From positions 8,122,001 through 8,186,000 of the forward strand of contig OZ281500.1 of the NCBI GenBank assembly GCA_965637545.1: DNA of 64,000 nt, written 5' to 3'. Both the position numbers and the translations under genes were made by a program. Positions 1 to 64,000 of this stretch are shown piece after piece (position 1 is the first letter of the stretch; each line of letters begins with the position of its first letter). Below the pieces are notes generated by a model. The model ran no database searches. It was given only the letters and a program-made list of their open reading frames with translations, and was not told where the DNA came from. This DNA comes from Phallusia mammillata. Taxonomy: Eukaryota.

Positions 1-14
1 CTTCTAGTACCCAC

Positions 15-125
15 CATAGCAATGTAGTTATATTGCTTGACAATTTTTCTAATTTTCTTGAATTCTGCCTCTATGTTAGTTGACCATACTTCTGTTATTG
101 GATCATCTGTTTGTTGAGCAGGCAT
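15..125 (-). CDS. CNOT7: CCR4-NOT deadenylase subunit CAF1/POP2 (CNOT7/8), first coding exon; gene continues left beyond the window
   Basis: Reverse strand reads MPAQQTDDPITEVWSTNIEAEFKKIRKIVKQYNYIAM then a GTGGGT donor. This matches the CNOT7/8 N-terminus (…EVW..NL..E.KKIR….YNYVAM-DTEFPG). A ttttag acceptor lies about 25 nt upstream of the ATG. Confidence 0.9.
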
Positions 126-2489
126 TATGTTTTGATAGAAAACACAAGCACAAAAATGCCTAAAAATGAATCTACAGTCGCAACAATCTGTAGTAAAACA
201 TAGATAACATGCACTTAAAAATAAAATTTTATAAGGATTTTCCATGACATAGAAAGTGGAAAACTATGACTAATTTTGGTCAAACTAAGGTTAATTTCAG
301 ACACTTTTTTCGAAATGACACAAACATGCACTGCAATGCAAATGTGCACCTGGCGATAATCCGATAAAAAGGTGCATTTAGCGAAGTTAAAGTGTACCAA
401 GACTTGGTCCAAGTAATGTTAAGGTCCACCAAGCGATTGAAAGTGATATTAATATGCACCATGCGATCCTGTATATTTGATATGCGCCGGTTTTCTATAT
501 AAGAAATCATGAAAAAGTCTGACTTCATAATTGCTTATTGTTGACAAAAATGGGTAATTTTACTACAAATCGCCACAACAATGGATTTAGCCACATATAG
601 ACTTCCTTACGTGCATGTTGTTTTACTATGAGGAAGGAAGGAATATTGAAACTGTTCGTTAACATCCGCAATTTAGGTTAAACACAAACCATTGTTTAAA
701 GAACCCAAATGACTATGTCGACAATAACTAAACAGCCTGTTTAACTCTGACACGTAAATTCAAATGTGCTGGGTGAACTACACGTATTACATTTTCACAG
801 GCGATGTGGAAATAACTCCAACTTTAACTGAGACTTGAACCTCAAAATGTTAATTTCCTGGCGCGCCGAAAATCAAAACTGCCGGAACAAAACATTACAG
901 GGCAAAACATTTACCTGATATTGTAAGGGACAATTACAAAACACAATGGACGGTATTTTTCTGGCTTACAAGTATTGGACAAATTTGTGCCCCAATTCGT
1001 TTTTAATAGAGTTTGCCCTTTTACCAACAAATTATAATTACTTTGAATAAGATTTGCTCCTAATATCGAAAAGTTGACTAGAGTAAAGTTCAAAGCGTTT
1101 AAGGAGAAATAAAATCGAGAAACAATTATGTATGGTACCTAACAATGAATCTGATAAATTTGGTTTTCCAAAGATGCAAGCCCTTTTTCCTCCAAATGCT
1201 TTGGTCACGCCTGACTGAGGTCTTCCGGTTGCGTGGTCTGTATGTTTTTTTTTTAAAGAAAATAACTACAAAACACCTGCGGGCTTGAAAGCCACAAGAA
1301 ACATACAGGGACGTCGATAATTTCATTGTGCCAAAATTGCTCACATATGAAGCCCAAAAGAATGAGGAAAAGTAATTATTTTATTTTCCTGTAATTACCA
1401 TAGTAATAGTGCTGTCAACATACTGGTTAATTGGTCAATTAATTATTGATAATCTAAACATAAAGAAGTTTTAATAACTACATTAGACCCGAGAAATAAG
1501 CCTGATATTCTGCAAATGTACATTGAATATTTATTCCATGAAAGCATCTTCCAATGCGTTTGATACGGATGATTGACTACAGCCTATATTTTACAAAACC
1601 AATTGATAAAACTGACTGGAACATTGGAATCTTGTGTTTTGAGCAACAGAAACGTATTGGTCATAAAGGCAGCTCGTATGTTCATTATTACATGCCTGCA
1701 GGCATATTCTTATTATTGTTAATTAAAACAGACAGGTAGCATACTATCTTAGCTTTTATATTTATCAGTTAAACTGTTTGTGTATGTGTGTTCTGTTGTG
1801 TATGTGATTTCTGCTTGGTTATTGAAGAGGATAATAAAGATTTAAACCATCTTTTTCATCCCCTAAAAAGTAGTTTACTTTAAAACGATTCTTTCAATAA
1901 AATTTTTGCCAGTTAAGGCTAAAAAGATAAATAACCCTTTTTCTTGAAAATCTCTTTTTATCTCATCTATATTCTACACAGATGCACACCAGCACCCTCA
2001 ATTGCCCATTTATTCTCTTCAATACTGAAGGTGGAATCTCTTGGTCGTGGGTTCGAGTTGAGCGATTGGTGGTGTTGAATACATTAGTGACGTCGCAATG
2101 AATTTAGTTTCACCACCTTGCATTTTTGTAAAACTTGACGCCTACTTTGGGGCGTGCGCGTTAGATGAAGGTACGGCAAAGTTCAAAGCGTGAAAAATCA
2201 TTTAAGTAAACGATTTTTGTCAAGTTAGCCTTCAAAATGGCAGAGAAAAAAAGATTTCAGTATCTCACCAGACATGAATCTCACCGCATGTTACTGATAG
2301 TAAGAGAAAAAAAAGGATATTTTAATTTGTATGTTTTTGTTTGTGGGAATGGTTAAAATGAGAGTTTGTGTGTAAGACAGTGCAAATCATTCATTGTTAA
2401 AATGACTGGCCCTTGGTCTGTACAAATCAAATTGTGTCATTATTATGTTTGTGTGCGACATTCAGAATAAATCTGACTAATACAGGTCG

Positions 2490-2578
2490 CTCATGTTGGC
2501 CTATGTGTGTAATGTGGCTCTTTGTGTTGACACAATAACAAATGTGGCTCTTAGGCATTGGCCGGTTGGCCACCCCTG
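2490..2578. mobile_element. Right-end remnant of a hAT MITE
   Basis: Ends in GTTGGCCACCCCTG (reverse complement CAGGGGTGGCCAAC, a typical hAT terminus) with a repeated AATGTGGCTCTT subterminal motif; no left end found. Confidence 0.5.
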
Positions 2579-2883
2579 ATGTAGATTTTCAAACTTTTAC
2601 TTTATGCTGTAATTTATTGGCAAGTTTGAATGGAATTTAGGATTTTTATCATCATAGCCCAGACTTTAATGACAGTAACTGTTATGCAAATCTGCAGTGA
2701 TCAAAATAATCCATGAATCTTTAAAGTAGGATGCCCGACTGTCTTGCTTATCAAAAGTTTTTTTCCAAAAGAAAGGCAGTAAACCCGTTTAAGAGTGTAT
2801 TAATCATTTGTCTGACTATATAATCTAGTAAAATTTAAATTTAAACAGATTACCTTTAAAAAATACACACCTAAGATTAGGAA

Positions 2884-4107
2884 ATGGCTGCTGGTTCAAC
2901 GAAGGCTCTTTCTGCTGTTTTGGATGAACAGGAGGAAGATTCGTCACAGCTGCAATTTCCAAAAGAATTTGAAAATGCTGAGACTCTTCTAAATTCAGAA
3001 GTTCACATGCTTCTAGAACACAGAAAAACACAGAATGAAAGTGCAGAAGATGACCAGGAGTTATCCGAAGTATGTAACCATAACAATTCCAAAAGTTTTA
3101 AGTTAGCTTTGATGGCCATTAAAACTTATTGGTGTCTGCAGGGTTTTTTTAAGGTTTGGTTTGGGTGACTGCTAAGTAGTTTTAAGAGACCGCAAGTGTT
3201 ACATTTAAATACCAAAAAATAGCCATTTCCAAATTTTGGGAAACCGCTGGAGAAATTTGAAAAACACCTTAAAAAAAACACTGGGTGTCTGTATATATAG
3301 AAACATTCTAAGATGCACTCACAAGCAGATTTGGGTGCATTGATGGGTTAGAAAAAGTCACTTGGTTTTTAAGTACAGTACAAAATGAGATAAATAGTTC
3401 CATCTTGTACCATTTTTAACTGTGTTTGTTTTGCCGCAAAATGTGGCTGAATCATTGTGACAATTTTGTTGTAGTACACCAGTGGTTCTCAACTGGTGGT
3501 CCATGGACCACCACTCTATGCCTTTTTGGGTGGTCACAGACTGTTAATTATATTTGGTAATAAACTGGAAATAATTGCATGTAATTTATTGAATATTCAA
3601 GACAAAAAAGATCATCCAGGTTATCTGTTATATATATTGTTAGCTGCCACTTGTTTGATAACACTTCTTGAAATTTTGTAGTGGACTGGTCTTCGACATT
3701 CATTTAATTGAAATGGGGATCTATGGCCTGAAAGAGTTCAGAACCACTGTACTACACCATGTCGTTTTTAGTAGTTTTAGTGAGCACTATGATTCGAGCT
3801 CTTCGGTTTTTATTGTACTTCACCGCCCAAATTATGGTATTCCATTTGCATTCAGGTGTTCATGAAAACACTCAACTACACGCAGAGATTTAGCCGTTTC
3901 AAAAATCGGGAAACGATTGCGAGTGTTCGTACCTTGTTGATTCAAAAACGACTTCACAAATTTGAACTTGCGTCGCTTGCGAACCTTTGTCCGGAGTCAG
4001 CTGAAGAGGCAAAGGCGCTTGTTCCGAGTTTGGAGGGAAGATTTGAAGACGATGAGCTACAGCAGGTACTTGATGACATCCAGACAAAAAGGAGTTTCCA
4101 GTGCTGA
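2884..4107 (+). CDS. POLR2D: RNA polymerase II subunit RPB4, 2 exons (2884-3069, 3856-4107), 145 aa
   Basis: Spliced product MAAGS…[32 protein letters not shown]…[29 protein letters not shown]…[51 protein letters not shown]. Phase-0 GT-AG intron; AATAAA near 4200 and 4294. Confidence 0.97.
3139..3283. mobile_element. 145-bp hAT-type MITE (family 1), copy 1, in the POLR2D intron
   Basis: TIRs CAGGGTTTTTTTAAGGT / ACCTTAAAAAAAACACTG; perfect 8-bp TSD GGTGTCTG; near-identical copy at 20780-20923. Confidence 0.92.
3480..3749. mobile_element. 270-bp hAT (Charlie/Buster-like) MITE in the POLR2D intron
   Basis: TIRs CAGTGGTTCT / AGAACCACTG; TSD TAGTACAC / TACTACAC (1 mismatch). Confidence 0.85.
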
Positions 4108-7100
4108 CAATCGCTTACTTGTTGACTGGTTTTACTCTAAACCACATAAGTTGCTGTAAATGACCATGCGCTGTGAGCCAAGGGCGCACGTTACTAAACA
4201 ATAAAAAATCAGCGCCCACAACAAGAGGTTCAGAAACTGTCCATAGCAAAAAAGCGCATGGACAGGCTGGTTGTTTTTATTTGTGTCGTCGACAATAAAA
4301 AAAATCGATATTTACTGAAAGCTTTGGTGGTTTGGTAACAGCGCAGTCGCTTCGTTTCTGACTTCCGCCTTGGCGTAGCGTAATATACCAACCGCAAACT
4401 TCCAATGAAATATGTTGATGAGTTGATGGCCGTCGAGCGATGCGTTACATGTGTTCATGTATGCTGAAACGCGGCAGACGTCCGGTCGAAGCCACAGTCA
4501 ATTGTACTGAATCTACCAGCCTAGTTGACTTGTTATGATTTAAAACAGTTCATTGTCAGTCAGGCATTTGGATTTAATTGAAGTTTATCGTAGTGTGAAG
4601 TTCGCGGTGCTGGGTATGTATAATTGAACTAGAACTTTCGCAGCAGTTGATCCAATAATAAAGCGAAGTTGTTTTAAAGCGTGGTCAACGACAGAGTGAG
4701 CCTGCCTTATGCTTGCGGCCATCACACTTCCTTTACAGTGTTGTGTTGAAATTCAGTGTCGCCATTTTAAATAAATCTGCCTTTTTCAGTCAGAACACAG
4801 GCTGCTATAATGCTTTAACAATTACGAAAGAACTAAATTCGCTTTTTAAACTAAACTTGGAAATAAAAATGCAAGAAGTACCAAAGAAGGGAGAGCTGAA
4901 CTGGATTTAACGAGGCATCAGGAAGTTACCAAAGCCAACTAGTAAGTAAATTATGTCATTTGACTTGTCTTTTAATCTATCATGAGTTGTTCATTGGTTG
5001 TCAAACAATCCTTCAAACACAACAAAGCAGTCGCGGTCTGATATTTAAGTAAACAAACCACAAAAACTTTATCGTACTGGTAGGTTGCAAATAAAAGAAA
5101 ACAATAGGTAAACACTGTTGACTTAAACGTGACTTACGTTTATATTTTTTTTAAATGGTTTGAATGACTGGTAACCCTTCAACAAAATTGATACCTTAGT
5201 ATTGATTCTCAGCAACTGTTTTAGATTTTGGTATGTTTGGTATTAACCAATGAATAACACAACATTTCAAAGTGGTTTACACACGTTTATTGGGTACTAA
5301 ACGCTTTTATAAACAATCCACAATACCAAATGGTAGTTGCTAAGTAAAAACGTTGTTTTTGTTCTAGTGATGCAAACATAAAGGTTGCTTGTTGAGCCCT
5401 TGGAGAGTGTTTCCTACCTTTGATGTGGGATTTTTAATATATTTGAAACACAGTAATGATTCATTGGCACAGGGGGAAACGCTAACGGCCAATTTCGAAG
5501 AAAAATCAAGCAGCAGCTGCTGACATATAGGCTACTAGCAGTTGTACGAACCCTGACGTTCTACTACTGAGAGCTGGTGTCAAGCGCTGTTTTTAGTACT
5601 ATGAAAAACGTGCAGTTTGTAGAATTGCCCATGAAGTTGGATCCAGAGTATGCAAGTCGTCTATTACATGCGCTGTAAATCCAACTACTTGGACAATTCC
5701 ATTCAAATAGGCAATACCAAGAGACATCTGTACAATATTTTAGGTATGTTTGTTTCAAAAGTGACAAAAAATAATGTGTAATTCGGAACTGATTAAGTCA
5801 GAAATAATTATAACTTTTCCAGACCAGCAACGGATTTTGTTCACAATGGATAAACTGTTTGAATGTCATTGGGCGTTTCAAAAAATCATAACTTAGCACT
5901 CATAAATAGGCTAAAAATGTACATGTAGGCTGGATAAACGTTTGTTCAACTCAAGTGACATGACCACGATGTAGCTTTTCTTTTTAATATGTTTGCCACT
6001 TGTTTAACCTGTGACTCAAAGGCACAGTAAATCGGCTTTTGTTTGTTGACCAAAGGACGATATCTCAATAATATTCAACTACATTATTTTTATTAACGAA
6101 AAAAATGGCTATTAAATTAACAAAGGCCTCGTCTGCCTCAACCATCAACCAATTCCAATCTAATTCTTCCATACATAACCATTAACAGATATGTTAAATA
6201 AGTTATTTTTTCGTTAATGCACTTTTTCGGTAGGCCGTTCTGTTTTTGACATAATGTTTACTTTTTTGGAAAAGCGTAACTTGGTTTTGTGACGAGCGAG
6301 TTTTCTAATTTTGAAGAACCCGCGGTATTTTAATGGTACCAAAACGTCCTGCGAGCATACAGCACCGACGCTATTTTTGTTGTAAAATTGTCTCAAGCTT
6401 ATTTTGTTATGTCGGTTGTAGGAAATGTTTGAAAATAATGATGTATCAATCTTGGTACTTCGGCATTTAACCCTATTTTTGAAAAAAATATGATTTAATT
6501 CACAGTGATTACTAACATAGAAATGAATTTGGCGCACACTATTCTTTTAACGTTTGCGCCACTTTATAAAGTTACACAGTTTACAACAATGTTCCTACAG
6601 GGTTGCATTTGTTAGTACATTTTATTTTTATTAATATTTCTTTTAGCAATAGATAACTGGAAAATAAATACCATATCGTCTTCGGGGACTTGTGAAGTAT
6701 TTTAACAGGCTCTTAGGAACATTTCTAATAGTGGTTTATATTCTTAATATAGTTTAAGCAATGGTAGTCGCAAATTGGGTTAGATTGTAGCAAGAAAATG
6801 TGTACAAATATCTTGTCATGATTTAACTAATTTTGTAATCTTTCCATAACGTTGAAAAGGCTAAAAACGTTTGGTTTTGTTCCTAAAATTGGCTAATTCG
6901 ATTTAAATACACATACAATTTTGACTTAAAGTCGAGCTGCCAGGCATAGAACTCGTAAATGTTTTAGGTAAACCAGTTTGTTTCGAGATATCGGTTAAAA
7001 CTGAAATATACTTCAACTAAAAATTTTACAACAGATTAACGGCACTTTTGCTTTTAATTGTAATTAAACCGTTAAAGCCAAAACAAAGCTCTAGTTTGTA

Positions 7101-9293
7101 GGCTACTAACCCAAACAATGCCCAACATTAAAAAAAGTTTAGGTGTTAAACTGTAATTTATTCATATCGTTTACGTAATTTTCACAAAACTCCGCCATTT
7201 TGTTTCATGCTGAACAGAGCAGATGCTTCAAAGAACTTAACCGCATTTTTAGACGTAATTTGCAATGTTGTCTTATTGCGAAGTTATATTTGACATATAT
7301 ATTTGTTTCAGTAAAATTTGTATTTTTCTGCGTTTATATTTGTCTTAGTAATCAGCTAAACTGGTTTGTTTCTTGGCGTATGCACTATACACGACTGTTA
7401 CACATTTGGCGTATTTTTTGCTAACGTATACATTTCTCTAATATGAAACAGTAACTCACTTTTCATTTACGCTATTTAAATAATATTTGTTTAGACAATG
7501 TAAGCCACCCGCTGTCGGTAATGAAACCACTTACCTAGAAATGCGAATCAACTTTCGAAAAGACGCTCTTAGGAAGAAGGCTTTGTTGAAGTTTAAGATG
7601 TCAATGCAACCATTGTTCTAACTCGCATCAACCTTTTCGATATTTTTACTAAACGTTAGCCTAATTTGCTCGCAATAACGACTTTGGAGCTCTGGCCGCC
7701 CGTCGAAACTCCAATGGCCATATAAGCAACATGATTGGATAAAAAAAATGGCGCACTATCCCACGTGACGTTTTTTGGCGGCAAAACGTTTTTTCGCAAC
7801 CGAGGAAATATAGCGTCTTTGCCTTAGCAAGGAAGCGAGTGTTGTTTAAGAGCAGTTCGCTTATGCTAAATTACAACTAACATGATATACGGTACTGCTT
7901 AACTATTGCATAGTTGTGCCAGGTGATAAGAAACGTGTTGCTCAATTATTATGTAAATGGTGCTCTAGGAAACATGGCATAATATAAACATGCTTCAATA
8001 GTAGTGTTGAGTGTATTGGCTTAAAACCTTACAAACATTTGTTATTAGCTCGGGATGGATAATAAAGAATAGCAAATCCAACAGGATTCAGATCCCAAGT
8101 TATTCGAATCCTCGGTTTATAGGGCGTTCACGAACACATCCATGCGTTTTCAAAGTGACAAAAAATTTTCAAACTTTTCTACGATGGTGCAATTGGGAAC
8201 GCACGCGCCCAAATATTTTCAAATGACTGCGTGCGTTTTGCGTGATGCACACACACATGGGATGTTGGGTAGCATTTTTGTCTATTTGTGAGGTACAATC
8301 ATTACCAGTAGTAGTTCTCGACACCAAAACAAATGGCATTAAAATCCTATGTTATTGCAGTATTTTTAGAAAGATGCTTTTCAGGTACTGGATTTAATGC
8401 CATTGACTTGTCGATTATGAGGCAAACTTGTGGAAAGTACGAACATATTTCACTATAATAAACTTGTTTTAATGTTGTATAAATTCTTTGGTGGTAATTA
8501 GTTCACATGGCAGAAATGGAAAAATGAAAATAGGATTTTGGATTCGATTTAATTATTCTAGATGAGTAAACTATATTACATTGCCCACCACTAGAATTAC
8601 AAGCCTTTAGGAATTCCTATTTTCACGGCATTGTCATACATAATTGTGTCATACAATACCTCAAAATATTGTATTTATTTCAATTTACTCCAATCACGAG
8701 CGTTGTAAAAAATGAATGAATCTATTAGGCGGAAGCGACCATTTTAAACGCAAAATTTCCCAACGCTCTCAATTTGTCAAAAGTCTTAAAACAGTTAGAT
8801 AACTTTCAAATTCTGTCTTTCAGCAACTTGTGAATAAATTTTGCACAACGTATTTCTTTTTACATCCATCATGCACATGTTAAATTTTAACCATTTTTAA
8901 TCACGACAGGAAAACAATGTTTAAGTGTGTTTAGGTTTTTTGTGCGTTAATTGGGGACTGCTTAAAACATTTTTTTAACAAACCACCGGACGTTTAATCT
9001 CCTTGGTTGAGGTATATTAATACTTCCAACTGCACATTAACGTACAAACCATGAACAATTTGCTGTCAAACAAATACGTATTACACGCGTTTAAATGTGA
9101 CTGCCTGCCTACGTTGTTTTACTAAGAATAACCGACGTGCCCACGACCTGGCTTCCTCTGTGTGACGTGAAATCACATTTCGCCTATCTGTGCGATGCAT
9201 TTGGAAGCATTAGCTATGAATGCTTGCCTGTAGGATTCTAAGGGTTCTAAATCAGTAAACTAGACCACCAACAGCTACTGTCGAGTCCGCAGA

Positions 9294-12200
9294 ATGAACG
9301 CTACTGAATGCGAACCGGCCTATAGAATTGTCAGTGGAGTGGCAACCATTTTGCCTGTTCTTCAGGTGACAAAATTTGCTGCTTTTCAGCGTCTCACTTT
9401 AGGCGTCAGTGTACTCACAAGTTGCGTTTCTGCTTGGCTGACATTTTATTGTTCGCTAATAATGGTGTTTGTTCAGATTTTCTCCAATGCTGTACCGCTG
9501 GTGGCCGTCATTTGCTGTCGACGGAGGCTGAGTCGACTGAACAGCGTTTACATTCACGTGAAAAACACTTTGGTTGCAAATATTGTTTTAGGTCTTTCCG
9601 TGGCTTACACAACACTCAACTTCGCTTTAGTTTTCGAACGACCTGTCAATGGCGACTACACGAACCGGTAAGCAAATATATTAACATTAACCACAGAAAT
9701 AAATAATCCAGTCATTTAGGTGTTTTATGCCTACTTGAATAAAAGCATCATCTAGTAATAAAACTGGGCATCCGCAGCGTTGTATTGAAAAGCAGGTAGG
9801 GGTGATGTCCTTATAATACCTTTTCTGTTGATGTTTGGCCGTTTGCAAAAGTGAATTAAAGCGCTATTGTGCTTGCTAACCTGCATTATCATTTCAGTAC
9901 AGAAGCTAAATGGTTTGGTTTTAGTATATTTTTAATCCTCATTTGCATAAAAATGCGTCGGTTTAATAAAAACAATTAACCTGTAATTATGTACATTTAT
10001 TTGACTAGTTTATGTATTATATTTACTAGTAGTTTATTTATACAAACTATAATTTTATTTAAAGACTGCGAGTAGACAAAAAATATAGACCCAGTTGCCA
10101 TTTTGATTTTAAGTTTTTCATTTTATGCTCTTGTTTGCAATATGCCTACAAGTGTAAAGATTTGAGCAACTGTAACAAATCAAAACACAATCAAAACATG
10201 CCAGCAGCTTTCTTCAACATTTGTTCCATACAGAGAATTGTGTTTCAATTCGCTCTTTGAGAACATTAGACTTTCTTACTGTGGTCGTTGGTAAATTTGT
10301 TTTTCATTGAATGTGGAAACCAACGTTTAATAAAAGTGTTCTCCTACTTGTTATAAAAAAATTAAAATAAATCAATTTTAACGTTTATATTTTTTTATTC
10401 GGTTTTGATGATTACTAGATATACTGCATGCTGATTAAAACTGACAAAACATTCGCTTGTTTCAGTTATGACAAAAATGATCCCGTTCATCGCTCAATTA
10501 TGACATGGTGGACTTTTCAAAAATCCTTTACGCTGTGTATGCTTTTCGTGATGTTGAACAGCGTTGGTGGTCTCATCTTCAGTTTGAAACAGCGCACCTT
10601 TCTCACCTCATTTTCACACACGTCTTATTTGGAAAGCACGCGATCGCTTTCCTTTCGCAATATTTTCGGAAGTCTCGCCAATATTCGCAATACAGATGTT
10701 CAACAACAGACATGGGTGAGATCACTGGCTTTTTTAGTAACGTTAGGTTATTTTCGCATTATTGCTATCCGTATTCTTATTAGTTACAATGCAGAGCGTG
10801 AAGAATAATTGCCATTGTTATTCTGTTTCTTTTCGTTTTTTTTTTAAATTTGACTTGTTTAAAACAAAATGGTGTGTTGGTTTATGATTTTGAAATAACT
10901 ACCTGACTTCGATTGACAATTAAGTCAACTATAAACGTTATACGGAATGACATGTCAATGGTTTAAATATAAATTATAGGCAACGTGAAAAAACAACGTT
11001 GTTACATCCCGACGAAAAACTCCCAAACTTCCCTTAATCGTGTTTTAAAAACAGAAGTTAGTGTAAAAATAGCCAAATTCTCTTTGTATGTGCACTGAGA
11101 CTAATTGGTTACTTTTGCTTGCCTTTTTGACTCAGTTCCGTCGGTCCCAAGCTTACATCATTGTAACGCTCAGTTGGCTGATTCCCATTGGGTGTTCACT
11201 TCTGGCAACATTTTTTTGGAACTGTCGTGACACTTGTAGGTGTTTGCCCGCTACGTACCATGAAAACTGCTACGTGGACAGTTCAGGTATACGTTTGTGT
11301 TCGTATGACAAATATCAAATCGTTCAATAACACTTACTAACCAAAAATGTGAACAAAACGAAATGTGGTTTTTATTACATGTTTTTTATTTTGTATAACC
11401 AAATTGTAACTGGTGGGACCCGAGAAATTTGTTGTCTACAAATAAAGTTTTCTTGCGTTTGATTATATTTAAATTGAAATCAAATTGTAGACCCAGACAG
11501 TGAATGGTGCTCCCAGGAGTGGTTTCCGATATCCGGACATTTCGTCGTGCTGTTCTTGGCAATCTGGATCATACAAGTATTTTCCTTGATCATCATGCTT
11601 TATCGCAGCATCAAGCACTACAAGTGGTATGTGCTAAAATTGCCACCGCGTTTGGCATTAAAACGAACGAGTTTACTTCCAGGAATGTGCAATTCTCCAA
11701 ACACCACATCGCAATGGCAAGCGTCGCTACAATTCCCATTCGACAATTGGTACCACGTGACATGACGTTGCATCACGCCGCAATTCGATCTGGAAGAAAT
11801 TTGTCCTTCAGATCTACAGGTAGATACTGAGGCATTTTGGGGTTGATTTGGTCGCTGTGTGTAACTACCATCATTCACCGAATGTACACTGTATGTAGTA
11901 ATGTGGATTATGAGATTGAACATTTCTAAAAACTGAATTTGGGGTTTCTTTTAGTTAATTTGGATATATCTTGGTCAATTCTTACGCCTGTTTTTACATG
12001 GCAGAGTTTTGTAAACAGTAACTTATTTGACATATTAGGATCAGACTTTGCAAACGATGATTCAACGTTGGAAACATTTCCATACATTGTACGACCACGT
12101 CTGTCCACAATTCCTGAAGAACCATTGAGTGCTGTTGATTTGCCTGCTCGGGTTCTGTCAGAGCCAGGCTCAATGCAGCTGGCTGTAACCGTTTCTACAA

Positions 12201-12868
12201 CTAGCAATGCTGTAGGTGGATTTTGCTTGTAAATAACTCACACTTTTGTCACATCAGTAGTTACAATAAATCCTGGTTAAGACATGTTATCATACCAAGT
12301 TGTCATTATCTGAGCGGGACCCAATAATTAAAACGTCCTCAAACCACATTTCCATGTCTTTATCTGCTCAGCTTGCTTTTATCGGCCGCTCACACTTTTG
12401 AGGCTGGTAAAAACATGAGCTAAGCAATTAACTATCCTGGAGATATGGTTTGGGAAAGTTTTATCTACATTTAGACATTTTTTAAGAGTATTTTTGCACA
12501 TTTGCGATTTTGCACCAAAAAGTTTACTACGGTTATTCATAAAGGACTTCGTATTTAGGTTGAGTACGCTTAACAGATTTTTTGACATTTTGCAGCCGGA
12601 AACGCGCCTGTCGTCGCTGAGTCCATCCTTAAAACTGGTTATCATTCTCTCAGCGACTGTTATTTCATCTACACTTCCATGCGCCATGATTATGTTATGT
12701 GACTTACTAATGCCTCACAATCAATCTTTGAACCCAATTATATTCTACTTGGCCGAAGCAGCACTATTTGTACATGTTCTTAGTTGTCCACTGTTTTTGA
12801 TTAAATACCTATCTGATCTTAAGCAGGCTACAAATCGATTACTTTTGCGTTGCACAGCAAAATGTTAA
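9294..12868 (+). CDS. Orphan class-A GPCR, S1P/LPA/cannabinoid-receptor-like (paralog A), 8 exons, about 460 aa, long ICL3
   Basis: Exons 9294-9365, 9477-9667, 10466-10715, 11136-11286, 11491-11626, 11683-11819, 12039-12211, 12596-12868 join in frame. Seven hydrophobic segments, WNC motif after TM4, and the first four intron positions and phases are shared with paralogs B-E. Confidence 0.85.
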
Positions 12869-13485
12869 TTGCAAATCAAAAGAATTGCAACAAGTTTTCA
12901 TGTCAAATTGTGTTGAAAATTGATACGTTTTGTTAGCTTATGTTAAGGCGTTTTTCCTACTTGTCTGGTGTAAGTAAAACAACTTTTTGACAAATCTTTT
13001 GATTGTCAGTGAAAAGAGAAGTCGGTCGTGTATTGATTGTACAATGAGTCTTTTGTGGGCGTGTGTCTCTGGCTTGTACAACAGGACACAGAGAATAGAC
13101 ATTCATTCGACATTGTTGTCACAACAATGCTATGTTGAGTTACGAACAAAACCGGCACGTTTTGTCCAATTACACTCCCTATAAATTACAGTTAAAAAAT
13201 CAATAAGTTGTACACCGTCACGGTCAAGCAAATACAATTTCAGCAGTCGCGATGGTATGTTTACATAGTGGTATGAACGTTGAATAAAAGTTGAGTGGAG
13301 AGGATTTTATTCGTGACAATACAGCCGTTCTGACTTCATAATCGGGATTGTTGTGCTTTGTTTCGTCGGGTGTTGGTTCAGAGGGAGAAGGTTGTGAGCA
13401 CTGCGCCCGAATCGACCTCTCACAGGCTTAACAAAGCCTGGCAGTAGCAAGAACATCACCTGGTTTTAGTCGTGTTTTCTTGGAT

Positions 13486-15021
13486 ATGGATGTTTCATGT
13501 TCAGAATATGAAGAAGTCAATTTACCAGAACGTTTTACAGTTTCTACTTTGGAGTTATGGAAAGAAATAAGGAAACAGGTAGAAAAGCTTAATGTTTTGG
13601 AATGTATTGAATGCTGTTTCGCATAACGAATGTGCGTTTAGGTGTGACAATACCGATATTTTCACCGACTGCTAGCGATTCACGCTTTGGCAATTCCGAA
13701 CTGTAAGGGCGCGTTTGTTTTGATTCTAATAATATTCACATACCCCTCGGTGTTTGCGCAACGCGGGATTTTAGACAGACACATATTTTGCGGTGAATTA
13801 CAACGGTGAGGTAACGTCTACTTGTCGTTTTGATAAACAAAGATCTACGGCGAGTGGAAATTGTCCTCAATTGAGTCATTGTGGGAATTTTTTACAGGGC
13901 CGTTTGCACAACAATGGACCCGTTATTGCTGTTGACATGAGAAATTTTCTTCAAGCAGAACAGCACCAGCTTGGACTTAGTCAAAACATGAAGCGATACC
14001 GCAGGTGAATTTCCACCTTCATGCCCCATCGTAGTCCACATAAATGCCGATTTTCACCTTGAAATTCAATAAGGTTGTAAATGTAGCTAATAATACACAT
14101 TTTTCAAGTTTAGCGAAACAGGTCATCAAAGATAAAACGCGTTTGTGTGGCTATGTAGAAAACTAATGCTTTTCAAATACTGTGTATGAAAGTTTTACAG
14201 TTCGTCACATTTCATGCTTAGCAGGGATTGATTTTATAGATGTAAAGCAGACTTGCCCGATTTACTTCCAAAAGCAAATCCCAATTTGCCCATCTACCTT
14301 CAAGATGTAGAAAAATTCAATATCGAATTGATGAACAGAACAGTTACAAAAGTTGAAAACCGCCTCCCCTCACTGGAAGGTATTGCAACGTACGCGAAAA
14401 GTCACATGAATAGTTGAATTGCACTGATACTTAAATGTATCGCTAAGCGACCATAAACACGCTTTCTAACTTTTTTGCCGGCGTTTGCTTGTAGTCTTAC
14501 ACAACAAGAAAAAAGAGTAGGCTATACTTAACTTTAACAAAAGAAAAATCTTTATTTGCACCAATAAACATTTGAAGTGCGGTTTCGCCTGTTCCTTACA
14601 AACCTAAACAATAAGTTGATGGAAAGCTTTTCAGGCAGGTTTAGGCTTTCACCTTAAGCAATGAATTTGGTAATAACTTTTAAAATCCAAAGAAACGACC
14701 TGGACCGGCTAAAACGTATAGCCACCGCCATACGTATTTTCAAATAGTTGCCAGCTACCCGAGTTTTATAACAAGAAATTGAAATCGGTTAAATTTATTA
14801 AGTTCTATTTATTCTCAGTTATTGAACAAGAAAAAGACGTGACCGCCCAGGCTCTAAAGAAAGCCTGGAAACACGGTTTAATTATCACCGAACAAGCGAG
14901 CCTGATTGACCCCAAATGGGAAAAGGCGGAAGAACAAAAATACGTCACCGACAAATTACGGCAGACTTCTGACAAAACACCTGCAGTATTGGCTGGCGTG
15001 CTTCATCACTGGCAAAGATAG
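13486..15021 (+). CDS. Uncharacterised 4-exon gene, about 180 aa
   Basis: Exons 13486-13578, 13898-14004, 14240-14379, 14819-15021 with GT-AG sites and matching phases 0, 2, 1 give one open frame: MDVSCSEYEEVNLPERF…NPNLPIYLQDVEKF…VENRLPSLEVIEQEKD…VLHHWQR. Confidence 0.7.
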
Positions 15022-16003
15022 CAAACCAAAAATTATGTGTTGGTTTTAATTTTAACGTTTTTGTTATGGATGGTTGGCGCTACAGAGTCGTGCCATAGAA
15101 ATACTTATTATTGCTTCCGTTTTTTATTTCATTTAAATAACGTTGTCGAAAGATTAAAAAGCAACCCGATAGCTATATAAGTTTGGACCATAATCCCCTA
15201 ATGTAGTGGTTTTCGAGCATCTTTTGGCTTACCATATGCTTAGAAAAATTGTTTTTGCGCCACCCTACGGCGAAATCACGAACTGTTGTAGTCAGACTTG
15301 TACAATCAAAATGAACTTTTAATTCAACAACTGCTTTTGCTTAAAATGTTGTGATATCCAATCAATCAATGGCACAAAAAACGCAATAGTATGATTAGGG
15401 GGACAAACATTTGCGAAAAAAAACTTTTTTATCATGATTTACACAACCAAATCAATAATCAAATGTTGATTATTAGCTTATATTAATTAGTAAGTCCATT
15501 GATGCTCTATTTAGAGTACACATTAACAAGTAAATATTAAAATATTGCTGTATATTAAATATTAAGTTATGATAAGTTTCGTCGACCTCGGTTTATTAAC
15601 ATTTTATTTAGCGAATGTTTTGGCGACTAAAATTTTTGACTTGGTCTGTATTTGCGCAATCGAAACATATTTACAGTTTTTTTGTCATGAATATTTGTAT
15701 TGCTTGTCGTTATAAAACTTAATTCATATCAACATATAAGCGTTTGTTCAGACATAAACCAAGTTGAATCTTTGCTAGGGTTAAGCAAGTCGAAAACAAG
15801 TCGGGTATAGCAAAAATATAACGTTGTGGATATATTTGGAAAGAAAGCTCAATGTCTGTTGTTTATGTTTACTGTGTGCTTAATGCACAGCACTTATTTC
15901 TTAGATTTAAGTTAAAAAATCATGAAAACATTTTTCGTACTTTTGTGATGTTTTCACCTGTCGTTTTCTACTTCGAACACCCAATAAACATTACCTTATA
16001 GAC

Positions 16004-16415
16004 CAGTGGTTCTCAAACTTTTTCACAATTTTTTTTCAAAACGGCCCCTTTGCCATTATTTCGAGGGCTCGCGGTCCTTAAGACTGAAAGTGTATTTCAG
16101 AAAAACGAAAGTTGATTGCAGGATTTTAGCTAGTTATGCAAAACTGCGCAAAGTAATGATCCGAAGACAGCTTGTGACATCAAAGACAAGCCAAGACATT
16201 AAGATTGTGCGCGAACAATTGTATTTTTCTTAGTTGTCATGCAATAAAGGCTATTGTTTAGCAATCGATTCGCAATTCTACTTTGATTTAAACTGATTCA
16301 GTGGCACAAACTGACGCCAAATAAGATTATAGAATTACTTCAACCTTTTCGCGGTCCGCCCAAAATTGCTTTACGGACCCCTAAAGGACCGCGGACCCCA
16401 GTTTGAGAACCGCTG
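16004..16415. mobile_element. 412-bp hAT (Charlie/Buster-like) MITE
   Basis: TIRs CAGTGGTTCTCAAACT / AGTTTGAGAACCGCTG; TSD TTATAGAC / TTATGGAC. Confidence 0.9.
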
Positions 16416-17462
16416 TTATGGACTATAGACCGAATACCGACAATTTATAGGTTTCTATCATTGCATGGGAATTGTTTATCGAACTTTCACACGTCTGGGT
16501 ATTGAATGGCTGTTCATGGATTAATTAACAGAACTAATTTTCCGGTCTTTAATTGAGGAACTATTATGGATGATAGCGTAATATGACGATAAGGCTGAAG
16601 GCAAATATTCCTCTAGCAACGACTAAGGAACGTGGGATGATCACCCTCAAAACGGTTCAGCAACGGCCATGAGGAGAAAAACGTTTTATTATTTTAACAA
16701 GCGTGTACTTATAATAAAAATAGTGCTCCGGCTTTGTGTTATTATTTCTTCGTTTCAAACAGCGACCGTTCCGAAATTAATCGCAAAACTCCATATTTGA
16801 AGGTCCGCGCTGCAATTAACTGCACGACAATACTATCCTGAGCCAAATACTCATTGTTTTTCTGACCGAGAATGACTTTGACTTCAAGGATAGATTAGGA
16901 CAGCGAAGTTTGTATTCATCATTCTTTATTAAAAAAATGTCCCGCAGTCAGCATGAAGCATTTACAATGGCGAACTTTAAATTTAACAATTACTAAGTTC
17001 ACAAAACCATTGGCAGCATGTAAAAACGCAGAATACATAAAATAAGAAATGCAACAATTACCAACAGTGTAGAAAAAAATACAACTTTATACAAACAAAC
17101 AAGTCATGACGTTTTTTCGCGACGTGCGCGGCCCATATCGCAACTGGAAAAACAAGTTAAATTTACGTTTTAAACCAGACTTATACTTTAGTGCCCATGC
17201 ACATGCAAATAAACTTTAACAGGTCCTCAAACATGGTAAAATTTAACCCCAAGAAGTAAATTACATACATGCGTTAGGGGGGATGTAAGTGAGCAAACCT
17301 TATTAAACGGCAATCACAGCTGTGTGAGGAAAATTCACGGTTTAGGTATTGTATCTTCAAAATCCGGAAAGAAAACAAATGAAGGAAGTTAGAAAACCTT
17401 AACACTTCCTTTAAAACCACGATATACTTTAGAATAACTGCGTCCAAATGCCAAAAAAATAG

Positions 17463-20400
17463 TTAGGCCGAATCGGTAAAATTGGTTGACCTTAACGCAT
17501 TCGGCTGTATACTCTGTTTGCGTACGACGGTCCTGGTGCCACAAGTGGTAAACAGACTCACGACTGCAGCGCGCAACCCTGACATGTAGTAGCAGAGGAT
17601 AAGAGGCGAAATAATGCAATATACCATGGAGACTGCGTAGGCGCTGAGAACCAAAGCCAAATCAATGCGACCACCCGGAGAAACGATGTCGACCATTATA
17701 ACAGCTATTGTGGGAGATGCACAAAGGATAAATAAGATCGAAATGATAAACATCAGCTTGAGGGTGACGTTGTATTTGCGGAAGGTAAAGCAACGAATGA
17801 CACTTTTCTTCCACGATGTGTTTTGAGGCTTGAAAGATTGAACATGAATATTTATTTTTGTTTCAAAAGAAGGTAACAATTAACAAATATCAAATTTCAT
17901 CTTCCATTTTAGTAAATAAGTTTACACATGAACTAACAGTTCAAACTAACAAAAGTAAATCACACGGAACCTCGTATTTTTTACAATAAAAATATGTTGG
18001 ACAATTGTTAATAAAGTATGTCTGGCAAAATAAAAAAAATAAAAAAAATGCCTCAACCAAACACACTTTTTTATGACCTATTTTGACTTATACCTCCGAC
18101 AAAAAGACGAAAAGGTTAATGATGTGTATTGGTCTCACGAAAACTACGTATTTTTACTAACCTTAATTTCCTGGACCGACTCGTTGTTGTTCGGGGAAAA
18201 ATCGTTTTCCGAAATCGAATTGGATGTTGATTTAATTCCTGGAAACAAACCAAGACTTTGCTATTCAAAGCAACACCGAAAATTTTGAAACCCTTTTAAG
18301 TTAAGCTACTCACGTGCAGATATTTCCACCTGTGGCACATAAACTGACTTTGATGAAGGCTTGGTGATCTGGCGGTATTTTTGCACAGTCATAAAGAACA
18401 CAACAAGAATACCGATGGTCAGAAGAAACCAAAGGATTGCGCAGGTTATCAAAAAAGCTTGTGACAACGGAGGATGAAGGCCTGAACATTCGTGGTAAAT
18501 ATCTGTAATTACACAAACAAATAAGCACATGTTTGGTTTGTTAAAAAAACCTTAATTTATATGTTTTACTAGTTTGGCAGAGGAACAGTGATGACCCATA
18601 GTAACCCGAGAAGCAAAGACATTTGTCGGCGCAGTTCCATCCCGCCACTGCTGACATGGAAAGAATAAATGGTCCAATCCAACCCACAGCAATAAGGAAA
18701 AAAGCTCGATTGCGTTTATGCTTTACCACATTTTCCTGTCGAAATAAATGCAATAACATTATGAAACCATCAAGTTTCGCCACATTATAGTTCAAGAGCC
18801 TTTAAACGCAAAGTAATTGTTCTTCTACTTTGGCTTCGCGGTGAACCCTTTATTAATTGTTTCTGCTACCTTACCAGACAAGGATAAACCTCAAACGCCC
18901 TTTGTTTGGGGAAGTTAGTTATCCTTTGTTCGAGGAACTAGTTTCACGTGAAGGTTAATGTTAAAACCAACTTGCTATCAGTCAAAACTTGAAAAAGGCC
19001 CGCGCAACTATATGTAGAATAGAAAAGCAACGTTTATGCAAAATGGAAAGTAAATTCACATAATATTATAACACCATAGAAATACAAGAAAAAACTTTTT
19101 TGAAAACCTAAACTTCACACCAAGTGCTGAAACTTAATTCACATTTTTACCATACTAACACTCGGTTGACTTGGGACTTAAGAAACCCAACCAAAATCTT
19201 AATAAAGCAAAGTCAGTCAATTTGAAACAAAACGTGAGTGCTTTATTGCCAACAAGAAAGCAAGACGTTACCTGGCAATTTTATACAGCGACAAACTAAT
19301 ATCACGTAAAAAGCTTGTTCGGAACTTACGTTGCTGCTGTCACTTGCAAACCTGTGCCTTCGTACGCCGGGACCAATAAAATAACTGCTTTCTCTGATGC
19401 CGTAGATCAACGATGAAACGTTAAAGCTCATTACCAGATAAATACACACAGTGAAGCTGGAGCGAAACGCCCACCATCTTTTCAAACTCTGATGACTGGG
19501 ATCGCCATGATTAATTCTGCAACAAAATCATGTTTTTCAAGCCTCAAACGCAAAAAGTGTCCCATATCATTTTTTACCATTGGTCCGGGTAAAATGCCGT
19601 AAATTATCACCATTAGTAAGCAGTGGTGGGATTCAAATTTTTGTCAGCCGGTTCTATCACAAAAGTCATATTTTTTCAGTCGGTTCTGTTACAAAAAGTC
19701 CATTGACAGTAACCAGTAATGCTAACCGGTTTGATGATCTCATAAAATTTCGTGAGACGGTTTTATAGAACCGGTGCGAACCGGCTGAATCCCACCACTG
19801 TTTGTATGTCAAATACAAGAAATAGTGTATCTAAGTTAAAATTGTTTGAATTTGTTTGATGACTAAAAAAACCTAAATCACAAATTACAACGCGTTAAAC
19901 CGGAAACAAGATTAAAAAGCATGAAAATTTGGAAAGTTTTTATCGGCCTGATCTTAAAATAAAGTTCATCTCTATTTTTGCATGCAAGATGGCCCAATCG
20001 CTTGTTTGTTCGTTGGGATTTCCATCAAAATTAAATGGCAAAACGCTGGGGTTTCAAGTTCTCTGTGCATCCTGCCATATATCACCAAACAATCTCCGGG
20101 GTTGAAAGCCATACCCTGGTGGCCCGGCACAATAAAAGTTGTGGCTTCCTGAGTAGGCACAGGTCGGTAATACATTTCGCAAATGGGTAATATGCGTAAA
20201 AACATAAATTCGACACTTACAACACTCGACGATAAAACGTTTGTTATGCCAACACATGAAAAAATGCATTTCCGCTAGGACACTATTATTTTTTATCAGG
20301 TATTATCGTCACAGATGTCTTGTAGCGAAAATGGCGTTTTCAATGGCGAGAAACCAATAACATCATAATCAAATTTTACTACATGGGCACAGTAAGCTTT

Positions 20401-21439
20401 ACAATACACTGCCACTTACTTGTGTGTTGTAATTGGATTATAGATGGCTTCAACGGCGAGACCACGGTTAATGAGGCCCAGAATGGAAAAGATTCCAAAT
20501 GTAACGTTGGCGGCCATCAGGCTGATCACATACGCGTAAACAAAGTTATTGCGTAACTTTGATCTGTACCGATAAGCCGCAATTGCAATCACCCCATTGA
20601 TAAGAACCTGCATGTAAGAATAATTTGAGTTGGTGCCTTTTGGTACAGTCAGTATGCAAACGTTTACTGTTTTCGGCAAATCTTTTTGCATATTTTACCT
20701 TACAATTGAAAATTGTATTAGTATGCTTGATGCAAATAGTGTTATTCAAATCAGTCTTTAGATTTTTTGTGGCTGTGTGCAGGTTTTTTTTTAAGGTTTG
20801 GTTTGGGTGACCGCTAAGTAGTTTTAAGAGACCGCAAGTGTTTGATTTAAATACCAAAAAATAGCCATTTCCAAATTTTGGAAAACCGCTGGAGAAATTT
20901 GATAACACCTTAAAAAAACACTGGCTGTGTGTGAACTTTCTCTTTGGGGGTCTTTGACAAAATGAAGACACCACTTTCTTTGATTACGTGCTTAAGCGCA
21001 CACGGCAACGAGAAGTGTTTGCCCAAAGTAGTAGATAAACATTATCATTACTTACACTTAAAATCAAACACAGCACATAACAATGATTTAAGTTCATGAA
21101 AAACAAGATGTAGTTTTTGACATTGATTTAAGTTCATGGCAGCACATATACATTCTGTTTTGTTAACAATTGCACTTCTCCGAATGAAATCACCCAAATT
21201 TATATTCTTAAACAGAATATTGTAAGTAAAAGTGTCATTAAGTTCAAAACAAATGGACGACCAAAACGAACGCAACAGATTACATGTTGACCGATAAATC
21301 GTAAAAGAATAGTTTGTTTAACTGCACTTTTATCCACTTGTTAACACACCTGTATCGCTGGTACAACAGAAAAATAGGCTGACGTATTGCTGATCTCTGG
21401 GTTACAGGTTACATTTGAGGGTAAACTTGTGTTATACAT
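17463..21439 (-). CDS. Orphan class-A GPCR, S1P/LPA/cannabinoid-receptor-like (paralog B), 7 exons, about 420 aa
   Basis: Exons 21439-21350, 20607-20420, 19516-19330, 18735-18570, 18502-18314, 18238-18162, 17828-17463, phases 0,2,0,1,1,0. Motifs KLRNNFVYAYVISLMAAN, SSLIYGIRESSYFIGPG, GWNCADKCLC, LCASP, YCIISPLIL. Confidence 0.9.
19621..19800. mobile_element. 180-bp hAT-type MITE in intron 2 of paralog B
   Basis: Perfect 15-bp TIRs CAGTGGTGGGATTCA / TGAATCCCACCACTG; degenerate TSD TTAGTAAG / TTTGTATG; second, interrupted copy at 45525. Confidence 0.88.
20780..20923. mobile_element. 144-bp hAT-type MITE (family 1), copy 2, in intron 1 of paralog B
   Basis: Near-identical to 3139-3283; perfect 8-bp TSD GCTGTGTG. 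Confidence 0.92.
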
Positions 21440-23966
21440 TGTTTATTTCACACTAATCTGTCAAAAAATTATAGATTATGCTTAAACAGTTTCCGCTGTG
21501 TGCTCTCTCTCTGAAACAATAATAATACTAATGTACATTGACCCGATTAAGCAACAGCAACAGCCGGCCTTGTAGTGGCCTCTTTCGCAGGATACACGTA
21601 TTGGTGTATTTTAGAACACTACGTCCAGAACGGAAATTTGTTACACCGTTTAACACTGCAGCGCAAGCATCATCGCTCGTATATCATCTCATCGTAGTAA
21701 CGTAGGCGCTACGTGGTTCAAGACAACCTTGCCCCTTTTCCTGTGACCTGCTTGGCGTGAAGTGACTGTCAGACTACTGAAGCTCATCGCATATCGATCA
21801 TCGCAGGTTATTTAACTTCTATATAAGGCCAAATGCTCGGGAAATTCGTCGGAGCTATTTTAAAATATCTCGGTGATAATTGCGCGTTTTAAACTGCAAC
21901 GATTTAAAACAGCTGTGTGCGTTGAAAAAATATTCACATCAGTCACGGAGGGGAAAGCCGTCGGTGACCAGCAACGGATGTATTTGTAGCCATGACGCTT
22001 ATTGTTTTCTACACCGTTAAAAATAAGATAATAAACAATAAAGTATAACACATTTTGCGCCTTGATAGTTGTGCAGCCGCTTTGTGGGCAATTAAGTATT
22101 GTGGGAAAATAAAAATACCTAAAACAACACATGCTACAGACCGTGCAGATATACAACACATATTTTCCATTGACCATTGCCGTTAAAACGGCGCAAAGGT
22201 TTCAGTTCAAAAATATAGTTATCGGCGTTATAGCGTACATTAATGTTTCCAACATTTTTTTAATATGCACTATTTTTACTTGAGGTCTTTAATTCTCAAG
22301 TAAAAAAATACCAATTGGAATGATAAGAAATTGCGAAGACACATTAATAAAAATTTGCCAAGATTGGTGGCGGAATAAACAACAGCAATGTAAAGAATAG
22401 GTGCCATTCGGAACTTTTTTATGGGTGACATTGTTTTTTTTCTCACAACTCATCAGAATATACCTCGCAGGAGTAACCCCTAAGCGTGTAACTTTTAGTT
22501 TTACCTTTTTTTACCTTTTTCTTAAGTTGTACCCTTTTCTTGTAAATGTCCTATATATACCACACATGCCTCCACTGTCATCATACATACAGTAAAATCA
22601 AACAAAGATATTACGTTTTGATTTCCGTTTGACCCATTTTTTATTTATGAATTGTACCAACAGAAGTCGTGCATCATCTCTTGGATGATTTTATAGTTAA
22701 CAACACCAACTAACACAATAGCCTGAATGACGTTGTGAAAGCTGTCGTACAACTCATGTTTACATTTGGCACTTTAAACTATGCTAACAGGTGTATCCGA
22801 CAGCGATTCGTATCTTTCCATACAGCGCTAAAACAGTGGGCGGCTGTGTAACTTTTCTGACTACTTATGTTCATATGCGTTTCACTTATCTTGTCGTTAT
22901 AACTGATAGGCTATGAACATCGAAGTTGACGGATAAGACACTCACGACACTACAACCGTCTGGAAGATTTCTTGACCCCTCGAACAAAAGAGTTACATAT
23001 AAACCGTCCATCCACTTTTTGGCATTCACCAACAGAGGAGGTGAAATTCTTTATTTAGCCATTTGACCAATGGCCCGAAACCCACACTTGCCAAATTGGA
23101 AGCTCAACTCATCTATATTGGGCAATTTGAAAGCGAAAAGACAATCGGCAAATCCTTTATCGCCAATGCGTTTCATCACTTTTGATCTGAATGGAATTCT
23201 GATTCACCAAACGTGGCAAGCACTTTTTCGTCTCAAGCATGACATCAAGTGGTGGCATGTCAAGTCTAACTTAAACGTTTCGTTAACCAAATTAATGAAT
23301 TTATGCGACTTAAAATTGCGGTATGAGGTGAAACTTTCGCGATAGCGATTGTAAAAAAGGTAAGATTGCCAAGCCTGAGTTTTAAAACGACTGACAAAAC
23401 GCAGCAAAAAGCCTGCACAGATGCTCGAAAGTACACACACTCGAAAAAAACATTAACGACACAAGTTGTTGCAATAATGTTACGCCAAACGTTATACCGA
23501 TAGCGCGCTAACTGAAAGAGATGCATGGAATGATGCATCCTTATGCATGGAAACTGGTTTCAGGCCATTTTAGGTCAACCACCAGCCCAATTAAAAGTAT
23601 GCCGTGGAACATTCCATTTACGAGCAAGGATAAAGTAAGCATACACAAAAAGCATTTTGACTTGAAATATATTTCTGTATGGCAGGTTGTCGAGAAGTAA
23701 TATATAATAGTTTATATGATTAGAAATTCACTTGACGTTCTGTGGACCTGCCAAAAACGTTACCATGAACCACTAGGGTCCATTAAACACCATGCAGTTA
23801 AAAACCACTGTTTAACCAACGTGAATGTTAAGCCAACGCAAGTTGAGGAGGGTTGTGTTTTGGGAAAACGGCGTTATTACGAGAACATTCAGTCACACCA
23901 TTTCAACTAAATTGTTTGTTGCTCTGTTTCCTAGTGGTTGATTAGACCAAATTTATTTGTAAAATC

Positions 23967-25810
23967 TTAGGTCGAAGTGGTGCTGTACGTGGACGGACCT
24001 CTTTGTATAACAGTTGTAGTGCAGCACGTAAAAAGGTTGAAAACGGCTTGTCTGAGACGCAGCATGTACACGACAAGGAGAACTGGAGTCAAAATGCAAT
24101 AGACGAGGGCGAAAGTATATGAAATTGTGACAGCGGATATGTTCAGTTTATCGATTACACTGCAGTCTAGGAAAATCGTAATAACAATAGGGAAAGAACA
24201 AACGGAAAACAACACGGCAATCCAAATCATCACCCGTACTGTGTAGTTGAAAGAAGACAGCTTACAGCAATTGACTTTCCCATTATGCTCGTTGGCCTGT
24301 AATATTAGCATCAAGTTTTCGTTTAAGTTTGTCTGGTTAATGAAACTATATAAGCAAACAATGAACGACACAACAAAAACACCCTGTACCAGTCATTTAA
24401 CCTCTGGCAACTGAAAGAGTATTACGTGCTAATGCATGCCAGTAGAAACTTACTACGTGAGGTTGGCCAATTTCGGCACTGATCGGTTCTGCTGCTGCTG
24501 CTTCATTGTCGGTTGCTAAAAGGTAACGTTATTGATTATTTTCCCGCACTTAAGTGTCTTCTGACGTTCTTAATGTGAACTTTTCACCTCTTTGAGACAA
24601 GCTCGGCGATCTTGAACTTTCCAGCGTAGAAACGAATTTTTTAATTGTTGTGAACAGCATTATACCTATGCCTAAAGCCAATACAATCCACAAGGAAGCA
24701 ATGACGAGGAGGAACGATGACGTCAACGGTGGCAAAATACGCGAGCAGCCATCTCCAGCTAAAACCACCATCAATTTTAAGGCAATTTCAGAATTTAACA
24801 AAGCAAAAACGAATACCTTCTCGACTGCAAAAATTCTGCCAGTCTGATTGAACACCATGGCAACTGCATTGTGACAAACAGTTCCAACCAGCCATGGCCG
24901 CTATGGCTAAAATTAAAGGGACGAACCAGGTTGCAAGCACAACAGCTATTGCTTTGTTTCGTTTCTGTCGTATTGATTTTCGTGATTTAATCTGAACAAT
25001 TAAAATTTAATGTGGCTTTAAGTGTTTACAGAAACGCAGACACTTCATATTTGTTGAGCTAAGATCATATGCCGCCACTAACAACAATATAGCTATAAAA
25101 AGTGGACTTTATACTTCCTCGTTCTATAACTTAGTCCAAGTGGAGCAAATTTAGATTGGTATATGACACCAACGTCCTAATAGATATGTGAAATTGATTC
25201 ATATATGTTTTTCGAACCTTTCTCCGAGCTGCAGCGGCAGATCCAGGGCCTACAAAGTAGGAACTTTCGCGCAAACCGTACATAAGTGAAGATACGTTGG
25301 CACTCATAACCAGGAACATCGTCAACACAGTAGCGTTCCGCCACACCCACCAGGTTTGCTGCCTTAAACCTTCTTGGCTGTCCTCGAAACTTAAATGTAA
25401 TAAGGTTTATAGTTAATTCATTCACTATAAACTTATTATTGACGTTAGGTAATTATTTGAAAGACTTGCTTAAAGGTGTAATAGATACTTACTATAATTT
25501 TGTTTCCTCAATAAGAAACACTCGGTTGGCCATAGTGTATCCAGCAAACAGTCCAAACACAATATTCGCTGCAAGCATGCTCAGCACATACAAATACACA
25601 TAATTGTTCTGTAGCTTCAATCTGCTTCGTATTGCCGCCACTGCCACCACAAAATTAAGCAGCACCTATTAGTAAACTTCAATGATCAAAAAACGTGGTT
25701 TTGTCAATTAAACTATTATTTTTATTTACCTGTAGTATTGGTATGGCTAAAGTAGCAGCAAAAATATCCGATTTTTCAAGTTGGCAAGTTCCATTGTTAG
25801 TGTTGTTCAT
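23967..25810 (-). CDS. Orphan class-A GPCR, S1P/LPA/cannabinoid-receptor-like (paralog C), 7 exons, about 387 aa
   Basis: Exons 25810-25730, 25665-25493, 25389-25218, 24991-24817, 24758-24588, 24515-24454, 24296-23967, phases 0,2,0,1,1,0. Motifs SSLMYGLRESSYFVGPG, GWNCLSQCSC, CSRILPP, YCILTPVLL. Confidence 0.9.
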
Positions 25811-26932
25811 GGTTGTAATCGATTTATTTCCTGTTTTAGTCGTTTAGTATCCAGCAGTATTTTATGTGCAGAACAATTTTTCTAATACCTCACATCTTTC
25901 CTTATTTTTTGTGAAAGAAATTCTATGTTATTCGCACTTACTCAAAATACCTTCTTAATCCAAATATAACAGCACAGGTTTGCCTACCACTGGTGTTTAC
26001 AGTAGAGTGACAGCTCACAGGCCAGTGACCAGTTCCTTGGGGAGATCTAATTGTCCAAATGCTTATAACCACAACGTCAGTACGTGCCAAACAATGCGTT
26101 TGTTGGCATCCAGAGTGCGTCTGTTTCCCGAGTTACGTAATGACCGGCTTTGCTGGCCACTGTTTACTGAGAAATGCCTATTTAGTGCACAAAATATACC
26201 CTATAATTGCTGTATATTTATCTGCTTGTAGCGGTCTTATAATAATGGCTTATAATGCAATATATTTGAACGGGTGCTGACTTGCTTTTAAAGCGCGAAT
26301 CTACTGTTACGGGTTTGCCTAACTTTTAATCCTACTATTGAATATAGTTCGCTACAGCAATACAAGGATTCGCTGTCCCATGTACTGCATAGTAAATTCC
26401 ATTAGGTCACTGCATATAGTAAATTTCGTTGCGTCACCTCCTAATGACTATCCCGTGAGCAGCTAAATGAATGTGACTAAATTTCGGTGAGTAAAATAGA
26501 GCTTCCTGCTTCTGTGTCATTGGAAGCCTGCATATCATTGCATTGTCAATCAATAATATTTCGTAATGTATGTCAACATTTGAAATTGTATTCTGGCTGT
26601 CCCCCAGCAATTAATTATGGCCGAATGAACCCGTTTGCAATTTTGTGCAAACAAATAATTGGATATACATACATCATTTAAAACCAATGCAGAGGTCAAA
26701 AAACTGTTTATTTAATCGAGTTTGTCTTCATGAAGATACTCTTTTCGTATGATGGATTTGATAATTATATTTTATGATTGCTAGATCTTTAAGACTTAAA
26801 GTTTGTTAAGACCTTTAAGACTTAAAGGGTGACGCTCATTTCTTAGAAAGAAAAACGCATGCACAAACACAGAAGATTGATTTTGGTCCTCTGATATTTA
26901 GATTTCAAGCTATGCTGGTAAACTGATAAAGC

Positions 26933-29900
26933 TTAGCCACGGGCCACGCCACTCTGGACTACAGAGGTGGTACAGCATTTACAAACTCTCGCGAGATCAG
27001 CAACTGCTTGGCGCAGGCGTGGCATGTACAGGACAAGTAAAACGGGCGACACTATACAGTAAAAAAGACTCGAAACATAGGAAATGGTGACGATTTCAAC
27101 TTGGAGCGTAGTATATGAGCTGAAGTCAACCAACATGATCCCGAAGGTTGGTACAGAGCAAATAAGAAACAACACTGCGACGTATATCATGAGTCTTATT
27201 GTGTAGTTGCATGAGGGGGAGCTGCAGCACGTTGTGTTCGTGTGGTCGGGTTGATCACAGTTTTCTTTGTCGTAAGTCTAAGAGGTTGCATAAAAAACAA
27301 TTTTAAAAAAGTCGACAGTTTAAAAAAAAATAACATAAGCAATTAAAAAGTTAAAATACGAGTTCTATGTCCCAAACGCAGCCATACTTCGATGTATTTT
27401 GTATTTGTTGTATGTTATGTTTTGGGTATTTTTTGCTGTCGCTGTGACATAACACTAAAACTTAACTACTTAAGATTATGTCAGAATGTGCTAAGAGATG
27501 TTATGTCATAATGTGCTAAGATACATACATTTCTTGTTGAAAAGCCCAAACAAGGTACACTACTTACTGTGGTGTTGACTTCGTTCTCCTGTGTGTTTTC
27601 ATTATTACCCTGCTCCCTTGCCTCAGTGATTTCGGTAGGAACTGAAAAAAAAAAAAACTTCTCTACATAGATTCATTGTAGCTGCGCACCAAAAATATAC
27701 CTTCGTTCTGCGAATCTAATTCGACAAACGTTTCAACTTTCTTGGTTGAATTGAACATCCTAATTGTGGTAAAGAGCATTATCAAAATGCACATGGCAAG
27801 TATCAGCCACAGGATGGCGATCACAAGCAAATATGTTGTTGTCAGTGGTGGAAAAGTACGTGAACACCCGTCACCAACTAAAACAGCAACACCTCTATCG
27901 GTCAAAGTTAATTTAGATTCTCCGAATATACAATAACAGTTCTTAGCTAAAGCAATGCATTTTTACGAGTATTGCTCTTCCAGCAGTTTTTATCATAAAT
28001 ATAATCGACGTTTGTGTGTGTTTTGTTGCAATTGTCGCTTTTAAAAAAGTCTTGCAAGATATGCCATTATCCTAAGGAAGGCGTCTTGCATGGGATGTCG
28101 AAACGTCGATTATTTACACTAAACACTGCTGGAAGACCAATAATCGTTTATAAATTATACTTGGCAACAATAGCTCAGATACACTTTTTATATTAGTTGA
28201 CTTTCGTAATTGAAGTTTTAACAAATTTAAATAAACAACAACTAGTTCAGGCAACAGCTCACCTCGCTTGTTGCAGAGAGAGTGCCAGTCATAGTACACT
28301 CTGTTGCACTCGCATTGATGTATGCAGTTCCAGCCTATAGCGCTAGCCAAAGCGAGACATAAAGGAAACAACCAAGTTGCTGTTACGATGAGTATTGCCC
28401 TATTTCGTTTTTGACGAATTGACCTCCGTGTCTTCATCTGAAAAATAAGGATTAAAACATTATTTAAGCACTAGTGAACCACTAAACAGAGTAAAGAAGA
28501 GCTCATAGCCTATATCAGTGGTTCTCAAAGTATGGGTCGCGACCCAAACATGGGTCGCGCAGGGTCACAAAATGGGTCGCGCTGTGATGATTCAATTCTG
28601 CCCAAACGAACTTTGTTCATTTCAATTTTCAAGTATTTTTAATGCTCAATCATGACTGAATTATTGTGTCATAGGCATTTTATGTGGCTTTATCTTAGTA
28701 ACCTTGGAGTATTGCAGCATAAGTAAATGGTTTTCTGAGAGTTTTGATAGCACCGTAGCCAAATACAGCCTCACTGGACAACGCTATGCAGCAAAATGAA
28801 CCAATCATTATAACATGCAGACAATAGCCTTGCAATTATCTGTTACGCACACGGCGATTGTAACACGTTAGCACGGGGAATGATAGGAGGTTAATCATAC
28901 CAAACTGAATTTTGGAAAGTAACAGTTAGCGTTGATAACTATTCATACAAAAATAAATAATACATTTTTGTTGTTTGAGACTTGGGTCGCAAGATGTTCA
29001 TAAATCTCAGATTTGGGTCGCGGTCAAAAAAGTTTGAGAACCACTGGCCTATATAGTTGTCTCGAAACTTTTATTCAATGCGAGCTTCTAAGACAACATT
29101 GCTTAACCTTGACTGTGCCGACCAATATCTTACATTTGTAAAGTTAGTTGGGCAATTTGCATCCATAAGTTTAAACAGATTACTTTTCCGGGCAAAATGG
29201 TATTAGTTTTCAAGAAATAGTGTAAAAATTACGATGTCGAGATTAAGAGTCCCTGGTGTATAGGCAACTATTTTATCAGGACGCTTTTGTGGACCAACAG
29301 CGTTAAATCTACGCCACTTCCTTCTACCATGCACTTACGTCATTTATCTCTAGTAAGGTAAGATCAATGAGAACAGGACAAACAAAGAGTTAATGGGGAA
29401 ACGGAAGTTGAGTTCGCAAGGAAGTTGGGTCAACTATATCTCGTGCACAATTGCCGCCGACCTCAGTAAAAAAGTTTTAACAATACTTACCTTTTTCTCC
29501 GTTACTGCTGCAGCACCAGGTCCTATAAAGTAGGAACTTTCGCGAAGTCCAAATATAAGGGAAGATACGTTAGCACTCATGACCAGGAACATGGTCAACA
29601 CTGTACCGTTGCGCAAGACCCACCAAAACCGAAGTACTTGATCTGCTAAGCTGGTTCCAAAGCTTAATTAAAAATGACTTTATTGTTTGTATCAGTAAGA
29701 TAGTAAGAGTTAATGGATAATAACGTAGGAAGATATTGCTTATGATAAATGACTTTCCTAGCAGGCTTTTGATTTTGCGTCAAAACGAAATGCAAATAAA
29801 ATGAATTTAGGCTTAAGGAACTTACTAATGTCTGATTTCCTCAAAAACGAAGGCCCGATTGGCAAGTATATACATAGCAAACAGGCCGTATATAATGTTC

Positions 29901-30152
29901 GCTGCAAGCATGCTGAGCACATACAAATACACGTAATTGTTCCTGAGCTTCGATCTACTTCGTATTGCCGCCACTGCCACCACGACGTTAAGCAGAATCT
30001 ACGAATAAATAAATACATGACAACAATTGGTGAAAAATTGTAAATCAATGTTTGCGTTTTAATACCTGTAGGAAAGGAATGATGATCGCCACTCCCATAA
30101 GAGGAATTTTTTGCAGCATGCAGGTTGTAAGATTGTTGTAAGATTGGTCCAT
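26933..30152 (-). CDS. Orphan class-A GPCR, S1P/LPA/cannabinoid-receptor-like (paralog D), 7 exons, about 400 aa
   Basis: Exons 30152-30066, 29998-29826, 29662-29491, 28437-28263, 27877-27701, 27641-27568, 27277-26933. Exons 2-4 have the same lengths as in paralog C (173, 172, 175 nt). Confidence 0.9.
28516..29046. mobile_element. 531-bp hAT (Charlie/Buster-like) MITE in intron 3 of paralog D
   Basis: TIRs CAGTGGTTCTCAAA / TTTGAGAACCACTG; perfect TSD GCCTATAT; repeated TGGGTCGC subterminal motifs at both ends. Confidence 0.93.
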
Positions 30153-32014
30153 GCTGAATTGTTTATTGATCCTCTTGTGTGTAAAATCCACACGCAATTG
30201 TCTTTTAGATGCAAACCAGGTCTCTACACATTAACCAAGAAGGGATAAATAATTTAACGAATGTGACTTCATACCTGTTTGCAACAATGCTATAGCTTTT
30301 AGAAGCCGTTTTCACTTTAGTCGATTATTTTATAAATCACAACAAAACAAAATGTTTTTCACTCATGTAAAGATTTTTATTCAATCGTATACAATTAAAC
30401 AGCCTATGTCAATTACGCATGCTATCAACCCCTATGATTAGCAAAAGCTATGGTGATTTAATTGACTGCCAATAAGAACTTGTGTACAATACTAACCTGT
30501 TTTCACAAATAAATTGGGACTAACGTCTGAAAACAAGCTTTACTAATTATACTGCAAAGACGCCTGTGTACATCGTTGAGCTCGAATAACATCCTGAAAA
30601 GTAAAACCTTGATTGCTGACTCTAAACAGCTGCCAATTTCCCTTTTGTATACCAGCAGGTCAACACGCTAAACAAGATGCGCTGTTTCCACGAACGGGGT
30701 TTCCTGTCATAGTGATGAATTGATTGCTCATCTTAAACCCAGAAATGCACGATTAACGTGTTAAATTCGTCTTTATTTAACTCGATTATGGAAATTAATT
30801 GTTACAGCAACATTGTTTTGAAATATTCGCAATACTTTGGCTGCATTCAATTAATTGTTTGCACATTTTGCTGCATAAGGTATATTTTCGTATTTTCCTG
30901 CATTTGAGTATACAATGTGACCTATCTTAATGCCAATTAAGGGGATTCAATAAATAATCATATAAAAATAAGTGCAAGCACTATTTGCTCTTGTATATCT
31001 TTAACTTTATTTCGACCCATTGTTTTTGTTGAGATTTTAGGTTTTGAGATCAAATTTTGAGAATACGGCCTAACGATTTGTTTTGGTAACTTCAAGTTGC
31101 CCATAAGTGCCCCTATGCTTTGAATATGTTGCACTCACCAAAATGACCCCGAACTTACTGGAAATAAACAATCAAATAAAATATTAACTTAATTTAAATG
31201 TCAGACTCAATTGCTACTAAACTTGTACCCCTTAGCTGGTATTGTTTTAGGAAACGTTTCATGCTTTTACTACTGCTATTTTTGCTTTTTACCTACAATC
31301 CTCACATCGATCCGACATATAGGCTAATTTCAAACCAATAAATGTCAGCCTACAATTGCACAATACCACTCAAACACCAGTCTTTATTCAAATATGCGCC
31401 AAATAAGAACGCGGATGTTCGTGCCAAAAATAAATCCTTAATTTTATTTACAATTGCTCCATGGCGACATCTATTTGATAAAAGTAAATTTATTTCAGCA
31501 TTCCCAAGTATGTGGCAAACAACATTACTCATTAGATAAAACTTTTTAAAGAACAATAAAGTACTGACATTAAATTTAATTTTTTCTTGATATTTATTTA
31601 GTTGCAGTGCTTTAAATATAGTTAAAGAATCAAATGTTTAAGACGGTAAAGCAGTTTGGTGTACTTTAGAAAATATGGCAATTTTACTCTCTTCCAACAT
31701 ATGTAAATAACACTTTTATACAATTTTTCAATAAAATAACGTTCTTTTCGTCGTCTGAGAGTTAAAATCATTGCACAGGTGAACTGTACATTTGCGTAAG
31801 GCTAAAGCAATATTAATCATAGAAAACTATGACAAATAAATAACAATGAATAAACTTTCCAAACGCTTTGAATACCTTAATAAGCGTGACCAACCCCATT
31901 ACAATTACCCGACCTTTCGACGACCATGGATACTTGCTATATTTATAACGAAGGTCATTGATCACAAGTTCTGTTTTTGGCAAAGGTGCGCAAGATTGAA
32001 TGAACCCCTCTGAA

Positions 32015-35000
32015 TCACGGCTTTGTGCTCTTACGAGTCCCGGAGGTACTTCCACGACTGACCACAGTTTTCGTACAGCAATAAAACGACTGCAGAAGAC
32101 TAATAACCGCATAACGCAAGCCGTACATGTAGTAAACCAAAATAATTGGACTTGCCATGCCGTATATATACACTACAACAATGCCGAGCAATACGGCAGG
32201 CAGATTGAGTACGTAAGGGATGGTTACAATGTCGATGAAGATAGTGATCATTGAGGGTGCGGAGCATAGTATGAAGAGGACAGAGATAAGGATCATAGAC
32301 TTAATGCTGTGGCTAAGGTGGGAAAGTTTCGCTCTGCGGTGAGGAAGAGATTGTGTGTGTCCGTTTTTCTGCACGAAAAAGAAATGCTTTGGCGTTCACA
32401 TTCACAATCACAAACATTGATTATTATTTATTTGTGTGGTGAAAGTTAAATTTCTTCATCGTAATTATGTTTGCCAAAACTACCAAACTAATTCTGTCTT
32501 AATATTATTTTCAGCACAAACTAGTCAGAAAAAGAAACTTGTATTAGAACATCCATTCATAACTGGATCAGCTTTTGCATACATATTTGCATACATACGA
32601 ATATGTCACAGGTTTGGCGCAGAGTCTACGTTCCTTATGGTGACAAACATGCGACATTTCGACAACATTTTAAGAAAATTTAAAATAGAAATTTAGACTC
32701 CAAATTCTAGGCCCAAAAGCCATTTATGGAGTTGTACAAAGCTTACCACTGAGTTTCGTTTCGGACTTCCGCCTGTGAAAACGTTATCATCGTCCTGACT
32801 GTTGGTGCCTGCGGCAAAAAGAAACGAGTAAAGATATTTGCAATTCCAAAACCTGTATGAATATAGTCTATAACATTACGTTTTCAATGTTTGTTTAATA
32901 TCCCTATCTAACCAATATATCGCCAATCCCGCCCCAACAAAAATCATAAGAAAGGCTTAGTCACTGCATTTAAAGCGGCATTTCCTGATGTATTGTAGAA
33001 ATTCCTAGTTGTACAAATTTATGTTATGTGTTATATAATAAAATATTGAAATTTATTTATTTTCCTTCCCAATTCCTCTGCCACAAATTTCCTCACTGAA
33101 ATTAAAAATCCCTTGGTTAGAGAGCCAAGTGACCCCATTTGAGAACCACTGGTTTAGAAGATATTTAGTTTTGCGATTCACAGAAGTTACAACCATTTTT
33201 GTTACTTGATTAACCCGACTTTGTAGCGGTAGCCTTCTTGTATGATAAGGGACTCTTCTAGTTTTAAAATGACTAAAGTGTAATCAGTTTGGTATCAGAT
33301 ATTTTTCGGTTTTGCCTGGAAAGTTTTAAAAATAAAAGCGAAACCAAACTGTTTGGGTATGAAGTAATGCTCAAAGTTTTATATGCCTGATTTTCGCGTG
33401 ATTCATTAAAATCCATTATCTCTATAAAACAATATCGCAACGAAGAAATTGCCTTTTCTTGGTTGGTTTTTTGCAAAAGGCATGTTTCAAAGCGGTTTAC
33501 GTGTCCTTGGAAAATTCGGTTCAAAATATTCAACAATTGTACCGAATTTTGTAGAAGTAGTTTAACTTTTTTCTGATCGTTCGGTTTTAGTCCAACCTTT
33601 TAAAAGCGTCTTGGTACGTCTCGACTTGGGACATTGCAAAACCTAAACGTTTTGTCGGTCCATTAAGTTTGAATAATTGGAAATGAATGTAACAGAATTC
33701 TAACCGACGATGACGGCTTCTACATTTTCTTTCAACACGGACTAGTTATTGGTCACCTTTAATTCAAAAACTGTTGTACAACTCAACTTACCACCACTTT
33801 CAGCAACATAAGACACCGAAGTAATAGCAGTCGACCTTGGGAATCGAGCGCTCGTTGCACAACGGTATTTTCGGTATGTTGACACCATGGTGGCCAGAAG
33901 CACGATTGCCAAAAGAAGCCAGATGATTATTACAGTCAGCATGAAGCTGTTTGACATATTCTCAAACACCCGACTGCACTCCTTGTGTCTATCTGTAAAC
34001 GTTATTAGATTGAAGTGATTGTCGTTTTAATGCAAACCCACAAACAGAGGCCGCGCCTTCAGCTATAAATATAGAACCTAATTAGTTTGTTAGGAATGCG
34101 TGTGAGATTGGATTGATTCAGGCTGGCTTCAACGCCTTCAATGGGCCTGGCGTACTATGATCTACGTGATTTTCTTAATGTTATTGTTATGTTGTACTGG
34201 ACAACATTCAGATGTTAGTCCCGAATGCAGGTCGTCACAAAACATAAAGGTCACGATTTACGTCTTACTTATGGATCGTGTTTTTAGTTATAGCACGTAA
34301 GATCACAAATCAAGGGGATTGCAGCGTAATGCAACGATACACAGCATGTTAGCGGCTACAGAACGTGCAGCATTTTAACACACTTAGATCATTGTTGGCA
34401 ACTAAGTCTAACATACGTTGTCATGTCGATGATCGTGTAACCAAATATTTTTATTCTGTACTATTTTGTCTTTTGTTGTTGCACTGATATGTGCATTTTG
34501 TAACTTCGGCGATTTGTGATATGCGGCACACATAACGTGTATCTTTGCTGTGTGCCAACGGCTACCAGTGACGCTAAATGGCGTTATACGCACTGCTTTA
34601 GTAATCAGACATAAGAACGGCTTCCTGTTTTATAAAGTTGGTTTAATATACGTGTGGCTTGAGTGGCGTAAGGTATTGACTTCCTGAAGTTTTAACAAAG
34701 TTGCGAAACTAAACCAGAACAGTGTGCGAAACCGTTGCTGCACGGTTTTGTGACAAAATTAGGGAGACAAAGGGATTTATTGGCAAGAATAATGTTGCCG
34801 CCCACGACCGGTAAACCAAACCCCAGACTGCCAAGGTACTTCCGTAACAGTTGCTTCATATGTGGCTATTGAAATGATCAAAATCACAAAACAACAACAA
34901 GACTCACCTCCTTGGCAGATGTAATGCTCGGCGTAGTAAGCATCAAAACACTCGCACAGACTAAGGCAATTCCATTCTGTTGCTGCTACGATTGATAGAA

Positions 35001-36564
35001 TGAGTGGCACAAACCAGGTGAAAATTACAATCCCAATCGCCTTGTTTCTCTTTCGTTCTGGAGATTCACTTTTGACCTCCTGAAAAGTCGACAAGTTAGA
35101 GAAAACAGCGTTAATATACTCTCTTCAATGTGAGTCATTTTCACCAGCACGCTACACATAATACACTCAAATATTTTAGCTTTATTATTACCACATTTTG
35201 ACTAACATTCTAGTTCTAAAGTTCTAAAAGGACATTTACTGTTTCAAGAAAGCTTTTTTCACAACGTAAAGTTTAATTTGTCAGTTTGTTACACATGGAA
35301 ATGTTTTTCTTTGCGTTGGTTTTGACTATTAGTTTTTCTATCACTTAAGTTTGTACCTGACATGACGAGCTGCCGCTTCTAGTGAGTCCCCCGGGTCCAA
35401 TAAAGTACGAACTCTCCCGTAAACCGTAAATGAGAGCCGATACGTTGGCGCTCATGGTAAGGAACAATGTAATTTGGAAGGCAGCGCGAAAACCCCACCA
35501 GGCTTTCACGGTTGAATGATGGGAATGATCATTGGCGATTCTAAAACAAAGATGAACTCCAGTTTATGCATACAGGTAACTTGACAACAGCACTGTCAGT
35601 ATCTTAGAAAACTTTGGAATGAGCATTTTTTGTAGGAACCATACAAGTGGGTGTGGGATTAGTTTAACTTAAGGCTCATGGAGTTGGATCAATGTGAAAG
35701 GGTGGCATGTGTTTGAAAATTAAAATGAATACGTATAAAGTTTGAATGTTTAAGTATTTGTGTGGAAGGCGTTTGTAAGTTAGTTTTTTTTGTTAAGAAT
35801 CACAAAAAAACGCCAGGTTTCTTGGTGATCACATGGCAATGCGGTGGTTAAATGAGTCATTTGCCTTAACCGCCTTAACTCACAACAGTTGTTTGGTGTG
35901 CCATTATTGTGCTTGGTGTGCCATTGTGTTGTCTAAATTTAATTCATAGTTAATATATGTGTGTCATCTATTTATAAAGCGGTAATGGCAACACAAGAAG
36001 TCAATAGAGGGTTTAACAATGGTTTAAATAAACAGCCCAATCCGTTAAACTTTTGCCCAGTTACCTGTACATATCTGTTGAATCAAAAACTTTGCCATGT
36101 TCGAAGTGATGAGCCTTGTTGAGGAACGCGTAGAATGTAACAATACCGAAAATCATGTTGGCAGACAACAGGCTAACTACGTTCACGTAAACGAAGTTGT
36201 TGCGCAATTTATGTCTGCTTCTGATGGCGGCCACGCTCACGAATCCGTTCAGAAACGCCTGTGCTCCAGGATAAAACAACTGGTTAATCAGAAAGCTTTA
36301 CATATGCATGTAAATGTTTAAGGAAAAACATGCTTGCGTATTTTTATGCAAACGTTGGCTTGCATATTTTTAAACATTTTTGAAGATAACAAAGTAGTGG
36401 ATTTATAAATTTGTGTTACAATGTGTTGCAAAGTAAAATACTTTTTTCAAACTTTGAAACTTTGATTTTTATGGCATTGTTCTCACCTGAAGAGCGGGAA
36501 TGAAAGACACGATTCCCGCTTGAGTAAGGGGTTCTGCATTACAAGACATGTTGTGAACGTCCAT
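32015..36564 (-). CDS. Orphan class-A GPCR, S1P/LPA/cannabinoid-receptor-like (paralog E), 7 exons, about 414 aa
   Basis: Exons 36564-36487, 36258-36065, 35540-35357, 35079-34908, 33992-33792, 32808-32747, 32368-32015, phases 0,2,0,1,1,0. Motifs SALIYGLRESSYFIGPG, EWNCLSLCEC, LCSAP, YGMASPIIL. Confidence 0.9.
32925..33151. mobile_element. Right-end remnant of a CAGTGGTTCTC-family hAT MITE
   Basis: Ends in TTTGAGAACCACTG; left TIR not found. Confidence 0.55.
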
Positions 36565-38589
36565 TGCTTCAATACCCATACTAGTAAACTACTTTATTGA
36601 GGAAAAACCTGAAACATGTCGATATAGATTGAGGAAAGTAAACGAAGCATTCACGAAAACGGTTTACACAAATTTTGTATCCTTGGTCTAACTTTCCACT
36701 GTGCTTTGCTTACACTGAAAAAAATCTTTTTCCAACTTGCAGCAACTGCTTTAGTTTAAAAGCTGATAATTTGGCATTTATGTCACTTGCCCGGCGTTTG
36801 ACGGAGATTGGCACAGTAACGTGTTCTCAACGTTAGTTTTCCGCACTAAGCGTGCCAAGTGTTGCTAACTGGAATTTTCCTGTTTCTTGCTATTTACTGG
36901 TATTTTTGTTCAAGGTTTTCCAATTGAAATAATGTGTTAATATCTTACACAGCGCATGTACTAAACTGTAGCATCTCTGAGATGTTACTTCGAAGAAGTT
37001 TCGAATCAACTGAGCGCCAGGAGCAGACTTCCCGTTGGTTATGCGACCGGTCTGATACGTCACGGTTACACAGCAAACGTGACGTGATCCCCCCCCCCCA
37101 CATCACGCCGAAAATGTAGACAAACCCACGCCAGTTTGCCAATTCCTATCTCGTTTTGCACCACTCAGTCACATGCATGTAATGATAAGGTTTTTCTCGA
37201 ATTAACTGGTAATTTACAAAATTTGTATTTTCAACCATTCTGTCTGTAAATATTATTACAAAAACATAAAGTAAACCTAGGATCTGTGACATAACTGTTG
37301 CAAATATGTCCCACGTGCGGCGGTTGGTTACATTACAAAAAACCACCTTCCGCTTATGCTTTGTGGGTAGGACTGTTGTTACGTCATCATACTTTTTACA
37401 CAGTATACAAAAATGGCCGGTGTCTATCTTGTCGAAGCTGACTAACAGCATCACAGAAAAACGTTTGATCACATGATTACTTGCAATCTAAGTTTGATCC
37501 TGCTTTACAACAAAGCACACAACCAATTGTTTTTTTTCTAACTGAACCCATGCTTTCGCTAAAACTAAGATCAAGATAAAGAGACTTCTAAGCGTTTTCA
37601 ATGATTTTTACCACGCAGATTTGATGACCTGTTGCTTTGGGTAAAATTTTTTTCCAGTCCAGCTATACCTTCAATGTGCCTTTAGCAATGTGTGCGACTG
37701 CATAATGACTTCTGCGTACGGTCTTTTGTTATAATGGTACAGCGTTTGAAATAGCGATCTATAATTGTCGTATACCTATACGTACAATGTACTCTGTATT
37801 AACTGTTGATGACAGTACTGCTGTGTCTACATTAATCTGATGAACCTTTGGATTGGTAACTTGGGTAATTAATCACTCATACAAGGTTTATTGTTTAAAC
37901 TAATTGTACCGACTAATTTTCTCTGCGCTAGGGAAAAAACCTGCATGGCCCGAACACAAGATTTAGCAAATTTCAGGGCGCGGGAAATACTCTAATCTCA
38001 TCATGGCACGTTTTGTTAGCGCAACATGACATTTGTAATAAAACCTGACGCAAGGTTTGTGTATTTATAGATGGACACGCACAAAAAACCTGGCAATGAC
38101 AAAAAGGCACCACGGGAGACCCAGGATGATGAATGTCAACAAACCAATCAAAACCGAAAAACAAATTCTCCAGTGAAATATTACGTAAATGGAGCTTACG
38201 TAAAAGTGCATAATATCTTAAAATGAACTTAAAGTAGTATTATTGTTCAACTTTTACTACAAGATCGGGCATATTCAGTGGGAAATTGCCGTTAAAAAAT
38301 CGTGTATCTTTATTGCCATCTACTCATGTGCACGTACAAACACTTCATTGTAAATTTTATTCGAATTTCACTTTCATATGTTTCAGGGTTTCTGTCGTCG
38401 CTGCATTTTGCCACAGGGCTCCTTCAACGCGTGTTGTGCGTCGGCATGCTGCCATGGTAACCAGAACGAAATTGATCTTAACCTTACAAGAAGCATTTGC
38501 TCAAAATACCTGCTATTGCGCAACGGTTCTCTTGTGCTCAATGTCCTTACATGTTATACTTACATGCACGGAAAGTAGCGAAAAAGGAT

Positions 38590-38754
38590 AAATTCATAAC
38601 TGGAAACAGCCCTAGAGCGTCTGTATGCAGACCAGCGATCACGTCCCACTCTTAAATCTATAAATCACAGTAAACCAGGCTCATGGAAGGTGTCATACCT
38701 AATTACCCGGTCACCAAGCATTCCCATATGGCAAGGCGTAGGCAAGAAAAATGC
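38590..38754 (-). repeat. Dispersed repeat body following the tRNA-like head; degenerate copies near 34085-34170 (+) and 47370-47460 (+)
   Basis: GCCTGG…ACT.TGAT.TA is shared by all three copies; CGTGATCGCTGGTCTG…GGGCTG..CCAG.TATGAAT is shared with the 47.4-kb copy. Confidence 0.55.
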
Positions 38755-38828
38755 GGCCTGTGGTGGGTATCGAACCCACGACAGGAGTCTTTCCGGGACT
38801 CGCGCTCTACCAGCTGAGTTAGGCAGGC
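38755..38828 (-). pseudogene. tRNA-like sequence (tRNA pseudogene or head of a tRNA-derived SINE)
   Basis: GCCTGCCTAACTCAGCTGGTAGAGC…GAGTC-CCGGAAA-GACTC…GTGGG-TTCGATA-CCCAC…CAGGCC. A box, B box, T arm and anticodon-like stem are present, but the acceptor stem has two mismatches and a GGA loop is combined with a short variable arm. Confidence 0.7.
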
Positions 38829-39090
38829 TCAGCAGTGAACCCATCGAAAGTCATAAGCACCGAAAAAGGACGGTGCTAAGTTATTTTGCGGTTTTACTTC
38901 CAAACTCCATTGTGGAACCTTTGATAGCAGTGACACACCAATTTTATATATTATTGAAAATGTTGCTAGCAGAACAGTCGGTATGCGCAGTGTGTCTGTG
39001 TATTTACCAAGTGCATTTTCAAAAAAAGTGACGATAAATATGCTCATTATACACTGTAACATTTCTCAATTACAAAAAGCAAATGTTGTG

Positions 39091-42000
39091 TCAGTTAGCA
39101 ATAGCTATAACGTCCTTTTCATCTCGCCTTTCCAAAACATCCCGCACAACCTCTTCGCGAAATCGAGTCCAGTCTGTTTGTTCAGCGAGCTGACTTCGTA
39201 TGTAGGCCTCCGTGGGATATCGTCCAATCACTCTGTTCACCTTGCGTAGAGTCCTGGGACCCGCGTGTTTCAGGAAAAGCTTTTTGGAGATGAAAACACA
39301 TTCCGCCCCTTCGCTCACCAGCGAAAGCCGAAGTTCTGTTCGTTTCATCAGCTCTTCAAGTCCCTGTGGTTAAATTTCAATTTAGGTTTAAATTAATGAA
39401 ACAAAAATAAAACCCTCAAAATTGTCATATTTTTGTTGCATATTACAATGTTCTAAAAATAAAACACACAACAATGATTAAAATAGCGAGGAAAAAAACT
39501 TTTTTGGTGTTAAAACACTCACTGGATTTGGTAATAATTAATTACTTTTAGCGAGCTCAAAGTGTTATAACTAGCCTAGTTGTAGTTTTGGAGCCCTTTT
39601 AATTTGATTTCTGTGCCTTTTTTGGTAACAAACGACCCAATATTTCACCCCAGTCTGACATGAGAACTTACAAAAACGCATCCACTATTTAGGGTTGCAA
39701 TTTGAGCAAATTTAGGCTTGGTTGGTTTCGTCTGTTTTGGGGCAATTGTTTTTACAGAGTTAGCTGCAATCTTCCATTTGTCTCTTGGTGTGAGACTTCG
39801 AATTGGCGAAAGATTTCCTCTTTTTGACACAGTATATGGAGTGTCTTCCATCACTGAAGGACGTATACCTCTTGTCCTGCAATATCCCGACATGATTTAC
39901 ATAAACCGAGAGACACATTTTTAAAAACTTTCCTTGTCCTTTTTTCGGTCCTGGACCCCCCGTATAAGTTTTAAAATTGAAAACTCCTATGGCAAGCATG
40001 CACAATACGATAAATATAATAAAACAGGTGAATTAAAGATTCTATTTGAATAAGAAACCGATGCTGTAAAGGCCAAATATATACATCTTAAATTCCAAAG
40101 GATGAATGACTTAATGTCTTCATGAACTTGAATCAATAATCAACGGTTCGTTATAGTCTTCACCCACCAAGCAATGACCTGGGAGATTCTAGTTTAAATT
40201 TAAAGTATACAATTAAAGGTGAAGGACGTTTCAAACATGCATTTCTCAATTAGACAGTTGCATGGACCCCTTGCTTGCTACGTGCATTAAACCAAAGGGG
40301 TTATTACCATATGTTAAGATACCCTAATAAATCTCTTACCAATTAGATCTACACATTGTAATAAAGCTTCAAGATAACAAAACATCATATCCATGATAGT
40401 CGGCACATAATGTTGGCAAAATAATTAAGGGGTATTCCGGTCTGTCGTGAAACTACCCGTATCATGTCGTGGTCGTCATGTCATCACGTAAGTTCTGACC
40501 GACAACTTATTGTACCTTGCGTAATTCGCGGCTGTGATTACTTTGTGATGTGACTCGTCTCCACCGTCCACTGTAACTCGGGGCCAATTTCCTGTGGTTT
40601 CTTTGTTTTGCTTTATTCCGTTCAGCTTTTGATGACGTGTGACCCCAGACCGACTGACGTCATTACCCATCATCGCCAACGTTTGCTGTAAGAACACGTG
40701 GTGGGGTAAACTGTGCCAGATTTCTTATTTTGTTGGAAGATGTCGAAAACAACGTGGGTAAAGTTGTCTTACGCGTTTTGCTTTATGATAAAGTGATAAA
40801 GTTTTGTGCTTACTAAGATTTTGTATTGCTTAGTGTGAAAATCATTCTTCGGATTGCTTTGGTTTAATTCCATAACATCGATCCCGTTGGGTTGGAACTA
40901 AAAGCAAATAAGATGAGAATAAATGCGCATAAGTCTACTGACAGTTGTGGTGACTTACCTTTCGTTTTCGCTTTGACACAAGTGGATGTGGATTGGCAAT
41001 TTCATCCGGATGAAGAAAGATTCCGTTCCGATGAGGACGAGATTCGACCGATGTGGGCAACAGACGTTCAAATCCTGCCATGTTCACAGCCAGTGACACT
41101 AAACAAACGATTTGGTCATTAGATTCATTAACTTCTTTGAAGAGAAGGTTTGTGAATGCACATGAAAGCAATTTTTAATAGCATTGTTATAGGTTTGAAA
41201 GACACTTACTGCTTCGTGGTTGTTGAGCGCGTTTTCTTGTCGGTTGATCGAGCAACGGAAGGTTAATTTTAGGCTGAAAGCTGCTGCGCGTTGTGTTATT
41301 GGACGTTGAAAACTGACATCTGCCGCCATCTAGTGTACACACGATGCGGCACTGCAGAGAGCAACTCAAGGTTTATAACAAAATTGTTATTTTAAAAATA
41401 AAATGTAACAAATTGTTACCTCTCCGGATTTGACAAAAACGATGAAGTTGGAGAGAAAGTTATTCTTAACAACCACGCACGCTTTGCGATAATATTGATA
41501 CTGGAAGTGTGCGAACGAGGCATCACCAAGAACCGACACAGGCCAATCTCTGCGGTCAAAACAACACGTTCGTGTCAAGAGGTAAAGATAACAATGCCAA
41601 GGTTAAGCACTGCGACGACAGATTCCCTTTAAGAGTAGCCGTTCTGTTTATAAGCGTTAAAAGATGGATAGAAGTTATATTTAAGGACCACGCCCAGCTA
41701 TAAGGTGTTATCTGAAAAGCAAATAACTGCGTTCAAAGCTTTTGTTACTGCGGTGGTCCCAACACGCGCTGGGTTTGGCTTTTCGTTTACACCAGTCTTT
41801 AATATTACTTATCAAACACACTATAAAACAAATCAATGAAACTTACTCTAAAATATCAAGGTCTTTGCAAAATTCAATAACTTCCTCTCGTTGTTTGTAA
41901 ATCGGTCTTCGCACAATCGCGTCGAAGTCTTCTTTGTAGATGACGAGCAGTTCTACATCATCTTTACACACAACTGATGCTGTGCGCACAGTCTTGTTTA

Positions 42001-44092
42001 ACAACGCCACCTTTGAAGGTAAAATACATATAAATGGTGGGAGTTTGGACATTCAAAAGAAACGTGAGAATCACTCGGTAAACACAAACTCGCCAAAAAA
42101 CCGTCGACACATTATGATAAATCCAGGGATTTAAAACACATGTTTTCATGTCTTGCAATCAAGGCAAAACGATGTAAACGTAGTTTAATTAAAATCGGTT
42201 TAGTTTACGATTCCAATTTTATGCAATCATACCTCTCCAAACACCTCCCCCTCTTTGATTTCATTGATGGTTTGCACCATATCCTCGCCTTTTTGTCCAG
42301 CAACACGTTCGTTGATCAAACACGTCCCCGATAGGATTATGTAGAAAGCTGATGGAGGGTGACCTACAAGCATTAACTTTACTATTTGGTCCTGAAAAGA
42401 TCGTTTTTTTTTCGGTAAAATACCTTGCTTAATGATCACCCTTCGCGATTCGTAACTTTGGTAGATCATAACTTGGCACATTTTAAGTCGGATATTGGCC
42501 GGGTGTTTTGAGAAGGCATTCTTGTTTTGCACCAAAGCATGAATCTACAGAGAATAGCGTTTATTATGCGGTAAAATGCAATTCAACTTAAAAAAGAACT
42601 CACCATTTTAACGTGACGTTTGCTTCTTGCCTCTGGTGCTATTGCAAGTAATTTCTTTAGTTTGCTGCTGCCTTTGTTTGCCTGCACGGACAAACGTTAT
42701 TTGTTACGACCAAGGAGTTGGCTCTTTGTCATAACATAGCTTACTATGTACGAGGCGCTGTAATAATGTGGATTGAATGAAAGTTTCTTGTTCAAATCGG
42801 CCTGGAGATTGAGTTGCATTTCCACAAGAGTCAGTTGCTCGTCCGTTTCTTTTTGTTTCACATATCTTTAAACAATGTAAGAGTAAAAATTTGTTCGTAC
42901 GAAGCGAAAACCAGGAAAATTACCTTTTCAGAGCCAGGCAAACTTCGACGATAATACGAATGCTTCGAAGAATTCGTCTCAACTTTTCCAGTGGCTGTAA
43001 AAAAAAACAGTGCGTAACACCGCAAAATATGATTTCCATCGCCAACCGTAGCTCAAGTCCTTGACCCGATATCGCACCTGGACTCAGCCAGCCTCACGAG
43101 CATAAGCTGCTGGTGTCCAGGTGCGATTTAACACAACTTATCTTGGCAACAAAAAACAACAACGCACTTGAAGATTAAAGCGTAAGAAACGTTAGAGTTT
43201 ATACTCTACAATTAATCACCAATATTTCCACTTTGGAGTTTTTCGGTTGTGAAATTAAAGACAAATACAAATTGCAAAAATCACTCGTGTTTTGCTAAAA
43301 AAGATTCGGTCACAGTTGCCACGCTTATTGAAAAGTTTTAATTATTTGAAATTAAAACTGTAACACAATTTATCACAGGGACTTTTTCACATTATGTCAA
43401 GCAAAGGACCTATAATAGGCATATATGCAAACCTTCTCCACATATTCGGTCGCTTGTTTGCTGTTTTCTCTTTGCAGACGAGCCTTTTCTGCTCTACGGA
43501 GCTTTCTAAGAAACTTAACATGGGCACTTGCTGTACGTAACGCGCGATTAATCTTCAGTCTGCCAGGCGACAACTTCGGTGTCACAGACTTTGGGCTGCT
43601 GATGTCTTTTGAGGCCAAACTAGATAGCGCGGGTGTAGATTTGTTGCGTTTCAATCTCCCTTCAAAGTCCTTTTTAGGCTGATGCTCGGCTGAGGTTATA
43701 TGGTGAACTCGACTCTCACTGTCGGAACGAAGCTCAGAGCGATGCTGATGACCACCAACCCTCGGTACCGACCTCAATCGCTGTGTTTCCGACGAATTAG
43801 GCTTTGCATTGAGTACTTTCGGTAGCTCCATTGTGAACTTACTACCAGCCTTTTGATAAGCCTCTGTGATAAGCACTGACGGTATCGGATCTACTTCAAT
43901 ATATCCAAACTCCGATTTTGGGGTTAATGGGAGATAATAATCACTTTGTCCATCAACCACAGCAATATCGGCTCCGCTTGTGGTGCCTGACAGAACTGGT
44001 GCTGTGAGGCCAAAACCTGACATGACGCTAGACGTGCAAACCGTAGCTTTCTTCAGGTAGTCGTCCCATTTTTTCTCACCGTCCCCTTCCAT
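39091..44092 (-). CDS. Cyclic nucleotide-binding domain protein, CNBD2-like, multi-exon; internal exons only partly resolved
   Basis: First exon 44092-43433 (220 codons, low complexity). Later exons give RRVIIKQG/HPPSAFYIILSGTC…GEVFGE/VALLNKTVRTASVVCKDDVELLVIYKEDF (cNMP-binding fold with FGE…RTA cassette), a second degenerate CNB segment, and a C-terminal LVSEGAECVFISKKLFLKHA…YPTE…QTDW. Confidence 0.8.
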
Positions 44093-45524
44093 TATGCGCA
44101 ACTAAATTACGCTTCACAATACACCAGCGTTTACCGGTTCATAAAGTTTTGTACCTTACCCGTCCAGCTGCGTGTAAGAAACTTTAGTGTCACGCCATTA
44201 TAGGTTGGAGTATAAGACCGGGCTATAACACACAAAATAAGCAGCTTTTGTCAGAAATGTTGTGTTCGCGAGTTTTTACGTGACCAAGCTATTTTGATTT
44301 AGGATTTAGTCAGTTGAGTTTAGCATCCAGGCAACATACGCACATTGGCCGCCACTTAGCTATTACTTGGCCGGATTATCTTGCCCGATGACGCGAAACA
44401 AACTTATTGTCGCAGTCAACAGTCACAATTTTTGTTTGCTAAGACGCTTAAGGTATGACTCGGACATCGATGCGTTATAAGCACTGCAAGTCATCCAGAC
44501 CCAAGCGACACAGTCGTTAAAACTAGTTTAAAGTGCTCTCTTTTTGTTTTCTTGTTGGCAGTAAATCAAATCATTAAAATTCTGGATGCAACGAATAAGC
44601 GTAATTAACACGATCCTATAGGATAAATTATTTCACAAAGTTATAAGTAACTTATACGCATGAAAAAGTGCATAACTATGACTTTGACCTCGCTCAAACC
44701 ATTCACAGATGATTAAACAAACACCATTCCCAGCGACTAACCAATAATATAAGTTTCTGCAAAGTACAGTAACACAAACAAATATAACCAATATAGCACA
44801 ACTCCTAGATGAGAGGAAAAAATTGTTTACTTCGAAAGAGAGGTTTCTTTGTCCGTAAGCTGCTTGAATCTACCTCTTTAGAAACTTATCAGGATTTCTT
44901 AGCCATATGACGAACACCCCTAAAAGATCAGTAAACTTCATTGTAAAATACACTGCCTGGCTTGCAGTAATTGATTAATATTGTGAGATGTAAACTCAAG
45001 TACCCATCGATTTAGGTTGTCTGTTAAAAGGGGTCGAGAGTGTGTTGAAACCGCTAAAAAGGTACACAAAGACGAAACGTTTATCAGCAATAAAACTATA
45101 TAAACAAAGACAATATTGAAACACCACTCCCTTGCATCGCTCAGTGTTGGACAGAACTGATCTCAATCTAATGCAACTTTTCCTGACTAGCTACACTGAG
45201 ATGGCTGATGTTTCTGTTGATGTCACTAGGTCCCAGCAGCTGACGTAGTCCACCAGCACCGTTCCCAGACTCGAGTGAAAGATGAGACCTTAACTCGATT
45301 AGTAAACAACTGTCAAGAATGTTTGCCGTCCCACTCGACAAACACCGAAATAATAGCGAGACATCAGATCGAAGTCTTGTTCGGAGTTACATCAAACAGC
45401 ACCATGGTTGGGATAGGACACACACAAATTCGTATGTTTGATAAACGACAATTGAAAAGCTTGCTTGTAGGTTTCGCTCACACAGTTGTGCAAGATAAAC
45501 AAATAATATTTTAATAATTGTCAC

Positions 45525-46177
45525 CAGTGGTGGGATTCAACATTTTGTCAGCCGGTTCTATCACAAAAGTCATATTTTTCACCTTGTTCTGTTACAAAAA
45601 GTAACCAGTAATGCTAACCGGTTTGCTGGTCCAGAGTTGCAAGCGGGCCCGAAATCTGAGCCCGAACCCGGCCCGAACCCGAAAGTATAAGCCCGAAGCC
45701 CGACCCGAACCCGAAACGTCTTTGAGAAGCCCGTTTAGGCCCGAAATTTTGATTGACAGGTCTATCCACGAAAGCCTTGCAACAAAGTATGAGAAAGAAA
45801 AAAGAGAAAAGACAACAAACACAATGAACAATAGTAGACAATGGGGTAAACAATACGTTTTAGACCAGGGTGGGCATTCGATCAAAGCGAGAGAATTGTT
45901 ACTAAAAAATGACGGAAACGGAACGTAAAGTCAGGCCCGTTTTGAGCCCGTTTTCTGACAAATACCTAAGCCCGAACCCGGCCCGAACCCGGCCCGAACC
46001 CGGCCCGAACCCGGCCCGAACCCGGCCCGAACCCGGCCCGAACCCGGCCCGAACCCGGCCCGAACCCGGCCCGAACCCGGCCCGAACCCGGCCCGAACCC
46101 GAACCCGGCCCGAAAAGCCCGGCCCGACTTGCAACTCTGTGCTGGTCTCATAAAAATTCGTGAGACGGTTCTATAGA
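45525..46177. mobile_element. Second copy of the CAGTGGTGGGATTCA MITE, interrupted by a nested element; right TIR lost
   Basis: 45525-45631 and 46140-46177 align colinearly with 19621-19770. Confidence 0.85.
45632..46139. mobile_element. 508-bp hAT-type MITE with an internal 11-bp tandem array, nested insertion
   Basis: TIRs CAGAGTTGCAAG / CTTGCAACTCTG; perfect TSD TGCTGGTC; 12 copies of GCCCGAACCCG at 45970-46101. Confidence 0.93.
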
Positions 46178-48117
46178 ATTGACAATTATTATTATTAGTT
46201 TGCTGTGCATGGAAACCAATTAAAGTTGACAAAACAGCAAACAAAAAATAATTACACTTGGTTTGCAAAAACAAGCTTGAAGTAAATGTGAGGTTTTCTA
46301 GTGGGGGCAGCTCAACTAGCTCAAGTTGAAAAAGTAATTACCGTTAAGTGACAGTCTCTGAGTGGTGTAATCCTCCATTGTGACAATCGATAACGTCGCA
46401 AACCTCCTTGTCGGCTCCTGTGCGGCGAAGCTGGACAAGAAATGACACGGTCAATTGTAATTAAACTTTTCACAATAAGGTTTATTAGTTTGCACCAGAG
46501 CTGTAAGATGGCCTGAAAGTACAATATTAAAACCGGCCAAACTTTTTTTACAAAACAAGGTCCCAATCAGGCTTTAAAGTTGGTGAAAATGCAACAAATT
46601 TTTTTGGCCAATTGTAAAGTCAAGTTTTATTGAAACTCAAGCCTGAGACAAAGTCCGAAACCGACCCTAAAGCCCAGCCCGACTTACAATTTCAGATTGA
46701 TCGATAGAAAAGTTCTGGATTTTGAACAATGTTGAATGGTCTTTCACGCATATGTTTTAGAACCCGCTGCAAAATACGATTATACTAGTTTTTGCCATTA
46801 CTTGATAACACGCGCTTACCTAAATCAGTGAACGCATCAGGCATTAACCTTCACTGCCAAATCCACTTATAGCTTACTTACATGTGTAATAGGAATTTCT
46901 TCGGCTGTTGGCGCTAGAGTTTAATCCACCTTTTGGAACCGTCAAATTTTGTGAGTTGCGAAACGGATGCTCGCCAGTGGAAGAATTGAAAGACGCTGAT
47001 GGTGAGATTGAACTCTTTGTAGACATCGTCCAGCTAATTAATCACAACGCCAGAAATAACCAGTAACTTTCAACTGACAATCTGTCATGCAGGTGAACAT
47101 TGAACTATTTGCTTTTCTAAGGGTCAACACTTGATAATCACCGACGTTTATAACTCAACGAATTCAAAGTTTAGCTGATTAAATATACTTCACATTGGTT
47201 GTGTAAACTGTTTGCAGTGCTAGGTGTTGTCTTTAGGTCATTGCACATTTGCGCAAACCATATTTAGCCACAAAGCAAATTTAAATCTACACATTCCAGT
47301 GCCAGGAAGACCGGCTTCATTCGGTATAACGCCTCGTGTAGAGTGACATATCTAAACAGCACGCCTTTAATATGCCTGGCGCACTATATAATTTATCGAT
47401 ATGTATGCCGTGATCGCTGGTCTGTATCAACGCTTCAGGGCTGATCCCAGTATGAATATGTTCATCTTAGTTTCACACTAAACAGATTTTCATCTAACGT
47501 TTGGTATAATTTTCCTTGTCTATTTAGCTACGAGATTTTTACCACAAACGACTACCCAGCATTCTCTCTCTTAGCATGAGTTGCCAACTGTAGAGTCACA
47601 CTCATTGGCGCCTCACATCTTTGTTTAGTTTGCTGAAATTATGTTCGCATGTAGTGATTACTGAAGTGTCTGTTGTGTTTTGTCCCTCCTACACAGAGCA
47701 ACGGATTTCGCGTGTTGGTTTAGACAAGTTTTATGGAATGATGATCGTGTTGTGTGACGAGGCCTATATGTTACACAAATCGGACCTTTAAAAACCGCAA
47801 AGTCATTGATACGACCATCAAGTACGATCAAGTCACCGAGTCCAATAAGCCGATTATCGAAGAGCAAGGAGGTTGAAGATTTTTTTTTCAACATTTTAAA
47901 CAATGCTGTGTATGTGGGTTAGCGACCAAAAAGACTTCCCTGTCAACACATAAAGCATTCTTAAACCGCAGGTAGCTCTTGTCCTTGACTTCCTGGAATA
48001 AAATAAATCCAAGCACATTTGGGGAATAAGGGAGATAATTGTCAGAGGGCAGTACAAACTATTTCAGGTTGAAAAAGACAAAATTCGAAGTAAGCAGGCA
48101 AATCTTTAGGTTTAAAA

Positions 48118-48903
48118 CAGGGGTCTCAAAACTCTAATTCTATTAAGAGCTGTAAACTAACTTCAAGGTAACTCGAAGACTGAAAAAAAAACATTTCTTT
48201 AGCAAAATAAGACTAACTTTTTAAATGTAATGCGCTTACGCACATAGTTATAGTGTCTTATTTATAATAGCACCGTCACCGTTCTTTAGATTTTGTATTT
48301 CTTACAATTTTTTTGTATTTTAGCTGTTGTGTTGCAGCACTTTTCTTTCGTTTAGTTATTTGTAGACTTCATAAATTTTTCACGTTATTTGTATATTTGT
48401 TGTAATTTTCGCACACTCTTGCTTATGTTTGACTGTGTTTTCAATTATTATTAGCATTGTTCATTGCAAAGACACATTTCACGTACCACTGCATTTATTA
48501 GTGACCGTCTCGTACTGATGTTTATTAAGCGACTTTTTTTTAGGATTTCAGGCAGTTCTTGCTTCGGCCTCGTGTTGTTCGGACTGTCCCGTAATGATAA
48601 GTGCCGCAGTTGCGCAGTTGCATCGATCCTTGTGGTTGCTATGTGCAGTTGTGCTGTTACCTAAGTTTTTTGATACTGTATACATTATACCGTTACTTCG
48701 CAAGAAGGGCACCTTTGCTTGGCTTCACGGGCAGCACAAAAATTTTGTAGATCTGGATGTGGTCCATGCTATTTTTTACGGGGTTCGAATCCTGGAGGCT
48801 CCCAGGGACGAACTCCGATTGTTTTTTTTGTCTGCATGTGGGTCAGGCGCGCCAGACCATTCGGCCTAGTTCCTGCCCCCGGCACATGAGTTTGACATCC
48901 CTG
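48118..48903. mobile_element. 786-bp hAT (Charlie/Buster-like) non-autonomous element
   Basis: Imperfect TIRs CAGGGGTCTCAAAACTC / GAGTTTGACATCCCTG; perfect TSD GTTTAAAA; no long ORF. Confidence 0.88.
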
Positions 48904-49739
48904 GTTTAAAATCTGAAAATACTGACACCTTGCGGATGTTTTGTCATCAGACCTATTCCTAATGTGCGTCACCTCGTGCCATCTTGGTTTGCTTCCGTGT
49001 TTGTCGTAAAGAAAAACATGAATTTGGCGTCACGATTAGCATTTGCCGTTACTGTATGTTTCAACACTTTGTTATATTTTTTTAATCGCCAAATTGGGTC
49101 GCTTCTGATCGTTTGCCTTCACTGTTGCTGTTATAATTGTTCCTTTGTCATACAGGTCTGATTACTAAAATTGCGATTATAGCACTACATGAAATTTAGT
49201 TTCTAGGCGCGGCATTCAAAGGAAATGAGATTCTTAATTATAGACAGTCCATAATAAAACACCACGGACAAAAAAACAAACAAACAATTTGTAGTTTTTT
49301 TGACTAAAACTTATGTTAATGAGTTCGGCTGCAACGAAAACGTAGTAACGGCAAACTTAATCACAAAAATGAACACAAAATCGAAGCAGTTTTAAATCAA
49401 ACCATTTGGGGAATCGATTTATGTATATGTACTCTATAGTCTGTGGTATCTGTTGGAGCACGTAACCTTAATATGATCAGACCCTACGTCACATACCAAG
49501 CAATCTCAAAAAATTGTATGTTAATTTGCCGTCTGTTGCCGTTTACCTCTTATCATAAAATAAACCCATTTTTACTAAGCGAATTAATCAATTTTTAACA
49601 AATTGCTAATCGACCAACAAAGACGTATAATCGTTCCAACCTCGACCTAAAAATCCAGTTATTTAATGTTATCTGACAAACGCTGTGTCTAAACTTGAAT
49701 GTCGTAAGGGTTATTTCAGCAATGGTAACATTGCAATGT

Positions 49740-52700
49740 ATGTTAACTGTATCTTTACTGTCACTATGTTACAAAACATATCCGGTCATTGTAGCAGAGG
49801 GGAGTAGAAACATAGAACACCAAGGCATTGATTTCGCCAGGGTTATGCCAAAGGGAAGGCAGAAACTAAAACCAAAAGTCATTGAGTCACAGTCTATCCA
49901 GAATGAAATTGTTAATGGTGATTTGTCAAAGATGGGCAACAACCAATCATTGTGGATTGATGGAGCGCGTTCTTGGCAAGCGTTAAACGCTTCTAGTACT
50001 GTTACAGGAAAAAACACGGGACCATTTCAAGCTTATTACATCACATGTAGGTATATGGTGTACATAAAATGCCCAAATGATTTCGTATACTGGTAGGCAC
50101 GTTTGGTATCACCTTTTTTTTAACTTTTTCAGCGTTTCCTTGCTCTAAATTGTGCTTGGGATGCCATTCGTGCTCCAACTATACCGGATCATGCATGTGT
50201 AGCTGTTACAATGGATTTACGTCAACAAGCGAAGGTGAATGTGAGCCAGGTAATATTGACATTTGTGTTATGATACTTGACCATAGCAGTTCGAGAATTT
50301 CCCGCCGTGATAAAGTTTGTTTTTGATTTTTTATTACTTTATTTGATTTTTTAAGTGTTTTTTTTTTCAATGTTAGCGAACTGATTAAGCGTTATTTTTT
50401 ATTTTATCTAGTTTACTGCCAAGGACATTCCATAAATTTTCCACAAGATACAAACATTGAGGTTTTGTTTCCAAGAACATTCGTTGGGTATAGAAATTTG
50501 TCGACAGACGTATGTCCTAGCGGCACCGTAAACAGTAAGTGTCAGCCGTATGAGTTCACTTTACAGCACATGCCGATCTGAAGCGAGTTTTTCTTCTTAC
50601 TAAACGTTGTAACAAAAAACGATGTACTTTGTTCACCTAATTCGACTCAATTACGATGTACGTTGAGCGTATATATCAGAGTTGCAAGTCGGGCCGGGTT
50701 CGGGTTCGGGCCGGGTTCTATAATATCACTCAGCTAAGTAACAATTCTCGAGCTTTGACCTAATGCCCACCCTACTCTAAAACGTATTGTTTACCCCATT
50801 GTCTACTATTGCTCATTGTGTTGGTTGTATTTTTTTCTTTCGCATCTTTTTTTGCAAGGCTTTCGTGGATAGGCCTGTCAATCAAAATTTCGGGCCTAAA
50901 CAGGCTTCTCAAAAACGTTTCGGGTTCGGGCCGGGTTCGGGCCGGGTTCGGGCCGGGTTCGGGCCGGGTTCGGGCCGGGTTCGGGCCGGGTTCGGGATCA
51001 GAATTCGGGCCCGCTTGCAACTCTGGTATATATAGTTTACTGTTTGATTTTGAAAATGAGTGATTAAATTAGTAACACGACCTTTAATTAAATCACCTCA
51101 TGTACCTTAAACCCCACTACTAAAATTATTATGCCCCCTACTCGCAATTTTTTCTGTCACTTTTTTAGTGTTACTTTGTGTTGTCGCAAGTTGAGTATCA
51201 TGACCAATTTCATTTCACTTTTGTCGGCTTGTTTTAAGGCGGAACACCCTATGCTATTCGAGAATGTCATTTGGATGGTTTTTGGGCTACCCCTGTGTGG
51301 TTATCATCATGTAATGCGCGGATTGAGGTTGGTTATCAGTTAAATGTTTTTTCTCAATCAGTCACAAACGATGTTTTATAAGGATTATCTTCACTCAACT
51401 ATAAACTCCAATGAACATCGACTTCAGGTGGCAAATGATCTGGAAGTAATGACATCACAACCAGTGCAACTACAAGCTTGCTTCATTACTGCTGTTTCGG
51501 AGATCCTTGCCAAAGTTGTGAATACACCAGTTTTGCCCATAAAGGTTTCGATATTTGTTCAAATTACTTAATTTAGGTAACATTTCTGCGTGGGCTTTAT
51601 AGGTTGCACAACTTTTTAATGCGACTGTTTTCTGTACAGAGTGCGCGAAAATGTGCACGTTAAAATGTGCGCACATTTTTCGAAAATTTTAGAGGCCAAA
51701 GTATATCTCAGTAAAACGAAGGCCATTGCCAAATTCTAAAGGTAAATTTGAAAAATCGTTTCGCCTTCTGTTGTTACTTGTAACTGAATGAAGTAATATT
51801 GTTCGACACAAAATATTTTTTACATTTAACATACATATACACTTATACAGTCGAACAACCTGACAAGTAATGATATTGTAGCAATTCGTCTAGGTTGTGG
51901 CGAAACGCCCTCCGAAAGTACTGCAAAATTACAACGTTTTCTTGAAAAACGTGATGGCTGAAAGACGATAATGCTTTAAGAAGGGAAGCTGAGATGGTCA
52001 AAGCAAATGTCTTCACAAGCCACTTTAACGATATATACTTTGTTTACGTATCTCGTGTTGTTTTCATAGCTTATGCCGTTTGTACGTTGATTAAACGGAC
52101 AAAATGGTTCATAGTTGCGTGGCTGTACGAGGATTTTTCATCGTTGACGCAAATCTACGGCATCTAGTTTATGCCACGTGTACATAATTACTTGATATAG
52201 TAATCTATCCATTCTAGTGTGTTTTGTCAAAATTTGGCCCCCGCTGAAAAAAATTCTGCCGGCGGCCTTGACTGTTATATGTAAACCATGTTAATTCAAA
52301 CACAATGCTTGTTTTCAAAGATTTCCAGCTCAGTCGCCGGGACAATCGGAAATATTTTAGATGCATCAGAGAAGGAAATTATAGCAAGCAAGCAATCAGA
52401 AAGGTTGAAACGTGATTGTAATTCACACCTTATCTCCTTTCGTGCTATGTCTCGTTACTACATAAGTTTAAACTAAACATAATTTAAACCAATTGTAGAT
52501 TGCTTGCAACTTTGCTTGCCTTGGGTGAAAACACGGAGCTGACTGAAGAGGAGTCGCGTTTGGACAAAGTTACGAAGTCCCTTGGTTTTTTTCTGTGTCC
52601 AATTTTGCATGGTTGTTTTTGCAAGTAATGCCAGCCAGTAAAGAAAATAACAAGCACCGTTTGCAGGATATTTTGACATTTATTTGGGTTTTATGCCCCG

Positions 52701-55700
52701 CCCCACACTACCAGCTGAGTTCGGATTTCGATTTGACCAATTTCATGCATTTTGGAACGATTACCCTCTCGGTGATGGTGCATCATACGTTGGATGTCCT
52801 CAAGAAGCTTGCGGCAAGTAAACGTTACCAACACGGCGATTTTTGCAAAATAGCAATTAAAAACTACCATATATATTTAAAGCAGAACTTTACCACTAAA
52901 CCATTATTTCTAAACGCAGATGGATATAGGACGCTATTTTACGCAATGCACGACGACAAGTTTTTTAAATCTGTCAGGCCTTATCAAAATCTAACATACG
53001 CTTCAGACGTTGTGTTATCAGTAAACGCTGTCGGAAAAAATACCACCAATATAACTTTGAAGTCGCCAATGAAAACGGAGTTTTCTCTGCAAAAGGTTTG
53101 TAAGAACTGTTTACTTCTGAACATACATTAATCCTCCAATGTAAACAGCCAAAATGCGTCTTACCAACTGGTGAATGGTCGAACTGACATTCCCCTTCTA
53201 CGAATATTACATGTGCAGCAAACAAGGCAGGCAACAGTGCTTATGGTACTACAGGCAGCAGACACAAAATATGTCTCTAATCCCCTTATTAAAAAATGCT
53301 AGAGTACAATACGTGATTCAGCTTTCGAAATTGCCTTCAATTTTATCAAACAGATATTTTTTTTCCATAATATTTTCAATTTGTGTATTTAGAAAAGCTG
53401 GTCTTAACAGAATATCCACACATTTTATTGACATGTACAGACCGATGCGATGGTTCGATTGAACGAAACTACATGTGGTTTTTGGGATTTATATGGGTGC
53501 TGGTCGACTGAAAAGGCCAGTGTTGTAGACATTACCAATCAATCTGTCACATGCGAGTTTTCTCAGTATGTCAGCACTTTCGCCGCATTTTCCGTAAGTA
53601 TTTTCCGGTTACATTGCAAAGTAGCAAATCGTTCAAAGTTAACAACCCCAAGTTTCTAGTACAACAGAGATCTTGCTGTTGCCACAGAAACAACGCACAT
53701 CAAAAGCTCACCCACCAAATTGTGCGACTGGACAATCACAAGTGAGTGTGCAAAATTTTCTTTGTGAACCTTCGTTTAAAAACAACTGGTTCTCTGAAAA
53801 CATTTGACAAAAGTTGATGTTTGTACTTCCCATCTTTCACAATCGATAAAATTCCATTCACTGTCAACTTAACGTCACAAAACATGAATTTAAACAAATC
53901 AGCTTCTTGCTATAATGCACAAATTTAAACAAAATACTATTGCTATAATGCACAAAAGCAGTGGTTAATAATTATTAGTTATAATTATAATCCGCAATAG
54001 CATCGTGTTTTTTAAATAGATAATTTTTAGGTACTTATTTTGTTCAACAACCCTTGCACAGTCTTGCACATCATAAGACACGTTAATTTTGTATTTTTGG
54101 ACTGATGTTAATAGTTCATCGTACTGTTTTACAGCTCGATGCGATGAAGTTTATGTTGTGTATCCATTTGATCAAAACATAAATGTTTGGTTTCCTTCGA
54201 CCGCCGCAGGATACTCAAATTCATCTTCAACTGTTTGTTCAACAAACACATTAAACTGTACGTGATCATTTTATTGAGTGACAATAACACCACTTTTGCT
54301 CACCACGTTAGTTCATCAGCAATGAACAAATTATGAAATGAACTATTTTAGATGGCAAACCATACGGTGTACGAGACTGCAGCATTAAAGCGGTTTGGGA
54401 AAAGCCAACATGGTTGTCGTCTTGTAATGTGCAGTTGAAGGTAACATTTGCTCTTTTTTGGTCTGTGTTAAAGCACACTTTTCAAAACCATTGCTATTTG
54501 TAAAAAAGGACTATGTAAACGCGACAATCGAAACAGAGGAAGGTCGGCAGCAGGTTGCAAACGATCTGGAAGTAATAACATCAGACCCGGGACAACTGCA
54601 AGCGGAAAGTCTTACGATCATCGTCGATGTTCTTGACCAAGTTGTCGATGCACCCACTTTAAGCAAAAATGTTCGGGTTTTACGAATAGTCGTGTATAGC
54701 TTATGTAGCTTACTGCAATAAATTTTTGTGAACTTAAAACCAATTACGTCTTTCCACTTAAAACTTAATTTCATGTTATGTCAGACGTCAAGTTCAGTTG
54801 TTGGCACAATTGGAAATATCTTGGAAGCACCTGAAGAAGAAATCAAGGCAAGCCACATTTCATGGAGGTAAGTTGAACAGTGATTTAACTATTGGTTAAG
54901 TTCTCTCATTTCTGTTCTTAACGGAAGAATAAATATATTTAACCGCAAACACTATGTAGAATGCTTGAAACTTTGGACACCGTGGCTGAAAAAGTAGAAT
55001 TAATAGAAGGAGAGAAGTTTGAAGAAGTGACAAGCTCTATGGCATTTGCTGTTGCTCAACCCTTTCTACAAGGTAATCTGCAATTGGCACCTCAATCGAT
55101 GTGATTATCAAAATCCTGATATCTGCAGATGCTCAATGTGGAATTGGTTACGAAGTTCTATCTATGACAAATGTTCAAGAACCTGGTTTTCGATCCGACC
55201 AATTGGACATTTTTTATGGTCAGTCGAGTGACAGAGCGACCTCATACATCAAAATTCCCTACCAAGCAAGTTTCCAGAGCTTAGGTAAACGCGCTTGTGA
55301 AATATTTGACTAATGTTAATTAAAAGCGGAAATTACATTGGTCAATATCATTTCCAAAGTGTTTTTAAGACAAAACCTTATAACGATCGTTTTTACTTGT
55401 ACAGGTACATATCGAACGAGCTTCTACGCAATGTCCGACGACAAACTTTTTTCCACTGCTGAAACCAATCAACGTCGGGGTGCAAATTTACAATACACTT
55501 CAAATGTCGTGTTATCAGCAACTGTTGTTGGAAGTAACGGCAAAGTTGGACATCTACAACAGCCTGTTGAAATACAATTTTCCTTAAAGGTGAGAACTTT
55601 CTTGGATCTGCTAATTGTCATCTGTTGCTGATCTGTAATGGTTTTTAACCCTTTTTAGACAAAAAATGCTCATATGTATGCAGACAAAAGCACGTATTGC

Positions 55701-57374
55701 GGTTTTTGGAATTTTGATGCTTGGTTAACAGACGGACTGTCGATTGCGAGAGTCGACAACCAAGCAATCACTTGTTACTCTAACCATCTTACCAATTTTG
55801 CTGCTTTGTTTGTGAGTTCAGTTGTTAAAGTCTTTAAAATGATAAACCATGTGAAAAACTTTTTTTTGAAAAAACTTAGAACAGTAACTACGTGGACTCG
55901 ACAGCGATTGACCTTATCACATTGGTTGGGTGTAGCATTTCCAGCGTATGTCTGATGATAACTGTTTTGGAGTTCATAATTTACAAGTACGCAAGAATAT
56001 GTGAACATTTCTATTTTGAAGTATTACCCAATATTCATTTTCCCTTTCAGACCCAGTCGAAAAGAAAAGAAATTTCGAAGTGCTTTTCTTCTTACTAATC
56101 TTTCCTTGTCACTTTTGTTTTTTAACGTCGACTTGATTCTCAGTGGACAGGATTTTGTGCAAAAATCAGTAAACGGCTGTCTATCGATTGCGGTCCTTAC
56201 ACACTTTTTTATGTTATCTTCGATGGGTTGGATGTTAGTGGAAGGCACTACTTTTTTTCTAGCTCTTGCATTCGTAAATATGCTTTGTTGTCGATACGAT
56301 ATAAATGCATTGTAGCTTTTCACAAACGATTATGTATTTTTTAGCCTTTTTGGTACAAAAGTTTACCGACATCTAAAACAATTTTGATCCCTGCTTGTAT
56401 TGTCGGGTGGCTGCTTCCAGCAGTTTTTGTTTCCTGCATTTTAGCTGTCAACAAAAGTCTATACATTCGCATAGACTATACGTAAGTATTGTAGATGATA
56501 AAGCACTATTACTATTTATAAAGTGGTAATTGTCCGATTTTTAGATGCTGGATACACGATGAATACTTGCTGTTCTTTGTCGCGATTCCTGTTTGCATTT
56601 TAATTGGCATAAACTTGATTCTTTACGTGATGATAGTTTATCATGTGATGTGCAAGCGAAACATAAAGGTATTAATACGCTTTGGGAATTTTGACTGATA
56701 AATAACTGAATATGTTGTCCGCTTTAGGGTTCAAATAACGGTAATCGATCCACACGAAACGCAATGATTTCACTCACGCTTTTCGTGACACTTGGTGGAA
56801 CTTGGCTATTTGCAATAGCACTTGTAGCATCAGACGAGGAACTGGTGGTGCTGGAAGTTTTCGCTTTCATATTTACAATATTAAACTCCCTACAAGGTTA
56901 GTATTTAATAGGTTATTAAATTATGTCAAAAGTATCTAATCATTCATGTAGACTCGCTTATAACAGCTACGCAGGTATGTTCACCTACTGATTACAATTT
57001 GTTGTTTGTGCACGTACCACGGTTTAAAAAAGTTTGCGTATTTTTTGTTTAATGATCTTTTACATTTATATAAAGGTTTGATATGATACAATCTTTAGGT
57101 GTTTGTCTTTTTGTTTTGTACGTGATGCGTCAAAACTATCTGGCAGAAATCGCACAACTGGTAAAAGCTCGAAGAGTCCTGTCGGTGTCGGGTCGGTATG
57201 TAGACTACTATTCGGCTTTCTTTTTTCATCGCAATATAAAATGTTTTTTTTTTACACTCTGTCCTATTACTTAGAAAACATGAAGATCTTCCATTGAAAG
57301 AAAGCAAAAACACTAAAATTGCGTTTTCGACATGTTCCTCGAGCAGCGGTTTTGAAACATCCATGACTAATTAA
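49740..57374 (+). CDS. Adhesion GPCR: C-type-lectin-like remnant, EGF-like domain, HRM-GAIN, linker, HRM-GAIN(GPS), 7TM; N-terminal start uncertain
   Basis: In-phase exons. EGF-like (CSKLCLGCHSCSNYTGSCMCSCYNGF). Module 1: 50412-50534, 51239-51327, 51383-51544, 52321-52403 … GPS 53441-53593. Linker 53660-53741. Module 2: 54135-54257, 54352-54440, 54509-54670, 54785-54867 … GPS 55659-55811 (CGFW…TCYSNHLTNFAALF). Family-2 7TM exons follow (ITLVGCSIS, HFFMLSSMGWMLVEG, GWLLPA, CWI, LGGTWLF, NSLQG), with stop at 57374. Confidence 0.85.
50677..51025. mobile_element. 349-bp copy of the CAGAGTTGCAAG MITE, inverted relative to 45632-46139, in an intron of the adhesion GPCR
   Basis: Same TIRs; perfect TSD GTATATAT; internal sequence aligns with copy 1; about 6-7 CGGGTTCGGGC units at 50921-50996. 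Confidence 0.93.
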
Positions 57375-57914
57375 CTGATTATCTGACAAATGTCAAGTCT
57401 TGCTAATTATTGTTTTTGCTGATAAATTTTCACTTTATAGCACGCTGTTGTCCAGCTTTATTCTATTCATTGTACATACGCTTGCTGTGCACCAACGGTT
57501 AACTTTCTATTTCAAGCATAAACTACTGCACTTTGACGCAGGTAATTGTGGTCATTACTAATCAATTTTGCTGCGCGGTTTTATTTAGTTGTTTTAACTC
57601 CACATTCACTGTCGCACTAGCGCAGTTCCGTTATATGCCTATTTAAGATTAGAAATGCCTCTACATTTTCACGACGAAACACACAAACATAGTTAAACTA
57701 ACCATAAAACGATGATATTTCGTTTCTTATGCAAAATATTAATAATATCTATACGCGATTACTCTAAAATGTTTTTGAGCAAAAAATACATTTTTTGTAA
57801 GTTGTCAAGTTCGTGTTTTGCGTTTAGGTTGTAGCAAAATTAGCATATTTGCGTTTACGTTTACGTTTGCACCAACTTTCCCTCCCCAGCCAGTCGTGTT
57901 TATCAACATTGCTC

Positions 57915-57985
57915 CAACCTCACTTTCTTGTGAGCCCCAGTCACGTAACGCTTTATGATAGGGTGTAGCTGCAGCGAGTTTTGGT
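57915..57985. repeat. Dispersed repeat shared in opposite orientation with about 62487-62545
   Basis: Reverse complement TGCAGCTACACC…TAAAGCGTTA.GTGA..GGGGCTCACAAGAAAGTGAG matches 62487-62540. Confidence 0.6.
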
Positions 57986-59226
57986 GTCATCAACCCATTG
58001 TGCAATTTACTATTTTGCGCTTTGGTGATCGTTTTTAGTGCCATTGTGTCGCTACTCGTTCTTTCACCAAACGAAATAAACTCAACTCAACTACTAAGTG
58101 TGAGCATTTAAACACACCATTAACGACACTAGATTTGTAAGTCCGGGAAGGATCGGGCTTAGGTTTGAAGAAACGGGCTTGATCTTATTCCAAGCTCACA
58201 AAAACTGAACGGCACAGTTCTTTTGAAATGTTGTGCAATATCAAGCATACACTCCCTGTAGCACTGATAAAACTAGCAATCGCATGCGGCAATTAACTTT
58301 ACATGCTGCAGAATGGGAAAATTTACAAAAGCTAAAATCAGGTTTGTCGGAATGTTTATTATCGGAAAGTGACATTAGCGAAGTTTAATAAGTAACACAT
58401 AAATAAAAAGCTACTAAGCAGTAAAAGAATTGCTGTTTAGGCATTTACAATGGACTTAAGTACCCCTGTCATAAATTCCCTAGGGATCGAGGTGCAGTTC
58501 TCATGCGACCTGCAGTGCGCAAATGTTTACCAAACAGCACATGCCACAAAAGTACATAATGCTACGAGCAACATCACGTTCGATAGAATTTTTATTATTG
58601 GCGCATGACGCACCGCGAGTTGAATATTAACACAATGTGAACAGAAAAACATCCTAATAGCACAGGAGTTGCAGCTCCAACATTTACATGTAGGCTTTGA
58701 AAACCCCGTTGTAAATTATGTTTATTTGTCTTGTGGTCTGGCGCACGTTTGGAAAAATGTCACAACCATTCCATGATCAATTTTAACGATGGGGCTCGGT
58801 TAAACACAATGACGAGACATAAACAGGACATTGATAAGTGCTTAGCATGCTGATACTTCATGTAAAGCGGTTTCAAAGAACAAATACTTCCATAACTAAA
58901 ACTAAATTACCATCGAGTTCGCTAAAAATTGTATTCTTTTTTATTATTCAGACGTTTCGACAAAATTCTTGCCTTAATCAGCGAAATAAGTGTCGTGCAG
59001 AAACACAGTGCGTTTAAATTTTCTTGTTGAAACTTTCAAAAAATAAAAAGAATATGTTTTATGCAATTCAATGTCAAGTTAAGCTACTTCACTGTGTCAC
59101 GTACCTAAATACGTCCATCATAACATAAAACGCTAATCAAATTTTAAGTAATACTGGTTCTAATACTTTTTTTACCTTACATTGCAAACTACAGAAGGAA
59201 CGAAAACTTGACAACGCTTTTGTCAT

Positions 59227-62200
59227 TTATCGATTAGCTGCACGATCTCTATCTTTCAAAGATGGTCGAGGAATCTGGACAGCAAGAGACATCCAGTCCG
59301 ACACTTCAGTAGAAGGAATGGTGTAATTGGCACCTGACCTCGTGGCACCCATGTCACTCCTTGTTGACTGCTGTGGCTGCTTTTTGTTTGGGCCAACTTT
59401 GTGTCGCACGACAAACAGCAGGAACAGGAATAAACCTGAGGCACAAACGGGAAAGAGGCCATTAGGAAATATCACAATGCGTTTTGTTGGATGAGATAGA
59501 ACTGACTGTTCACATACAACACCATCCCGAACTCTAAGGATGACAATGCAATTGTTAACATACTATTCTTTTAAATATTAACCAGTAACAACACACTAAA
59601 TTATTTCTTCAAAGTACAGATTGGTTGTGCCAAGTGTTGGTAATAACGCGATATTTTCCAAGTTTGTTGTCTATAGTGAACAACTTAGTATTTAAGGGTT
59701 TACCTTGAAGGGAATTTAGTATTGCAAAAATGTATGCAAACACAGTGGCTAAGGTGTCCGATGTTCCAGAAAGCAAAACGATGGCAAAGATCCAGGTTCC
59801 ACCCATGGCCACAAACAAAGCAAGTGACAACAATAAGTCAGCCAGTCCGCGGTCCTGCCCTCTCGCAGCAGCCTGCAATGGCATTGTTCGGGTTGGACAT
59901 GTGTTAAACCAAAGCACGGATTATTTAGACACATGCCATAAACACGGAGTTTGTTTAATTAAGTCTGTTTTATAAGCCAGTATGTCATTGTTACATGTGA
60001 AAGTGTTTACGGTTCAGGCAAAATGTTGTTCATAACCTACCGGTCTGTGTCTCCTGCGCTGACGAAAGTAGAGGAACATGACGGCAATGTAAAGTGCCAG
60101 ATTTAGACCAATAATGATAGAGAATGGAATCACGACAAAGTAGATGATTCCACTTTCGGTAATCCAGCAACTAAATACATAAAATTCAAAACAACCGTTC
60201 ATAATTTGTCTGTTTCATTTCATAAGTTTTCTATAATATACTAATCCAAAAAGTAAACATTTTTTCAACCAATTTTCAGAACGTAACAAGGGGGTATGAA
60301 TTTGAATACAGCAAAACCAACCTCTGATATAAATGAAGTGATGCGTTAATTTACAAATATTTTATAAGACTTACATATCTCCATTGCGATAGGTTTCAGC
60401 ATCAACGCCAACCACTACAGAAACAAAAATCGCCGGCAGCAACCAAGCGCAGACAGTTGAGATTGCAAACAGATTTCTGTTCTTCATGCCACGGTTCATG
60501 TAAAAAGGCTAAAAACAAATGTTGTCAAAACTGTGTGGAACTTGGAAAAAACATTGCAACACAGCACCAAGCTAAGTTTATTTTCTTTTGTTATGGAGGC
60601 CAATTTAAAAGTGCAAACACAATTTCTAAATAATAATAGCATTAAAGTACATGGTTAACCATTAATAATGTTTGTAGAGGTAAGAGGTAGGTGGTTTCGC
60701 AGCACAGCGTCAGGGTGTTTAGCATTCGGTAAAAAAACAGTAAACATGCTCTTAGCACGAGCCTAAATATCACTTACGAAAGCGATTGTAATGAAAAACA
60801 TCACTCCTTCTACCAGCATCCAGGCCAGTGAGCTGAACATGAAGAAATGGATAAAAACTGCGATTGAAAGGCATGCGTCAGGGGACAAGTACACAAAATC
60901 CATCTCACTGAGCAGCATTGAAACGTTCAAAAGAAGAAGGGAGACGGCTAGATTTACCATTAGAAACGAGGTCCGACCTTTTCCTTGGGTGCGAGTTTTT
61001 CTGTGAAATTCAATTTGAATGTATCTCAATTTTGTTCTGAACCAATACTCTTACACTTTGTTAATTTTAAAACGCCTCATAGACTGGATAATTCTCTACA
61101 TAACAAGCAAGTTTAGTCAGTTAAAACGGAAGCACTTACTTGTCAAATGTGAACCAAAGTATAGTTGCGAGCAAAGCAAAAAGCGAGATCGAACAACCGA
61201 TAATCGTTATTAGATCCAATGCTCTTGAGTCATTGAAATTGGGATTCTGAAAGTGGTAACCAAGTTATAAAAATACATCAAACTATGATTGTTTGTGAGA
61301 CACTTACAAATAATGCTGCAAAGTTTGTCAAATGGGAAAATTCGCAAGTTATTGTGTTGTTCATCACTTCAGTCACACTGGCACCTTCTGTTGACCAATC
61401 GAGACCGTCCCAGAAGCCACAGCTGGTATTCAATTCACTGTAGGTTTGAGTCCCCTGTGATTTGATAAACGTTATGTGCCCGATACAGAATAATATACTT
61501 TGTGTTACCTGTGCTTGGAGAGCAAATTTCATTTCAACAGGTGGATTTAGGTCCTTGGTTGAGGTTGCGTTCGGCAACGAAGCCGAAAGAACTACTGACG
61601 AATTGTAAGTCCAGCCATTGCTTCCAGCACTTGGAAACAAGGCGTCATCAATAAGAGCGTAAAAACTGACGCGCTGGTTGTCTGTTTGTAACGTACAATA
61701 TGTCAAATGTTTGTGCATAAATTTAAAACTATCTTTGATTATTAAATTGGCGGTTATCCTACAATTGTGTGACGTCTAAACTCAAAATGTTTTGTTCACT
61801 TTTCAAATGGATGACAACATATATTACTTTTATACTTATCCCTAAATCGTTACTAATATAAATGGGATTTTTAGCCTGATTTAACACACAAGTAAAATCA
61901 TGTGTTTTGTTGTTTGCAAACCTCCACTTAACAAAGCTTGGGGTATGTTGATGTATGCAGAAAAATTTTCTGTAGATCCGTCATCAAATGTCGTTAGCTG
62001 ATCGGAACGAAACCCCAATTCTTGTAGGGTGCTTAAATCCAAAACACCGTAACCGACACCGACTGAACTCCGTAAACCTAAAAAACGCACGTTCAATTGA
62101 AAAAATACAAGTTTATTTTTAGTAGTCTTGCCTGCTGTGGTAGGTTCGACAACTGCCATGGCAAGGGTGCTCGTCACTTCTTGATACTGTCCAGTTTCGT

Positions 62201-64000
62201 CGAGTTCAACCTTTTCTCCAACCGTATCCAATGTGGTTAGAAGTCTGGTAAAGCATAAACAAATATAAAGCAGGGTTTTGTAAACAATTAAGCTTGTGCA
62301 TATTGCATGGGTATCATTGTTTATTGTTGAGTTGAGTTGCGTTTATTTAGCTTGGTTAATTAAAACATAGTTACACAACTGCACTCAAACAATCACCAAG
62401 CTGGCAATGCCAACGTCGAAACGTAATGGAGCGCAAAAACAGTGAAGGGCCAAATTGGTGGATCATAACTATAACCGCCATGCAGCTACACCATAATTTA
62501 AAGCGTTATGTGATGGGGGCTCACAAGAAAGTGAGTTTGACACACTGTGATTAAATCACGAAAACATTTACTTCAAATACACTTGTTAACAATCACTCAT
62601 CAACCACAACTATTTATGACAGGAAATTTAGAAAACCCCACTAACTTTTATTAAACACTATGAATATTCACCTTAAAAAGGCTAACAATCGCATTTTAGA
62701 TATCCATTACTTACTGTTCAGTTTGGTCGGAATCTTGTAATGATTCAGTTGGGGCAGAGAGTAAATTTCCCACCGTGTTAATGACAGACGACGATGTCTG
62801 CGAATATTTGTCTTTTAAATGCAAACAAATTACGTACATGACACTATTTGAAAATGCTCGTTAACTGCGTTGCAGCTAAAGTGAGGAAAATACACACTAA
62901 TCCCGAGCGCTTGTTTGTACAGAAATTAACTTTCTATGTAAGAAAATATAACATAAGCTAATCAATACATAAGCTATTGCTGCCAGGCATAATATCAAGT
63001 TTATAGAGCTCTTCTGGCAAATGTTATTTAATTTACATAAGTTACATTTGCCAGAAGAGCTCTATAAACTTGATAAGCTAATCAAAACTGGCAGTGTTTC
63101 TCGCCCGAGTAAAGCTATTAATTGAGTTCTTTTTTGGTGACAATCGTGTCCCCAGTATTGGTTACGCCTACAAATTCCCCATGTCATCCAAATAGCAATG
63201 ATTAAATTGTTCCAACAAAATTGGTGAGAAATTGCTGTTTGTATGGATACAAGGTGAAATCACTTATCCAGAAAGCTACCCGTGAACAAATACAAACACG
63301 ACTGAGTAATCTAACTTATGTTAAAATATATGTATTTGGGTCTAGACATTGGAAGCTTTAAATAGATTTTGTAGGACTAAAAAGAGTGTCACCGGCCTAG
63401 TAGCCATATGCATGCGACTTTTTGTAAGCCTATTGTGTGCAAAAATGCTAAAAAAAACACCATACGCGTCATAATATAGATCAGGGGTTCTTAACCAGGG
63501 GTGCACGCACCCCCAAGGGGTACGAGAACTGTTCCTTGGGGGGTGCGGGGAGACTAAATCATTAAGGTTGGTTAGGTCTGTTATATATAAATACAAATAC
63601 CCAGCGGGGTGCGAAAACTGGTTGGTAATTGTAAAGGGGTGCGAAAATTGGTTGGTGATTGGAAAGGGGTGCAGCAAGGAAAAAGGTTAAGAAGCACTGA
63701 TATAGATGGTGACTTCATAAATCATAAAGACTGATCGCTAGACTGCTTAACTCAATCTGTGCATCAATTAGAAATTAACCTGGGCTTTAGGTGCCATAAA
63801 TAGTACATATTTTAGATAAACCTATTTTTACAATCCATAGTGTGTTGACAATGTTTTGGAAGATAAAATAAAATATGTTAATGCTTGGGTTTTATGGTTT
63901 TACATACGTTTGCTGGAAGTGGATCAGGTGTATTTACAACGTTATCCAGCGCATTGACAATGTCGGTGACGTTTTCAGGTTGCAGATTTTCTGGTTCAGA
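59227..64000 (-). CDS. Second adhesion GPCR (GAIN-GPS-7TM), paralog of the + strand gene, convergent; 5' part lies beyond the window
   Basis: Exons include 64000-63908, 62797-62715 (83 nt, as in both modules of the neighbour) and GPS exon 61454-61308 (CGFWDGLDWSTEGASV…TCEFSHLTNFAALF). 7TM exons read ITIIGCSIS, HFFMFSSLAWMLVEG, AWLLPA, CWIT, MGGTWIF, NSLQG; stop at 59227. Confidence 0.9.
62993..63075. repeat. Perfect inverted repeat, 32-bp arms with 19-nt spacer, intronic
   Basis: TATCAAGTTTATAGAGCTCTTCTGGCAAATGT … ACATTTGCCAGAAGAGCTCTATAAACTTGATA. Confidence 0.95.
63482..63699. mobile_element. 218-bp hAT (Charlie/Buster-like) MITE in an intron of the minus-strand adhesion GPCR
   Basis: Imperfect TIRs CAGGGGTTCTTAACC / GGTTAAGAAGCACTG; perfect TSD ATATAGAT; repeated AGGGGTGCG subterminal motifs. 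Confidence 0.9.

What the first reader, a model, noticed from the sequence alone, without database searches (positions are those of the whole stretch)
50412..55811. Adhesion GPCR with two complete tandem HRM-GAIN modules in one reading frame
Seen: two exon series encode homologous HRM+GAIN modules (SGTPYAIRECHLDGFWATPVWLSSC vs YGKPYGVRDCSIKAVWEKPTWLSSC; QVANDLEVMTSQP vs QVANDLEVITSDP), with matching exon lengths 123/123, 89/89, 162/162, 83/83 and 153/153 nt. GPS exon 1 ends in phase 0. An 82-nt exon at 53660-53741 with canonical ttctag/gtgagt sites enters in phase 0 and exits in phase 1, the phase the second HRM exon needs. No stop, signal peptide or 7TM exons lie in the roughly 540 nt between modules. 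Established: adhesion GPCRs normally carry one GAIN domain directly before TM1. Inference: this is a double-GAIN receptor, an architecture I do not know from characterised aGPCRs.
Basis: partly seen in the sequence, partly recalled or inferred. Interest (0 to 1): 0.9.

Follow-up and report, generated by a model that had tools for sequence, protein, structure and literature searches.

The report
Adhesion GPCR gene with duplicated GAIN
A sea-squirt-type adhesion receptor gene carries two diverged copies of its eight-exon HormR+GAIN block ahead of a single seven-helix membrane domain; selection has kept both copies readable, so a receptor with two GAIN domains is plausible and would be new, but no transcript shows that the two copies are joined in one protein.

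Summary
Two homologous eight-exon modules (50412-53593 and 54135-55811) share 44% amino-acid identity. Six exon lengths and all intron phases match. Each module matches the family's HormR+GAIN profile end to end. An EGF-like exon precedes them and an intact 7TM follows.

Module 1 stays in frame only if exon 6 uses a non-canonical GC donor (GCAAGT at 52814) or a truncating upstream GT. The ancestral GT at 52818 shifts the frame into stops.

The 82-nt linker exists as described, but it is one of 17 phase-compatible open AG..GT candidates in the gap.

Neutral simulations, retained splice sites and exon lengths show module 1 was kept coding by selection. It evolves about three times faster than module 2. 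It alone has lost the family-invariant HLTNFATLF cleavage and agonist motif.

All detectable homologues (Clavelina, Ciona, Styela) have one module. The literature states that GAIN always abuts TM1.

Four RNA contig sets of this species show no expression, so the join is untested.

Best reading, about 45%: a distal uncleavable GAIN and a proximal cleavable GAIN in one receptor. Rivals are alternative block use, a soluble isoform, or a recently dead copy. This scan had already noted the distal GPS change on this same window.

The parts
50133..50249 (+). EGF-like Cys-rich exon (117 nt, phase 1 in and 1 out) that precedes the HormR exon in all family members
   Evidence: Translation FPCSKLCLGCHSCSNYTGSCMCSCYNGFTSTSEGECEP; tblastn match to P0001 residues 370-405
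50412..50534 (+). Module 1 exon 1 (123 nt, phase 1 to 1), first half of the HormR-like domain
   Evidence: weak Pfam GPR128_N hit, E = 0.028
51239..51327 (+). Module 1 exon 2 (89 nt), second half of the HormR-like domain (…GTPYAIRECHLDGFWATPVWLSSC)
51383..51544 (+). Module 1 exon 3 (162 nt), start of GAIN subdomain A (QVANDLEVMTSQP)
   Evidence: Pfam GPR128_GAIN_subdomA, E = 0.0032; 50% identical to the module 2 exon
52321..52403 (+). Module 1 exon 4 (83 nt)
52499..52611 (+). Module 1 exon 5 (113 nt)
52667..52813 (+). Module 1 exon 6 (147 nt), ended at the frame-preserving GC donor GCAAGT (52814-52819); the ancestral GT at 52818 would give 151 nt and a frameshift
52920..53095 (+). Module 1 exon 7 (176 nt), GAIN subdomain B
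53441..53593 (+). Module 1 exon 8 (153 nt), GPS exon with YV/S in place of HL/T (…TCEFSQYVSTFAAFS); strong donor TCC|GTAAGT
   Evidence: Pfam GPS, E = 0.026, below the family cut-off; alignment; donor
53660..53741 (+). Candidate 82-nt linker exon (phase 0 to 1; YNRDLAVATETTHIKSSPTKLCDWTIT). Hypothetical: best donor among 17 phase-compatible candidates
54135..54257 (+). Module 2 exon 1 (123 nt, phase 1 to 1)
54352..54440 (+). Module 2 exon 2 (89 nt)
54509..54670 (+). Module 2 exon 3 (162 nt), GAIN subdomain A
   Evidence: Pfam GPR128_GAIN_subdomA, E = 0.0021
54785..54867 (+). Module 2 exon 4 (83 nt)
54960..55072 (+). Module 2 exon 5 (113 nt)
55129..55284 (+). Module 2 exon 6 (156 nt)
55405..55589 (+). 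Module 2 exon 7 (185 nt)
55659..55811 (+). Module 2 exon 8 (153 nt), canonical GPS with the HL/T site and tethered-agonist strand (CYSNHLTNFAALF)
   Evidence: Pfam GPS, E = 4.6e-08, 33.9 bits, above the family cut-off
55880..57160 (+). Six 7TM exons (55880-55986, 56051-56273, 56345-56481, 56545-56668, 56728-56896, 57099-57160), open from TM1 to TM7; the C-terminal end is not defined
   Evidence: Pfam 7tm_2, E = 6.6e-07 on exon 2; tblastn with P0001

Best explanation
This is a tunicate member of the ADGRG7/GPR128-like adhesion GPCR family. Its eight-exon HormR+GAIN block was duplicated in tandem, or a tandem gene pair lost the first copy's 7TM. Both copies lie between one EGF-like exon and one set of 7TM exons.

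Most likely both blocks are spliced into the same mRNA, at least in some isoforms. The join would be a short 3n+1 bridge: the 82-nt exon 53660-53741 or the +4 alternative donor at 53598. The product would be EGF - HormR1 - GAIN1 - short Ser/Thr-rich linker - HormR2 - GAIN2 - 7TM.

GAIN2 keeps the HL/T autoproteolysis site and the TNFAALF tethered agonist next to TM1, so it should work as in any adhesion GPCR. GAIN1 has YV/S instead, so it is probably not cleaved. It would serve as an extra uncleaved structural, ligand-binding or force-bearing module of the N-terminal fragment.

Shown: the two complete modules, their homology, selection on module 1's reading frame, its lost cleavage motif, and the intact 7TM.

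Inferred: use of the GC donor at 52814, use of a linker, and co-inclusion of both blocks.
For: Each module matches the family profile full length in the spliced model, which has no stop over 1043 residues.

Module 1 has been held open by selection. Neutral simulations give 8-16 stops in 348 codons and P(no stop) < 1/2000 even at 0.15 substitutions per site, while the M1-M2 distance is about 0.6. Six of eight exon lengths are identical although the introns differ greatly in length. All 8 AG acceptors and 7 of 8 GT donors are retained at homologous positions. Third codon positions differ more than first and second positions; NG86 dN/dS is about 0.28.

Module 1 is sister to module 2 (support 96/93) and has a 3-fold longer branch. 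It keeps 72 of 107 family-conserved positions, mostly with conservative changes. It has changed 7 of 9 residues of the HLTNFATLF motif, which is invariant in the other 11 sequences compared. That is expected if its last strand no longer serves cleavage or agonism next to a 7TM.

The module 1 GPS exon keeps a strong donor (GTAAGT) and module 2 exon 1 a good acceptor. The gap holds no first exon with a signal peptide and no poly(A) hexamer.

The frame-saving donor is an exact GCAAGT. The neighbouring paralogue also needs a GC donor at a conserved exon end, so GC-AG introns appear to be used in this family.

The linker candidate has the best donor in the gap, 7 of 9 matches to the consensus.

Skipping eight well-defined exons en bloc is mechanistically harder than including them. 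This last point is my inference from general knowledge of exon definition.
Against: There is no transcript evidence. Four RNA contig sets of the species cover only intronic repeats, and no RNA run holds the junction region.

Continuity needs a non-canonical GC donor; the ancestral GT gives a frameshift.

The linker is one of 17 chance-level candidates and shows no detectable homology to anything.

Each block alone is phase-compatible with the EGF exon (phase 1) and the TM1 exon (phase 0), so single-block isoforms are equally legal.

Five of 8 module 1 donors have T at +3, against 3 of 19 in the other exons (p = 0.027).

All 19 detectable homologues are single-module, and in them module and 7TM co-diverge.

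A decayed partial copy of such a module lies upstream of a Ciona gene, so duplicated modules can be junk.
Confidence: 0.45

Rival explanations
1. Alternative block usage: transcripts contain either module 1 or module 2, never both, and both join the same 7TM. Including both blocks or neither shifts the frame, and nonsense-mediated decay (NMD) removes those products. This gives two single-GAIN receptors, one cleavable and one not.
For: Both blocks are phase 1 in, phase 0 out and 3n+2 nt long. They match the EGF donor and the TM1 acceptor exactly. Tandem exon duplication commonly yields mutually exclusive exons (general knowledge). Weaker module 1 donors fit regulated inclusion. The linker is not statistically distinguished from chance candidates.
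Against: It requires coordinated skipping of eight consecutive exons with normal splice sites, for which I know no precedent. Module 1 has lost 7 of 9 residues of the motif that is invariant in every family member whose GAIN abuts a 7TM. That is hard to reconcile with module 1 acting as a tethered-agonist donor for the same 7TM.
Confidence: 0.2
2. Module 1 is a recently inactivated relic. It was functional for most of its history, but a roughly 5-nt change near the exon 6 donor has now broken the frame. The exons are skipped, or their inclusion leads to decay, and the working receptor has only module 2.
For: With the ancestral GT donor the frame breaks. Module 1 has a 3-fold longer branch and has lost 35 of 107 conserved positions. 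Its donors are weak. No expression was detected. A decayed module fragment occurs in a Ciona relative.
Against: There is only one possible lesion, and an exact GCAAGT sits at the one position that keeps every conserved residue in frame. The two exons downstream of the lesion (109 codons) are still open and conserved. All acceptors and donors are retained. A GC donor is needed in the intact neighbouring paralogue too.
Confidence: 0.2
3. Module 1 ends a soluble isoform. Transcripts that include module 1 terminate in the gap and encode a secreted EGF-HormR-GAIN protein without a 7TM. Receptor transcripts skip module 1.
For: Reading through the module 1 GPS donor gives a stop after 21 codons (TAG at 53657-53659). 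The loss of the cleavage and agonist motif fits a GAIN that never sits next to a 7TM.
Against: There is no AATAAA or ATTAAA in the 540-nt gap. The GPS exon keeps a strong GTAAGT donor, which a terminal exon would not need. This reading still needs eight-exon skipping for the receptor form.
Confidence: 0.1

Closest known systems
Tunicate 'adhesion G-protein coupled receptor G7-like' proteins (Clavelina lepadiformis P0001/P0006-P0016, Ciona intestinalis P0018, Styela clava P0021)
   Same: They share the EGF-like Cys-rich exon, the HormR-like domain (Pfam GPR128_N), GAIN (GPR128_GAIN_subdomA plus GPS) and 7tm_2. Module 2 is 42-45% identical to their modules and module 1 is 32-35% identical.
   Different: All of them have exactly one module, directly before TM1 and carrying HLTNFATLF. 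In them the module and the 7TM co-duplicate as whole genes. Here two modules precede a single 7TM.
HormR-GAIN adhesion GPCR ectodomains with solved structures (Gpr126/ADGRG6 6v55, BAI3 4dlo, latrophilin-1 4dlq, BAI2 8oek, ADGRL3 8vti)
   Same: The AlphaFold model of the family module (pLDDT 84, pTM 0.87) aligns with them over about 370-400 columns. Foldseek E-values range from 3e-17 to 5e-10, probability 1.00.
   Different: Sequence identity is only 14-21%. Those receptors have one GAIN abutting TM1. Araç et al. 2012 (PMC3321182) state that all GAIN domains analysed always immediately precede the first TM helix.
Naturally uncleaved GAIN domains (e.g. BAI2/BAI3 GAIN seen uncleaved; review PMC13197933)
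   Same: Module 1 keeps the GAIN scaffold residues but lacks the His-Leu|Thr catalytic triad (YV|S).
   Different: Known uncleaved GAINs are still the membrane-proximal GAIN and still carry the tethered agonist for their own 7TM. Module 1 would lie about 390 residues away from TM1.

Membership tests
Adhesion GPCR (class B2), for the gene as a whole | 7tm_2-type seven-helix domain | tested here: met
   Six exons open from TM1 to TM7. Pfam 7tm_2 E = 6.6e-07 on exon 56052-56273. Collinear with P0001 residues 767-1021.
Adhesion GPCR (class B2), for the gene as a whole | A GAIN domain with a GPS motif immediately N-terminal to TM1 | tested here: met
   Module 2 GPS exon: Pfam GPS 33.9 bits, above the 22.5 cut-off. 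CYSNHLTNFAALF is followed directly by the TM1 exon.
GAIN domain, module 2 | Full-length subdomain A plus B architecture and the HL|T/S cleavage triad | tested here: met
   Family profile positions 6-360 of 362, 379 bits. HL|T present. The homologue's model has the HormR-GAIN fold. Module 2 itself was not modelled.
GAIN domain, module 1 | Full-length subdomain A plus B architecture | tested here: met
   Family profile positions 1-355 of 362, 259.7 bits, E = 1.8e-81. 72 of 107 family-conserved columns kept. This depends on the GC donor at 52814.
GAIN domain, module 1 | GPS motif reaching Pfam's curated score, and the HL|T/S triad | tested here: not met
   Pfam GPS 15.5 bits, below the 22.5 cut-off. 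The sequence is Y-V|S in place of H-L|T.
GAIN domain, module 1 | Position immediately before the first TM helix (Araç et al. 2012) | tested here: not met
   In the genome, the linker region and all of module 2 lie between it and the TM1 exon. It would abut TM1 only in a hypothetical isoform that skips module 2.
HormR / HRM domain (both modules) | Pfam HRM (PF02793) match | tested here: not met
   No HRM hit at E <= 1 on single exons. There is only a weak GPR128_N hit on module 1 exon 1 (E = 0.028) and on the homologue P0001 (23.6 bits, below the 27.2 cut-off). The spliced modules could not be submitted to Pfam.
HormR / HRM domain (both modules) | HormR fold N-terminal to GAIN | tested here: inconclusive
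   The homologue's model aligns over its whole length with HormR-GAIN crystal structures. The four Cys and two Trp are conserved in both window modules. The window modules themselves were not modelled.
   No RNA coverage of any exon in four RNA contig sets. No RNA run holds 52920-54257. This genome's ORFs are absent from the protein collection.

The most novel reading that the evidence does not exclude
A naturally occurring adhesion GPCR with two complete HormR-GAIN units in series. The distal GAIN is kept by selection but freed from autoproteolysis and agonist duty, and the proximal GAIN is canonical. This would be the first exception to the rule that a GAIN domain always abuts the first transmembrane helix, and a natural experiment separating GAIN's scaffold role from its cleavage and agonist role.
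Probability: 0.45. Interest if true: 0.75.

Novelty: new variant of a known kind. Interest (0 to 1): 0.55.

Why it matters
GAIN is the defining extracellular domain of adhesion GPCRs. It has been reported only directly in front of the first membrane helix, where it hides the tethered agonist. A GAIN copy kept by selection away from the membrane, with its cleavage and agonist motif dissolved but its scaffold conserved, would show which GAIN residues serve the fold and which serve signalling. It would also show that GAIN can act as an ordinary extracellular module.

Even the rival readings have interest. Block-wise alternative use, or a soluble GAIN isoform, would be unusual gene-structure solutions. 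The locus also illustrates how a phase-asymmetric exon-block duplication (3n+2) can be rescued by a 3n+1 bridge and by a GT-to-GC donor shift.

The value is limited for now by the complete lack of transcript evidence.

Tried and rejected
1. RNA evidence. Two run searches found only DNA-like holders. Laying four RNA contig sets on 50100-56099 gave coverage only on an intronic MITE/satellite and two short intronic patches, plus one 65-nt 95% match in module 2 exon 7 that does not respect the exon boundary. So there is no support either way.

2. Finding this locus's own or orthologous proteins. A profile search of 1.84 billion representatives with exon 7 gave one true hit. A word search with the module 1 GPS ORF gave nothing. 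This genome is not in the protein collections.

3. Double-module homologues. None among 19 family proteups of up to 1800 aa, with candidate lengths allowed up to 2588 aa.

4. Clavelina 'isoforms' as alternative cassettes. Rejected: 7TM identity tracks module identity, so they are separate genes.

5. Origin of the linker from the EGF exon or the TM1 exon. No similarity above shuffles at DNA or protein level.

6. An independent first exon or a poly(A) site in the gap. None found.

7. Rescue of the exon 6/7 frame by an alternative exon 7 acceptor. I read the intron by eye: the two phase-2 acceptors run into a TAA. No tool was run for this.

8. Upstream 5' exons. No Pfam hits on ORFs at 46.9-50.1 kb or on other large ORFs. 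The gene's 5' end remains undefined.

9. Literature. No paper in the library mentions two, tandem or additional GAIN or GPS domains.

10. Left out: Pfam scan and AlphaFold of the spliced window protein. A local family HMM and a homologue's model were used instead.
Full report
**Anatomy.** The window is AT-rich eukaryotic DNA with short introns. On the + strand I rebuilt the exon chain by splice sites, phase and homology.
- An EGF-like exon lies at 50133-50249 (phase 1 to 1).
- Module 1 has eight exons of 123, 89, 162, 83, 113, 147, 176 and 153 nt (50412-53593).
- A 541-nt gap follows.
- Module 2 has eight exons of 123, 89, 162, 83, 113, 156, 185 and 153 nt (54135-55811).
- Six 7TM exons follow at 55880-57160.

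The phases of the two modules are identical, 1 in and 0 out. The module proteins share 44% identity (148/338; z = 39 against shuffles). Exon nucleotide identity is 51-66%, so this is an old duplication and not an assembly artefact.

**Identity of the module.** Single exons give weak Pfam hits to GPR128_N, GPR128_GAIN_subdomA, GPS and 7tm_2.
- A profile search with exon 7 found one true homologue, P0001. Word searches with it and with P0017 found 19 relatives, all tunicate: Clavelina lepadiformis, Ciona intestinalis, Styela clava. Most are named 'adhesion G-protein coupled receptor G7-like'.
- Their architecture is a variable N-terminus (mucin-like, FN3 or CUB), then an EGF-like exon, one module and a 7TM.
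- An AlphaFold model of the P0001 module (pLDDT 84, pTM 0.87) matches solved HormR-GAIN ectodomains over its whole length: Gpr126, BAI3, latrophilin-1, BAI2, ADGRL3, with E-values from 3e-17 to 5e-10.
- A profile built from ten family modules hits my spliced model (1043 residues, no stop) twice and full length: 259.7 bits for module 1 and 379.2 bits for module 2.

So 'two complete HormR-like + GAIN modules' is confirmed.

With the exon 6 donor homologous to module 2's (GT at 52818), module 1's exon 6 is 151 nt. The frame then shifts and stops appear immediately in exon 7. The frame is kept by a GC donor four bases upstream (GCG|GCAAGT, exon end 52813). That donor retains all conserved residues. 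Weak GT donors further upstream also keep the frame, but they delete 6-14 conserved codons. Three points argue that the GC donor is real:
- It is an exact GCAAGT, a hexamer seen about once per 3.8 kb in this window.
- The 109 codons downstream of it remain open and conserved.
- The neighbouring paralogue on the minus strand needs a GC donor (CAG|GCAAGA) at the conserved end of its own 113-nt exon 5.

It nevertheless remains an inference.

**Is module 1 alive?**
- Neutral simulations starting from module 2's coding sequence give 8-16 stop codons and P(no stop) < 1/2000 at 0.15-0.45 substitutions per site. The observed M1-M2 distance is about 0.6.
- Six exon lengths are unchanged, while intron lengths differ up to seven-fold.
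- All acceptors and 7 of 8 GT donors sit at homologous positions.
- Third codon positions differ more than first and second positions, and NG86 dN/dS is about 0.28.

Module 1 has therefore been translated for essentially all of its history.

In the tree, module 1 is sister to module 2 (96/93). The neighbouring paralogue M3 is their outgroup (97/97). Module 1's branch is three times longer, 1.77 against 0.56. Module 1 keeps 72 of 107 family-conserved columns, against 88 of 107 for module 2, and most of its changes are conservative. The family-invariant HLTNFATLF is YVSTFAAFS in module 1, with 7 of 9 residues changed. This agrees with the earlier scan note s1-358929. It is what one expects if this GAIN no longer cleaves or supplies a tethered agonist.

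**How could the two modules be connected?** Each block is 3n+2 nt. The following combinations keep the frame:
- EGF > M1 > TM1.
- EGF > M2 > TM1.
- EGF > M1 > (a 3n+1 bridge) > M2 > TM1.

M1 > M2 joined directly does not keep the frame.

It is, however, one of 17 open phase-compatible AG..GT candidates. It has no detectable homology to the EGF or TM1 exons. A second route is the tandem donor GTAAGTATTT: using the GT at 53598 gives phase 1 and joins M1 straight to M2.

The gap holds no ATG-plus-signal-peptide first exon and no AATAAA or ATTAAA. The M1 GPS exon keeps a strong donor and M2 exon 1 a good acceptor. Because en-bloc skipping of eight well-defined exons is hard to arrange, I consider co-inclusion the most likely state in which selection could have kept module 1 open. 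This is an inference.

**Evidence against co-inclusion.**
- There is no RNA support. No RNA run holds the region, and four RNA contig sets cover only intronic repeats.
- Module 1 donors are weaker: T at +3 in 5 of 8, against 3 of 19 elsewhere (p = 0.027).
- All homologues are single-module, and in them the 7TM co-diverges with the module, so duplication normally involves whole genes.
- A Ciona locus carries a frame-shifted fragment of such a module upstream of a single-module gene. Duplicated modules can therefore simply decay.

**Comparison with what is known.** Araç et al. [quoted passage not shown] The 2026 Pharmacological Reviews article and other papers in the library contain no mention of two, tandem or additional GAIN or GPS domains. 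The Ciona GPCR survey reports single GPS domains. A protein with a distal GAIN would thus be a new variant of a known receptor kind.

**Verdict.**
It is real, but it depends on a GC donor and on an unproven linker.
It is plausible and is the best single reading at about 45%, but it is untested at the RNA level.
- The rivals are alternative block use (about 20%), a recently dead module 1 (about 20%) and a soluble module 1 isoform (about 10%).
- The gene's 5' end was not found.

The spliced window protein could not be given to Pfam or AlphaFold, because it has no reference.

Noticed in passing
window 50670-51032 (also about 45600-46170): A MITE-like element with 32-nt terminal inverted repeats and an internal GGGTTCGGGCC satellite sits inside module 1 intron 1. 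The same satellite occurs about 5 kb upstream. Related copies are abundant in the species' RNA contig sets, with depths in the hundreds.
   Followed up: partly
window 59700-64000, minus strand: A tail-to-tail paralogous adhesion GPCR. Its 7TM exons run 61231 down to 59700 and its GPS exon is 61454-61308, with intact HLTNFAALF. Its GAIN exons reach the window end. Its 113-nt exon 5 stays in frame only with a GC donor (CAG|GCAAGA after 62132).
   Followed up: partly
window 53594-53603: Tandem donor GTAAGTATTT at the module 1 GPS exon. The second GT (53598) would shift the exon to phase 1 and splice module 1 directly to module 2 exon 1 in frame, without a linker exon.
   Followed up: partly
L001:8716-9347 (Ciona intestinalis AP043568.1): Upstream of a single-module family gene (P0020) lie a frame-shifted HormR-like fragment and an open GPS-like ORF ending in HLTNFATL. 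This is a decayed partial module copy in a relative.
   Followed up: partly
window 34157-34261, plus strand: An ATG-initiated ORF starts with a good hydrophobic signal-peptide-like stretch (MIYVIFLMLLLCCTG…), 16 kb upstream of the EGF exon. It is not assignable to this gene and has no Pfam hit.
   Followed up: no
window 55419-55483: One 239-nt RNA contig (run X5) matches 65 nt of module 2 exon 7 at 95% but does not start at the exon boundary, and the rest of it lies nowhere in the stretch. It probably comes from a paralogue's transcript.
   Followed up: no
window 55659-55811 and 61454-61308: The GPS motifs of module 2 and of the neighbouring paralogue have only two cysteines, so one disulfide pair is lost, as in the Clavelina and Ciona members. 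Styela keeps four. This echoes an earlier scan note on a GPS about 5 kb beyond the window end.
   Followed up: partly

Follow-up and report, generated by a model that had tools for sequence, protein, structure and literature searches.

The gene for an adhesion GPCR on the forward strand of a 64,000-nt window of the Phallusia mammillata genome (contig OZ281500.1, positions 8,122,001 to 8,186,000; positions below are those of the window, which contains no N) carries two GAIN-GPS modules, and raises the question of what becomes of a GAIN domain whose GPS has lost its catalytic motif when a canonical GAIN-GPS-7TM unit lies downstream of it. An earlier note on this DNA claimed that the distal GPS had lost the H-L/T motif and the proximal one had kept it. 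The loss was borne out by direct reading of exon J (53441-53593, + strand, frame 2), which is bounded by a tgtacag acceptor and a gtaagt donor, translates as TDAMVRLNETTCGFWDLYGCWSTEKASVVDITNQSVTCEFSQYVSTFAAFS and comprises the first GPS motif (GPS1), which makes up the last beta strands of the first GAIN. Its C-terminal end is TCEFS-QYVSTFAAFS, in which, by alignment and direct reading, the codons CAG TAT GTC AGC ACT (53564-53578, +) encode QYVST in place of H-L-T-N. Direct reading likewise located the retained HLT (CAT CTT ACC, 55785-55793) in exon J2 (55659-55811, +), which holds GPS2, ends in TCYSN-HLTNFAALF (...ITCYSNHLTNFAALF) and immediately precedes the TM1 exon. HLT is also kept in the GPS exon of a convergent neighbouring adhesion GPCR (61308-61454, - strand), which ends in TCEFS-HLTNFAALF (...TCEFSHLTNFAALF) and serves as the reference state.

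At the triad GPS1 reads Q-Y-V-S, with one inserted residue and no histidine, so the catalytic H-x-S/T is absent; the histidine position is taken by Q or by Y, according to the side on which the alignment is anchored, and a serine is kept at +1. Relative to both HLT copies, the triad region of GPS1 has gained 3 nt in frame and carries six or more substitutions, so a single recent hit does not explain it. The Pfam GPS model (PF01825) scores 15.5 bits on GPS1, under its cut-off of 22.5, compared with 33.9 bits on GPS2 and 35.9 bits on the neighbouring GPS. Alignment to the solved ADGRE5, in which HLT pairs with HLS, places a lysine in GPS1 at the glycine of the Gly-Cys motif. The two conserved disulfides (CxC and Gly-Cys) by which the cleavage site is anchored are not both present in module 1, and since GPS1, GPS2 and the neighbour all carry C-x-F/S and G-A, G-L or K-A, one disulfide pair has been lost across the whole family. 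GPS1 retains the CxxW...W...TC pattern, has gained a cysteine (YGCW), and bears a serine at +7 of the would-be tethered agonist (STFAAFS) where both HLT copies bear a phenylalanine (TNFAALF). Loss of the triad is by itself ordinary and common in GAIN domains; what is unusual here is its position.

A gene model was built by hand from the sequence (49722-57374, +), consisting of 26 exons and a continuous ORF of 1196 aa when a putative exon K is included. Exon A (49722-50046) supplies the start codon, a predicted signal peptide and an N-terminal region of about 80 aa in which Pfam recognised no significant domain, and exon B (50133-50249) is Cys-rich and EGF-like, with 8 Cys. Then follow exons C-F (50412-50534, 51239-51327, 51383-51544, 52321-52403) and G-I (52499-52611, 52667-52813, 52920-53095) of module 1, assigned by homology to module 2; these exons (50412-53095) encode a GPR128_N-like domain and the GAIN subdomains A and B, and GPS1 closes the unit, which amounts to 349 aa when spliced. 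Module 2 begins 541 nt after GPS1, a spacing confirmed by a read-derived contig, and GPS1 is followed by no hydrophobic segment, the next coding sequence being putative exon K or module 2. Module 2 comprises exons C2-F2 (54135-54257, 54352-54440, 54509-54670, 54785-54867), G2-I2 (54960-55072, 55129-55284, 55405-55589) and J2, and a 68-nt intron separates the latter from TM1, the protein running HLTNFAALF-NSNYVDSTAIDLITLVG. The 7TM and tail are encoded by exons T1-T4 (55880-55986, 56051-56273, 56345-56481, 56545-56668) and T5-T7 (56728-56896, 57099-57195, 57275-57374, stop included), all on the + strand. Exon T2 scores 29.3 bits against Pfam 7tm_2 (cut-off 20.6), in keeping with a class B2 7TM, the model contains six or seven hydrophobic segments, and the homologues P0083 and P0073 align across the 7TM.

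Module 1 is a complete eight-exon copy of the module that precedes the 7TM. The proteins of the two modules share 41% identity across about 350 aa (E=5e-86), six exons are equal in size (123, 89, 162, 83, 113 and 153 nt) and the other two differ by 9 nt. Identity by codon position is 61/67/43%, dN is 0.48 and dS about 1.9, near saturation, giving a dN/dS of about 0.26, and under simulated neutral drift of 0.1 substitutions per site the frame was still open in 0.5% of simulations. Judging from this substitution pattern, module 1 is held open by purifying selection, and a pseudogene was ruled out by the codon positions, the dN/dS and the simulation. Module 1 has evolved faster: 42 changes are unique to it, compared with 24 and 27 for the two remaining copies (module 2 and the neighbour). 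All three modules are roughly equidistant, and for this reason a fusion of paralogues fits better than a local exon duplication.

We hypothesize, with somewhat more confidence than doubt, that GPS1 is the end of a maintained, catalytically dead GAIN upstream of a canonical GAIN-GPS-7TM unit in one gene and one receptor. The two modules would derive from an old duplication or from the fusion of two tandem paralogues, and would most likely be united in a single receptor of 1196 aa by splicing through a short bridging exon rich in Ser/Thr. The membrane-proximal GAIN alone, which keeps H-L/T, would cleave itself, with the usual pair of fragments and TNFAALF as tethered agonist being the outcome. 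The upstream GAIN, retaining the fold-forming residues CGFW, WST, TC and FAAF and having lost its histidine base together with the loop geometry, would stay uncleaved and may serve as a folded extracellular module of the N-terminal fragment, in spacing, binding or bearing force.

A protein with both GAINs requires a bridging exon of 3n+1 nt between J and C2. The duplicated block lacks phase symmetry, its entry being in phase 1 and its exit in phase 0, so that a direct J-to-C2 join reaches a stop after 15 codons. The putative exon K (53660-53741, +, 82 nt, YNRDLAVATETTHIKSSPTKLCDWTIT), one of 12 open 3n+1 candidates, would take the reading frame from phase 0 to phase 1, and lies behind a J-K intron of 66 nt, a size typical for the gene. 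Its donor scores 5.0 and its acceptor -1.9 on a PWM that gives 0.6 to 12.6 for the acceptors of the other exons, and when its DNA and protein were aligned to T1, to the T1 of the neighbour and to exon B, the alignments did not outperform shuffled sequences (p = 0.36, 0.43 and 0.04, respectively). When the interval between J and C2 was searched by sensitive tblastn for traces of exon A, exon B or the 7TM exons, only non-significant matches appeared, the best of them (E = 0.014) covering 8 residues on the opposite strand, along with an A/B-like stretch at 53779-53916 (E = 0.13). The same interval lacks a credible ATG or signal-peptide exon as well as a poly(A) signal (AATAAA or ATTAAA). A separate start for module 2 or a separate end for module 1 was rejected on these grounds, and the missing start and end were counted in favor of the two-GAIN protein. 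Counted on the other side were the asymmetric phases of the block, the poor acceptor of exon K, its want of homology to T1 or B and the number of rival candidates, the donors at exons G and H described below and the rule of adjacency to TM1 (PMC3321182). No sequencing run recorded as RNA and containing the stretch was found, and two runs guessed to be RNA matched intronic repeats only.

The same phases bear on a different arrangement, in which the modules are mutually exclusive cassettes. The donor of exon B is in phase 1 and compatible with the acceptors of both C and C2, and skipping either module leaves the frame intact, as B joins C2 and J joins T1 without a shift and an intact receptor results, which makes alternative cassettes conceivable. 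Frame incompatibility is a classical means of enforcing mutual exclusion, as in FGFR2 IIIb/IIIc. As in that pair, each duplicated unit is in frame with its flanks and both together shift the frame; the unit here differs in being an eight-exon, 3.2-kb block whose splicing is predicted from the genomic sequence. We regard it as unlikely that the gene makes two single-GAIN receptors in this way, GPS1 then being proximal rather than distal. The products, to which we attach the same low probability, would be an uncleavable receptor of 814 aa (A-B-module 1-7TM) and a cleavable one of 820 aa (A-B-module 2-7TM), and it is no more probable that double inclusion shifts the frame and leads to nonsense-mediated decay. 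In addition to the frames, with the stop 15 codons into the J-to-C2 join, the weakness of exon K and the selection on both modules speak for cassettes. Every GAIN domain analysed was reported to sit directly in front of TM1 (PMC3321182), a position that GPS1 would occupy only through a J-to-T1 join, and cassettes would preserve this rule. Against this, regulated skipping of 8-9 consecutive exons with good splice sites would be required, and the strong gtaagt donor of J is expected to pair with the nearby acceptor of K or C2. Furthermore, in the would-be agonist a serine replaces the hydrophobic phenylalanine at +7, the near-equidistance of the three modules is better explained by fusion of paralogues, and other animals have predicted proteins with GAIN units in uninterrupted tandem. 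Should exclusive cassettes nonetheless be used, which we consider improbable, one gene would toggle between a cleavable (HLT) and a non-cleavable (QYVST) receptor on the same 7TM, a natural, genetically encoded switch of adhesion-GPCR autoproteolysis.

Somewhat more doubtful is the proposal that module 1 stands outside the functional receptor, either as a recently disabled duplicate or as a truncated, secreted GAIN-only product. In module 1, splicing after exon H depends on a GC donor (gcaagt) and splicing after exon G on a weak GTTGTT. A GT donor of exon H (gtaaac), common to H2 and ancestral-looking, is found 5 nt beyond the GC donor; its use shifts the frame and splicing there leads to a premature stop in exon I. 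A duplicate disabled through this donor or through a direct J-to-C2 join is a similarly doubtful prospect; the weak acceptor of K would favor such an outcome, and adhesion GPCR isoforms without a 7TM are reported in a preprint (bioRxiv 10.1101/2023.01.11.521585). In contrast, all eight exons of module 1 are open, including I and J past the suspect donor, at a dS near saturation, and no AATAAA or ATTAAA is found between J and C2. A GC donor is needed as well at exon G of the neighbour, whose 113-nt size is conserved, which suggests that GC-AG introns occur in this family.

The second part of the earlier note concerned cleavage, and proposed that the distal GAIN had become an uncleavable structural or mechanical spacer. 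With its histidine base gone, its cleavage turn one residue longer and a lysine in place of a conserved glycine, GPS1 is, we infer, almost certainly not self-cleaved; taken with the conservation of the rest of module 1 and the purifying selection on it, this argues for a maintained, catalytically dead GAIN. The scissile bond sits in a sharply bent loop (PMC13197933). Cleavage requires the histidine base: ADGRB3, with RLS at the cleavage site, stays uncleaved, an R855H substitution partly restores cleavage, and even canonical HLS sites such as that of ADGRB2 are often uncleaved (PMC13062082). Cleavage is promoted by membrane tethering and by TM1 (PMC12488864), and a GAIN some 380 aa away from TM1 would therefore be under relaxed selection for it. 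The uncleavable part of the proposal is well supported by both the sequence and the published mechanism, and the words distal and spacer hinge on both modules belonging to one polypeptide. The retention of serine at +1 was counted against an uncleaved GPS1. The same note had also considered that GPS1 might still be cut at V/S, giving three fragments and a second Stachel. We found no support for this: the general base is missing and no 7TM pocket follows GPS1. A non-histidine mechanism acting at V/S and releasing a Stachel-like peptide, for which the kept +1 serine and hydrophobic FAAF strand could be invoked, is most improbable given the missing base, a cleavage loop one residue longer, the lost glycine of Gly-Cys, the behavior of ADGRB2 HLS and ADGRB3 RLS (PMC13062082) and a location away from the membrane and untethered (PMC12488864). 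A three-fragment receptor is accordingly very unlikely.

An assembly error at QYVST, which reads might have revealed, was also considered. Logan contigs were obtained from two DNA runs of one study, possibly the source sample of the assembly and hence not fully independent of it, and those of both runs agree exactly with the exon; one contig, 3285 nt long and assembled de novo, spans 52183-55467 with a single mismatch at 55232 and none within 53441-53593. That QYVST or the side-by-side modules are an assembly or sequencing artefact is scarcely credible, since exon J is identical in these contigs, an in-frame 3-nt insertion with several substitutions is no error pattern, and nothing was found to support it apart from the possible common origin of runs and assembly.

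The triad sets the cleavage competence of a GAIN and not its fold, and BAI3 also lacks it. Module 1 resembles ADGRB3/BAI3, whose folded GAIN has the catalytic histidine replaced (RLS at the GPS), is naturally uncleaved, was solved in that state and keeps its last strand in place (PMC13062082, PMC3321182). It differs in that the GAIN of BAI3 is the only one of its receptor and lies directly before TM1, and in that GPS1 has a one-residue loop insertion and no glycine of Gly-Cys. A parallel in architecture is the predicted protein KAL4233862.1 of Mactra antiquata (P0050), with two GAIN and two GPS (Pfam) before one 7TM, the distal site degenerate (HLG, no nucleophile) and the proximal one HLT. 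Its units, in contrast to those described here, have 440 aa, are 64% identical and directly adjacent, which points to a younger duplication; this clam protein, a gene prediction only, has lost the nucleophile and not the base, and is about 25% identical to the present receptor. Serial GPS/GAIN units before a single 7tm_2 are also predicted in Tachysurus vachellii (XP_060742127.1, six GPS) and Darwinula stevensoni (CAG0884253.1, three GPS), both uncharacterised, in which every unit, unlike here, keeps H-M/L-T. A catshark prediction likewise has several GAIN/GPS units before a single 7TM, and the pattern of distal loss is seen in the clam and catshark predictions and not in those of the catfish and the ostracod. 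No adhesion-GPCR papers on two, tandem or multiple GAIN domains or on two GPS were found in the open-access literature.

With regard to known families, there may be a distant affinity with ADGRG7/GPR128. Exon C matches GPR128_N with 15.0 bits (cut-off 27.2) and exon E weakly matches GPR128_GAIN_subdomA with 18.3 bits, exons E and E2 reaching 18-19 bits against a cut-off of 22; these are all single exons, short for such a test. A GAIN fold of module 1, with a helical subdomain A and a beta-sandwich subdomain B, is predicted from this match of exon E and from the homology to module 2. Overall identity is only 25-30%, and P0083, the second-best BLAST match at 26% identity, has the domains GPR128_N, GAIN, GPS and 7tm_2. 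A profile of the three GPS exons found no close relative among 1.84 billion representative proteins, the best single-domain match scoring about 38 bits compared with 89-99 bits for the gene itself. The receptor belongs to a family specific to its lineage, comparable to the 'unclassified adhesion' receptors described from Ciona (PMC2396169).

For adhesion GPCRs it is an open issue whether self-cleavage of the GAIN matters in itself, or only the freeing of the tethered agonist by the 7TM. This locus offers a natural comparison, as two homologous GAINs under selection occur in one gene and only the one beside TM1 has a catalytic site. Should the two belong to a single protein, the GAIN fold would persist as a plain extracellular module away from the membrane with its protease function lost, and such a loss off the membrane fits the evidence that membrane tethering promotes cleavage. 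If they are used as alternatives, a single gene would switch its receptor between a cleavable and a non-cleavable form. Either reading contradicts, or tests, the published rule that the GAIN directly precedes the first transmembrane helix.

The GPS at the end of module 1 (GPS1) is encoded by exon J (53441-53593, plus strand; acceptor ending in tgtacag, donor beginning with gtaagt), translates as TDAMVRLNETTCGFWDLYGCWSTEKASVVDITNQSVTCEFSQYVSTFAAFS and carries QYVST (codons at 53564-53578, plus strand, by direct reading) at the position of HLT, the catalytic triad of GAIN self-cleavage. The triad is kept in the GPS of module 2 (GPS2, exon J2), where it reads directly at 55785-55793 on the plus strand, exactly as claimed in the earlier note, which also placed QYVST in GPS1, and in the neighbouring convergent adhesion GPCR, whose GPS (61308-61454, minus strand) reads TCEFSHLTNFAALF. 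Eukaryotic and intron-bearing, the DNA of the window has a G+C content of 38% and contains zero N. An assembly error in QYVST, which the same note had raised, is made very unlikely by a 3285-nt Logan contig spanning 52183-55467, which differs from the window at one base only, 55232, and matches exon J throughout; it derives from two DNA runs of one study, both possibly from the assembly individual, and its support is thus not fully independent. Both the letters of GPS1 and its position 541 nt upstream of module 2 are therefore read-supported. Relative to both HLT copies, GPS1 carries 3 extra nt, inserted in frame, together with several substitutions (cat to cag, ttg/ctt to tat, gtc added, aca/acc to agc, aac/aat to act), and judged from these codons the motif loss is old and multi-step.

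In a hand-built model the gene comprises 26 exons (49722-57374, plus strand) with an uninterrupted 1196-aa ORF, ordered as exon A, encoding a predicted signal peptide, the Cys-rich, EGF-like exon B, module 1 (C-J), exon K, module 2 (C2-J2) and seven 7TM/tail exons (T1-T7). Because the duplicated block starts in phase 1 but ends in phase 0, a direct J-C2 join would shift the frame and reach a stop after 15 codons, and a two-GAIN protein requires a bridging exon of 3n+1 nt. The candidate, the 82-nt exon K (53660-53741, plus strand), fits in length and frame, and has a good donor (gtgagt) and a preceding intron of 66 nt, a typical size for this gene; its acceptor scores -1.9, where the gene's remaining sites, from which the matrix was derived, range from 0.6 to 12.6. 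Of 197 AG..GT pairs, 12 are open candidates, exon K being one of these, and it showed no similarity to exon T1 or exon B. A real rival is that the two modules are used in a mutually exclusive manner, since the B-C2 and J-T1 joins are each in frame and would yield receptors of 820 and 814 aa, respectively. Within the J-C2 interval a signal-peptide exon, AATAAA and ATTAAA are all absent. To stay in frame, module 1 also needs exon H to use a GC donor (gcaagt, 52814-52819), and an ancestral-looking GT donor, gtaaac, whose use shifts the frame, remains 5 nt downstream. Exon G of the neighbour, with its conserved size of 113 nt, likewise needs a GC donor (gcaaga, 62131-62132, minus strand), and GC-AG introns therefore appear to be present in the family.

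Concerning cleavage, the GPS histidine is known to deprotonate the Ser/Thr nucleophile and is positioned by a conserved Phe and a Gly-Cys motif, and ADGRB3, which carries RLS, is uncleaved and partly regains cleavage in the R855H mutant (PMC13062082). The scissile bond sits in a sharply bent loop preceding the last strand (PMC13197933), and cleavage is promoted by TM1 and membrane tethering (PMC12488864). In GPS1 there is no histidine, the base position being occupied by Q or Y when the alignment is anchored N- or C-terminally, respectively; the cleavage loop is longer by one residue, and where the solved ADGRE5 has the Gly of TEGC, GPS1 aligns a Lys. The CGFW Phe is retained, as is a Ser at the nucleophile position (+1). 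Based on these residues, GPS1 is very probably not self-cleaved. Triad loss is common, BAI3 being an example. The notion of the earlier note that GPS1 cleavage might give three fragments and a second Stachel-like peptide finds no support, given the missing histidine and the extra loop residue. Its main inference, an uncleavable distal spacer, is partly supported: the uncleavable site is well founded, but the distal spacer hinges on the predicted splicing of both modules into one protein. None of the three GPS motifs has the second conserved disulfide, CxC being replaced by C-x-F or C-x-S and Gly-Cys by K-A, G-L or G-A, and because two of the three keep HLT, cleavage with a single disulfide may be possible in this family. 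GPS1 has gained a Cys in YGCW.

At the first, second and third codon positions the modules share 61%, 67% and 43% identity, with a dN of 0.48 and a dS of about 1.9, near saturation, and when neutral evolution is simulated, as little as 0.1 substitutions per site leaves the 1.05-kb frame open in 0.5% of trials. Over 214 shared columns, 42 residues are unique to module 1 vs 24 and 27 in module 2 and the neighbour (chi-square for the rate difference 4.9, neighbour taken as outgroup). By these measures module 1 evolves more quickly, yet is clearly constrained as a maintained coding unit. GPS1 retains the fold-forming CGFW, WST, TC and FAAF, with its changes concentrated around the catalytic residues. 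Module 1 contains 11 Cys and module 2 seven; exon K adds one, and the resulting even total of 12 is only suggestive as a pointer.

Several repeats and variants occur at the locus. Between 55448 and 56001 the read contigs fall into two versions (7 differences per 170 nt, each at about half depth), which differ in the GPS2 exon by A4T, H5D, A21T and R31T and leave HLT unaffected; both are at full depth in 55448-55579, which suggests a paralogous copy elsewhere and not alleles. An 11-nt unit, (GGGCCGGGTTC)n, is repeated as a minisatellite in the C-D intron (50900-50990) and again upstream of the gene (45950-46130), and is open on both strands (GPGSGRVRAGF...). Intronic repeats at 51598-51796, 51996-52393 and 53190-53388 are dispersed repeats, given their thousands-fold word depth in DNA runs, and apart from the segments 51648-51687 and 53209-53247 within them, nothing of the locus is present in runs guessed to be RNA.

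The Pfam GPS profile matches GPS2 with 33.9 bits and the neighbour with 35.9, and GPS1 with only 15.5 (cut-off 22.5); 7tm_2 matches exon T2, and GPR128_GAIN_subdomA and GPR128_N match exons E and C weakly. Together with the domain set of P0083, among the closest database homologues (26% identity; GPR128_N, GAIN, GPS, 7tm_2), these matches point to a lineage-specific ADGRG7-like group. Ranked fifth among the hits of the protein search is a receptor of P. mammillata, which shares only about 25% identity with the present gene. Phrase searches of the open-access literature for two, tandem or second GAIN domains returned no adhesion-GPCR paper, and Ciona lineage-specific receptors are described with a single GPS (PMC2396169). 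Serial GAIN units are nevertheless not unique to this locus, because the profile search found predicted proteins of a catfish, an ostracod, a clam and a catshark (P0001, P0002, P0050, P0051) with 2-6 GPS/GAIN units before one 7TM: Mactra antiquata KAL4233862.1 (two GAIN and two GPS, distal HLG, proximal HLT; repeat unit of 440 aa, 64% identical), Darwinula stevensoni CAG0884253.1 (three GPS, all HLT; 287 aa, 65%), Tachysurus vachellii XP_060742127.1 (six GPS, all HMT; about 300 aa, 39-87%) and a Scyliorhinus canicula ADGRE5-like protein (two GPS, the distal one partial, with NRLS). Among such proteins, all uncharacterised predictions, distal-site loss is recurrent, not universal.

As to origin, the paired exons of modules 1 and 2 are of equal size for C (123 nt), D (89 nt), E (162 nt), F (83 nt), G (113 nt) and J (153 nt), and measure 147 and 156 nt for H and 176 and 185 nt for I, a plan shared by the neighbour (F-J of 83, 113, 156, 173 and 147 nt). 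Aligned over about 350 aa, the modules share 41% identity (E=5e-86), and the neighbour is roughly as distant from each of them as they are from one another (41%, 39% and 47% identity for the three copies), which suggests either a duplication as old as the one that made the neighbouring gene or a fusion of two tandem paralogues. In the K-C2 intron, a one-stop stretch at 53779-53916 bears a weak resemblance to the last part of exon A followed by exon B (KTTGS...YFPSF...SCYN; E=0.13, not significant). Should the match be genuine, this stretch would represent what is left of a second gene's N-terminal exon after decay, and would speak for the fusion of two paralogues.
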